Assembly (NCBI GenBank): GCA_030265395.1
Contig: JARFYF010000074.1
Location: 45,440,956-45,504,955, forward strand
Direction of reading: 5' to 3'
Source of the DNA: Rhina ancylostomus
Lineage: Eukaryota
DNA: 64,000 bases
In this document: positions 1-64,000 of the stretch, one piece after another
How the letters are laid out: every line of letters begins with the position of its first letter
Numbering within the stretch: position 1 is the first letter of the stretch
Translations under genes and position numbers: made by a program
Notes under the pieces: generated by a model
Databases searched by the model: none
What the model saw: the letters and a program-made list of their open reading frames with translations, nothing else
What the model was told of the DNA's origin: nothing

Positions 1-890
1 AGTGCCCTTACACTCATTGTCCTTTTAGAATATAGTAACCTTTGTGTTTGACTTTTCTATACTCTTACTTTTCCTTTTCTAACTTTTGCTCTGATCTCTG
101 CTTTGCTCTCCTCTGTCTTTCTGCATGGATTCCCATCCCCCTGCCATTTAGTTTAAACCTTCCCCAACAGCACTAGCAAACAATCCCCCCAGGACATTGA
201 TCCCAGTATTGCCCAGATGTAGACTGTACAGTTTGTACTGGTCCCACCTCCACAAAACTGGTTCCAATGCCCCAGAAATCTGAAACCCTCCCTCATGCAC
301 CACTGCTCAAGCCATATATCCATCCTAACCATGCTGCTATTCCTACTCTGACTAGCATACGGCACAGGTAGTAATCCTGAGATTATTACCTTTGAGGTCC
401 TACTTGTTAATCTATCTCCTAGCTCCCTAAATTTAACTTGCAAGTCCTCATCCTGCTTTTTTCCTGTACCGCTGGTACCTACATGCACCACGACAACAGG
501 CTGTTCATCCTCCCCTTCCAGAATCCCACCACCACTCCAAGACAGCCCTGATCCTTGCACCTGATAGTCAACACACCAACCGGGAGTCCCGTTTGCTGCC
601 ACAGAAGCTCCTGTCTATTCCCCTTACCACGGAATCCCCTACCACTACAGCCCTGCCACTCTTTTCCTGCCCTCATTCATGGTGCCATGATTCTGGCTAC
701 TGCTGCCTTCCCCCGATGAGCCATCTCTCCCAACAATATTCAAAGTGAATCCATGCACAGCTCGAGTGCCGTCATGTGGTCTGTCAGGAGCTGCAGCTGA
801 ACACACTTCCTGCACACGTAGTCATCAGGGACACTGGCAGCCTCCAAGTTCCCACTTTGCAGAGGAGAAGCATGATACGGGTCTGACTTT
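1..890 (-). mobile_element. CR1-type LINE 5' part, ORF1 (zinc finger plus SGNH esterase-like), decayed
   Basis: ORF 153-602: EQPVVVVHVGT…FRELGDRLTSRTSKVIISGLLPVP…WLEQWC..EGFRFLGHW; CRKCVQLQLL near 790-815. Confidence 0.85.
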
Positions 891-2488
891 GGCCCTCACT
901 TTTATCCTTATTTGACTTGAAGGATTTCTATTGATGCAGAGGCCCTGACATATCACAATATTACACAATGAAATAATGGGGAAACATCTGTTGCAGCTTG
1001 GTTACATAATAGCTAGAAGTATGGGAGTTACATTCTGTTCAATTTTGAATTATGAAATCTGTAAATTACTGACTTGGGGAATTACTATCAGAGATCCCTT
1101 TTACTGCAGTAGCCCACATATTCAAAATGAACACTGTATGTGCCAATAGCTTTTGTAGGAGATTCAAGTTTAAATGATCAGTGCAGACTCAGGGACAACT
1201 CAAGAGCTCAGACCATCAGTCCTGACCCCATGTATGGGGCCAGGACTGGAGGGGACATGTAAGGGGTGAGAAATGTTAAATCCTATATATACCAATGGGG
1301 AAGCAGCTACTGGGTTGTTCAAACCACTGTGCTCAGGAGGACAGTGGCGCTAAAGAGATTTAAACCCTGGAGACTGGCAAGTAAGGAAATTCAAATCCTG
1401 GGAACCAACAGCAACAAGTGTTGGTGATTCAAATGCAGCTATGGGTAGGGACATGTATAGCAGGGCTGATTCCACTTGCTGTGGGCAAATTCAGATCCTC
1501 TAGGCCATTCATCACAATTTGTATATTCAGATATAGAATATGTTTTGAACATATAAGACTGAAGTCACATTCTTTCCCATGTTTAATGATACAAGAAAAG
1601 AGGATTTGACACATTGAAGGCTAGTACTATTTGTAATTTGGCAATATCTCAGATCTTTTACAATGTAAGTGACTTGGATCTGTCAATAAATGCTAGTTTA
1701 TATATGTTTTACCATAACTAAACAGCTATTAATAAATTATTAAACATATCAGTGACTCAGTGCTCAGAACCAATTTCACGGTATACATTTCTGTCAAATA
1801 ACTGAATTAAGTGCAATGGTTGTAAGATTTCAAAGTCAACTATTAAAATGTAAGAACATCGTAGTTTACAAAATTGACAGGTAACATACACTTGTCAAAC
1901 AAGCCCCCCAAAATAGAACAAAGCTAAATAATCTTTGAAGCTTTTCAATTTTTATTTGAAATGGTTTGCATAAAGACCATAAAACAAACAGGGACACAAG
2001 GAATAGGAGGAGTGAGACAACCCATCACCCCTCATGCCTGCTTCGCCAGTCAATGAAATAGCAGCTTGTTCTCAATGTCACTTTCCTGCACTAACCCCAT
2101 ATCTTCTGGTGTTACTTAATTTATGCAAGTGTTAATTTTCCATGCATTACAGATATTTTAAAAGGTAAAATTATTTGTTTTAAAATCTAATTTGTTTTAA
2201 CAGATTTTATAAACAAAGGGCTGACAGATCCAAAATGCTCACAACTTAGTCACAAGAGGCCAATTGGTACAAGTCTAGTGTATAAGAAATTAATTNNNNN
2301 TGAATCAGCCCAGTTGTCTCTACAGTAAATGTAGAACTGGTTCAGTGAGCAGCTAGGGCACTGAAGAACTTTACATTATTTTAGTAATATATATAGTTTT
2401 TTTTAAATAAAAGAAAATACACTATTAAGAAATAAATAATAAAAACTCAATTTCTCCTATTCAACATAATACCCTTATCTCAAATTAC

Positions 2489-2544
2489 CTGCTATCTTCC
2501 TTGGTGAAGTAGAGAACGGGTTTTCGTCTGGACGAGTACATCAT
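2489..2544 (-). CDS. Putative first coding exon of an unidentified gene (MMYSSRRKPVLYFTKEDS…)
   Basis: gaaaATGATG with A at -3; 18 codons then AG|gtaatt donor; lies just downstream of the CpG-rich region. Peptide not recognised. Confidence 0.4.
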
Positions 2545-2849
2545 TTTCTTTCACTCCTTAGCTCTCAAGTAATCTCTCTCCGGCTGTGTCACATAGTCCA
2601 TTGACAAAAGATGTGGAGGATATGTAGACAAACGTTGTGTTCTCAACAGTCTTACCAAAGATAACATACATTCGGAAACCACAGCGGCCTTGTCTAAGGT
2701 AGGACGTCGGCTTCAAACTTCTGGTACTGCCCCAACGGATTAGTGCATTCAATGGCCCGCAAAGCACTGGAGATACATCACTGGAAGTCTTCAGAGCATT
2801 GTCATTTGGAAGATGCAGCCACAAAGCCTTACAGCGACCAGTGAGAACA

Positions 2850-3560
2850 AATAGCCCCGCAGATCCTCAGCTCCGAGACCCTCAGCCCTGTGGAGCCTCT
2901 CCCAGTGCGACTGGGTGTCTGCAGACCAGGAGGAAGTCGCCGCCTCTCCTCCCCACAGTNNNNNNNNNNNNNNNNNNNNNNNNNNNNNNNNNNNNNNNNN
3001 NNNNNNNNNNNNNNNNNNNNNNNNNNNNNNNNNNNNNNNNNNNNNNNNNNNNNNNNNNNNNNNNNNNNNNNNNNNNNNNNNNNNNNNNNNNNNNNNNNNN
3101 NNNNNNNNNNNNNNNNNNNNNNNNNNNNNNNNNNNNNNNNNNNNNNNNNNNNNNNNNNNNNNNNNNNNNNNNNNNNNNNNNNNNNNNNNNCCGAGGTCCA
3201 AGACCTGATGCGGGAGGACGGACGGGTGGGGGTCCGATGCCCGAGGCCTGGAGTGAACGAGGGAGGGGGGAGCGAAAATCCGGACCCCGGGACCGCGATG
3301 GGAAAGTTCCTACACGCTGGCCATTGGTGCCACCTCATTCACCATCCGGTGGTTAAACGTTCCGCCAGCGGCACAAACGTTCCGCAAAGGCACTCTGCAG
3401 GCATCGTACGCATTTCCATTACCTACATTTCTTTACGTACAGAGATACAAACATGTATTTATTTTATGGTGTATTCTTCAGCACATAATCTTAAATTTAC
3501 GTAAACAGATACGAATTCTGTAGAACTCCGTAAAAGATTGATGAAACGGCGCCTTATATG
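2850..3560. promoter_or_regulatory. CpG-rich promoter-like region, partly in an N gap
   Basis: High GC and CpG density against a CpG-poor background; CCAAT on the minus strand (ATTGG near 3323); GGGAAAGTTCC NF-kB-like site at about 3300-3310. Confidence 0.6.
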
Positions 3561-4049
3561 CGAAGGGTGAGTTACACCAACTGTGTTTAAAGTCTTTAGA
3601 AAGCTCAAGATATCTAATGCAGATTATACATCTACTACCTAATGCAGATTATACATCTACTACAATAACTTATATAGTGAACGTTTACATGGAACCATGG
3701 CGTTGGAGCAAGTGTGACAGACACTTCAAGTGAGTGACATTTGTTCCCCCACTGTATGGTATGATTTATGTGTAATTTATATTGTGTGTTCTCTGTACCT
3801 ACATGGCTGTGATGCTGCTGCAAGCAAGTTTAACATTGTGCTGTACCTCACCGTACTTTGTGCACATGACAATAAACTCGGATGTAATGTTCATGTATCA
3901 CTAATGTCCTATGCTATTGTTTTGCCACACTTCTGTGTGTATATGTGGTGAGAGGGTTGGCAGGATTTTGAGAACATGAATGTGATTTGCAATGGCTAAG
4001 ACACAAATTTGTTTAACGTGGACAGTCGCTTTGTTTCGAAGCAAAAGTA

Positions 4050-4215
4050 AAATAAAACAATCTACTGGAGGAACTCGGCGGGTCAAACAGCATCTGTAGA
4101 GGCAAAGGGGTCGTCGACGTTAAGTCGATGTACGTGCCTCCTCAGCTGCTGCTCAACCTGCTAAATTCCTCCAGCAGTTGGTTTTCTGCTCCAGATTACG
4201 ACATCTGCAATCTTT
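4050..4215. mobile_element. Short Penelope-derived palindromic element; related copies at about 11015-11290, 26520-26640, 27495-27640, 37965-38165, 40275-40390, 53565-53645, 55870-55985, 57545-57710, 60380-60497 and 62030-62160
   Basis: Inverted arms CTGGAGGAACTC.GC.GGTC.A.CAGCATCTG … CAG.TGCTGC...ACCTGCT.A.TTCCTCCAG; the same sequence forms the 3' end of the Penelope element at 37140-37270. Confidence 0.75.
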
Positions 4216-5692
4216 CGTACCTCTGCTTTATTCCTAATGTTCACGAAAAAAAACACAGAAAGACCGTGCATTTCTCGCAACATCCAATATTTTCCCTTCC
4301 TTCATTCGTTCAGTGTTTTCACCTTCATATCTGTTCCACGTGATGATCACTGGATGAAGCTATCTGAATAGCAACACCGAATTGGTCCTGCACTCATGTG
4401 AACCTGTGTCTATGTTCTACAGTCAAAAGTCAAGACTGAAGTAGGTATCTACATTTATTTACTTGGTTTATGCAATTTATATTAAATATCTACATCAGGT
4501 CATAAATTCTCATCTCAGTCTGCATCTTTCAGTAACAACTAGCACATAAATCACAGAACAACATCCACAGTGGGGGAAATGGAGACCACGCTGAGGAAGA
4601 CAATCCTAGGATGGATAGGATTGTCCATACCTACAATTGTCCATGTGACTCCTAGCAGGGACACGAATCTCCTGGGTACTGTTGCTGGAAACCCAAGCAA
4701 ACTTCGTACGTCTGTTTACAGTAGCGGCTCCTCTGCTCCCTAAATCAACCATGTCTCCAACTAAGCTCAAATAAATTATCAAAATAGAAAGATCCTATAT
4801 TCCACAATGACATTTGGTAAGGATCTTCAATTTAGATATTGGTTTGTAGAGCAGAAAGCACAATCAAAATATTGGAATATTTTAATTGAAATTGACAATA
4901 ATACTAATGCAGATCGCATTTGTTACATCATAGTATAAAATGGCTTTCTAGTTGATCTGGTCATGGAAAACTTTGGCACATTAATACGTGCCTGTATTCA
5001 ACTAGATCCAGAGCTTGGAAATGTTTAACACCTTACATTCCTTTACATTCAGAAATATACTGAATAAGTTTCATTTTTGGTGAATGGCAGAGACTGATGG
5101 GCGATCCAAAACATCAACTCATATTAAAGCCTCATGACAGATGCATTTATCTAGTTTAAAATAAATAAGACAAAGGTGGATGGAGACATTCGTCATTGTT
5201 GGCAAATGACACGTGCTTGCACTTCTTGTGAAGAAGCCCATAGGTACAGTAATAGGAAGTATTTAATATTTCTTTTGTGATGTCCATTTTAGTAGATCAA
5301 GGGTTGAGGATATCCATACAATTATAAGATGGACCACCTAATAGGTGTAGCATGTCGATTATGGAGAAATTTGTGTTCAATACAATGGCTAACGAAGATT
5401 TTTCTGGCAGTTCTAGTTGAGCAAATTAAGATCACTACAGCAAAAGTAACTTTAAGTGTGGTTACATCTGGAATAAGATCAATCCAGCAAAGGGCTGTCT
5501 GTGCAAGTGCAGATGCAAATACCATTATATGGAACAAAACTCCAATCATTGTGACAGATAATCTCAAGGAGCTCAGAAGTGAATTTCAGTTCATTCGATA
5601 GCTTGAGGAGTAATCTTGAGTATGGGGATAGGAGACGGGTAGTCATTGATCCACCTATTATGATTTACAGTCCAAGACACAGATTATTCCAC

Positions 5693-5932
5693 TTCTTTCA
5701 ATATTTTTATTAATTTCAAATAAGAAATACAAAATGCATGAGAGGGAAAAAAATTACAAAATAGAATATGTTGAATCACACTAGAAATCACAATGCTTCA
5801 CATTGATAAACACAAAAAAAAATCAATTGATATTGATAAAGGGGAATGATTTTATTTAAAAAAATCTAACCCCACTACCAAAACCAAAGCTGTTTAATAA
5901 CATCATAAAGACATAGTAGTATTGGCCAATAT
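5693..5932 (-). mobile_element. Probable L1/Tx1 LINE 3' tail next to a gap
   Basis: T-rich end (tttttattaatttcaa) and A-rich composition typical of L1 3' UTRs; no diagnostic protein motif visible. Confidence 0.4.
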
Positions 5933-6032
5933 NNNNNNNNNNNNNNNNNNNNNNNNNNNNNNNNNNNNNNNNNNNNNNNNNNNNNNNNNNNNNNNNNNNN
6001 NNNNNNNNNNNNNNNNNNNNNNNNNNNNNNNN

Positions 6033-6805
6033 CTTTGCACCTCCAATTTCTGAATTTGCTCCCTGTTTAGAAAATAGTCTGCGCCTTTATTCCTTCTACT
6101 GAAGTGCATGACTGTACACCTCCCTATGCTGTGTTCCATCTGCCACTTCTTTGCCCACTGTCCCAACCTATCCAAGTCCTTCTGCAGACTCCCTGCTTCA
6201 TCAACACTACCTGCCCTTCCACTTATCTTTGTATCATCTGTGAAATTGGCCACAAAGCTATCAATTCTGTCATCCAGATCATTAACGTATAACGTGAAAA
6301 GTAGCAGACCCAACACTGACCCCTGTGAAACACCACTAGTCACCAGCAGCCAACCAGAAATGGCCCCTTTATTCCCACTCTTTGCCTTCTGCCAGTCAGC
6401 CAGTCTTCTGTCCATGCTAATACCAGGGGCTCCTATCTTGTTTCTCAGCCTCATGTGCTGCACCTTGTCAAAGGCCTTCTGAAAATCCAAGTAAACAACA
6501 TCCACTGACTGTCTTTCTTGCCTGTTACTTCCTCAAAGAATTCCAACAGATTTGTCAGGGAAAATCTCCCCTTGAGGAAACCATGCTGACTTCGGCCAGT
6601 TTTATCATGTGCTTCCAAGTACCCTGAAACCTCATCCTTAATGATGGACTCTAAAATCTTACTAACCACTGAAATCAGGCTAACCGGCCTATAATTTCCT
6701 GTCTTTTTCCTCCCTCCTTTCTTAAAGATTGGAGTGACGTTAGCAATTTTGCAGTCCTTTGGAACCATTCCTGACTCTAGTGATTCTTGAAAGATTACTA
6801 CTAAT
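6033..6805 (-). mobile_element. CR1 LINE ORF2 reverse transcriptase fragment
   Basis: ORFs 6451-6768 and 5903-6505: ANVTPIFKKG…NYRPVSL, DVVYLDFQKAFDKV, SGVSQGSVLG, FTDDTKI. Confidence 0.92.
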
Positions 6806-7668
6806 GAGTCAGAGTACAGGAAGGAGATAGAGAGCTTAGCGACATGGTGTCATGACAACAACCTTTCCCTCAATGTCGGCAAATCAAAAAGAGCTAGACA
6901 TTGACTTCAGAAAGGGGGTGGTGTACATGCACCTGTCTACATCAATGATGCTGAGGTCGAGAGGGTTGAGAGCTTCAAGTTCCTGGGAGTGAACATCACC
7001 AATAGCCCGTCCTGGTCCAACAACATTGATGCCATGGCCAAGAAAGCTCACCAGTGCCTCTACTTCCTCAGGAGACTACAGAAATTTGCGTGTACCCTTT
7101 GACACTCACCAATTTTATCAATGCACCATAGAAAGCATCCTACTTGGATGCATGACGGCTTGGTATGGCAACTGCTCTGCCCAGGACCGCAAGAAACTGC
7201 AGAGAATTCTGGACACAGCTCAGTGCATCACGGAAACCAGCCTCCCCTCCATGGACTCTGTCTATACTTCTTGTTGCCTCAGTAAAGCAGCCAACATAAT
7301 CAAAGACCCCACCCACCCCAGATATTCTTTCTTCTCCTCTCTCCCATCGAACAGAAGATACAAAAGCCTGAAAGCACAAACCACCAGGCTCAAGGACAGC
7401 TTCTATCTCATTGTTATAAGACTATTGAACAGTTCCCTAGTACAATAAGATGGGCTCTTGACCTCACCATCTACCTCATTGTGACCTTGCACCTTATTGT
7501 CTACCTGAACTGCACTTTCTCTGTAGCTATTCACTTTATTCTGCATTCAGTAATTGTTTTACCTTGTACTACCCCAATACACTGTGTAATGAATTGATCC
7601 ATATGAATGGTATGCAAGACAAGTTTTTCAATAGTACAGGTGACAATAATAAACCAATTCCAATTCCA
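6806..7668 (+). mobile_element. Rex1/Babar-like LINE 3' part, 5'-truncated
   Basis: ESEYRKEIESLATWCHDNNLSLNV…ERVESFKFLGV…FYQCTIESIL.GCMTAWYGNC…DPTHP…TTRLKDSF; 3' tail with aataaa and (ccaatt)n. Confidence 0.85.
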
Positions 7669-9590
7669 GTGATGCCCACAACCCCCAAGAAATAAATTTT
7701 AAAAATGAACAGTGAATTTGTACTGTTTAAGCATCCTCAGGCATTTCGCAGGTACTTGCCCTACCATCTACCAGGCCGTCCTTCAAGTAATCTTCCTGTT
7801 GCTGTGATGTAGATGGTCAAGACATTTCCCGCAGCGACAGCTAATTGCCAAAGGTTTCTTCTTCCTGAAAACTCCAGTAATGGAGTGCAATCTCGTCACT
7901 CACCAGCAGAGGACAGTCACACTGAAGCTAAGGAGTCACAAAGAGACATCAAGCTTGCAGACTTCGCGAATAGTCACAGAAAGACACAGCACAGAAACAG
8001 GCCTTTCAGCCCACTGAGTCAGCACTCACCACCCATTTGCACTAATTCTACATTAATTCCACTTTTTATTCCCCTCACATTTTCTTCAACTCCCCCAGTT
8101 CCTGCACGCTAGGGGCAATTTACAGTGGCCCATTAGCCTACCAACTCTGAAATTTTAAAAAATCAACTCTCCTGATATTTTCATCAATCACAATAAGATC
8201 TTCCACAATTTAATGAATAAGCCCTTAATCAATCTTTTACACAGGTTCTTTAAAAGGGGAGTTGATGCATGCTGCAATAACATCATAAACTTGATTTTAT
8301 TCCAAGTTTTTCTTCATAAGGAGCAAAGTTGTTTCAGCAAAAAGTAGGAGAGATCCCTTGCAAGCAAGAAAATATCCATAAAATTGTGAAGTAGTTGTCA
8401 ATGTCATGGTTATGAGAGTCGCGTCTCAGTTAATCATTCAGGCTACAGAACACCTTGTTTTCATCTTTTGCTTGGTGCAATAAACTGGTCAAATTTTTGT
8501 ACTTTTTTCTACATCTCTCATAACATGGTTTTGTGTTAAAATTCAAATTCGAAGTAGTCAAATTTCTTAAGAGTTGTAGTTCAAGCAAATGGAGTTTTAA
8601 AACTCAGTACCCACATGTAAATAATCCAAGTTAACCAGTAGGCCTTGCCATCCACCTTGCCCAAGGTGCCACAGCAGCAACTCCATGGCAAGGTGAATAG
8701 AAGGATCTCTTAAGCCATACGTTATGTACCAATAGTTTAAGGTGCCACATAGCAAATTAACACCATTCAAAGTATGTGAAGTAGCCTCCTGATTAGTAGA
8801 TCAAGCAGTGTTGAGTTAAAATAGGAAAGACGTCTTCAATCTGATGCTCTAGGTAACATAAGATTAAAAAAGTAGAAAGTATTATTCTTCAAGATTGATA
8901 TCCTGCTCTTTAAAGAGATCCAGAGAACAAAGATCTCCAGGGATTTGTGTGTAACAGAAATAGTTAGAACTTTCACGACCTCTGTGTCATAAAAATGCAC
9001 AAAATCTCAATGTTAGTAGACATTTTCCTCTAATGATGAAATTACCTTAGATTTGTACATGAGTACAAATATTATAAGCTAAATATGAGCTAAATATACA
9101 AGAATGGAATATTAATTTAATGCAATGCAGTTGCTTCTTCCTAACCTGCAGGCTTAGTACATTGTTTTTTTATATTTAGTTGTCTATTTTCTTGTTGAAG
9201 ACAGGAACTAGTTACAAAGCTAATTTTCCAAACTGGAGGGCAGCACCCAATAGTCAGGAAGATGCTCTGGCAAGTTGATCTGCTTCATGAAGGTAGTTGT
9301 TTCCTTCTTAAATCCAACTTCAAAGTTCCTGCTGGAACAAACTTCACTTTAATTGGGGATTCCTTCTGGCAATCTGAGAACAGATCTTCATTCACGAAGC
9401 CAACGGCATAGCAAGTCAACCAACCATCTAACGGTTAAATCTCCCTTAGCTGTACTTCATTAAACTGAGGTAAAATATAAATGCCTTCTTGAAATCCACT
9501 TTCATTAATATAGAACTTTGACAAATCAGGAACACATGACAGTATTGCTGCTTGTTGTGATATAGATGACAAAAGAATGTTTGCATATTA

Positions 9591-9848
9591 GGGGCAGCAC
9601 GGTAGCGTAGTGGTTAGCACTACACTACTACAGCACCAGCGACCCGAGTTCAATTCCCGCCGCTGCCTGTAAGGAGTTTGTACGTACTCCCAGGTCTGCA
9701 TGGGTTTCCTCTGGGTGCTCCGATTTCCTCCCACATTCCAAAGACCTACAGGTAGGTTAATTTGGGGTTTAAAATGGGCGGCGTGGAATCGTTGGGCCGG
9801 AAGGGTCTGTTACCATGCTGTAAATAAAAATAAAAAATAAATTAAAAT
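9591..9848 (+). mobile_element. tRNA-derived V-SINE (HE1-like), full length
   Basis: A box TAGCGTAGTGG, B box GTTCAATTCC, V-domain GGGTTTCCTCTGGGTGCTCCGATTTCCTCCCACA, CR1-like 3' end and (taaaa)n tail. Confidence 0.88.
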
Positions 9849-12629
9849 ATTGTGCTACCATCATGAACAAAAATCAGAACAAACTGGAAGAGTTGGATGG
9901 GATGATCGTTTGAAGTTCTTTTCTTCTGGCATCAGACTGTTGATAGTGGTGCCATTGCACCAATTCCATGTATTGCAGTACATTACGATCAGTGGTCATG
10001 TGCAATATCTGGTAATTACCAAAGCCTGCCGGTCTGTATACAATTATTTACAGCTGTGATGAATTACTGCCCAATGACTAATGACCTAATTAATTAGTTT
10101 CTAGGAGGTGCATGTGATTATTTTCCAAATGTGAAACCTTAAACCTTGGCTGCACGATGTATTTGAATTAAAGTGGTTTTAAACACAACCAACACACACT
10201 CAGGACTACTTCAACATTTGCACAGAGCATGTGATTTGCATGATAAAGAAGAACATTCGAAAGGTTTAGTGAATGTGTGGTAGAGGATATTTTGCATAGC
10301 TTTTCAGAGGAGCAACAGGCCACCTGATCATTTGGTCTTTGTCAGTGTTTATTTATTATAAAAACGTTTCTTTGTGTTCCTCCTTCCATTTTGCACTGAA
10401 CTAGCTTTCTGTTAAATGCATCTATGCTACGTACTTCAACCGCTCCATATGATAAAAATGTCTATTTTGTGAGGGGAGATGTTTCTTCTAAATTCCCCCT
10501 TTGGTGTTTTAGTGGTTGTAAGAAGCTTTCTTTAAACTTATTTAAATGATTCCTTGTTGTTCAGGCTCCTGCGTTTTGTCCAATTGCAAGTTTATTAATT
10601 CAACAAAAATAATACAGAAACTTACGGTTATAAAATAATCCTACAGAATCTGCTCTCCTGTGGTCCCAAGGTTACCAAACTTGGCTCCTTGTGCTTTGAA
10701 CTTCCTGTTTTCCTGTGAGCTCTTCCCAATAGTATCCCTGTTTATCCCTCTCATTAGAGTCTAAAAGCATCATCTCCAATGTTGTCTTGCTGCATTTCCC
10801 TAAATATAAGATCTATTAGCCAAAAGCATGAAAATGAGTCCAAAAATGGAACAGTGGGGAAATTTGATTGCTTTATTATGTGATATTATTTTTATATCAA
10901 ACTCAAAGGAAGATGTTAACACTAGGAGTTATTAAGTAATATAATCCATATTGATATTCGAACAGCTCCAGCTAAAATAAGAGCTACCATTCAACATCAC
11001 AAATGATAGAGACACAAGAGACTGCAACAAACAATCTGCTGGAAGTACTTAATGGGTCAAGCAGCATCTGTAGGAGGAAAGGAACTGTCGACGTTTCTGG
11101 TCGAGATGCTGCAGCAGGACTGAAAGTGGAGAGGTAATACAAAGAGGAGAAGTGGAGTGGTGAGAAAGGATTCCGAGGTGATTGGTGGACTGAGGAGGGG
11201 TGTAAGATGGCAGGCAGGTTGTGCCAGGTAGGGAAGGTGAGTGGGTGTGGAGTTGGAGGACAGTGGCAGGTAATGATGGAGGCAGACAAAGAGAGGTCTT
11301 TGTCTGAGACAAAGTTAGGTCTTTGTCTGAGACAAAGTTATCACAAATGATAACTTGCCTCCTTGTCAGTACAGTGGCTCCAATGTAAAAATCAGCATGA
11401 GCAGCCAAATGTCTCTCTGGTGTGGTAAATTAAATTCTAGCTTTTTTATGAACCCCTGCTGAAAATATATTGGAGATCGTGGACTGGACCATATGGTAGT
11501 TAGAGAGAGTTACTGATAATGAGGTAGAAGCTGTGAATTCCATCAATTTTGAGTTTGTAATCTGACCAACTTCCCACACGGGGAAGTCCAGTCTGATTAA
11601 ACAATAGGGTACTGAGGCCCTGTGAGTGATCACATGCTGAATGGGAGAAAATAGTGCATTATTTTACTTAAACAGTTAAAGTCTTTATATAATCAGTTTT
11701 ATAAATGTTTTGGCTTATTCTTTTCGTTTTACAAGTGGAGGAGTCTTCAGAAGTAATATTGATAGAGATGTCCTCCAGTGGTCTTGGTCATCATCCAACA
11801 ATTTGTTCATAATAAAACAGACGGGAGATGTGCAGGAAGGACAGTTGTGAAACAACTTTTGTCATATATCAGCCACAGAAACTCAGTGGGGATGAAAGTG
11901 ATGGGGATATTGTTCTCAACCTATTAGAGTTCATGTATCATGGGACTCTGTGATTTAAGACTTACGAATTAGCCAAAAACACAGAAGTGGGCCCAAAAAG
12001 GGCACTATCCGTAGATTTGATAGTCTTAATTGGAAAAGATGACATGGGAGAAGTCTCACCACAGAGTGGGAAAGTACAGATTAGAAATTTGGGACTGGAG
12101 GACGGGCAAAGGTTGGTAATGTTATGAATGTGAAAGAAAATGCTTGGGATGACAGATCAGGGGAGAATTCTAAGCTTGGAATTAAGCAACGTGCTGAAGT
12201 TTGAACTGTACTGAGCCTTCAGTGATATTTGGAAGGGGAGATGGACGTGAGCACAGTAGTATGTGGATGTTTGTAGGAGCTGAGCAGTTTTGCTAACATC
12301 CAGGTATCCAGGCATAAGAAGATGAAGAAGGGGGAAGAATGGAACTCACAGTATCTACTAATATTGAGATGTTTCCATTTAAAATGCATTGAAGTTTATC
12401 AAACGTTTCTCAGAATTCTTCCACATGTTGATACGAATCCTGGATCATGTACACCCCCATCTTTTTTGTTTCATTTTCTTTTCTTGTCCTATCTCTGCAT
12501 TTCATCAAAGAAGTAAATCTTCTCCATCCTTTCGGTGGTACATTGCCTCTTTGTACTTCATATCAACGTAATACAGGGTCTTAATGACTGTTGACAGCTT
12601 CTTTAACATGTGCACCTACTGATGGAGTA

Positions 12630-12995
12630 AATTGCATTGGATATGTAAAATGGTTGCCTCCAAAATTATATCTTTTTTTCCAATGATCCCAAATAATGCA
12701 GTTAAAGGATTTGGCTTAAAATTTACTTTAAAAAGTATGGAAAAAGTTTCAAATACTTCTATCCAGAATTTTTCCAAACTCAGACATGAGCAAAACATAT
12801 GGATTAAAGAGGCCTCTCCATTATTGCATTTGTCACAATAAGGAGATATATCTGAATAGAAACGCGATAACTTGTCTTTGGAAAGGTGAACTCTGTGGAC
12901 CACTTTAAATTGAAGGAGGGAGTGACGCACACATAATGATGAAGTATTAACCAGTTAAAAAATTTGATTCCAGGTTTCCTCTGAAATTGAAATCT
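12630..12995 (-). mobile_element. L1/Tx1 LINE ORF2 C-terminal zinc-binding (zf-RVT) fragment
   Basis: ORF 12616-12930: HSLLQFKVVHRVHLSK…SPYCDKCNNGEASLIHMF.SC..LEKFW. Confidence 0.85.
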
Positions 12996-13339
12996 ACATT
13001 ATTCCACTTAAAAAGTTTCTTCCATCTGCAGAGAGATGGTTTAAAGTATACTTTATCTTGTTATCAACTGAGAATATAAGATTCATGTGCACATGCCTCT
13101 TTCTACATTGTGTTAGCATCAATGGAAGTGCAAGAAAATCATTCACCATGACATTTCCCCACTGAATATCAAACTTAAAGTATCCAAATCAAATATATGA
13201 TTTCAACAATTGTTGAGGAAATAAGACAAGATTGATAAGGTATCATCTGAGAGAGTAAAATATATAGGAATAAAGACTGCCTAATATTAAGAGATAGAAA
13301 ACTTTTAAGTTGATATTGACTTTTTAGGCAATCCCTCAG

Positions 13340-14150
13340 GATTAGGAATGACTTTCTTCCACTTCAGTTTTGGGGGTTCCAAGCTGGCTATTGAGGCCAA
13401 TGTGGGAACCACAGACTCTTCCATGATGAGGCAGGAGATTGCTGAACAGGCCCTTCTTCCACTGTTTACACAGGGCTTCTGTGTGCTGCAAATACAAGGC
13501 CTCAAGGTTCTCAACACCATCCCGAAAGTTCCCTCTCCACTTTTAGCAGCCATGAACCAGAGCTTCCCAAGGAAGCATTGAACGCATCTCCGATTCTCCT
13601 CCCATGACAGAGGTTGGGAATGGAGTGTCTGAATTGGGAGCCCAGTATCAGGTATGTGAAAAATGTAGCCTGCCCCATGTAGCTGAGTATCACAAAGCTG
13701 AGGATGTCAGCCCGAGAGAGGGCACCAACATTGGTTCACATATCCTTCCAGTGAATTTGGAGGATTCCTAGCTATAACATTGATTGTATTTTTCCAGTGC
13801 CTTAAGATTCCTTTTGAGGACAACCCATGTACAGGAAAGCAGGGATCACTGTGCCCTGTGGACCATGAGTTTTGTATCAGGTCTTGATCTTCAAATACCT
13901 TCTTTCCCTCAATTGACCAAAGTCTGTTCTGTTGCATTGAAGATGAAGTAAATTTCATCATCAGTGCCTAATCTTCACTGGGAGAGTTCCCAAGATATGA
14001 GAACAGGTCCACATATTTTAGGTTTTTCTCCAGCAATAAAGGTTCATGACAACAGTGTGGTGCAACAGGCGGCAGTTTGGTAGATAACTGTAGTCTTGCA
14101 GAAGTTAAATGCAAGGCCCACCCTCTTGTATCCTTCTCACATCATCTGGG
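13340..14150 (-). mobile_element. RTE-clade LINE 3' fragment, decayed
   Basis: Frameshifted remnants including FSYLG, KVFEDQDL and GRR.G, typical of RTE ORF C-termini. Confidence 0.65.
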
Positions 14151-14151
14151 T

Positions 14152-14810
14152 CATAGATTTATGGAGTTATTCAGCACAGCAACAGGCCCTTCAGCCCAAC
14201 TTGTCCATGCCGAACAAGATGCCCAGCTAAGCTAGTCCGATTTGCCTGCATTTGGCCCATGTCCCTCTCAACCTTTCCTGTCCTTGTACCTGTCCAAGTG
14301 TTATTGTACTTGTCTCAACCACTTCCTTTGGCAGCCGGTTCTATATACACCTCTCTGTGTGAAGAAGTTGCTCTTCAGGTCCCTTTTAAATCTCTCCCAT
14401 CTCACCTTAAATCTATGTCCTCTGGTTTTTGATTCCCTTTCCCTTGGAAAAAGATTGTGTGCATTCACCCTATCTATGCCCCTTATGATTTTATACACCT
14501 CTATTAGGCCAACCTTCAAACTTCTACACTCCAATGAATAAGGTCCTAGCCTGTCCAACCTCTCCCTGTAACTCAGGCCCTCAAGTTCTGGCAACATTCT
14601 CGTAAATCTTCTTTGCGCTCTTTCCAACTTAATGGTGTCTTTCTTGTAACAGGATAACCAAAACTGTACACTGTACTCCAGCTGTGGCCTCACCAACATC
14701 TTGTACAACTGCAACCTAACATTCCATCTTCAAGACTCCATGCCCCAACTGATGAAGGCCAGCATGCCAAATGCCTTCTTCACCACCTTACCTCCCTATG
14801 TTGCCACCTG
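14152..14810 (-). mobile_element. CR1 LINE 3' end
   Basis: ORF 14301-14714: LYKMLVRPQLEYSVQFW…LERAQRRFTRMLPEL..LSY.ERL…TRGHRFK. Confidence 0.92.
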
Positions 14811-17800
14811 AGTTTCCAAGTATTTAGCCATAAACCCCACCTTTTTGCTTAGGAATCCAATATTCAATTAGTAATCTTGGAAAGATTTTGGCTTTTGATT
14901 TTTAGAGCTTACAGGTGCATTGAAGCCCAACAAATCATGAAATCTTTATTGTAACAAAGATTTCAAAAGGAGAGAAAACAGATGCTTGGTATTAGTGGTA
15001 GCAAGGGCTTAAGTTGACTATGTAGATTTTTGTAACTGGAGAAAGATGCAGAAAAAGTGGTGGATGAGGAGGGCATAAAAATAGAGAGTAAATGAAGATG
15101 ATTCTACTTGCCATTTAAATGAATAACCTTGGGAAGCTATTAAGGAAATTTTAAGTCAGAATGTACAATGACAAGGATGAAAGTTCAAATAACAGCTCAA
15201 GTGTTTAATATTGTTGAGTTAAATTGGTGGGTCTGGTAGAGGTTAAATCTGTTTCTGGCTAAATAAAGTACTGAGATTGGGCATCTAATGGTTCTGGGAT
15301 GGAGGCTGGTGTTGCAATACAAATAAGTGTCATGAGCAGTCACAGGGAAGTTGATCTGGTTGCAATGGATAATGTTGCCGAAGGGTTCAGAATGGAGTTT
15401 TGATACAGTTTGAGGAATCTGTGTTTACCTTAACTGTTCCTTTCATCCCATTGCCTGTTTGTTTATGGCATGAGTTTCAGAATTTACAGAAATTTTCTGA
15501 TCCCATTTCTTATCTTCATATTTTAACTGATTTTTTTTTCTAAACTGACACCAGCTTATCACAAGGAATGTAACTAACATAGTTCACCAGTTTCTTAGTT
15601 AATTATGGACAATTTAAATCACTTAATAGAACACAATGCTCTAATCATCTGTCATGCTTGCGAGCTCTGGCCAATGTCACTAGCTATAACTTGTTTGAGT
15701 ACGTAATGGGCTTGGTAGAAACTAAGAAAAATGTTCAGACATTTTAAGTCATTTTACTTGTAAAGAATTCCATTCAAAATTTTTGATTGTTTTAAGAATC
15801 ACCACCCACTAGCTAAAACAAGCCATTGCATATGTAAGTTATTAAAATGTTCAGAAATGTTGGGCATTGGGAGAAATTCAAAAAAAGGTACTTTTTTTTT
15901 CTAGATTCACTACCAAAAGCCACAGTGGGCACAGGTTAAGATTAATTATTATTGGCTGATAGTTGCAAGTTGGAAATAATTTACTTTGTGGTCTAAATAA
16001 TAGTCCTCCCGAGGGCCAGGCAAAGATGAACACAGCTCTGCAAGTCCCAGGTTTGCATAGTCTTATTCCTGTCAAAGTATGTGGATGTATGCCATATGGC
16101 AGGCAAACTATTAAGTTAAATGAGCCATTTTCAATTATAGACATCTGATATGCATGATGAAGAATCCTAGTAGTATCCTAAGGCAAAGGGCAGTTTTCAT
16201 TAATTGTCTTAATTTCAGGATACTGTCTTAAAAATTAGAATTATACATCTGAACATTCATAGAAATTATACATCTGAACACTGTTACAGAAGTTATAGTT
16301 ATACTTCTGTGGCTGCAAACACCTCAAAAGACATGTCTATAACCATTAAAGAGGTATGTGCTCCTTTGAATTCCTGATAGTGTTTCACACTAGAAATTAA
16401 CAATCATTTTCAGGGAGCAGTTGTCTTGAAATGGAAAGCATAGTATGTATTTGACATATGGCACTGAGTAACTACATTTGGAAATCACTGCAAAAGCACA
16501 GCTTTGTAGTATTTATATTCTGTATTATGTGAAATAAAATGTCTGTTGCTTCACAGATTGAATTTTGATCTGACTTGTGGAGAATTATGGGACTGAATGT
16601 GGTACATTTCAGGAAGCACATAGTGGCAGGGCTTCCTGTTGTTTACTTTGATGCTGGATAGGAGATTGTGCCACTGAATTCCTCTTGAGATCAAGAATTC
16701 TCAAATCCATTGTAAAAACTATAAAATATATGAATGTAAGTGTACCTTTAGGAACATGAGTGTTGATTACCTTCATTAAAGGATTGGTAGTTCCCTCCAT
16801 GGAAGCTGGTGCGGTGATTAGTATGGGTAGCAATGCCGTGCACCAGTTGAGGATCATCAACTTGGAGGGGAATGTCAAGCCTGGGCTAATAGGTGAGCTA
16901 AGCAGCTAATTGTAGAACCTCCCAAGAAGGAACACTGCACGCGTAGATTGAGTGCCAAAGGAATTGCAAAAGATCAAGTGATATAGAGCCAGGTCTGTGA
17001 TGGAATCGCATGGCTATGAATGGAAAGATGATATTCCCAGAAGTGTTGTTGCGCAAGTAGGTTATATCAACAAAGAATTTGCCTCTTGTGATATTAAAGT
17101 ACGAAGAGCATGTTTGAACCTAGGGATTTGCAGTTTGACTGTTCGAGTCCCTGCCGGAAAGAATTGTGCACATGTGCACTGTGGGGCAGGAAGTAATGGT
17201 GGTGGAATTATTGGGCAGATGGTGTCTATAGTGGAGTCCTCTGTAAAGGCCACCACAACGTGTAAAGGCAAACTTACAGAGCACAGTTTAAAGCAAATCA
17301 GGAATTCTGATCAGGACGACAGGTCACAAAGTGAAGGACTGTCTATTTTGAACAGCCAGAGTTCAGAGCATCATTTGGACAATGAGTTGCCATCTTTTGA
17401 ACAATAGGAATATTTGTAATCCTCAGAAGCAAGCAGTTTGGACAAGTAGTCTAGATTTGTTTTGATAATATAAGATACCTAGTTCTGCAGAGTACGAGTA
17501 CTTGGCTCACTGCAAGAATCCATTGATAAGGTGGAATGTTCAGCAGGGAGTGTTGTAGCAAGGTCATTTCAATCAAGTCAGCCTGATGCTATTTTGGTGG
17601 TGAGACCTTACAAGCTTCAAGAAAAGGTTTCTGTTGCTCACAGTACAATAGGGAACAGATTAAACTGGATGCCTTGAGACACAAATGTATTGTGATGCGG
17701 GCATTATTTAAAAGTTCCTAAAAACCGATAAATGTGATTACCCTTAGCCTAGACTTGATGTTGCCTCAATAAATTGTAACTGGAGAGGGTGAAAATATTG

Positions 17801-18489
17801 ATGGCTGTGTTGTGTGCAACTTCCTAACTTCAGAAGGGACAGTAGAAGAGGTCCAGTGCAGAGGGGAAGCCACAGTGAAGATGTAAGACAGAGTGACACC
17901 AAGGTGTGACCAAGGGAATCCTAAGAAGGATTTAAAATTTAAAACAGTATTTTTTTGAGACTAAGGGATTGTACTGGAAATAATGTAAAATTGCGTCTGT
18001 TGTAGTAAACAAATATTATTGCCCTGTGTTAAGTTTAGTGTTGGATTATGGTTATGCATAATCAAGGTAACAATAGTACAGACTGAGAGATTAGTTATAT
18101 ATAAAGCTTATTTGGATAAGTAATTTATGGGGACCATTAATACTTGGAATGAATAGTGCAGGGATATAAAGTTTAGCTTATTGGGTAGAGTTTGTAGTTG
18201 AAAGAGCTGAAGAACTGAGTCGATATATGTTTAGTTAAATCCAAAAACTGTATATGCATGTGCCTTAAATAATTAATTGTATAATTTCATATTTTTGCAG
18301 ATAATTGATAAAACAATTTAAAATACGTACATAATGATGGGTTGTATGAGATTGTAAGCAGTATGGTATATACAAAAGATACATTAATATATAAAGAGCT
18401 TACCTTGCACAAAGCATCATTTCTGTATCTGTATGTACCCACAGTATGGAGCAGGCAGCTCCTCCAGAGTGGCAAAGCATCTTTGAATC

Positions 18490-20760
18490 TACTACACTGA
18501 AAAACGCATCATCAGCACACAGAGATCAAATGGTCACATGCTAAATTCTTAGCCATTACCATCCAATATTACATGTTACATCCCTCCTTTAATAGTGAAA
18601 AAAAGGAAAAAAAAAAAATCACATCCAAAATAATGTGTGCTTTACTGTAGTCCAAAGTTTTCCAGATACATGGGTCATCAATATTCCTTCCAGAACTGGT
18701 CCTGTGCCAGTACCTTCATTGTGGAACACCATTGTCTGTCATGATTTTGTATGATCTGGGGTGGGGTGTGTGTGGGTAGAATAAACACTGCCACCTTCCA
18801 TGTCAAGTATCAATCTGATGTGGGCTTCATCCTCAATACTTAGAGGTGAAAGACCTTTGGCCCCTCATTGTCTTTCTGCACCTTTTGCACTTATGGTTCG
18901 AGTTGCACAACTGACTTGGTTGCTCTTGTTTAAACAAGCTTCACGATCCTGTCATGCTCCCATCTGCTGGACTACACTACTTCTAAATACAAGTGTGACA
19001 TCTTTCCAGTCTTCTGTAATAAAATGCATGTCATAGCTCTCTTTATTCTTTGGGTTCACTTCCTTCAGTGAAATCTCCCAGAAAGCTTGACTATACATGA
19101 TATGTTAGTTTTAACTGCACCATCTTGAGATTGATGCCTTGCCTCAGGATACTACACATTGTTTCTGAGTCACGTTGAAGTGTCACTGGTTTCCCTGGCA
19201 CAGGTATCTTAGCGTAGGTACATCTGAATTGACCACGTTTACAGTCTGGTACTCTGACCCCATCTTTGCATGGCTCATCTCAGCCATTCCACGGACTTTC
19301 AATGTGCTCTTCAATCTGTACTGTCTGTAGATATGATTTTCCTAATACTCATTGCTCACACACCTTCCTATTGACAGGGTATTTCTTCTTTAGCCAATTG
19401 AGCTGCCATTCACAATATTTGCAACATCTAGGTAACATTGGCTGTACTTTCCTTTTGGTCTCATACTTCATCACATCTACTTCCTTCTGTTGACCATCTG
19501 ACATTTCCCCCCTTTGGGCAACTATACAGCTTTGCGTTACTGTGTGCACTTTTCTAGAGTTAATCCTCGCTCACTTGGTAGCTATTCATTCATCCTGGGC
19601 TGCCACATTCCTCAAATAATCTGATCTCTGATAACCAAATCCTACCTATTTGTAAATTATCCTTGAACAGTATTAACTCGATTCAGCAAGTACCAAAAGA
19701 CTCTTCCTGCTGCTGGGGTGTGTTGTGACTGTGATCCGAGTCACCGGAGAGACACTGAGGCTGGTGATCTAGAAGTCGTTATTCATTACGACAAGCAGGC
19801 ATTTTCCTGGAGACCCTCTTGGTAGAATCTCTCAAACTCAAAAGTACATCAAATTTTTATACTCTTAAGAGTGAAGGTTAACAAGCAGGTGATTCAATTT
19901 CAATAGTTACAATTACATCATTTACTTCAATATTTTGAGTCTGATATTGCTTCCTTTTGAGTTACATGTCTACAATGGGAGACACCTCTGAATATTCAAA
20001 CATCTTTAATGGGACCAAGTAATTCACAAGGATGGTCTAAAAGGTTCTGAGGACAGAAAACCCATACACCCAAAATTAATGTTGTGAGGGCTGACTCTCT
20101 GAGTACACAAATATTCCAACTAACGATAAAGCAAATATACCTGGGACCATGCTTGATGTGCTAAGTGACAATATCAGTCTGGTCTGGGAACTTTCTTGAA
20201 CTCGGTCACAGTGGGTGTAAAATAACTTGGCCAGTGTTGCCCATTTTGATGTAGGATAATTAACATAACTCCACTGTCTTGCGTTTGGCTGCTTCATTCA
20301 AGGACGTCTCATGGTCACATCATTAGCAAACCACACCTCCTGCTGTGGGCCAGCAGCCTGTGATCTGCAGATGGTACTGGCATGTCCTTTTAACTTCAAA
20401 GTGATTACTGCTTGCAATTTACATTAAGAACAGAAGACTGGTTTGAATTAATTCCTGCTATATTCACATAATTCCATGACTCCCAAATCCCTGACAGACT
20501 GAATGTAAAGAACTGGCAATGGTTAACACTTTCACATCTTAGCTGGATGCAACACGTAATACAGTTAATACATCTGAAGTACTTATGGTATGGTACAATC
20601 CTCTCCGCTTGTGACCAATCAGATACAGTAACATTTATCTGTTCTGGTTTATCTGCCACAGCCAGCAAAAGGTAGAGTGCAAACTTCTCTTTCCATTTTC
20701 CATATTCTTTAGGCAAGTTGCTTGTATGGAAATCTCATGGTTTCAGCAACTTTACTGTTG
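18490..20760 (-). mobile_element. Decayed Ty3/Gypsy element (gag, zinc knuckle, PPT and 3' LTR start), interrupted by an LTR-like insert
   Basis: gag N-terminus NLPKEYGKWKEKFALYLL (about 20660-20725); QQQEESF…IRDQII.G…LTLEK (about 19545-19716); CKYC…KKYPVNRKVCEQ knuckle; purine tract AAAGGAGGGA followed by TGTAACA at 18590-18574. Confidence 0.7.
19721..20496 (-). mobile_element. Probable solo LTR inserted in the Gypsy gag
   Basis: On the minus strand begins TGTCAGG and ends …CACAACA; internal TATAAAAA (about 19862-19855); gag homology resumes on both sides. No clean target-site duplication seen. Confidence 0.5.
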
Positions 20761-22390
20761 CAGAGTGTACCATCTCATTCAAATCACACAGCTTGCTATC
20801 TCTTGGCACATATCCACAAGTTGTCCCTGCCGAGAGGGATCGCAGCTGACATTCAATGTCCTGATTCAAATGCTTGTCTTAAAAATCATGGTTTCATTAA
20901 CCAGCACTCCTAACACTGTGTCTCCTTATCTTTATGTCATTCATTCGCCAAGATCTGGGAGGATAGCTGGCTATTTGAAAGAACATAAAAAGTTATTTTA
21001 TTTATTAAAGAACTTACATTTTACAAAGCAGCATTTTTTTCTACTATGTGCCTCATTCCATACAGGCAGGCAGCATCTCCTCAGAAGCAGGCAAAGACCA
21101 TTTGGAAGCTTTTATGCTGAAGCAGCACACAGGGAGTAATTGGTGACATACCACACTTACTAAATTGGTACCAACCAATGTTATACCTTTTTCCCCAATG
21201 GAAAAGTACTGCTCCTAAATGTAGCATGGAAGTGCAGGCAAATTTGACAAAACTTGTGGAATTGTCAGTACACATGCATTTTCCATGACAACCAAATTTG
21301 GAGTGCTTTTGGTCAATCAATAACTAAATGCATTTTTAAGTAGCTGCAACAAATTTCAAGTTGTAAGTTTAATATACGAGAAATAAATTATGAAAAATTG
21401 ATCAAACACACTAAAAGCAAAATGGAACCAACGTTGACCCCAGTGTCGTAGAACCAAAAAGCTCATTCTTTTTCCAGTTCTAAAAAAAAAAGAGGATTGT
21501 CATCTCAGACAGAGAATAACCATAATCACCTTCACAGTTAACAAATGTAATGTAACTACATCAGTTGCACACATTGTCACGGACACAAAATCTGAATAAA
21601 AGTTCCTTAAAAGGGCATGTTGATAGAACAGTACCAAGTTTCTATGCTTTTCTTTAAAAAAAGCCATAAAGCATAAAAATAAACACATTACATCAACAGG
21701 TACATAGTGTCATTTATAAATAAGACACTTATTTTCTCCATTCTTAAAAGAATTTTATATTTGACATCTTTTGCTTGAGACCAAACCTTTGCAAAATAGA
21801 TTGGTCAATTGTATACTCTCAACATATCTTTTGATGAAATTCACTAGTCAGCCTCTCTTTCAGGAAGGAAGAAGCCCCTATGATTTTCTAACCCCAGTGT
21901 CATTTAAATTCAAAGTTTGGCAACAGCTGACTGCCAAACAGGTACCTTGATACAGCTCACTAGACTAAAAGACTGCACCAGCTTTGCTGCCAGCAAGTCA
22001 AGCTATGGCTGCAGAGGAGCTCCGAGATATTCTGCATTGACAGCCACACAGATCTGAGAGTTCTGGAAATTCGTCACATGGGATAACTTTCATGTTAAAA
22101 AGGGGCCAAATGCTTGACTTAACTTGACCCTTTAGACACCTAGTTTTAGGCTTCCTTTAAACAAAAAATGGAGCCAACTGCACTGTGTTATTCAGGCAGT
22201 AGTGATACAAAATCCATTTTACTGTCCTAATAGTGGCAGAGGACGGTACTAGAAACGGACCCCATTGGTTGTGCTCAAATGTGCTTCAGTCAGTGACAAA
22301 TAAACCTTATCAAGGTTGGCCAATCCAATATCCAGAGAGAAGGCAAGGTTCAGTTAATTGGAGAACATGGACTGTAACGAGCAGGTAAAA

Positions 22391-22713
22391 TTAAGTCGTC
22401 CGAGAGTTCACTACAAAGAAGACAACTACTGCAACAAATGCAATAGGCAAAATCAACGCAATCAACGCCATCCGTGATCGCCTGGATGTGAGATGATAGG
22501 ACACCACCATCTGACGGATGCCATTTTCATGGCAATAGCAGTCATAGTTGCCGAGTGCATTTCCTGTCACTAGGAGTCCTGAACTGTAGGAATCAATCGT
22601 AATGTTCTTGTTAGGAGTCAGCCACTCACAGTGGGCCTTTGAAGAAGAGGGCTTGCAATTGAGCATCACGTCTGAATGATGATCGATGACCAGAACAATT
22701 TCTTCTGCAGCTT
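22391..22713 (-). CDS. SEMA4F: Semaphorin-4F-like terminal coding exon: Ig domain, TM helix, 5-residue tail and stop
   Basis: Polypyrimidine tract then ttaag|AA GCT…; AAEEIVLVIDHHSDVMLNCKPSSSKAHCEWLTPNKNITIDSYSSGLLVTGNALGNYDCYCHENGIRQMVVSYHLTSRRSRMALIALILPIAFVAVVVFFVVNSRTT*. The C.PSS..A.C.W and G.Y.C.C.E.G patterns match SEMA4F as I recall it. Summed exons are 1901 nt with consistent phases. Confidence 0.9.
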
Positions 22714-23375
22714 CTTAAATGGAGGAAAGTATTAGCAAAGCAAATATCAAGATGAAAAAAAAGTTAACTTATTAAAAATAACATCAACTCTGACCAATTT
22801 AACTCTTAATTCACCAAAATTTAAGCAATCCCCAAATTACAAACCCCACCTTGGTTACAGGTGAAGAATCAGTCAGTAGAAAACGGGAAGAGCTGCAGTC
22901 AAGCTTACTTTCCCAGATCCAAAGTAATTACTGAAATATATACAGAAACAAATTCATGGAGATAAAATCTGTACATTTGTTGCATTGTACAAAAGGTAGG
23001 GCATGGCTTAAAATAAAAACTAGGGCCAAAAGAAATAACTGGCCAATAGCTTACCCCACTTCAAATCTTTCCCAACCTGATCCAAATTTACTGCTATGGC
23101 CCTTAATCTGCACCAATAGTGTCAATCTGTTGGATTTAGTTCAAACTTGAACTCAATATTAAAAGATATTTGAAGTTTTGGATATGACAGGATAATATGC
23201 AATTAATACTTGATGCAATTTCCCAGGATCATCCCATCTAGCTGGGTTGGAATTGGAACCCAGTTTCAAGGACAGATTTTTAATTTACTACAAATCCATT
23301 CCCCATCAACGTGACAGCTAATCCTTGTATCTGACTGGGTTGTTCAAAGAGGCTTTTCTTTTCCTCTCACTCCCA

Positions 23376-24350
23376 GAGGCTTTTCCCCAGGGCTGAAATG
23401 GTGGCGACAAGAGGACATAGGTTCAAGGTGCTGGGGAGTAGATACAGAGGAGATGTCCAGGGAAAGTTTTTTACTCAGAGAGTGGTGAGTGTATGGAATG
23501 GGCTGCCAGCAATGGTGGTGGAGGCAGATACAATAGGGTCTTTCAAGAGGTACATGGAGCTAAGTAAAATAGAGGGCTATGGGTAAGCATAGTAATTTCT
23601 AGGGTAGGGACATGTTCGGCACAGCTTTGTGGGCCAAAGGGCCTGAATTGTGCTGTAGGTTTCTATGTTCTATTTTCTATGTCCTCTGGCAGCTCATTCC
23701 ATATATGGACCAACCTCTGGGTGAAAAAGTTGCCCCTCACCATCCTACTAAACCTCCCTCTGCCTGTATTAATCTCCACCTGCTACTTCTCACCCCTTTT
23801 CACCAACAGGTCAATATCTCTGTGTGGCCTGTGCTCTGTTTCTACCGGGCTTTTCCCAGATGCCTTTCATGAAAATGGGGGCCTCATTTGCCATCCTCTA
23901 GTCATCTGATACTTGTGGCTAGCGAAGATTTATAAATCTCAGCCCCAGCAATCTCTTCCATTGCCTCCCATAACAGCCTAGGATAAATCTCATCGAGCTC
24001 TGGGGACTTATCCACCTTTAAGCCGACCAAGGCATAAGGCACCTCCTCTTTGATTACAGAGAACTGCACGAGAACTTCCCCTTCACTGAACGGACAACTA
24101 CAAAGTCCGTTTCCTTTGTGAATACCGATGAAATGCATTTAGGACTTCACCTCCACCTTCTGGCTCCATGCACAGAATGTCGCTGTTGGCCCTAATGGGC
24201 CCCACTCTTTCCCTGTTTATTCTTTTGCCCTTAATATATTCATAAAACAGATTCACCTTAATCCAATCCACCAGTGATATTTTATGACCCCTCTTTGCCT
24301 TATTCCTAATTTCCTTTCAGAGCAACACTTTTTTATACCCTTACTGGGCA
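23376..24350. mobile_element. Cluster of CR1 fragments (3' end on + at 23376-23680; ORF2 pieces on - to about 24350)
   Basis: TRGHRFKV…FFTQRVVSVWNGLP (ORF 23398-23586); LKVDKSPELDEIYPRLLWEA (ORF 23902-24138). Confidence 0.8.
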
Positions 24351-24363
24351 TTCCCCACCCTTA

Positions 24364-24607
24364 ATTTTTTTTTATTCACAGCGTGGTAACAGGCCCTTCT
24401 GGCCCAACGAGTCCACATCGCCCATTTTAAACCCCAAATTAACCTACCCGTATGTCTTTGGAATGTGGGAAGAAACCGGAGCACCCGGAGGAAACCCACG
24501 CAAACACGGGAGAACGTACAAACTCCTTACAGGCAACGGTAGGAATCAAACCCAGGTCGCTGGTGCCGTAATAGCCTCGTGCTAACCACTACGCTACCGT
24601 GCTGCCC
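24364..24607 (-). mobile_element. V-SINE (HE1-like), full length
   Basis: Reverse complement closely matches the 9591-9848 copy (A/B boxes, V domain, same tail). Confidence 0.88.
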
Positions 24608-25002
24608 AAACCTGTTTTCTGCTTCCTTTTACTTCTAATCCAACCCTCGATCAGGCTGTCCAATCCAATCAGGATCCTGAATACCCTNNNNNNNNNNNNN
24701 NNNNNNNNNNNNNNNNNNNNNNNNNNNNNNNNNNNNNNNNNNNNNNNNNNNNNNNNNNNNNNNNNNNNNNNNNNNNNNNNNNNNNNNGTAATGCATACAG
24801 AGGAGGTGACGTGGATGCTGCCAATTATACCTACTTTCCAGAAGAATAGGATCCATTGCTATCAGGTGTGAATCCATCAGACACATGGCAAGGGCAAGGT
24901 AGAACATACACAGGAAGTGTATACAAGTTTGAACTACAAAGACCATGATTTGTCTCAGGTTTTGTTGGATAATATTCACATAACCCACGTAACCACTATT
25001 AC

Positions 25003-25061
25003 CTGTCTGTGGTGGGCATAATCCTGCAGCATTGCCTTTCTTAATATCTTGTAAGAAGTCA
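25003..25061 (-). CDS. SEMA4F: Semaphorin-4F-like exon (59 nt)
   Basis: tgcag|T GAC…G|gtaata; DFLQDIKKGNAAGLCPPQT (QDI…LCP as in SEMA4F); phase 2->1. Confidence 0.9.
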
Positions 25062-27893
25062 CTGCAAATAACAAAAATATCCAGATTCAATCCAATATTA
25101 TGGAATCCATTTCAGTATCATTTGAAGTTTTTCCAGCTGTCACATCACCTTACACACACTGATACTACTTTCAATGGAGTGGTGATGATTGAAATTCTAA
25201 ACCACCAGAGGAAGGACTAGATGGTGCAGAATTGTGGTCAAATCTGAGCTGCACAAACATGAAACAAATGTCTCCTCTGTCAATTACAATGATCCAAGAC
25301 TGCTGAGTTGTGGACAGTGCAAGTCAGAGATTGAATAGTTCACCGTGAGCTTCACGTTGGTGCTGTAATGGCCACTTTGACCATCATTCAGGCACAATGG
25401 CCAGAACTACTTGCCTTGAATTTATTTTAATCTCCAAATGACACTGATTGGCATCTCCTTCTGAAATTCTTCACTGATGATTCAAACAGTTATATATTGT
25501 TTAAATATTTAGCAACTTGGATTCCAATTCCATTTCGAAGTCAGTAACAAAGCATGTCAATAAGAGAGCAGCTGGAGAATCACAGATTGGTCAGCGAAGG
25601 TACAGCTCAAATTTTAGCATGTGCATCTTTGAATCCTGAGACAACATGGAAATCTAGGCCCAGACTCCAGTGTATCAGAGGGAACGCTGTTTTGTCAGAA
25701 ATTCTGTCCTTTGGATGCACTATTAAAGCAAGTCCCCAGCTGTTCTCTGCAATAGCAGTTAAGTTACTAGCTTACTAACCACAGGCTTGCCCTATTAACT
25801 AGGAGACAAGTTCAGACCCTATTCAGGCACATGGGAAATTTAAGTTCAAGTGATAAATCGGATATTAAAAGTCTAGTGCCCGCAATGACAACAACGGCAA
25901 TACTGGACTGATGTGAAAGCCCACCTACCAGACTAATGTCCAACTGTTCTCATTCAGTCTGACCCATATGAATCAGATCTACAATGTAGACTCTTAATGC
26001 CCTCTGAAATGGTTTAGCAAGACAGGGGCAATTGGGAATGGACAAACCAGTGATGCGCATATCCCATGAGTAGCAATACATCTTGGGCAGTTATGACTTG
26101 CATATATGGAAAATAAAATGAGAAACTCCTAAAAAGATATAAAAGCTCGAGTTGGATGAACATTTTACAACAATCAATTATAAAATGTATTTGCATAGTA
26201 ATATTTCAGCCACTAGGTGTAGCAGTCAGTTTACCAAAGAAACAGCCTCCAGCTGTCTGAGAATATACTTGTTTGACCACATTGATTCTCTAATGCTTGT
26301 CCCAACATCCGACTTCCCTTCATTATCCTTAGCATGTTTTCTCCTGTGTCCTGAACATTGATAATATTGGCCTGGATTTTCTGACTACAAATAAATCTAG
26401 CTAGTCAAATAGAATTATATTGCCTTCAGTTCTTTGAATCTATATGATTTTAAAATATGCCCTTTTTTTTTGAATAACTGTCAGATACTTTGCATTTTTT
26501 TGGGACCTGACACTTTTTAGAATAAAAGCAGAAAATGCTGGAGATCAGGCATCATGTGTGGAGGGAGAAAGAGAATAAACTAATAAAAGGTCATCAACCC
26601 GAAACAATAACTTTTATTTTCTTTCTCTTGATTGCTCCTAATGTGTAGGAGAGTGGTAGAACTTGGGGGATGTGAGGAAAATAAAATGGGATTAGTGTAC
26701 ATCAGTGCAAATGGGTGCTTAATGGTTGGTGTGGGTCAAAAGGCCTGTTTCCATTCTGTATGATTCAATGAATGCACCAGCACTGATTAATAATATCCTG
26801 CTCCTTAGTTTCTAATCAACACTAAGTACTTTAATACAGAATGCAAAAAAAAGACTGGAACTCTTATTAGTTTTCACGACCTCCTAACATCTCCCAAGCT
26901 CTCCCTGCCCCAATCACTGGCTCCCCTCAATAACCCCAAATAATGCCTCCAGCCACTGCTTTGCTCCACCCCATCTTCCACCACCACCTCTGGTACGCAC
27001 CGGAAGGCAGCGATATTCCGATGAGGGACATTGAGCTAAATAATGTGAATGAGATCCTGCAATTAAGCCAGATAGGACTTCCACATCCCTATTCTGTCTG
27101 GCTGGCTTAATTGTAGGATCTCATTCACATTGTTCACATCCCCATTCTTGACAGTTTCGGATTCTCCTATCTTCATTGTAAATACTGGAAAACTTAGGAA
27201 TTCTCAGTAGGAACACTGGAGAAATCTTCCTTTCTGTGCTTGAGTATAAAAATCATGTAAGTATAACTGAGAATTACAAGGAAGTTGCCTGAACTATTAA
27301 AGAAAATTGCAGCGACTTGGAATGGAACGAGGCCAAGTACAATCAGCATCTGATGACGTTTAACCTAGTAGCTAAAGTCGACTTTCTTCACCAGTATATC
27401 TTGGCTGTAAAGGTTCTAATGCACCAAAAGATTAATCATGAGAATTTCAGAGATCTGCAATTACAGAGGAGCAGTGAAATATCAGTAAATGAGAATCAAA
27501 AACTGCAGATGCTAGAAATCTGAAATGAAACCAGAACATGCTGGAAACACTCAACAGACATGGCATAAGCTGTGGAAAGAGCTGTTTCACTCTCCACAGA
27601 TGCTGTCTGACCAGAGTGTTTCCACCATTTTCTGGTTTAGCCTCCACTTGATGTTCATGGATTTGAGTTTGCCCTAGTTTTATCAATGGAAGTAGCCATT
27701 GCTAGAGTAGTTGTTGGAGCCTACAGATCTCAAGAGTCTTAGGGTCGGCCTAATGAATTGGGTCTTAGATGTGTGGCAATAATTGATAAAAGATAACACT
27801 GCAGCCACTCCCACTAGAACCCCACCCCCCCACCATGGTTCAATTTTAGCCTTTAATTTATTTTGCTTTAAAGCCAGATAGACATATACATAC

Positions 27894-28057
27894 TTGTTCA
27901 AAGAAGGTTTCTCATATAACTTGCATCGAGATGTTGCCTTACTCCAAACACAGTAGGGATCCCGGGCATAGATACAGTCATAACAGGTCTTGTATTGATC
28001 GCAATCTGCCACTGCAACCTGAGTAACTTCACTGGGAGAACCAACATAAATAAAGCC
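27894..28057 (-). CDS. SEMA4F: Semaphorin-4F-like exon (164 nt), PSI domain
   Basis: cccag|GGC…AA|gtatgt; GFIYVGSPSEVTQVAVADCDQYKTCYDCIYARDPYCVWSKATSRCKLYEKPSLN (C..C..ARDPYC.W); phase 0->2. Confidence 0.96.
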
Positions 28058-28370
28058 CTGGGCAAGAATAAAGAGAATGCTGACAACTAGAATAAAAAAC
28101 ACAAAATGCTGAAAATATTCAGATCAGACTGATAACTATTTCAAAGTCAATCTGTGCTGAAACACACCACCATCTCTCATCATGTTACAGTGGGACCTGC
28201 TCTTTTATTTCATATGGGACAAGATCTCTCCTGATGTGGGTGACTTTGGTGCAATTCTATGTGCTGAACCTGTTCGTCCACTGAGTGGCATCACAGTGAA
28301 ATTTGATCCCCTTCCCAACTAATAGCCACTGGACAGAAACCTGCAGCAGAAACCCTGGATATTTTTCCCT

Positions 28371-28430
28371 CATCCCTCCCTCCCTCCCCCTCCCCCCCCC
28401 CCACCCCTTTCTCTCTCTCTCTCTCTCTCG
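28371..28430. repeat. C-rich tract plus (CT)n microsatellite
   Basis: ccctccctccctccccctccccc… followed by ctctctctctctctctctc. Confidence 0.9.
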
Positions 28431-29230
28431 CCCCAGCTCATGACTGCTGAGACTGAGTGTAATCCTTGTTTTCAAATTTCATTCTTGGTACATGGGTATT
28501 GCTAGGAAGGTGAGAATTTATTGCCCATCCTTATAATTAACCTTCAGCGAGGATATGATGCTCCTTTCTGAAACACTGTCACCCATCTGGTGAAAGAGTA
28601 TCTATGGTGCTAGGTTGGAAGTTCCAGCAACAATGAAGGAATGGTAAAAGTCAGGATGGCTTATAACTTGCAGGGAATTTGGATACCTGCCACCCCAGGC
28701 TGTGGAGACCCAGGATTTAGGAGTTACTGCCTCAGAGGAGATAAACAAAGGCAAATATTAATAAAGAATTATCCCACCGACAATTAGTCTTATTTGTAGA
28801 GATGGATCTTTTAATAAATTACAATGGAACATTGGAATTCCTGTGTGTTAAAGATATTCTTAATTGAAGCCACCTGCAATTACACCAAGAAATACATTTT
28901 TTTTCAGCGCCTAACAGATGTTTCAACTCAGATTACTCTTCCATCTATTTGAAGGTAGCTGATCTCCAAATATCTCATTTGCAATAAGTTGGCCATCATC
29001 AACCTTCGCTTCATTTCATCAGCAAGAGATGAACATGATCATGAGTACATACCTGATCCTCATATTCAAGTAAAAATAATCAGAGGTTGGCCCTAATCTC
29101 ACAGCAAGGCAAGGAAAGAAAGATGATAAGTCACAAAGAGCTGTTCTTGTGCAATAAACTGAACTGTGGGTTCCTTTCTGCACCTTCAGAATCAGCTGAA
29201 TAAAATTTGACCCCATGATTGTTTTCATAC

Positions 29231-29340
29231 CTGATAGTGTAGGAGATTCTGTATGGGTTGAATATTTTTGAATAATTTCTTCTCCTCTATGATATGACTG
29301 CTAGAACCAACCAATACAGCTTTGTGTAATCGTCCATCAT
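29231..29340 (-). CDS. SEMA4F: Semaphorin-4F-like exon (110 nt), end of Sema domain
   Basis: tgcag|AT GAT…CAG|gtatga; DGRLHKAVLVGSSSHIIEEKKLFKNIQPIQNLLHYQ; phase 1->0. Confidence 0.95.
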
Positions 29341-30649
29341 CTGCAGGAGATAGAGAGGCATAGTTTATTGAGCCTGAAGAGAAGGTCAGAAGAGTGAAGG
29401 AAAATCACATGGACATTGCAGCACCACTACTCAGTTTCACAAATCAGCCTTAGATAATTCAGCTGGGAAGGTGAGAATTTGTTGCTCCTCCTTACTTAAC
29501 CTTCAGCTGGAATATGATGGTCCTTCCTTCCATCAGGTGTAAGTGCATTCATGGTGCTGCTAGGTTGGAAGTTCCATTAACAATGAAGGAATTGTAATAA
29601 GTCAGGATGCCTATAATCTGTAGGGAACTTGGAGATGATACCTGCCACCCTTCTCCAAAGCCTCTCCTCCCCATGAATTTCCCTAATGAACTTTCAGTGA
29701 CATCCTGGGATTAAGATCATTGGCCTTTAACATACATAACCATCTTCCTTTATGAAATGTATGACATCAGCAGTGGAAAGGTTCCCCTTGATATCCATTG
29801 ACTTCAGTTTTACCAGAGTGATTGATATCAAAGGCAATCACTCTTCTTTGGAATTCAGGTATTTTGTCCATGCCTATCATGAGGTGTGGAACCAAACAGG
29901 CCCTGGCAAAACCCAAACTTAGTGAGTAGGTTACAGGAAAATAAGGGCAGCTCAACAGGACTGAAACTTTCCATCACTTTGATGTCATGAGCCAGACTGG
30001 ATTTGTCCAGTGTTTTCTGGATAGAACATAACTGGACAATTTTTCCACATTATTGGGTGGATGGAACAGATTGACTGGAGGCAAGCCTAGAGAACAGGAT
30101 GTTATCTGGTACCACTGCCTTGGCTGCACATTGTGTTCTCAGCCTTTGATATCGAGCAGTGAATTAACTGGCTGAAGTCTGGTTTCCATGACAGAAAGCG
30201 ATCTTAACTGGAAGCAAAGGTGGATCATTTACACATCACTCCCAGTTGAAAATTGTTACAAATGCTTCAGTTTTGTTTGTGGACCCATCACTTTTAAGAA
30301 TGGGGCTGTTGTACAAGTTTCCTCCTCCCTTCAAGTGTTTAATTTTCCACTACCATTCACATCCAGATTAACAGGACTGTAGAGCTTTGATCTGAACTGT
30401 TGGTTTTACCATTACTTCATGTCTACTTCATGCTGTCTTTGCTGTTTAACACTAACTCTGTGTTGTAGTTTCGTCAGGTTGGCACAAAATCTCTGTGGAA
30501 CCTTGTTACTGTTCCTGAGATGCCTTTCTGCATTTCTCATTGAACCCAGGTTGGTTTCCTAACTTGATAGTAATGGTAGAGTAAGGAATATGCTAGGTCA
30601 GGAGGTTACAAGTTATACTGGAATCCATTACTATTTTTGCCAATGGTTT

Positions 30650-30880
30650 GTAGTGCCTCACAGTGCCACAGTTAGTAAAGCTGCTGGCCCACTGCTCCAG
30701 TGACCTGGGTTCAATCCTGACCTCCGGTGCTATCTCTGTGGAGTTTGCATGTTCTTGTTGTGACTGCTTGGGTTTTCTTTGGGTGCTCCAGTTTCCTCCT
30801 GTGTCCCCAAGACATCCCAAAAGGCAAGTTAGTTGGCCACTGTAAATTAACCCTGCTGTGTTAGGAGAGTGGTAGAATCT
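30650..30880 (+). mobile_element. Older V-SINE copy
   Basis: B box GGTTCAATCC, GGAGTTTGCATGTTCT and GGGTGCTCCAGTTTCCTCC V-domain. Confidence 0.75.
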
Positions 30881-30899
30881 GAGCAAAGACTGAGACAAT

Positions 30900-31750
30900 T
30901 CCAGATCCTTGGATTTTAAAATTCCAAAGATTCACAACCCTCTGCATGAAGAAATTTTTATTTTCTGAATGCCCTACCCCAAATTCTAAAGGTAGCGAGT
31001 CCCAGTTCCAGACATGCCAGCCAGGGAAAACATTAACTCTGTATCCACTCTGTCAAGCTTTGTCAGAATTTGGTACATTTCAATAAGATCATTTTCCCTA
31101 GACTCTGGAGAGAATAAACCAATCTCCCCTCATCCCAGGAATTCATCTGGTGAACTTCTGCTGCACTCCTGCCTTTGTAAGTATGTCCTTCCTTTGGTAG
31201 CAAGGCCAAACGTGCACACGATAGTCTTACCAGAGCCCTCTTGCAACTGGAGCAAGAGGACTCTACTCTTGAACTCAAATAGTCTTTCAGTAAAGACCAA
31301 GAGATCTTTTGCATTCCTAATTGTTTTCCATACCTGCATGTTAATCTTCAATGATTTATATAAAGGACACCCCTCTGAACATAAACACATTTCAGTCTCT
31401 CACCATTTTAAAAAAAAATTATTTTTATTTTTTCTCCGCCTATGAGGATGACCTCACTTTTTCAAAAAAGATATATATATTACATTTGCCATGTTCTCAT
31501 CCTGAACTTGGACTAGGACCTGGTCTTGTCTAGGACCTCCTGACAACCCACACTGCCACCTAGATTTGTATTGTCACCAGGCTTGGATATTTTACACTTA
31601 CACACCTTGTCTAACTCATTGATAAGATCGTGAAGAGCCAAGGCCTCAACACCAATCCTCTGACACCTTACTAGTGATGAGGTGATCCTGAAGATGACCC
31701 ATTTTAACCTGAAAATGATCTGTTCACATCTACTTTGTCCTTTGCCCATT
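30900..31750 (-). mobile_element. Decayed CR1 LINE 3' portion
   Basis: INELDK..KCKISK.GDNTNLGG and other frameshifted CR1 C-terminal remnants. Confidence 0.7.
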
Positions 31751-32681
31751 TTCTATCTTATTCCCTTTAATCCAGAGATATTAGTCCTTTCTCTCCCAGA
31801 ATTTAAATACAGGCTGATGTTTTTACCTCCCCAGTTCCCAGCTCCAAATCACTGAATCCTTCTACCCAACTGCTATTCTAAATGAGACCAGCCACCTTAA
31901 TATAGGCCAACAATTGATACTATCAGTACAATTAGCACTGCACTACACAAGTTAGTTGTCCAGCCAGTATTTATGGGTGCTGAATTATTTCTTTAAAAAC
32001 TATCCTGTTAAAATATTTTTTCTTGCCTGTGTAAAAGGAGGTAGCCCAAAGCAATCTTGGGAATAGGGATATTTGCAAGGAATCAAATGTCGTTACCCCA
32101 AGTGGGATAATGGTGGGAGAACAGTTGAGACTTGTTTCTGCACAGTGTTGGAGGTATAATCATCTGTTTATCTTACAGATGACTCGACCATCTCCAGATG
32201 AGTTCCTTTAATAAGCTTAAAATTCAGTTAGAATGATTCATTCGTGCAAAATGCCAATGAAAATGACAGGCATGAATTTCCTTCAAGGAATCTTGCACAA
32301 GACTATCAAGTCATTAGCTGGGTCACTGGGAGCCCTTGGACAATTAGGTACACATTTCCTTCATGAAATCATTTATGATGACAAATGGTGCTACCACCGT
32401 CCTGGTCTTGGTGATAAATCAGTTTAGTACTTGCAGTATCATCAATTCCAAACCAAAGGAAAATCAAAAGATGAGGTGCAAGGTCATTTTCTTCATGCAA
32501 GGACACAAAGAGAATCAACAAAAGGCACAGCAAGGCCTTCTGACTGCAGACTCCCAGCACCACCAGCAATCTTCACTTTGTTAGGTTGTCAGGATGACTG
32601 AAATTCCAAACAACATTTGTTGTTGTTTCTCCAGCACCAATCACTCAGATACTAATTCAAATGGGTGCCAGGTGCACTTAC

Positions 32682-32901
32682 TTGTTCCTAGGAAGAGAAC
32701 TTCGTAAGTTCCATCCATTGAGCTCACTTGCACTGCGACAATTTTGGAATACTGTGCATTCCTGGTCATCATCCTTGGCTGACCATCGAGTGGGTGGACA
32801 GCTTGCTGTACAAGAGGGTGACTTCGGCTGAAGCTCAGCACCTCATCAGGTAAAAGCAGTGAACTCTCAATGGAATGGTTCCTATGCCAGTTAGTGATGC
32901 A
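32682..32901 (-). CDS. SEMA4F: Semaphorin-4F-like exon (220 nt)
   Basis: tacag|TGC…A|gtaagt; CITNWHRNHSIESSLLLPDEVLSFSRSHPLVQQAVHPLDGQPRMMTRNAQYSKIVAVQVSSMDGTYEVLFLGT; phase 0->1. Confidence 0.95.
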
Positions 32902-34069
32902 CTGTAAAGGCAAGAGAGAATGATAAAAAGCTTGGATTTTCAATGTTACATCCTGCTCTTTCTCCAATTTTGTCTCCACAGCTAGACAAAGCTTAGACAG
33001 TGTGTAGCTTGCAGATTGGCATTGGTGTCCTGGAGATATAGACATTTAAAAGTTTATATGTTTCTTTGTGCATGCCAATATGCCATTTACATGTATGTAG
33101 GTATATATTTGCCCATGTATGTGTAGATGTTCATGTGTACATGCCAACATATGTACCTGAATGCTCAGTTACGCTTGCACTCACATCTAGTATTTGTGGA
33201 TAAATGAATGTGCACAGAGATGCTAATTCATCCCCATTTAAATCTTTGAGTGTGTTTATACATGTTAATCTGTTTCCCCTCTATGGACATTATAGTCTGG
33301 TAGTATGAGAGCATATGCCTACATATGATAGTTTGCTCCCCTCTATTGGAGGAAATTTAAAAGACAGAAGCCAGGAAATTATAGATCCATTAGTCTAACG
33401 TCTCATTAGACTCTATGATAATGGACAGAGCCAACTAGAGAAAACTGAGATGATTAGTGAGAGTGAAATGGATTCTTTAAGTTTAGGTCATGTTCAATGA
33501 AATAAATTGCATTTTTGAGAGTAATTAAGCAGACCAGTAAGAAAGACTTGCAGGACAAAAGATCAGATATCACGTTTACTTCCCTGCTGTTCTTCAAAAA
33601 TAGTACCATGGAATTCTTACATCTAGGGCATTTGGTACCTTTGTTAATGACTCATGGCATCTCTGGCAGTACAGCACTGGGTTCAAGTCTCAGTTTAGCT
33701 TTTCAATATCTGAAATGGGATTTGAAGCCACAGCCTTTGACTCAAAGGTGAGAGGGCTACCAATTAGGCACCATTGACACTTTAATGAAGCATGCTATTT
33801 TAGATGGAGGAACGATAGTCCCTATATTTTTAATGAACATGCTGAGTCATCCAACATTCCAGCTCCTGGCCTATACAAACTATAAACAGAATACATAGGA
33901 GACATCAACTTTTATAACCAAAATTAAAACTCCTGGAACTGAAGGCATCATATTGGCCCAGTTAAGACACTGGCAAAGCAATTGAAAATAGAGAATACAA
34001 ATAATGGCTATGTATTTGAAGTGGAAGGGACTTCTTTCATTTTTAAAAATTACTCAGGTAACAAAGTAA

Positions 34070-34935
34070 AAAATGTCAAACCCAAGTTTGCCAATGATGA
34101 AATACAAAATGGAACATAAAAAAGAGTGAGAGACACTGATAGGTTAAATGAACAAACTAAATTACTGCAGATTAATTTCAATTTAGGCCAGTATAAGATC
34201 AGCCATTTTGGTCTTAGAAGGATAGATCTGAGTACATTTTAATTGCTGATAAGCTAGGAACAGTGGGGTCCCTAAGAGATTAAAAAGTCAACATAGACTA
34301 AAAATTTGTGGTCCATAAAAACTATAATCCGAATGCTCATGAAATGTTAACCTTCATAACTAAATGCTAGAATATGAAGTAAATGAAGTTTTACTGCAGT
34401 TACACAGACCCTATTTAGACCTCCACTGGAGTAATACCTGCAGTTCTGGGCACCACCACAATATACATTGTCCAAGGAAGGAGTGCAACGCAGAACCTTA
34501 CCAGGGCTTCACGAGTTATATCTCAAGGAGACGAAGTGAGCTTGTTTTCCCTGTAACAAAGAAAACTATGGGGTGAATGAAATTAGGCTTTAGGGTTTTT
34601 AAAAGAGGAATTGATGGGATGTAATGGGAATTTGTTTTCTGTTCATGGGAGAATCCAGGACAAGGGGATATATAAACTTAAAATGGAGACATTCTAGAGA
34701 TAAGTTGAGGAACACTTCTGTATACAAGTTGTGACAGAAGATAGCATCTCCTGCTTTTGTGGGGAAAGAGTGCAAACTGAATTAATTTTAAATCTGATAA
34801 ATCTTTGCTCACAGAGGTTGTGAAGGGGGATAGAACTAAGGCAGTGGATAGAACTTGGATGCAGATCGGCCATAAATTTCACTGAATTACAGAACAGACT
34901 TGAGAGGTGAATGGTTTACTTGTGTTCCTATGAGT
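34070..34935 (+). mobile_element. Decayed CR1 LINE 3' portion
   Basis: LEY…EVLLQLHRP…HW..TCSSG remnant and CR1-like 3' tail. Confidence 0.65.
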
Positions 34936-35200
34936 GTATATTCTGTTTGCTTGTATTATTGACTTTTTATTCTGTGTATACACATATAGAATTGCACTGA
35001 TGCTTTTAATAAATATATTGACAATGATAAAATAAAAGCTGAAAATTAATGTCCCAAGAATTTACACAAATTTGCACTATATTCCCATCTCCACTCCCCT
35101 TCCTTCTTTTGATCACCCTGGTTAATCACCAGCTGACCTAATGCAACAGCTATCCAGTCTAGACATCTGTTATTATTTTATCTAATGTATAGACCCTTAC

Positions 35201-35342
35201 CGAGCCAGGTCTTGGAAATGGAACTTGACCTTTATACTGAACAAAAGAAGAACAGTCGGGTTTGTATTCTTGATATGGTCCATCCAGGGCTGCATGGATG
35301 CTTTTGATGCTGTACATACAAACTGCAGACAGAGAATCACTC
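35201..35342 (-). CDS. SEMA4F: Semaphorin-4F-like exon (142 nt)
   Basis: tttag|G AGT…TCG|gtaagg; SDSLSAVCMYSIKSIHAALDGPYQEYKPDCSSFVQYKGQVPFPRPGS (SAVC and PRPG motifs; GPxxExKxDC as in SEMA4F); phase 2->0. Confidence 0.95.
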
Positions 35343-36053
35343 CTAAAGTTGAAACACCAAACAAAAAAGACATCAAAGTTAGAATTATCAAGGAGTCAAC
35401 ACTGTGTGGACTGAAATTACAATGTTAAAACCGCCTTAACTTTGTGGCATTTCTTTATCTCCCAGCCTAGCTTTCATTTCCTATGCACCTATCACTGTCA
35501 TTGTGTTTTTAACATATGCACACTGATATATAAGCAGACGTGCACAGTATGTTTTTCTATATGCAGATCTTTCTCTCCTGNNNNNNNNNNNNNNNNNNNN
35601 NNNNNNNNNNNNNNNNNNNNNNNNNNNNNNNNNNNNNNNNNNNNNNNNNNNNNNNNNNNNNNNNNNNNNNNNNNNNNNNNNNNNNNNNNNNNNNNNNNNN
35701 NNNNNNNNNNNNNNNNNNNNNNNNNNNNNNNNNNNNNNNNNNNNNNNNNNNNNNNNNNNNNNNNNNNNNNNNNNNNNNNNNNNNNNNNNNNNNNNNNNNN
35801 NNNNNNNNNNNNNNNNNNNNNNNNNNNNNNNNNNNNNNNNNNNNNNNNNNNNNNNNNNNNNNNNNNNNNNNNNNNNNNNNNNNNNNNNNNNNNNNNNNNN
35901 NNNNNNNNNNNNNNNNNNNNNNNNNNNNNNNNNNNNNNNNNNNNNNNNNNNNNNNNNNNNNNNNNNNNNNNNNNNNNNNNNNNNNNNNNNNNNNNNNNNN
36001 NNNNNNNNNNNNNNNNNNNNNNNNNNNNNNNNNNNNNNNNNNNNNNNNNNNNN

Positions 36054-37270
36054 TGTTTCAAGTGGGGGAATGCAGAGAGGAAGGCTGATGGCCACATGTG
36101 GTGAAATCCTGGAATGCATTGGCTGACTTGCCAGAAAACTTGTTTGCAATGTAAAAGAGCCTGACTGTAGGCTACCCAAGGAAATACGAGGTGCCATTCT
36201 TCTAATTTGTGTTTGGCCTCACCTTGGCAGTGGAAAAAAGGCCGATGACAGACAGGTCGGTGTGGGAATGGGAAAGGGAGTTGAAATGATATGTATTCTG
36301 GAAGCTCAAGATGGCCATAGTGGGCAGAGTACAGGTGCCCACAGAACATTCGCCTAGTCTATGCTTGGTCTTGCTAATGTAGAGGAGACCATGTTGAGAG
36401 CTATCGCAAACTAGAAGAATGTCCTCAGTCTTCTCCACTGCCACACTGAGGCCAAACACAAAGTAGAAGAACAGCACCTCATAGGCACGGTAGTGTAGTG
36501 GTTAACGTAATGCTAACACAGCGCCAGCGACCTGGGTTCAAGTCCGGCCACTGTCTGTAAGGAAGTTGTATGTCTTCCCCGTGTCCATGTGGGTTTCCTC
36601 CGGGTGCTCCAGTTTCCTCCCACATTCCAAAGATGTGCGGGATAGGAAGTTGTGGACCTGCTATGTTGGCGACGGAAGCACGGCGACACTTGCAGGCTGC
36701 CCCCAGAACACTCTACGTAGAAGATGCATTTCACTGTGTGTTTCGATGCACTAATAAAGAGATCTATTCCACTTGGGAGCCTGCAACCCAATGGTATGAA
36801 CATTGAATTTTCCAGTTTCAGGTAACCTATACCCTGTGTTCCTTTGCCACTCCTACAGGTCCACTTAGGTTCTCTCTCCGTTTGTTCACCTCTTCCACCA
36901 CCCTTCCAGCCCCTACCTAGATTTGTTACCCTTCCCCACCTGGCCTCATCTGCCCATTTTTTTTTGCTTATCTGTTGCCACCCATCACCCACCAGCCTCT
37001 GTCTGAGCCATTCCCCCCCTCCCACCTGGTTCCACCTGCCCATCATCCCCAACCTCACCTGGTTCCTCCTTTCACCTACCAACCCACCACACCCTCCCTC
37101 TCACCTCTTTTTTGTTTATTGGCTATCTTCCCTCTACACTCTCAGTCCTGATGCAGGGTCTCAACACGAAATGTCAGCTATCCCTTTGCCTCCACAGATG
37201 CTGCCTGACCGGCTGAGATCCTCTGATAGATAGATTTTTGCCCCAGATTCCAGCACCTGCAGTCTCTTGT
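36054..37270. mobile_element. Penelope-like element: two GIY-YIG C-terminal fragments in inverted orientation plus 3' pLTR
   Basis: Minus strand (about 36150-36410): SQHGLLYISKTKHRLGE…HFNSLSHSHTDLSVIGL…EAKHKLEEWHLVF. Plus strand (about 36420-36825): LHCHTEAKHKVEEQHLI[SINE]FHLGSLQPNGMNIEFSSFR*, then a C/T-rich tract and the hammerhead-bearing end. Confidence 0.85.
36484..36764 (+). mobile_element. V-SINE (alternative-tail subfamily) inserted in the Penelope GIY-YIG coding region
   Basis: A/B boxes and V domain; tail …GCAGGCTGCCCCCAGAACAC…CACTGTGTGTTTCGATG..CTAATAAA; splits the ATA|TTC codons of the host. Confidence 0.88.
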
Positions 37271-38460
37271 GACTCAACAGGATTCACGGTGTATGGTCCC
37301 AGCTGAACAGAGAGAGAGTGCAGTACATCTCCCAGCTGATTCAATGTGCATGCAAGCATAGTACCCTCTCATCCTCTACTGGGGGNNNNNAAAAAGAGGT
37401 TGAGAAGTACTTGCTATGGGGGTGGGGGAAGAGTACCAGAGATCCAAAGATCCAAATCTCATCACATCTGCAGTAACAATCCTGAGAGTTGCCACTGAGC
37501 AGACACTGATAAGATTTTAATCTTCCAACAAATTAGTCAGTGCTGCCATGCTGCAAGAATACACATCGTCTGGAGAAGGTGCTCACATCACCCTTGTCCC
37601 AGCTCTGTTATCATTTTCCCTTAAGGTAATAAGAAGATTTGCTTGTGAGCTGTTTTATGAAAACATGGGAGGTATTAAATCCCAGTTCAAATATTTACAT
37701 CTCACAAGTTGTGCTCAAAAACCAGAGGACTGCACTTCAGGCTGACGACAAGCTTTTTCAATGTTTTGGCATTCAACAACTCTCCTAACTCGATATCACA
37801 AGGATATATAAAGTCCTCTGGCTAAGATTGGGCGCAGATTGTGACTTCTGCTCTCTGAGATGTCTTTGCAGTTTCCAGCATTCAGTTTAGCCCTATTCCT
37901 TGTGTCCAATACACCACACAGTAAAATGTCCCCTCTCTTACACTCACCTCAAATAAAGCAATAAAAAACTGCAGATACTGAAAATCTGAATAAAATTCGA
38001 AAATGTTGGAAAAACGCAACAGGTCAAGCAGCATCTATGGAAGGAGAAACAATCAGTGTTTTAGGTCCAGGATCCTTCAGGCCTGAAGGGTCCCAAACCT
38101 GAAACTTTAACTGTTCCTCTTTCCACAGATCATCCTGACTTGCTGTGTATTTAGTTTTTTTTTGAAGAGTCTGCTTCTGACTCTGTCATCACTGCCCATA
38201 ACACCTGTATCCCCCCCCAATGATACCAGAGCGAGAGAAATTGCTGAACTCTGTTGACGTTCAGCTGGATCGCCAAGGATCTGCCAAGTGGTGTGCACAG
38301 CAGTCATTACTCAGGTAGGAAGCTGGCAAGTGGCAGGTCAGGCATTCTAGCCCTTTTCTCTTGCTTACAATGCTGCCTATCTTGGTTTCATTGTGTACCT
38401 GTCCATGACACCACACACTAAGAAAGGAATCCATAATCAAGCAAACATTTGTAAACTTAC

Positions 38461-38642
38461 CACTGGGAGTTGAATACTGCGTAAAACACAGTACTGGTCC
38501 AATTACTAAGATCTCGCTGCAACATAAAGACATCCTGAATCACATCAAAGTAAAGCTTGCTGGATGGATCACTACAAACAAGTGTAGTCTTCTGGAAGCT
38601 TGACCACCGCCTCTGTAGAATCTTGAGCCCACCAACGTCACC
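38461..38642 (-). CDS. SEMA4F: Semaphorin-4F-like exon (182 nt)
   Basis: tgcag|GGT GAC…TG|gtaagt; GDVGGLKILQRRWSSFQKTTLVCSDPSSKLYFDVIQDVFMLQRDLSNWTSTVFYAVFNSQ(W); this frame is not in the ORF track; phase 0->2. Confidence 0.95.
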
Positions 38643-38849
38643 CTGCAGCCAAGAGTCAATAAGAATAGTAAGGAANNNNNNNNNNTAAGGAAAAGAATTT
38701 GATGCACTTAGTGTATGCTTTAAACAGTGTTATTGCCTGTATTGCACTGCTTGTCTGTGTACACCACAATTGCACATGATGATTGTGTGAATGCTGGTGT
38801 GTCTACATGTAGAACTGCTGTGATAGTATCCTGGCTGGTGTATAACCCT

Positions 38850-39006
38850 GTCTATTTAACACTGCATAACCATATACTGTCTGTTTCAAACATTCTCTGT
38901 ATTTATCCTGCAGTCAGTGTCATTGCCTGTGTGGGCAATCTCTGAGTTTACCCTGCAGTCTGCAATACTGCCTGTGTGTGGCACTCTCTGTATTTAACCT
39001 GTAGTC
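38850..39006. repeat. Degenerate minisatellite, unit about 45 bp, 3-4 copies
   Basis: Recurrent ctctgtattta.cctgcagtc…ta(c/t)tgcctgtgtg..gca.t units. Confidence 0.7.
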
Positions 39007-39586
39007 TCATCTCTTTCCATTTTGCTGTCGTTTATTCTCACTTTTGGGAGACAGGTCAGAACTGTAGGAGCTCAGCATCACCCCCACCACTGATCCTTTT
39101 TGTTCTTCAAAAAAGGTAGAACTTGTGAAGCTGGAATTGAGACCACTTCCTCCGTCTAACCTGACCTCACCTGCAGGCAAAGCCAGATCCCGTGGAAGGA
39201 AGCAAAACTGAATAGTCCCATCAGTGCACCATTCAGTATAGGACCTGCACATTCAAACATTTCTACAGGTTTCTGACTTCACTAGAAACAGCTTATTGGA
39301 GATATCTTCCCAATTGTTTTCAGGGGGTTGCTAATTTAGGAGAGTGGGGAGATCTTCGCAATACGTTTATCACGTCACTAGCACTTCCAGAGGAAATCTC
39401 ACCCACCTTTTGTCTAATCTCTAATGAGCTGGCAAAATATAAAAAGAAAATTAAGTTGCATCTAATTGATTACCACACCTTTAATTGTTTGTCTTCTACT
39501 TGCCAAAGCATCACTGAGTGAAATTGGGAACCAAGTGCCATTGGAGAGGAAGTGTTGAGAGTCGTTCCCAACAGCTGATTGATTAC

Positions 39587-39738
39587 CTTGCAAATCCTGA
39601 CAACTCTGGAGACTCGTAGTTTGGTGTAGTAACTAAACTCCTTGCTGAGCTCACTGAAGAAAAAATATAGTTTGTCATCGTCGCCCACTTCACTTCTTAA
39701 ACTCTCCTTCACCAGAGCTGAGCCAATGAAAGTTGGTT
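39587..39738 (-). CDS. SEMA4F: Semaphorin-4F-like exon (152 nt)
   Basis: tacag|AA CCA…AAG|gtaatc; (E)PTFIGSALVKESLRSEVGDDDKLYFFFSELSKEFSYYTKLRVSRVVRICK (GDDDK.YFFF.E motif); phase 1->0. Confidence 0.95.
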
Positions 39739-42700
39739 CTGTAGGAGGTGGGGAAAGGCATCTCAGTTTTCACTGCACATGGTGCAATATTGTACATGCA
39801 CAATATGGATACAAGTCAAAGTCACAGTTAGCAGTAAAATAGCTTGTCTGTAACCAGTATCCATCTCAAGTAGGAACATGTATTCTATTGTTAATGTCTG
39901 AGAGCTTTCTATTTGCAAAGACAAATAAGATATTGAAAAAGCAGGGGTGACAAGAACCTGTGAAATGATGACACAAATATTTTTCTTTTTACAAGTGGCA
40001 TAAAATTACACAAGCCTTCCAATTCAGTGACTCAACCTGCAACTCTTGCTCACTTACACACTTCTCTCTCAGACTACTGATGCACCCCACAGCCACACAG
40101 TTTTGTATAGGCTGTACTCTTAATTTCAATGCATCCTTGGCACAATGGGTCTACCTGGAGCCGCACAATGGGCCAGACTAGGCAAGGATAACAGATATCC
40201 TCCACTAAAGGATGTTAGTGAACCAGATAGGGTTTTAATGACAATCAGTAGTTTTTCACATTAATGTAGTTGGTGTCCAGATGAAGGGTCTCAACCCAAA
40301 ACGTTGACAAATCCTTTCCTCCCACATGCTGCCTGACCTGCCAAGTTCCTCCAGCAGATTGTTTGTTGGTCCAGAATTCCAGCATCCATTGTTCTTTATC
40401 CGGCCCTCCTTCACTTAATGAAATTCTAAATTATTAACCAGAATTAAATTCCACAGCTGCCTGGATGGGATTTGAACTCAGATNNNNNNNNNNNNNNNNN
40501 NNNNNNNNNNNNNNNNNNNNNNNNNNNNNNNNNNNNNNNNNNNNNNNNNNNNNNNNNNNNNNNNNNNNNNNNNNNNNNNNNNNTTGAACTCAGATCTCCA
40601 GATTGTTAGTCTGAGTTTCTAGATTAGTAGTCCAGTAATTTAACCACTTTGTCACCAATGTACACTGACCTTGCATGAAGTTTTGCACGACAAAAAAAAT
40701 CCATTGATTGCTGTGTAAATTGGCTGACTTTGCCAATTATGGGAAGGTCAGAGCTGCTTGAACTGGAAGGTGCGATGCAATGTTGCCCTTACAGGTTTGG
40801 TGGAAGTACTGCAGCATAAATGAAGGAGTTGAAGATGCACAGCATGAGGATACCAGGACACCATTCTAAGGACCAGATTCCCCAAAGCAACAGCAGTAGT
40901 GATGATATTACAGTAAAACTCTGATAATCCAGCATGCTCAGGACTGGTGATGCTGGTCTGACAAATTTTCCAGACCATTAGTACGAATGTTATTCAAGCC
41001 CAACATATTTTTAATCAGTTTTTTAAAAATATTGTAAACATGGTTTTTATAACAAATTTTTGCAGCAAACTCTAAGTTTCAAGGGAGTGCGAGACCAAAG
41101 CTCCAGCAAGTCTGGTGGTGGTGGTGGTGGGGGTGGTGGGGGGAGTGGGGGGGGGGCGCCAAAGAAATCCCAGGCGCGTGCCGNNNNNNNNNNNNNNNNN
41201 NNNNNNNNNNNNNNNNNNNNNNNNNNNNNNNNNNNNNNNNNNNNNNNNNNNNNNNNNNNNNNNNNNNNNNNNNNNNNNNNNNNGCAAATACTAGAGGTCA
41301 CCTGTTTAATATGCATGGAGGGAAGTTTGGGGAGGGGGGGGGCAGAAAAAGAAATCCCAGAAGAGTGAAGTAAGCATTACCTCATGAGCCAGATGCCAAA
41401 CCATTGGGTTAGCCAACAAGTCATATAGCAAATTATCACGGTTTTCCTGCACTCAGTGGTATATTTATAGCAGCCAATTATTTTTATAACGGAATAAATC
41501 TAAATGCAAGTAAAATCATTCTACAAGTGACGAAGGGCGATTGGGTGGTTTGAATTTATAGGAACTGCATTATATCTAGTGTGTTGCAACCAATGAGGAA
41601 CTGAGCTGGAAATATAACTGGAGACCATGTCACCTGTTCCTGTGGTTTGCAACTGAAAGTTGATTTTACTGGGAGTAAAAGTGTTAATGACCATTTTGGG
41701 ATGTTTTGCTTCAGTCCAGAAGTTTGACTGAAAATTCCAGGTATTAATCATTGGTGGGGAGCTTGACCCAAGTTGTTGCATGGCAATAGAAATAATGTCC
41801 TATAATCCTACAGTCACTTTGGGGGAAAACTAATTTTCCCCAAAGTAACACTAAGCAGTGAACGCAATTAGATATCATAATCATTCTGGGAACTGCCCAC
41901 TTCCCCAAACTACTTCACCACAGTAATGCTATGACACCCCCCCATACACCACCATCCCTACTGAAACCCTGAGACAAAGGCCCTTGCCCACAACTCTCTG
42001 ATCGACCACCCTGTTGATCTGCTGATGTCGCTGATGACAGCTTTGATTTCCGAACTCTACACCAATCACCTCGCCCATCCTCGGCTGTGAGCCTAGCTTC
42101 CTCACCACCTCTGTGATCCTTGGCCAATCATTGGCCTAATCCTGGGGCTCAAGGTTCAATTCCTCATTTCCAACACCCCCACCCCCGGTTAGGCCCAATG
42201 ATTTCCTCCCTCCTCCAGAACCAATGTCCCCAGCCAAAGATATTGGCCCAATGTTTCTTCCTCCCACCCACAACCACAGCAGTGGCCTGATCATCCTGCT
42301 CACCCTCCACATCCCCAAGGCCCAACACAATCCATAGGGGATCTGAGGGGGAACCTTCTTCACCCAAAGACCTGGAATATAGTGCCGGAGAGAAAAGTAG
42401 AAAAGGAGTCGCTGACAACATTTATGAGATGTCCAGACCAGCCGCTAAACTGCCTAGACATGGAAGGCTATGGACCAAGTACAAGAAGATGGGATTAATG
42501 CAGATGGGTGCCCACTGGTCAGCATGGACATGTATGAGATGAACGGAATGGCCTGTTTCTATGCTGTACAACTCTATGTTAAAAGAGGACCCATGATGGA
42601 AACTGTGGCTGGTNNNNNNNNNNNNNNNNNNNNNNNNNNNNNNNNNNNNNNNNNNNNNNNNNNNNNNNNNNNNNNNNNNNNNNNNNNNNNNNNNNNNNNN

Positions 42701-43694
42701 NNNNNNNNNNNNNNNNNNNNNNNNNNNNNNNNNNNNNNNNNNNNNNNNNNNNNNNNNNNNNNNNNNNNNNNNNNNNNNNNNNNNNNNNNNNNNNNNNNNN
42801 NNNNNNNNNNNNNNNNNNNNNNNNNNNNNNNNNNNNNNNNNNNNNNNNNNNNNNNNNNNNNNNNNNNNNNNNNNNNNNNNNNNNNNNNNNNNNNNNNNNN
42901 NNNNNNNNNNNNNNNNNNNNNNNNNNNNNNNNNNNNNNNNNNNNNNNNNNNNNNNNNNNNNNNNNNNNNNNNNNNNNNNNNNNNNNNNNNNNNNNNNNNN
43001 NNNNNNNNNNNNNNNNNNNNNNNNNNNNNNNNNNNNNNNNNNNNNNNNNNNNNNNNNNNNNNNNNNNNNNNNNNNNNNNNNNNNNNNNNNNNNNNNNNNN
43101 NNNNNNNNNNNNNNNNNNNNNNNNNNNNNNNNNNNNNNNNNNNNNNNNNNNNNNNNNNNNNNNNNNNNNNNNNNNNNNNNNNNNNNNNNNNNNNNNNNNN
43201 NNNNNNNNNNNNNNNNNNNNNNNNNNNNNNNNNNNNNNNNNNNNNNNNNNNNNNNNNNNNNNNNNNNNNNNNNNNNNNNNNNNNNNNNNNNNNNNNNNNN
43301 NNNNNNNNNNNNNNNNNNNNNNNNNNNNNNNNNNNNNNNNNNNNNNNNNNNNNNNNNNNNNNNNNNNNNNNNNNNNNNNNNNNNNNNNNNNNCAAACAAT
43401 ACAAGTCTAAAGGCAACCACTTGAAATCAAGTCTTATATTGTTAGTTTCTGAAGTTGAGTTGTTATAACATTTCTACAGATCAGATCTATGACAATTATG
43501 AGCAACAACGAGAGAGTTAGAAAAATCACGGAGAGGCAGGAAATCTGAGGCCATCTGAAGGAGTCGGCAAATTATAATATCCCAAGAGGTCAGACTCTTG
43601 CTGTGTAGCTCCAGTTACACACAGCAGAGTGATCATCTTTCCTTCTTCTAACATATATCTAATTAATATTTATCAAAAACTATTCATTACTCAC

Positions 43695-43814
43695 CCTTCA
43701 GCCAGGAATCCAATGCCTCCGTTGTGATCCGCTGGTTAAAAGGACCCATTGCTCTGGTAATAAGGAACTGAGTCCCTTGGAGATCAGAAGCTGTTGCAGC
43801 ATACAGGACTCCAT
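43695..43814 (-). CDS. SEMA4F: Semaphorin-4F-like exon (120 nt)
   Basis: accag|AT GGA…G|gtgagt; (D)GVLYAATASDLQGTQFLITRAMGPFNQRITTEALDSWLK; phase 1->1. Confidence 0.95.
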
Positions 43815-43989
43815 CTGGTAATTCCGAGTTGGAAAGGAAAGGGTTGGTTAGCCATTTAATCTCACACACAATTCTACAGTGCATGCATTACATTAATCTT
43901 CCACTTTTCAAAGAGGTCTCATCAGCATTACACACAGCTCCTCAATTGAGAGGACAGACAGGCAGGCTGAGTCTTCTTAGGGCTCTGCT

Positions 43990-45715
43990 AATAGAGTCAT
44001 ACAGCACAAAAACAGACCTGTTGGCCCAACTGGTCCATGCTGACCAATATGGCCCATCCAAGCCAGTCCCATTTCCTTGCACTTGGCCCATAACCTTCTA
44101 AACCTTTCCAGTCCAAGTACCTGTCCAACTGTTTTAAAAGTTGTTATTGTATCTGCCTCAACCATTTCCTCTGGCAGCTGATACCACCCCTTGTATATAA
44201 AAAAAAAGTTGCCCCTCGAGTTCCTCTTAAATCATTCCCCTCTCACCTTAAACCTATGCCCTCTAGTTCTTGATACCCCAACTCTGGGTAAAAGACTGAG
44301 TGCATTCAATTCCCTATCAATGCCCCTCATGATTTTTATACACCTCTGAGATCACCTCTCAATCTCCTATGCTCTAAGGAATAAACTCCTAGCCTGTCCA
44401 ACCTCTCACTACAACTCAGTCCCTCAAGTCCTGCAGTATCCTTGTAAATCTTTTCTGCACTCTTTCCTATAGCAGGGTGTCCAAAACTGAACACAATAAT
44501 CCAAGTGAAGCCTCACTAATGTCCTGTACAACTGCATCATGACCTCCCAACTTTTATACTGAATGCCCTGACTGATGAAGGCCAACATGCCAAAAGCCAC
44601 CTTCTCCATCCTGTCTCCCTGTGACTCCATTTTCAGTGAACCATGTACTTATACTTCAAGGTGTCTCTATTCTACAACATTCCCCAGAGCCCTACTGTTC
44701 ACTGTGAAAGTCCGACCCAGATTTGACTTTCCAAAATGGAACACCTTGCACTTATCTGAATTAAACTCTATTTGCCATCCCTGAGCCCATTTACTCAGCT
44801 GATCAAGATCCCCCTGTAATTTTTGGTAACCTTCTTCATTGTCCACTATACCACCTATATTAGTATCATCTGCAAACTTACTAACCATGCCTTATACATT
44901 CTTATCCAAATTGTTGACATAGGTGACAAACAAAGGGCCCAGCACGGACCCCTNNNNNNNNNNNNNNNNNNNNNNNNNNNNNNNNNNNNNNNNNNNNNNN
45001 NNNNNNNNNNNNNNNNNNNNNNNNNNNNNNNNNNNNNNNNNNNNNNNNNNNNNTGGTAACCTTCTTCATTGTCCACTATACCACCTATTTCATAGTCATT
45101 TGCAAACTTACTAACCCTGCCTTGTACATTCTTATCCAAATCGTTGATATGAATGACAAACAACAATGGGCCCAGCACTGATCCCTGAGGCACACCACTA
45201 GTCACTGGCCTCCAGTCTGAGAAACAACCTTCCACCATCACCCTCAGCTTTCTACCATCAAGCCAATTGTGTATCCAATTAGCTTGTTTCCCTGGATTCC
45301 ATGCGATCTAACCCTCCGTGGCAGCCTGCCATGAGGGACCTTATCAAAGGCCTTACTGAAGTCCATATAAACCTTGTCTACCACCCTGCCCTCATCAACT
45401 TTTTTGGTCACCTCACTAAAAACTCAGTCAAGTTCGTAAGACATGATTTCCTATGCACAAAGCCATGCTGACCACCCCTAATCAAACTCCATCTTTCCAG
45501 ATGTACGTATATCATCACTCAGAATCCTCTCAGTAACTTACCTACAGCAGACGTTAGACTTACTGGCCTATAGTTCCCAGGCTTTTCTTTGCCACCCTTC
45601 TTAAATAAAGACACAGCATTCACTACCCTCCAGTCTACAAGCACCTCACCCGTGGCTAACAATAATGCAAATATCTCAGCCGGAGCTCCCCTAATTTTTT
45701 ATCTAGCCTCCCACA
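43990..45715 (-). mobile_element. CR1 LINE ORF2 (RT) and 3' end, broken by a gap
   Basis: FSDWRPVTSGVPQGSVLGPLLFVI.INDLD, SKFADDT, LYRTLVRLHLDYCVQFW; typical CR1 3' tail near 43990. Confidence 0.92.
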
Positions 45716-46650
45716 AAAAAATGTGGCCTTTGAGTTGGCACAAGTCCAAGATAGTTTTGGATAGCAGCTGGTATTGGAATTAAAAAAATCCTTTCACTTT
45801 TATCTCCCTCCACTGTTGCCCAATTAACCCTAGACAGGGAATTCAAGATCCTCAGCTGTCAATCTCAGTTGGGAGAAAGACGGAATCACTTTTACCATGG
45901 CTACACTGGCCAGGGGTAAAAGTAACATGAATTTCTGAATGGTACAGTTACACTACAAATATTGCAGATTTAAGCCATTTGTACTGATTGCATTAACTAC
46001 TTTCTTACCAATATACTGTACATACCTGTCCCAGCTTACTATCATGCCTGACCCTGACTCACATTCCCCATAGCCATACAAGTCAGGCAAAGAGAGGAAG
46101 AGTCAACAGGTACACTGGCATCTCCAATGAACTGTACCGTCCCTATCAGCAACCCAAAATGGTCCGATGTATGGATTTGAGAAACAGAGAGAATAGCAAA
46201 TGGGAAATGATTTCTCAATTATTACTTTAAGGTGTTTGAACCGTTTTCTTACTTGTACAGCACCAATTTCTGCCCCCTCCTGATACCAAATTGTGCACAT
46301 GTGAATGGGACTGCTGCAGCCCCAGAAATAAGGGTTACGTTTATTTTCACCCTGTGGCATCTTCACAACAGTAATAAAAAGCCCAGTGATTTGTGTTGAA
46401 GAACTCCCTGTAGTATTCCACTCTGAGCACATGCTGACTTCCACCTCTTCCCTTAATACACCCCATTAACTCCTCTGAAATAAAGGCCAATCCTTCCACA
46501 GGGTTCTACCAGGCCAGTACAGGTTTAAAGGCCGTAATAAATGAGCAGTGATCTGGGTCTTTATCACATGGACAATGATCAGTCTCTTGGTCAATGTTAA
46601 ACCTCATCGCTTCTATCGTGAATGAAGGTTGCAGAAACGTTTGAGATTAC

Positions 46651-46762
46651 CCGCTACCACAGTGGTGTGTTGCAAAGCAGGGTCATACGGACACCGAGCC
46701 TTGCCACTCTCCATTGATATCTCCCCATTCTCATCTTTCACCAGCTCGAAGTTGGAGACCTC
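46651..46762 (-). CDS. SEMA4F: Semaphorin-4F-like exon (112 nt)
   Basis: ttcag|GAG…G|gtaatc; EVSNFELVKDENGEISMESGKARCPYDPALQHTTVVA (ESG..RCPYDP motif); phase 0->1. Confidence 0.95.
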
Positions 46763-49332
46763 CTGAAACAAAAGACAATATAAATTCCATAAGTGACACT
46801 GTCATATTCCTGACACACCACTGTGCACAGAGCACCAGCCCTTCTCTACTGCTGTCTTCCCCTCAGTCTCTGCTGCACCCTGCACTGGTCCCTTGCTCTC
46901 TGCTGTACACACACCTGTTGCACGCTTGGGGCTGTACACCGACCAGCCACTCCCACACTGATATACCTATAATAACCACAACGCCTCTGCTTAGATTGGC
47001 AATGACATCATTAGTCCTTCAGTCATATGTTGTATTCTGTGAATTTTGTGAAAGGTCATGTGACTGGCTTCCAAGCATTGTTTAGCCTCTGTAATCACAA
47101 TAACCAGGCCGTGTGTGAAGGGCAAGCGAACATTCTTTGACCTATGATGCGGCAGAGTTCTGCGCCACACTGTTGACATCTCCAACAGAGTAGATCTTCT
47201 ACATGTAAAAGTCCTTCCCTCACACACCCCACAACAGTTCAGGTACAGACCAGTGTCTGACTCCATGGGGGACTTGGGATGGGATGCACGGGGGTGTGGG
47301 GGTTGAAATCATCGGAGATTGAAGGCGAAAACAGAAATTCAGCTCATAAGGATCTGGACCTCCAGGTGGCTCACCCCAAGAGGAGGAGGAGGAGAAGTTA
47401 GTGATCGTTAGTTGGGAGTGAGGAGAGGGGGTTGCAGGTAGGAGTTGTGCACCTCTTAAGCTTTGGGGGTCCTAAGGGAGGAGTGCCATAACAGGTACTG
47501 CTTTCTCTACATAACTATACTTTGTTGTATATTTACAAATTTTATGAATAAAGTATGGTTAAATATCACCATTTGCTTACAAGATTTATACCATGATAAT
47601 ATTATATTTTTCTTTTACACACATTCCATAAGCAATAAGTACATGGTTCTTTTTGCATCAGGCCTAACCCCTCAGTGTGTAAACGCCGGACCTTAAGCTA
47701 ATCACCTTTCGCCACAGAGGTGGCGAATATAGGATGCTCTTGGTGAGCAACAGAGTGCAACTGAATGGGATGTTCGATGGCAACATGGCTAGGTCCATCC
47801 TTCGTGACACTGTGGACAGGCAGAACCTCAGCACACATGTGGCTCTGTATACCCAAGTCAACGTATGCTTGATACAACCATACCTGAAGTTAAACATCAA
47901 GCAGAGGACCATATGTGGTGCATTCCTTCCCTTCCCCAACCCACTACCTTTCACTGGGGATTTGGTCGTCCCATTCCTGCAGATCTCCAGATAAAATGCA
48001 AAATGTCTTGGGTGACCACCACAGAGCAGGAACAGGGTGTAGGCCATACTTGCAACACTTACAGCAACACCAAGAACATCATCACCCAAGACATTTTGCA
48101 TTTTNNNNNNNNNNNNNNNNNNNNNNNNNNNNNNNNNNNNNNNNNNNNNNNNNNNNNNNNNNNNNNNNNNNNNNNNNNNNNNNNNNNNNNNNNNNNNNNN
48201 NNNNNNNNNNNNNNNNNNNNNNNNNNNNNNNNNNNNNNNNNNNNNNNNNNCCAACTCCCCAGCGAAAGGTGTTGGGGTGGGGAAGGGAAGGAATGCACCA
48301 AACATGGTCCTCTGCCTGGTTTCTCCACTCCCACATTCACAGACTGGAACACTCCAGTCCTCAATATTCAGTGGACAGGTAGAACCTCAGCACGTGTGGC
48401 TTTGTATACCCAAGTCAATGTACTGCTTGATACAGTCATACACAGAGTTAACCACCAGGCAGAGGGCCATGTGTGGTGCATTCCTTCCCTTCCCCACAAG
48501 ATGTCTTGAGTGACTGTGACAGAACATGAACAGGGTGTAGGCCACACCTTCACCACTTACAGCAACACCAAGAGCACCTCAGTTTTCCCACTCCCACATT
48601 CCCAGCATTTCACCTTGTCCACATACTCCACCCCACCCGGTTCTTGGTACACACCCTGGCTCCTCCAAAACCAGATTCCCAATACCCTTAAGGAATTGGA
48701 CCTGGTGGTGAANNNNNNNNNNGCACTTCACTTGAAGATGTATCTGAAGAAGTTCCCAGCACCCGATTCGACAAGTGGATACCTCCCCAAACTGGTCTCA
48801 TCTGAGGCACAATAATGCAGGCTCTACAAGCACTGAGGTGGCCTGCTTCTATGCAAAGGGCCTCCGCTGTGAGCCACTCACAACAAGACCATATTCAGGC
48901 AAGCAGCATCCTGTGTGTGTTGCAAGCTGCTAGACTCACTATGTGCATCTGGGTCCCTTTGAGCATTAGTGCCAGCTGCACTGAGGATCCCATGAGAAAA
49001 TTCAGACACTTCATAGGATTCACATCAAGTTCTCCATTTTATTTTATGATTGACTTTCGGTTTTGATTGAAATTGAATTGCATAACAAAGTTCCACACAC
49101 TTGTCACGTCCTTGGCAGACTTGCTTATTGGTTCATAGTCAATGTGAGGTATGTTTGACTGAACCTCAAACTCAGCTCCTTGCTGCTCTGGACAAAACCC
49201 ATGGCAACCAGGTACAGTCACCAGATGCACTGACTCGATGCAGTACCTGGAATGTACAGATGCCAAAAAAAATTAACATGCGTAAATTAAAGTAACAGAT
49301 TCTGCTGATTGCCAATGACGTCATGAGGGACA

Positions 49333-49613
49333 GGCATGGAAGCATAGTAGTTAGCGTAACTCTATTACAGTGCCAGCGACCCAGGTTCAATTCCTGCCGC
49401 TGTCTGTAAGGAGTTTGTACGTTCTCCCCACGACTGCATGGGTTTCCTCCGGGTGCTCTGGTTTCCTCCCACATTCCAAAGGCATACTGGTTAGGAAGTT
49501 GTGGGCATGCCATGTTGGTGCCAGAAGCGTGGCTACACCTGCGGGCTGACCCCAGAACACTAAGCAAAGATGCATTTCATAGTGTGTTTTGATGTACATG
49601 TAACTAATAAAGA
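49333..49613 (+). mobile_element. V-SINE (same tail subfamily as the 36484 copy)
   Basis: A/B boxes, V domain, tail …CCCCAGAACAC…GATGTACATGTAACTAATAAA. Confidence 0.88.
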
Positions 49614-49819
49614 AATTTTAGCTCACCTTACTTACATACTGCATGTTATGAACTGAGTAAAGAGTTATGTGACAGGTTTCCATGACACCACTCCCCTCAT
49701 TCCCCATTTGTCAATCAAGACACCATCAAGACTCAACTGGTCTCACTAGCACAGGAAAACAGGCACAGAAACACACTGCCATACCGTGTATGGGCTTAGT
49801 AACAGAAGATTTCTCTTAC

Positions 49820-49918
49820 AATGTAGGTGCACTGCGGATTAAAGGCGAATGTTCCGCACATGAAAATGTGTGTGTCGTTGAGGTACTGCAGAACACGGAT
49901 GAAATTGTTGCATTCTTC
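49820..49918 (-). CDS. SEMA4F: Semaphorin-4F-like exon (99 nt)
   Basis: tgcag|GAA…ATT|gtaaga; [33 protein letters not shown], the classic CGTxAFxP.C motif; phase 0->0. Confidence 0.95.
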
Positions 49919-50717
49919 CTGCAAGAAATTAGACAAAGTGATTCCAATTTCGTCTATAAGGCTTTCTCACATAAAGGAAGTGGAGATATTAGGAAAACTA
50001 TTGCACTGGATATAATCAATACAGGCAGCTAGAAACTCAGTGAGAAAATAAAAATACATTTGCACCTATATTAGTGTGTAAATCACACACAAAAAAAAAA
50101 TTGGTTCTCTTTGTGTCCACCCAAGGCAGAAGCAATACCCATCAAGAAATTGGACCAACTGCTTCCCGTTAGCAATCACTTTTTCATGGGTGTTATTGGC
50201 CCACGGGTATTATTTCACACATGATGATGTAATCAACGAGCAGAGCACGAGTTTCCAACGCACTGACTGAAACTGGATCAAATGTGATCTTCAATTCTCT
50301 CTCATGGTAAAGGAAGAAGCAAACCACACAGCAATTCAGGAACCATCTATCCGTGCCGGGATGTCAATTTTATCATTCATTCTCACATTGATTTCCACAT
50401 CCTGCCTTTCTTTTTCTTCCTGACAGGCAACACCAGTAAAAATTGCAGCATATGAGTACTCCATGCAAGGTGCTGTGATGTTTGGTCCCAGTGATCACAA
50501 TGGTAGCATTGTGTGTGGGGGCCCCCCCATCATGCACCACTGAACTAGTTATCGTTCCTACCCCACCCACACTGACCCTCCCTCTCCATTCCCACCCATC
50601 CCTTTGTTTTTTTTCATTCCTGAGGGCCAACATGGAGAGTTCACCTACTCCCTTCTCAGAAGTTCAATCTGTATTCTTTGGAGTTCAGAAGAATGAGGGA
50701 TCATCTTTTAAATTGAA

Positions 50718-50954
50718 ATTTTTAAAATTTTATTTACAGCGTGGTAACAGGCCCTTCTGGCCCAATGAGTCCACGCTGCCCATTTTAAACCCCAAATTAA
50801 CCTACCCGTATGTCTTTGGAAATGTGGGAGGAAACCGGAGCACCCAGAGGAAACCCACGCAGACACGGGAGAACGTACAAACAGGCAGCAGCGGGAATCA
50901 AACCCGGGTCGCTGGCGCTGTAATAGCGTTGTGCTAACCACTATGCTACCGTGC
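50718..50954 (-). mobile_element. V-SINE (same subfamily as the 9591 and 24364 copies)
   Basis: Reverse-complement match to the 9591 copy including A/B boxes and V domain. Confidence 0.88.
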
Positions 50955-50959
50955 TCATT

Positions 50960-51320
50960 GAAAAGATCCTGAGGTAGGATGAGAAGGTAGATGCTGAGGT
51001 GATTTCACTGACAGGAGAACCTCGAACGAGGAGACATAATTACAAGATAAGGAGGCGATCATTTAAAGTCGAGGTGTGTACGAGATACTCAGAGGTGGCA
51101 AATCCTTGGAGTTCTCTACACCAGAAAGTTGTGGAGGCTGGATCATTGGCGGTATTTAAGAAAAAGAAGTCGATGAATCTTTGAGAGAATAAGGGAACAA
51201 GGGCATTGGGAAACAGTCACAGGAGCGGAGACGAGGCCTGGAGCAGCTCAACTATGATGTCGTCGAATGGCACAAGGGGCCAAGGGGCCTCCTCCTCCTA
51301 TTTTCTTGTGTTCTCATGTC
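50960..51320 (+). mobile_element. CR1 3' end fragment
   Basis: GEPRTRRHNYKIR…W.SL.QKVVEAGSL.VFK (ORF 50999-51184). Confidence 0.75.
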
Positions 51321-51799
51321 TGTTCAGTCAGCAGCCAGCTGTGAAAGACATGCCAGTTTCTACCGCTTATGAATGCAGAAAGTCACGATTGTGATTTCTT
51401 GAAGCTAGGATGTCCCGTGGCTGTTTCGATGATCTTCTGACTCGGCATGAGGCCCAGACACCGCACCCACTTAGCACCCCAAAAACAGGGGAAAGCCAAT
51501 TTCTTGCCAAATAAGCTTTTCTCAACTTTGTGATTTTCTTTTCTGCATCATCTTTACAGTGAAACTTAAAATAGGAACCCTGGATGGACTGGTGGTTTTA
51601 GAAATCATTCAGCTTAAAGTAGTTGACCTAGCCTTTAAATTCAACATCTATTTACCCCATTTATTGCTGCACCACAACAAATTAATGTGTTACATTCCAA
51701 ATGCACTCCCTCTCTCAAATTGTTTCCAGTTTTCTTCAGAGTTATATTTTCCCCATCATCTCTGCTGGCCTTCATTTCCTTATTTCTCCATTTTTCTTC

Positions 51800-52392
51800 T
51801 GGTTTTTGCACATTCTCCCTGTGACCGTGTGGGTTTCTCCCAGGTGCTCAGATTTCCTCCAACATCCCAAAGACAAGCGAGTGGTAGATTAACTGCCCCT
51901 ATCGTAAAGGAGTGGTGGATTCCAGAGGAAGTTGAGGGGAATGTGGGAAGAATAAAAACAGGGTTAGTGAAGGATAAGTGTAAATGGGGTTCTTGATGGT
52001 TGGCGCAGGTTTGACGGGCTGAAGGGCCGGTTTCTGCACTGCATGATTCTTTTAGAAAGGGCGACCCAGTGGCGCAGCTAGAAGAGCCAGCAACAGCAGA
52101 GACCTAGCTTCAGTCTTGACCTCCAGAGCAGTCTGTGTGGAGGCTGCATGTTCTCCCTTTGACTGCATGGGTTTCCTCCAGGTGCTCTAGTTTCTTACCA
52201 CAGCCCAATAACATGCAGGTTTGAGGGTTAGTTAGCCTCTATTGTGTAGCTGGGTGGTAGAATCTGGGATGGGGGCAAGAGTTGCTGAGAAACTGGGGAA
52301 AATAAAACAAGAGGATTAGTGTAAATATGTGGTTGATGGTTAAACGGACTTGGTGTGCTGAAGGGCCAGTTTCTGTGCTGTATGATTCTGTA
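51800..52392 (+). mobile_element. Two adjacent older V-SINE copies (5'-truncated about 51800-52050; near full length about 52059-52392)
   Basis: Two successive V domains (GGGTTTC..C.GGTGCTC…TTTC) each followed by a GAAGGGCC.GTTTCTG tail. Confidence 0.75.
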
Positions 52393-52613
52393 ACTTAATC
52401 CAAATTAAAATAAAGGTTCATTCCCTTTTTTAAACTTAAACCAGTCTCCTTCCTAACAGCAGAGCAACAGCATTAAGACGACTGGAAGAGCAAGAAGAAA
52501 AAAAAAGATACCCCACATGAACTCTGCTTGCATTCAATTTCTATCGCATTTTCTGGGGGTGTTTGCAGGGCAGGAGAAAACATTAAAGTTTACCACTGTA
52601 TGTAAATACATAC

Positions 52614-52673
52614 CCTTGTCTTGCCGATTGCAGTGCAGTCCACCCTTTCCTTTTCTGAAACTTCCCACGTGAT
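52614..52673 (-). CDS. SEMA4F: Semaphorin-4F-like exon (60 nt)
   Basis: gacag|ATC…AGG|gtatgt; ITWEVSEKERVDCTAIGKTR (W…C..GK motif); phase 0->0. Confidence 0.88.
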
Positions 52674-53194
52674 CTGTCACAGAAACAGACCCCTGTAAAT
52701 TGAGGGATGCAAAGAATGCGGCAAGCAAATAGAGAATATAATTGTCAGCGTGATCTCTGCAATTTATCCCTGACCTTAAAGACCCAATTTAGGACACAGT
52801 GGAAATGATTGAGCTGCAGAGCCACATTAAAGTGAAATCAAACTGTTACTGCAGTTGACTGATAAAGTGGGCAAAACAGTACTTTTCAATTCACAAGTAG
52901 ATGTTTGGGTATTTACATTTCAAACTAATATTGTTCAATGAAGGACAGACAGTGCCTGAAAGTCATTGACAACTTGTTAAGGGTGAGAAGAGTAATCGAT
53001 ATTGCCACTGGGAACATTTAGAATTTATGGGCACCTACCATTCACCTTGTAAGCAGTTGCTCAAACATTTTGCAGGCTTTAGAGCAAAGTGTTGTTCTGA
53101 TCCATCAATCCACCCATCACAAGAAATCTATAGTATGTGAGTAGGAAAGAAGCCAAGTGGCTGCTCTACCAAACACATTACAGAATTCTCACCG

Positions 53195-53425
53195 AGACCT
53201 TCACACAGAGGATGGTGGGTATATGGAACAGGCTGCCAGATGAAGTGGTAGAGGCAAGTACCATTACACCATTTAAAAGACATTTGGACAGATACATGGA
53301 TAGGAATGGTCTAGAGGGATATGGGCCAAATGCAGGCAATTGGAATGAGCTTAGGAAGACACCTTGGTCAGCATGGAAGCGTTGGGCCAAAGGGCCTGGT
53401 TTCATGTTGTGCAACTCTATGACAT
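53195..53425 (+). mobile_element. CR1 3' end fragment
   Basis: FTQRMVGIWNRLPDEVVEASTITPFKRHLDRYM. Confidence 0.85.
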
Positions 53426-56400
53426 GTCCAGTCCAAACAAAGACGCATAAAAGAGAAGCTGTATATTAGATTTAAATCACATATGGAAAGTGGAATTAAA
53501 AACATTTAGTTTCATTCTTTATACCATCAGTACCCACCTGACCCCCGCTGTCCAGGAATAAATACAGAAAATGCTGCAAACACTCAGCAGGTCAGGCAGC
53601 ATCAGTGCTAGAAGAACAGAGTTAACCCTTCAGGTCCAAGGCCCCACAGCAAAACTGGGAAAGAGACTGTTGGATTCTCTAGCAGTAGACACCAGTTTGA
53701 TGGGAATGATCAGGAGCCAACTAACCACAAACACCATACTTCAAGGGGAAGAAAAAAGCAGATCTACCAGCACCTGAAGGCTGAGCGTTAACAAAAAAAA
53801 AAGCCTCGACCTAAGGAACAGATGGTGGATGGAAAGAGAACAGCAAATCATTGATAGCAACATGCAGTGTCATCAAAACCATCTATGGCTCAAACACTCC
53901 TGGGTCCCTGCTCCCCAGCTACTCAAAGTGTAGAAGGAACAACTGGGGAGGGACTGAGCACCTCAAGTCTGCAACAGGAGCTCACAGAATTGCAAGCAGT
54001 GGAAAGAGCACACAATATATCAAACAACACAGCTATCTGTTCTGACAAGCTTCACCTGCCCCATCTATAGCAGAATCTATGGATCCCATAGATGGCTCAG
54101 CAGCAATGGGGTAAGAGCCAATTATCCTCAATCCCAGGGCACTGCCTAAAAAGATGGTAGGATAAGGCAAGACGCATGTTTGGCAGTAGATGGCTTGTGT
54201 TTCACGTAATCGACTACAAATATACATTGCACTGCCGAGTCAGTGTCTGAGGTGTTACAATGCGTAGGTATTGAATATAATGTCATAATCTATTTAATGT
54301 GGTATAGTTCCCAATGATTTCTATTAAAATATACATATACAAAGTCAGTGAACACTTCTGTCTCATGGTGCTCAAAAGGAGTGAAGATAGATAGATTGAT
54401 GCCAATGTTATGCTAAGCTTCATCTGGAGGGCCAAAATGACTTGACAATGAAATCTATGATTCAGCCCAGTGAATGAGGGGACAACATTCCCATTGGTTG
54501 GGCAAAGAATATTCCCTCTATAGCCCTTTTAGCTTAGGAGTTGGTTAGTACACATACTTGAATCATGTTAACATCCAAGCAACTGGTCTGAAGCCCTTCC
54601 TAATGTCATGGTCAAATCTGTACACTATATGCTCCCACAGCCAAATTTCAATGATTATTCACCTGTGTACTTGTTATGAGAAGAGTGGCATTCCAACACA
54701 CAAGTGAATCTCTTTACTGTTAAAATACAAGGTGTGTCAGGTCACATGTTACTGCTGCTCTCTGGTTAGCAATACATTTTATTAATGCCACTCGTACTAA
54801 TGATACAGTAAACATTAATGGGGCTGTGTCACTGTGTCCTGGAAGGTATCAGGTTACACAGTTCAGCAGATGACCACAAGATTAATATCAGTAAATGGAA
54901 TGCTGAGCTATGAATTGGTACGGTGAAGATTTTGTAAATTAAAATTTTATAGTAGCTTTGAAGATTATGTTGGGATTTCTCAACAGAAGAACAGTATTCA
55001 AGGGTGTAACCATAAAGTTGAAATATTGCAAATTACCTACAAATCTACAGTTTTGAATGCTCCAATGTTAGAAAGAGCATTAGGTTATGCCAGGATTATT
55101 AATAATTATAAAGAAACTGGAGAAACTGGGAATAATGCTATTGGACCAGAATGCCAAGAGGGATTTATCAGAGGAGATGAAAATTATGAACCATGTTAAT
55201 AGTGTAAATGGCGACAGAATGCTTTCTCTGCTTGGGAAGTCAAGAATGGAGGTTGTCAGTTTAAAATTTTCTCTCGGTAGAGAGAAGATAAATTCCTTTA
55301 GAGAGCGGTTGTACAGAGACTGAAATGCATTGCCAGAGGGAAAGTGATTTAGTTAGACACCACTGTATAGACCCATGAGCACTCAAAGGAAGCATTATGT
55401 ACCTAGAGTCTGTACATCAGGAGCACACAGAAGCCCAGCATTAACACCAGAGGGAATGCACTACTTCAAACAACCCACCCATCCAATCAGGATGGAAGGA
55501 TTCAGAATAATCAAACACTGATGATATAAGCATTTGCTTGCATGACAGAAATATGGTCACTGAGTGGATAGTTTGGATGCAGTTGTCTTTTTTCTGAAGC
55601 AGCATTTCTATAGATTGGGGCAACTATTTGACACATTGAAATTAGCCTGAATTTCACTCTCTTAGTCCCCAACAATATCAGTACAGCTCAGTTTCTATTT
55701 TTTTCATTCTGCAGCTGACAATTACTCAGAGTTCATCTATAATGTAATTCTCATGCTTCAGAACTATGGTACAAAAAGGCACTCTGTTTGAATTTTGCCT
55801 TCAGGGAACTGTGTTTTGATCCAGCTGCCTCTGATAAGACAGACGTCTTCTATCTCTAGCAAAGCGGCGCATTGCGGATCCTGGAATTCTGGGGAAAGAA
55901 AGATAAATATGCTAGAAATATTTTACAAGTCTGGCAACATCTGTGGAGAGAGAAGCAAACTTGTTTCAGGCTGATGAATTTCAAAAGACCTACAAAAAAG
56001 TTAAAATTGTAATATATGTATGGTTCTTTGTCTGATGGCATCAGTACCAAGAATATAATGAATCACATAGAGAAATGGAGAACTCCTACAACCAGTGCAC
56101 GCTTGTTTCACCATCTAACTATTCAGCACACAAGTTATATGTCAATGTCACACATTAATGTACTCTGCTTTCCTCTTTTTGAAAAAGCCATTCAAAAATT
56201 CATATTATTTACAGATTTAACCTATTCATAGGTTTTCTATGGGCGTTTGATTTTATCATGAGAACAGGTTTCTGTTATATCCTTTTGTTAACTCAAGGAT
56301 GGTTTCATTTCTTGACTCAACTCAGTGTGATCTTGTGGTGTTTCTTCCACAATCTCCTCAGTGTCAACCACTAGTATATTCACCTGTAGTTCTCTTGCAG

Positions 56401-56799
56401 AAGTTAGAGAATTACTTGTATACAATTTGCTCTCCTATTTCCAGGACATCTCTCTCTAAATCTCACAGTTTCAATGTCATTCATTTTATCTTTTCCCAAT
56501 ATCAAGTTTGCAAGGTGGGGTTAGCAAACAAACCCTATCAAGTGTTTGGGTCATAATTTCATTTCTATCTCAACTGCTTCACTTCCAACATTCCCTTAAG
56601 ATTTGGCTGAGCTAAATTCAAATGTACTTCAAGTCATGTGCTTTATGCAGGAACTAGCAGCATTCAGTATAAGTTTAGCCACAAGTTTTCAAACTTATAA
56701 GTATTCTTATAAAGACTTATTTCTTCAGTGCTTCTTTGAGAATTTTCACATCATTTGTAATTGGATGATATAGTGAAACAAGTGTGTGCTTAATACCAT

Positions 56800-58900
56800 T
56801 TTGTCTCATAAATCAAATCAAACAAATGAACAAAGCTATGAGCTATTATCCAAGAGCAGTTATCCTGGTTAGTCATTACATCAGAAAATGGACTTCCATT
56901 CACACATTGCTCTATTGTTTTTACAGAACCCAAAACATTTCACTTCAATAGATTTTGAGTGACTGTGAATACCAAGAGGTTTCAAAATAATCCCTTTTCC
57001 ACAATAAACAACGTGTACTCTTTGAAACATCTTGCTAACCATTTCCACCTCTTAACATGCCCTCTATGCCTTGGCTCTACAATCTTGACAGACAGTATAG
57101 TTGCCTGCTAGCAAGATCGTTGTTGGAACCAGAGCAATAAACAAAGCTTCTGGCCATAGTCATTGTGCACAGAATGCCAGAATATTCAGTGTAAAACTCT
57201 CCCAAAATTTATCTTCTTAACACACCACATGACCAAGCTGTGTCCCAATTAACATAACCTTGTTCCATTAACAACCTATTTCAGTCGTGTCTTCATCTGG
57301 ACCATTGTCTGATTCAGACAGCTCTTTTAAAGTTTCTCATATTCATATCTACAATTTTCAATACAAAGATTATCCTTCCACAGCCTCTCACTGAATCTAA
57401 CGCATGTTTCATTTTCTTCAATAACTGTTGTAATGACGTCAGTCCTGTGGCAAGATCTTGCCTACTGTTCCACGTGTAGGAACGCTCAGTGCTCCGCTGT
57501 GGTTCAGGTTTCCTTGCTTTCACAATTTCTTCCACTTTAATAAAAAAATCAGAAAATGTTGGAAATGCTCAATGGGTCAGTGGCACACGTGGAAGGAGGA
57601 ACAGAGTTAATGCTGCAGACCATGACCCTTCATCAGAACTGCCTGACCTGTTGAGAGTTTCCAACATTTGTCTTTATTTCAGCATTCCAGCATCTGCAGC
57701 TTTTTGATTTTCCTTTAACTGTCAATGTTGAGGTCAATTAGCATAATCAGCTACAATCACGGTTGGTTTTATTTGTTGATCATTGTAACCAACTAAACAT
57801 TTCATCTGGCCTAACATCTTCAATATTTCACCCAAATACACTGGACTATATATTTCATCTGTCACACCTGGCAGAACTGACCTAGACCTGAACTGACCTT
57901 GCTCATAATCGGTAAGTGTACTGTGTCAATGCTCTGACTGTTAAATTGTACTTTGCCTTGAAGTCACTCTATTCCAACACCACCAGTGGAGGCACAGATT
58001 GCATGTGAGCCCAGTTCTCAATTGTTCTTACCGGCTTCAATACTGTGTAAACTTCTGTGGCTTTTTACTGTAAAACTTCCTTAAAGTTAAGAAATCACAT
58101 TTCTGAAATTGCTTTGGCTAACTATCCTGGTTTTACAGTTGGACACCAAAGAGGTGTTCATTTTTCTGACAATTAAAACATTTTGCCATTTTACATCAAT
58201 GTACATATAATGGCTTTCATTCCTCTGTTGAAGCCTTGTCTGCATTCTTCAGAACTCCAGCTATCACTCCTGCTCTGTGACCATAAGCAGCCACTGTATT
58301 TGTACCTTGCAGTAGATAAAGTTCTTCAGCATTCTTCAATGCCATTTTCATAGATGTCACAGTTTTGCGTACAAGATCAAAGGTCAGATTCCCTGTGGTT
58401 AATAACTTTGACTGAATTCACTCATTGATTAAACCACCAACTCATCGCTCTGAGCATGGTCCAAAAAGTTTCAATGCGCTAAAACCTTCCACGAGACTAT
58501 ACAACAGTTGATGGCCTTGTCTAAATTCTAATATGCAACTCCACACAAACTTCAAGGGTTCAGGGTTGCTAGGACCCTGTAAATTTTGCACTAGTCCACT
58601 AACACATCTTTTGCTTTCCATGGCATTTGAAGATCTGCTGAAGTATTGTACACTTCAGAACCTATTTCCTTTAACAGAAAGGCTTCTGTGCACCACTGTG
58701 AAGGGCTGTTTCATACACCTGTATTCTTACCATCAATATCAATTTCCACAGTGTTATTTGCTCTAAAAGAGATTTCCACATGTTCTATTTTTGCACTGAA
58801 AGACTCATGCAGTTGATCATATGCACTGAAAGGACTCCAATGTAACCAGCTTGAGTCTGAGCAGCCAATTTGTCCTCTTCTCCTTCTGACAAATCACACC
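56800..58900 (-). mobile_element. Decayed Ty3/Gypsy element (gag, CCHC knuckle, protease and integrase remnants)
   Basis: GYIGVLSAYD…FRANN, EIGSEVY, IQSKLLTTGNLTFD…SM..A (about 58330-58870); KCFNCQKNEHL (about 58150-58185); IDT protease-like (about 57925); integrase-like LH…GI..TM.MARS.VY and NGSPF (about 56885-57200). Confidence 0.7.
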
Positions 58901-59499
58901 AAAATGCAGGAAGATTCCTACTGTGTCCTACCCATTTTGTTTATTGATTGCATCCTGTGATTCATTCGACTACAACGCCTTTCTTAATGTGATTCCCACA
59001 GCATTGGACCCATTGAAAGCTCTCTCATTTCAGTACATACACCCCTGAAGTTGCTTCACTGGCTGCACTGCATCCTCACTCCTCCCCATAAGTAGTACAT
59101 CAGTCCTCATGCAAAGTAATCATCCAGCAACCTCTCAAGCAGCGCTGTTCCTGCCTCTCATGGAGATTTCGGCCAGTATTCTTTTCCGTGCCCACGTTTG
59201 CTGGCTCTTGGCGAGGATTAGCTGCAGTTCTGCTAAGCCACACTGCTGGTGCCTCATTCTGCTGCTGTTGTCACTAAATCTGTCAGCTCGTTCTTATGTT
59301 TTCTTTAAGCAAACTCTGTCAGATTCTCACCGCTAATACCTACGAGGATTCGTTTTGTAATGCTGAAGAGTTTACAGAGTGTTTTCAGGAGTGTTTCTTG
59401 GAACACCACGGTCTGGATCCAAACAGAGAGCAGGTTATACTAAGAATGGAGATACGAGAGAGTGCAGATGCTGGAATCTGGAGCTTTGGAGGAAAACCT

Positions 59500-60380
59500 C
59501 TTTGAAGTGGTTTTGAAGGAACTGAGCAATGTTTGTTGCAGCAGGTCATACCAAACCTAGTGTTGTGTAATGAGACAGAATTAATGATCTCTCAAGAAGG
59601 CATCCCAAGCTAGCAGTGATCGTAATATGATTGAATTTTATGTTCAGTTTGGGGGAAAGAGAAGAATGGGACCAAACCTAGCATCTTAAACCTATTATTA
59701 GCACATGGAAGCAGAGCTATACATACATTACACCAAGAAGGAAAAATTCAGGTGAGGGCTTGGTGTGACCCAAAATCCATGGTTAACAAAGATGGTATCA
59801 AACTGAAACAAAAGCATTTGATTGCAGAAAGACGACTGGAAGGTCTGAAGACTGGGCAGAATTTAAAAGTCAGAAAAAAAAATGTCTACAAGGTTAATGA
59901 GGTAAAAACTAGAGTATGAGCAAGCCAGAAAAATGAAAACAGAAAGCAAGAGTCTCTACAGATATTGTAAAAAAAAGTCTGGGGATTTAGTAATCAAAGA
60001 CAAGGAGAGAGCAGTTGAATTAGAGATCTCTTGCATTAGTTTTCACTTGAGAAGCAATGGTTCAGAAATAGGTCTAAGTTAGGAATTGGAAAGTAGGGAG
60101 GATTCAGGGAAATTACAAATCACCTGACAAGTGATACTAAGCAAATTGTTGGAGTTGAGCTGACAGGGCTCCAGTCCTAATACACCTGCCCTCAGGTATT
60201 GAAAGGAGTGGCTAGTGAGATAGTATGGTCATTTTTATTTTCCAAAATTCCTTAGATATCATTGTAGAAAGTTTTAATGTAATCGGGCAAACTCAACTTG
60301 ATTTTTAGAAAGGGAAATCACGTTTAAGCAATTTATTGGTGTTCTTTAAAGAATTAACATGTCCTGTGGATAAATGTGCA
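59500..60380 (+). mobile_element. Heavily decayed CR1 ORF2 fragment
   Basis: Remnants such as PWLTK, L.GVASEI…IFQNSLD and F.KGKS.LSNLLVFFKELT. Confidence 0.6.
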
Positions 60381-62431
60381 AGTCAATATTTTGGGTTAAG
60401 ACCTTGCATTAGGACATGATGAATCCTGATGCAGAGTTTTGACCCTAAACATCGACCTACACCTTTTGCCTCCATGGATGCTGCTTCAACACCAAGTTNN
60501 NNNNNNNNNNNNNNNNNNNNNNNNNNNNNNNNNNNNNNNNNNNNNNNNNNNNNNNNNNNNNNNNNNNNNNNNNNNNNNNNNNNNNNNNNNNNNNNNNNNN
60601 NNNNNNNNNNNNNNNNNNNNNNNNNNNNNNNNNNNNNNNNNNNNNNNNNNNNNNNNNNNNNNNNNNNNNNNNNNNNNNNNNNNNNNNNNNNNNNNNNNNN
60701 NNNNNNNNNNNNNNNNNNNNNNNNNNNNNNNNNNNNNNNNNNNNNNNNNNNNNNNNNNNNNNNNNNNNNNNNNNNNNNNNNNNNNNNNNNNNNNNNNNNN
60801 NNNNNNNNNNNNNNNNNNNNNNNNNNNNNNNNNNNNNNNNNNNNNNNNNNNNNNNNNNNNNNNNNNNNNNNNNNNNNNNNNNNNNNNNNNNNNNNNNNNN
60901 NNNNNNNNNNNNNNNNNNNNNNNNNNNNNNNNNNNNNNNNNNNNNNNNNNNNNNNNNNNNNNNNNNNNNNNNNNNNNNNNNNNNNNNNNNNNNNNNNNNN
61001 NNNNNNNNNNNNNNNNNNNNNNNNNNNNNNNNNNNNNNNNNNNNNNNNNNNNNNNNNNNNNNNNNNNNNNNNNNNNNNNNNNNNNNNNNNNNNNNNNNNN
61101 NNNNNNNNNNNNNNNNNNNNNNNNNNNNNNNNNNNNNNNNNNNNNNNNNNNNNNNNNNNNNNNNNNNNNNNNNNNNNNNNNNNNNNNNNNNNNNNNNNNN
61201 CGTAAGGTATTAGTGTTTTTTATGAAAGGATATAATGTTTTTCAAGGTGCTCAAAGAGCTTTTTATACCTGCAATACGCATATTGTCTAATGAGTAAAAG
61301 CTAGTCAAGTTAGCTTATATCTGCTGGAACTCATAAGAGAGAGCTTCCAGGATCTGGGTGTTGCCAGCAAGGTCAGCATTCATTGTCCATTCCCAATTGC
61401 CTCTGAAGGACTTGTTGGAGCATATAACAGTCAATCACATGGGATGGGTCTGGAGTCACACATCAGCCAAACCAAGTAAGGTTGACAGACATTTTCCCCC
61501 ACCTGAAAGCCTTAAATAAATCAGATGAGTTGCTGCTGGATTTGAGCTCATGATTTCTAATATCTTTCTTTTTCACATTCCAGTTTATTCACTGAACCTA
61601 AATTTGGCCACTGCCCCTTTTGGATATGAACTCAGGTCCCTATATTGTTCATCCAAACCTCTGCATAATTAGCCACTAAGAGACATGGATAACTGTTAGG
61701 ACACATGAACGTATTTTATTTATCCACTCTCTATCAGTGCGCAGATACATCATACACACCACACATTTCCACACACCGTGGTAAGATTTCAAGCATGTAC
61801 TGATACACAGAAAGAAAACAGGAAAGGACAAAAGGGAAGGATTGTAATAAAGTAAAAAAAACAGTTAAACAATAAAAGGGATGATAGTGCAAGACCAGAG
61901 TGGTAATTGGTTAAGCAAAAAAAATATAGACCTAAAGGAGATGCAATTGGGTGTATCAGAACATTCACTAACACACTCAGTCCCCAAAACAAGAGAGTAA
62001 TAGTTATGGTCTGAAAAATTGTCAAGTTCAGTGTTATCTGGAAGGCTGTAATTCATCAGCCTGAAATATTAACTATTTCCCTCTTTACAGATGCTGCTTG
62101 ATCTGCTGAGTATTTCTAGCATTTTCTCTTTTTTAATTTCAGGTTTCTAGCATTCATAGTATTTTGCTTCTGTGCAAACTGTAACCGTTATAGCATAAAG
62201 GGAAAATAGATGCGGTAAGATCCAATCCACTTGAGACTGCCATTTTATACCCTTTGGCACTCCGTGTTTTGGTCAAATCTGGACGCTCACCCACCTGAAT
62301 ATCTTCCTTCAGGTTAATAAATTCATCTGCATCTAAATCAGACATTTACTGATCTCACAAACAACCAGAAGTCCCACGGGGATGGAACGCACTCTAAAAT
62401 AGTGGATACAAGATAGTCGCTTTACACTCAC

Positions 62432-62589
62432 CGCTGCCTTAACCTCTTGAGTCACTCTGGTAAGACTGAGTGCAAACAAGGTGCCCCTGGCTCCCACGTA
62501 CAGAGTGTTCTCCCTCTTTCCCAGCAAGAATGTCCTGTAGTCAGACACACCCTTTTGGGAGAAGCGCTGGACAATGGGTGCATGGAGAT
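62432..62589 (-). CDS. SEMA4F: Semaphorin-4F-like, first visible coding exon (equivalent to exon 2), start of Sema domain
   Basis: tgcag|AT CTC CAT…GCG|gtgagt; translates LHAPIVQRFSQKGVSDYRTFLLGKRENTLYVGARGTLFALSLTRVTQEVKAA, containing the semaphorin LYVGAR motif; phase 1->0. Confidence 0.9.
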
Positions 62590-64000
62590 CTGCAATACGA
62601 GAATGGAAGCTTTTGAGAACAATGCCTTTGCTGTTCTAGTTTAGAGTTCAGCTGCTGCTGGTGAAACTATCAGTCACTATAATCCCGGTGCACTAAATCT
62701 CCAGCTCTAAAAGGTATTGACATGACTTATGGAAACCAGGGTTCCCAACAGAGGAAAAAGCAGTGAAAATTTCTTAAATGTGAAACAAATGAAGAACACT
62801 AATGCAACAGGACTTTGAATGCAAACAAGCAGACATCTGGCCACCCACACTGAAACCATGTTAGCTGTGTACACACATACATTTCCTCTGTACGGCATCA
62901 AGAGGAACATTTGTGGGTTAATAGTCACATGATGTATGTGCATAGTTATGGACATGTAAAGTTCTGTTTCAGACCAGGTGCAGCAACCCATGAAAAATAT
63001 ATTCCTTTTAACAGACTGGACTCAGAAACAGTAATTAGTAGAATCGACACATATTTGGCCATGCTGGCAAAGGATAAGTTTTGACTTCACATACTAAAAC
63101 ATCTCTCTTATTAAAACCATATCCCTGTGGATGAATATTGTTGGTACGAAAGTTGAAGTAAAAGCAGTCTGCCTATGTAATCCCTGAACATGTGTCTTTT
63201 ATACTTCAGAAAACACCAGAATGCCAAGCTCTCACTTACATGATACAAGGCTAGGTTGAAATTGAATTTCTGCCCACATCTTTTATGCATCACATGACAC
63301 TGGGAAGGTTTTAACAAGCAAAATGTAGTGGAAAGTCATTTTACTTTGGATGCAGATCAAGGCTGCAACAGCCCATCTGAAACACATTTGCAATGAGGAG
63401 GATAACCGGACAGTTATTAATGATCTGGCTGGGAGGTGCAGCACACTGAATGGTCTGATGAGATTGGATGGGAATCTAATCCAGACAAAGCGAAGTTCTC
63501 ATCTCCAATGGGAGTCCTGGAAAAACAGACAGTTCAAACTCCAGTTTCAACGTCAAATCCAATGCAAAAGGAGACCCTGTGGGAATGGGTGGGTCAGTCA
63601 ACAGAACACAGCCCCTCAAGAATCCAGACTGCAACCTCTTTTAGTGCTATCGTTGGCTGCCTACTTATTGAACATTTGTTCAGTGAAATGGTAACATACA
63701 CTCCATTGTACAGCTAGGGCTGTCTAAGACTGTTTGAAAGTTGTATATTAAAAACGGGACAAGGAAAATTGAAGTGGGCTGCTCCTTGTTGAGGGGCCTG
63801 TAATGGAGACAAAGAAACATGCAAGATGTGTGGAAGAATGAGTGAGAGAAATTTCTTCACTCAGAGAGTTGCAGGGCTGTGCCTGAGTCAGCTCTTCCAG
63901 GGTTAGTGGTCGAGGCAGAATCTGCAAAAATGTTGAGACTTACTCTGGAAAGGGGAATGAAGGAATTCTGTATGTAGGTATATAGGAAATAGGTTGGGTA

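Follow-up and report, generated by a model that had tools for sequence, protein, structure and literature searches.

A class 4-type semaphorin of sharks and rays with a C-terminal tail of five residues

Introduction

According to PMC5223600, all class 4 semaphorins have cytoplasmic tails, which are 57-149 residues long; in 4B, 4C, 4F and 4G the tail interacts with partners inside the cell, and reverse signalling is lost in Sema4A deprived of its tail. For SEMA4F, PMC8201269 reports recruitment by PSD95. Here we describe a gene of Rhina ancylostomus whose product departs from this pattern, in that 5 residues are found in 12 of 12 species where PMC5223600 gives the class a cytoplasmic domain of 57-149. 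A literature search by title and beginning of the abstract, with subscription journals mostly outside its coverage, returned no description of this tail-less gene.

With SEMA4F the tail-less protein has in common the order sema-PSI-Ig-TM, a short Ig domain matching Sema4F_C, the encoding of Ig and TM in one last exon, and a DOK gene upstream. It differs from SEMA4F, whose tail comprises 78-95 residues ending E[TS]SI, in its tail of 5 residues, a stalk about 8-15 residues shorter, a sequence identity of only about 40% and its location on a different contig; moreover, the tail-less form was found only in cartilaginous fishes, unlike the SEMA4F of jawed vertebrates. SEMA4D is the best sequence match (E 3e-126) with the same domain order, and its structures 1OLZ and 3OL2 are the best fold matches for an AlphaFold2 model of the Pristis ortholog (TM 0.83 and 0.82, respectively), but the tail-less protein has neither the long stalk nor the cytoplasmic domain of SEMA4D and class 4. 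SEMA7A is similar in total length and likewise passes from the Ig domain almost immediately into a C-terminal hydrophobic stretch; it is distant in the tree (PDB match with E 8e-46), shares no omega site with the tail-less protein and lacks its basic tail. A possible functional parallel is Drosophila Sema1b, a membrane semaphorin that modulates plexin according to PMC7327498, although it is of a different class, without Ig domain and monomeric, a state that is not indicated for the tail-less protein.

Gene structure and protein

The window, i.e. the whole analysed stretch of 64,000 nucleotides on contig C74, carries the tail-less gene on its minus strand. The gene is intact, with 14 coding exons joined by GT-AG introns and a product of 672 aa, and its exon boundaries were set by GT-AG fit against the ortholog of Pristis pectinata, with whose protein 646 of the 672 residues are identical. 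A signal peptide, called by eye from the sequence, is followed by the sema, PSI and Ig domains, 21 hydrophobic residues, NSRTT and the stop. The original prediction had all 13 exons intact; this is true of the 13 coding exons in the window, but the gene has 14, because the signal-peptide exon lies outside, about 5 kb past the right end. The features, in window coordinates, are as follows.

69263-69146 (window-relative, outside the window), minus strand: coding exon 1, signal peptide
62432..62589, minus strand: coding exon 2, start of the sema domain
52614..52673, minus strand: coding exon 3, sema
49820..49918, minus strand: coding exon 4, sema
46651..46762, minus strand: coding exon 5, sema
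43695..43814, minus strand: coding exon 6, sema
39587..39738, minus strand: coding exon 7, sema
38461..38642, minus strand: coding exon 8, sema (weak PF01403 match, under the cut-off)
35201..35342, minus strand: coding exon 9, sema
32682..32901, minus strand: coding exon 10, sema (PF01403, E 1.5e-20)
29231..29340, minus strand: coding exon 11, end of sema
27894..28057, minus strand: coding exon 12, PSI domain (PF01437, E 3.2e-9)
25003..25061, minus strand: coding exon 13, end of PSI
22391..22713, minus strand: last coding exon, with Ig domain, basic juxtamembrane motif, hydrophobic helix, 5-residue tail and TAA
22472..22486, minus strand: S-R-R-S-R immediately after Ig strand G
22409..22471, minus strand: predicted transmembrane helix, residues 647-667
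22394..22408, minus strand: C-terminal tail NSRTT, residues 668-672
22393-22391, minus strand: stop codon TAA
21367..22390, minus strand: 3' UTR, about 1 kb, carried by spliced contigs

The Pfam domains of the gene are PF01403, PF01437 and PF19428; the match of the last-exon Ig domain to PF19428 (Sema4F_C) covers profile positions 6-73 of 197 only. An ESM Atlas search with the last exon gave generic Ig-TM clusters only, below 0.9. The predicted helix has an invariant Pro655 and zero charged residues, and in the five-residue tail, which holds no PDZ-binding motif, Arg670 is invariant. A candidate poly(A) signal, ATTAAA, is found at 21373-21368. Some models contain an N-terminal cytoplasmic extension that could replace the tail; we rejected this for Rhina, where an in-frame stop stands 12 codons before the ATG.

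The early stop

The last exon (22713-22391) bears out the predicted frame that ends in NSRTT-TAA, five residues past the hydrophobic helix. As had also been noted from the sequence, a convincing splice donor is missing between helix and stop. GT occurs there 8 times, at 22467-22412, with scores of -3.0 to -11.2, while the 13 real donors of the gene reach 1.3 to 6.0 in the same scoring, whose frequencies are approximate. A cryptic donor with a score of 2.0 is located in the last exon at 22630. A frameshift would not bring back a long tail: from 22480 onwards the other two frames are closed by stop codons after 5 and 42 codons, and over the following 1.1 kb no frame is open beyond 69 codons. A DNA contig spans 22305-23402 with zero mismatches or gaps; note that it is not independent evidence, because run X6, from which it comes, may be the assembly's own source.

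Contigs in both of two further runs join the last four exons and pass the stop unbroken to 21485 and 21367. These are one contig per run, from one related species and one study. None of the runs listed is registered as RNA, and the RNA nature of these two is the tool's guess; three introns, each with CT..AC ends, are nevertheless spliced out of the contigs, and the indels listed on them fall within the UTR. Other runs (X3, X5) aligned as fragments only. No SEMA4F-type tail was detected within 264 kb of the gene (best E 0.15), in a search whose control at the SEMA4F locus recovered 5 shark tails with E 1e-17 to 1e-55, three bony-vertebrate tails missing the control as well. On the strength of DNA contig, spliced contigs, frame and tail searches we rejected an indel or a downstream tail exon.

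Conservation in cartilaginous fishes

Among the matches listed, 14 other cartilaginous fish species have an ortholog, and none of their models has a long tail. In 11 of them (Pristis, two Mobula, Hemitrygon, Hypanus, Narcine, Heptranchias, Heterodontus, Mustelus and two Scyliorhinus) the model ends at the same place. The prediction of an intact class 4-type semaphorin almost without a tail stands; the gene is real and conserved, with the same end in 12/12 species. From the Ig F-strand Cys to the C-terminus there are exactly 48 residues in all 12, as compared to 130-146 in 9 SEMA4F proteins and 42-45 in three SEMA7A. Within the tail-less clade, 276 of 466 positions in the sema domain (59%) and 33 of 57 in PSI are invariant, as are 20 of 21 cysteines; judged from these alignments, the ectodomain is under strong constraint.

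The helix is missing from the models of Cetorhinus and Carcharodon, which have another last exon, and of Callorhinchus, which is fused to B4GALT7. For skates, carpet sharks and Pristiophorus no tail-less ortholog was among the matches listed, though their SEMA4F or DOK appeared. Because of the helix-less models and these unlisted orthologs, some lineages may be able to do without the gene or its end. In the Cetorhinus and Carcharodon models, splicing out of the last exon occurs where Rhina has the cryptic donor at 22630, and the final exon is another one, of 31 residues with a hydrophobic end. Either the anchor may differ in lamniform sharks, or the models may be read-through. The best match to that exon in 264 kb of Rhina sequence, at 4865-4778 on the minus strand and 2.3 kb ahead of exon 1 of B4GALT7, is interrupted by an in-frame stop and lacks an AG acceptor. 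In the RefSeq entries of Callorhinchus milii (P0019, P0281, P0282, P0287) the sema-PSI part is fused to B4GALT7, likely by read-through or model error.

Outside cartilaginous fishes the best matches are SEMA4F, with 42-44% identity (best 120 of 242, with 7994 candidates scored), and no bony-vertebrate copy of the tail-less gene was found in the protein collections. A search of cluster representatives (best 150 of 2537) placed one representative in the tail-less clade; relatives more than 50% identical would be hidden behind it. Among 267 proteins surveyed, 19 have a hydrophobic stretch close to their C-terminus. Of these, 13 belong to the tail-less clade and one is a SEMA7A; the remaining five are single representatives without a name. 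These five (P0150, P0153, P0199, P0220, P0227) may result from truncated models or may have short tails of independent origin; P0153, with 16 residues past the hydrophobic stretch, falls in the SEMA4F clade of ray-finned fish.

Relation to SEMA4F

The gene had been described as SEMA4F-like, and SEMA4F is indeed its closest relative; it is not SEMA4F itself, as the tail-less gene forms its own clade and a separate, tailed SEMA4F ortholog exists. In Rhina the latter lies at 4.53-4.57 Mb of contig C52 and has a tail of about 90 residues ending CQDETSI. The DETSI/ESSI PDZ-binding motif is present in this gene and absent from the tail-less one, and both occur together in the same shark and ray genomes. 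Phylogenetic analysis was carried out with FastTree on 152 proteins (41 named and 113 of 147 new cluster representatives, the 113 being those of 560-1000 aa; 2 gappy ones removed) and with IQ-TREE on 38 chosen rows under LG+G4, w/o mixture model. As evidenced by the IQ-TREE analysis, the tail-less clade, including Callorhinchus (100/100), and the SEMA4F of sharks and bony vertebrates (100/99) are joined with 100/100, and the FastTree topology agrees. In these protein trees the tail-less clade is thus sister to all jawed-vertebrate SEMA4F. A duplication in sharks only, which would group the gene with shark SEMA4F, was rejected (AU p=0.008, LG+G4), and the trees rule out an identity as SEMA4F, 4B or 4C. 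RefSeq labels the tail-less orthologs 'semaphorin-4B/4C-like' and hence mislabels them.

The position within the class 4 clade, as sister of SEMA4F, makes the gene class 4 by descent, and it is a variant in architecture. The trees give no common descent with the class 7 SEMA7A, of which sharks and rays have their own. A lamprey relative, P0131, falls outside the pair of tail-less gene and SEMA4F and has a long tail ending ETSI, and the tail is therefore ancestral and was lost rather than gained.

Neighbourhood and origin

The minus strand of C74 carries, in this order, a DOK3-like gene, whose stop is about 11 kb before the ATG, the tail-less gene and B4GALT7, the remainder of which is found in pieces L009-L010.

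2488..2544, minus strand: coding exon 1 of B4GALT7, the downstream neighbour (19/19 residues identical to Callorhinchus)
L020:6544-7617, at 45.52-45.53 Mb of C74, minus strand: DOK3-like gene

B4GALT7 is also beside the tail-less gene in Heterodontus, Mustelus, Cetorhinus, Narcine and S. torazame, as indicated by near-consecutive RefSeq accessions. Of 15 matches to the C74 DOK gene among its orthologs, 5 bear the name docking protein 3(-like) and 3 another DOK name, with 7 unnamed. Its last exon is fast-evolving and has matches only in cartilaginous fish. On C52, SEMA4F is preceded at a distance of about 200 kb by a DOK gene of the same orientation that best matches DOK1; such adjacency to DOK1, a feature of SEMA4F orthologs, is not found for the tail-less gene. 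In human, DOK1 and SEMA4F at 2p13 and DOK3 and B4GALT7 at 5q35 represent two paralogous blocks.

The pair of DOK3-like and tail-less gene mirrors that of DOK1-like gene and SEMA4F, which suggests a paralog from whole-genome duplication. Note that only one paralogous pair, DOK1/DOK3, flanks both loci. A hexokinase-family exon, perhaps HK3, is found at 45106895-45107059 of C74, about 340 kb left of the window, with none on C52; there was no TMED match on C74 and no lysyl oxidase match on C52 or C74. Based on the tree, the one flanking pair and the human map, we consider a whole-genome-duplication origin likely. The tail-less gene would then likely stem from duplication of a DOK-SEMA4F block in the jawed-vertebrate genome duplication, would have been shortened by the tail and about 8-15 residues of the stalk prior to the divergence of sharks and rays, and would, as its absence from the protein collections suggests, likely have been lost in bony vertebrates.

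Proposed function

The tail-less protein is likely a membrane-fixed, forward-only class 4-type ligand, a reading to which we assign a probability of roughly 0.55. Its ectodomain would be exported by way of the signal peptide, transfer would halt at the helix, and R670 and K671 would lie inside the cell. As the end comes five residues after the predicted helix, the protein likely signals only outward, and the lack of a tail would preclude PSD-95-type PDZ binding and reverse signalling of its own. The binding partner would likely be a B-type plexin on neighbouring cells; both receptor and dimer state are assumed from class 4 relatives. Since the tail-less protein would be unable to fulfil the PDZ and reverse roles, tailed SEMA4F would keep them. 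Labour would thus have been split after duplication, with PDZ anchoring kept by SEMA4F and the tail-less gene turned into a forward-only surface ligand.

The tail-less gene is a natural counterpart of a delta-C mutant, kept across sharks and rays, and shows that a class 4 ectodomain can stay under selection without a signalling tail. The two paralogs, tailed and tail-less, provide a paired test system for SEMA4F, the receptor of which is, to our knowledge, unsettled. The tail-less gene also adds a likely genome-duplication paralog, seemingly lost in bony vertebrates, to the family; the reach of this is limited to cartilaginous fish, and the functional role is a predicted one.

More tentatively, the gene may stand for an undescribed jawed-vertebrate subfamily, the duplication twin of SEMA4F, lost in bony vertebrates, in which the protein has another kind of anchor (GPI or programmed release at the conserved S-R-x-S-R) or acts as a dedicated antagonist of SEMA4F/plexin signalling; such an architecture would fall outside the standard classes. 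It is unlikely that the tail-less subunit serves as a decoy or damper, whether by binding plexin in cis or by pairing with SEMA4F so as to dilute its PDZ binding and reverse signalling. The missing tail and almost missing stalk would suit such a role, as would the coexistence with SEMA4F in the same genomes, but the aromatic loop, which we take to form the dimer contact of SEMA4D, closely resembles that of SEMA4F (F-x-Y-Y pattern) and points to a dimer. Monomeric Sema1b and Sema6A do inhibit plexins in cis and offer an analogy, yet this inhibition depends on the monomer, according to PMC7327498.

Membrane anchor

The AlphaFold2 model of the Pristis protein has a pLDDT of 89.5 and shows a helix of residues 643-671 that comes straight after Ig strand G (631-642). 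The best 19-residue hydropathy is 2.78-3.42 in the tail-less proteins, 2.29-2.67 in SEMA4F helices and 1.44-2.66 in the GPI signals of three SEMA7A, and past the hydrophobic stretch there are 1-2 basic residues in tail-less orthologs versus 0 in SEMA7A. Basic residues are usually on the cytosolic side of a helix (the positive-inside rule); here three precede it and only 1-2 follow, the opposite of that bias. S642, R644, S645 and R646 are invariant in 12/12 species, and the S-R-x-S-R motif may seat the helix in the outer head groups. The best reading of sequence and model is that the C-terminus fits a transmembrane helix better than a GPI signal, because it is more hydrophobic, has a conserved basic tail and shows no shared omega site.

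The original prediction had offered RRSR as a shedding site. An RxxR is present before the helix in 12/12 species, but the canonical R-X-R-R occurs in 4/5 sharks and 0/7 rays, and a furin site is for this reason possible but weak. That the protein is a precursor, cut by a proprotein convertase at the R-rich motif to free the ectodomain as a soluble cue, is accordingly quite doubtful. The conservation of the linker, with 4/7 positions invariant versus 4/18 in the helix, and the cleavage to which class 4 ectodomains are open (PMC5223600) would agree with such a fate. In the other register, found in 11/12, however, M, V, A, I or T follows at the helix start, which does not suit furin preferences, and in the model the helix begins with the R-rich residues, leaving no stalk exposed.

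A GPI-addition signal, the other suggestion made from the sequence, is disfavoured. It would combine the ectodomain of class 4 with an anchor like that of class 7, which we regard as improbable, despite an Ig-Cys-to-end distance of 48 residues close to the 42-45 of three SEMA7A. The missing linker cannot separate TM from GPI, because SEMA7A has a similar spacing and its candidate omega site likewise comes right after strand G. Efficient GPI signals are said to be only marginally hydrophobic; the stretch found here exceeds the SEMA7A signals in hydrophobicity and ends in conserved basic residues. The position aligned to the SEMA7A candidate omega is Arg in 11/12 tail-less orthologs. A scan for omega sites (small residue, +1 not Pro, +2 A/G/S, a pattern taken from PMC10491789) gave a well-spaced site in 3/3 SEMA7A but none in 7 rays, and in 5 sharks only sites inside Ig strand G or abutting the hydrophobic stretch. 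The same source states that GPI signals have no strict consensus, which leaves some room for a GPI anchor, but its spacer of 8-12 residues is not fitted by the tail-less C-terminus.

That the short end is an assembly error, a pseudogene or a minor isoform of a gene whose main product gains a long tail from a downstream exon is scarcely credible: some RefSeq isoforms do terminate differently (Cetorhinus, Carcharodon, Narcine X2/X3, Mobula X2, Heterodontus X4) and the cryptic donor at 22630 scores 2.0, but the alternative ends are never a tailed TM form, the end is identical in 11 other species, spliced contigs pass through the stop and no tail was found within 264 kb.

Other loci

Another class 4-type last exon, in this case tailed, is located at 6.69 Mb of contig C73 (L003), and a second sema-domain gene lies about 45 kb from it on the opposite strand. 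Within the window, decayed repeat fragments, which we take to be LINE- and SINE-like and which have very high read depth where reads were aligned, are found at 5900-6850, 14300-14730, 23335-23740, 24370-24600 and 44000-44900.
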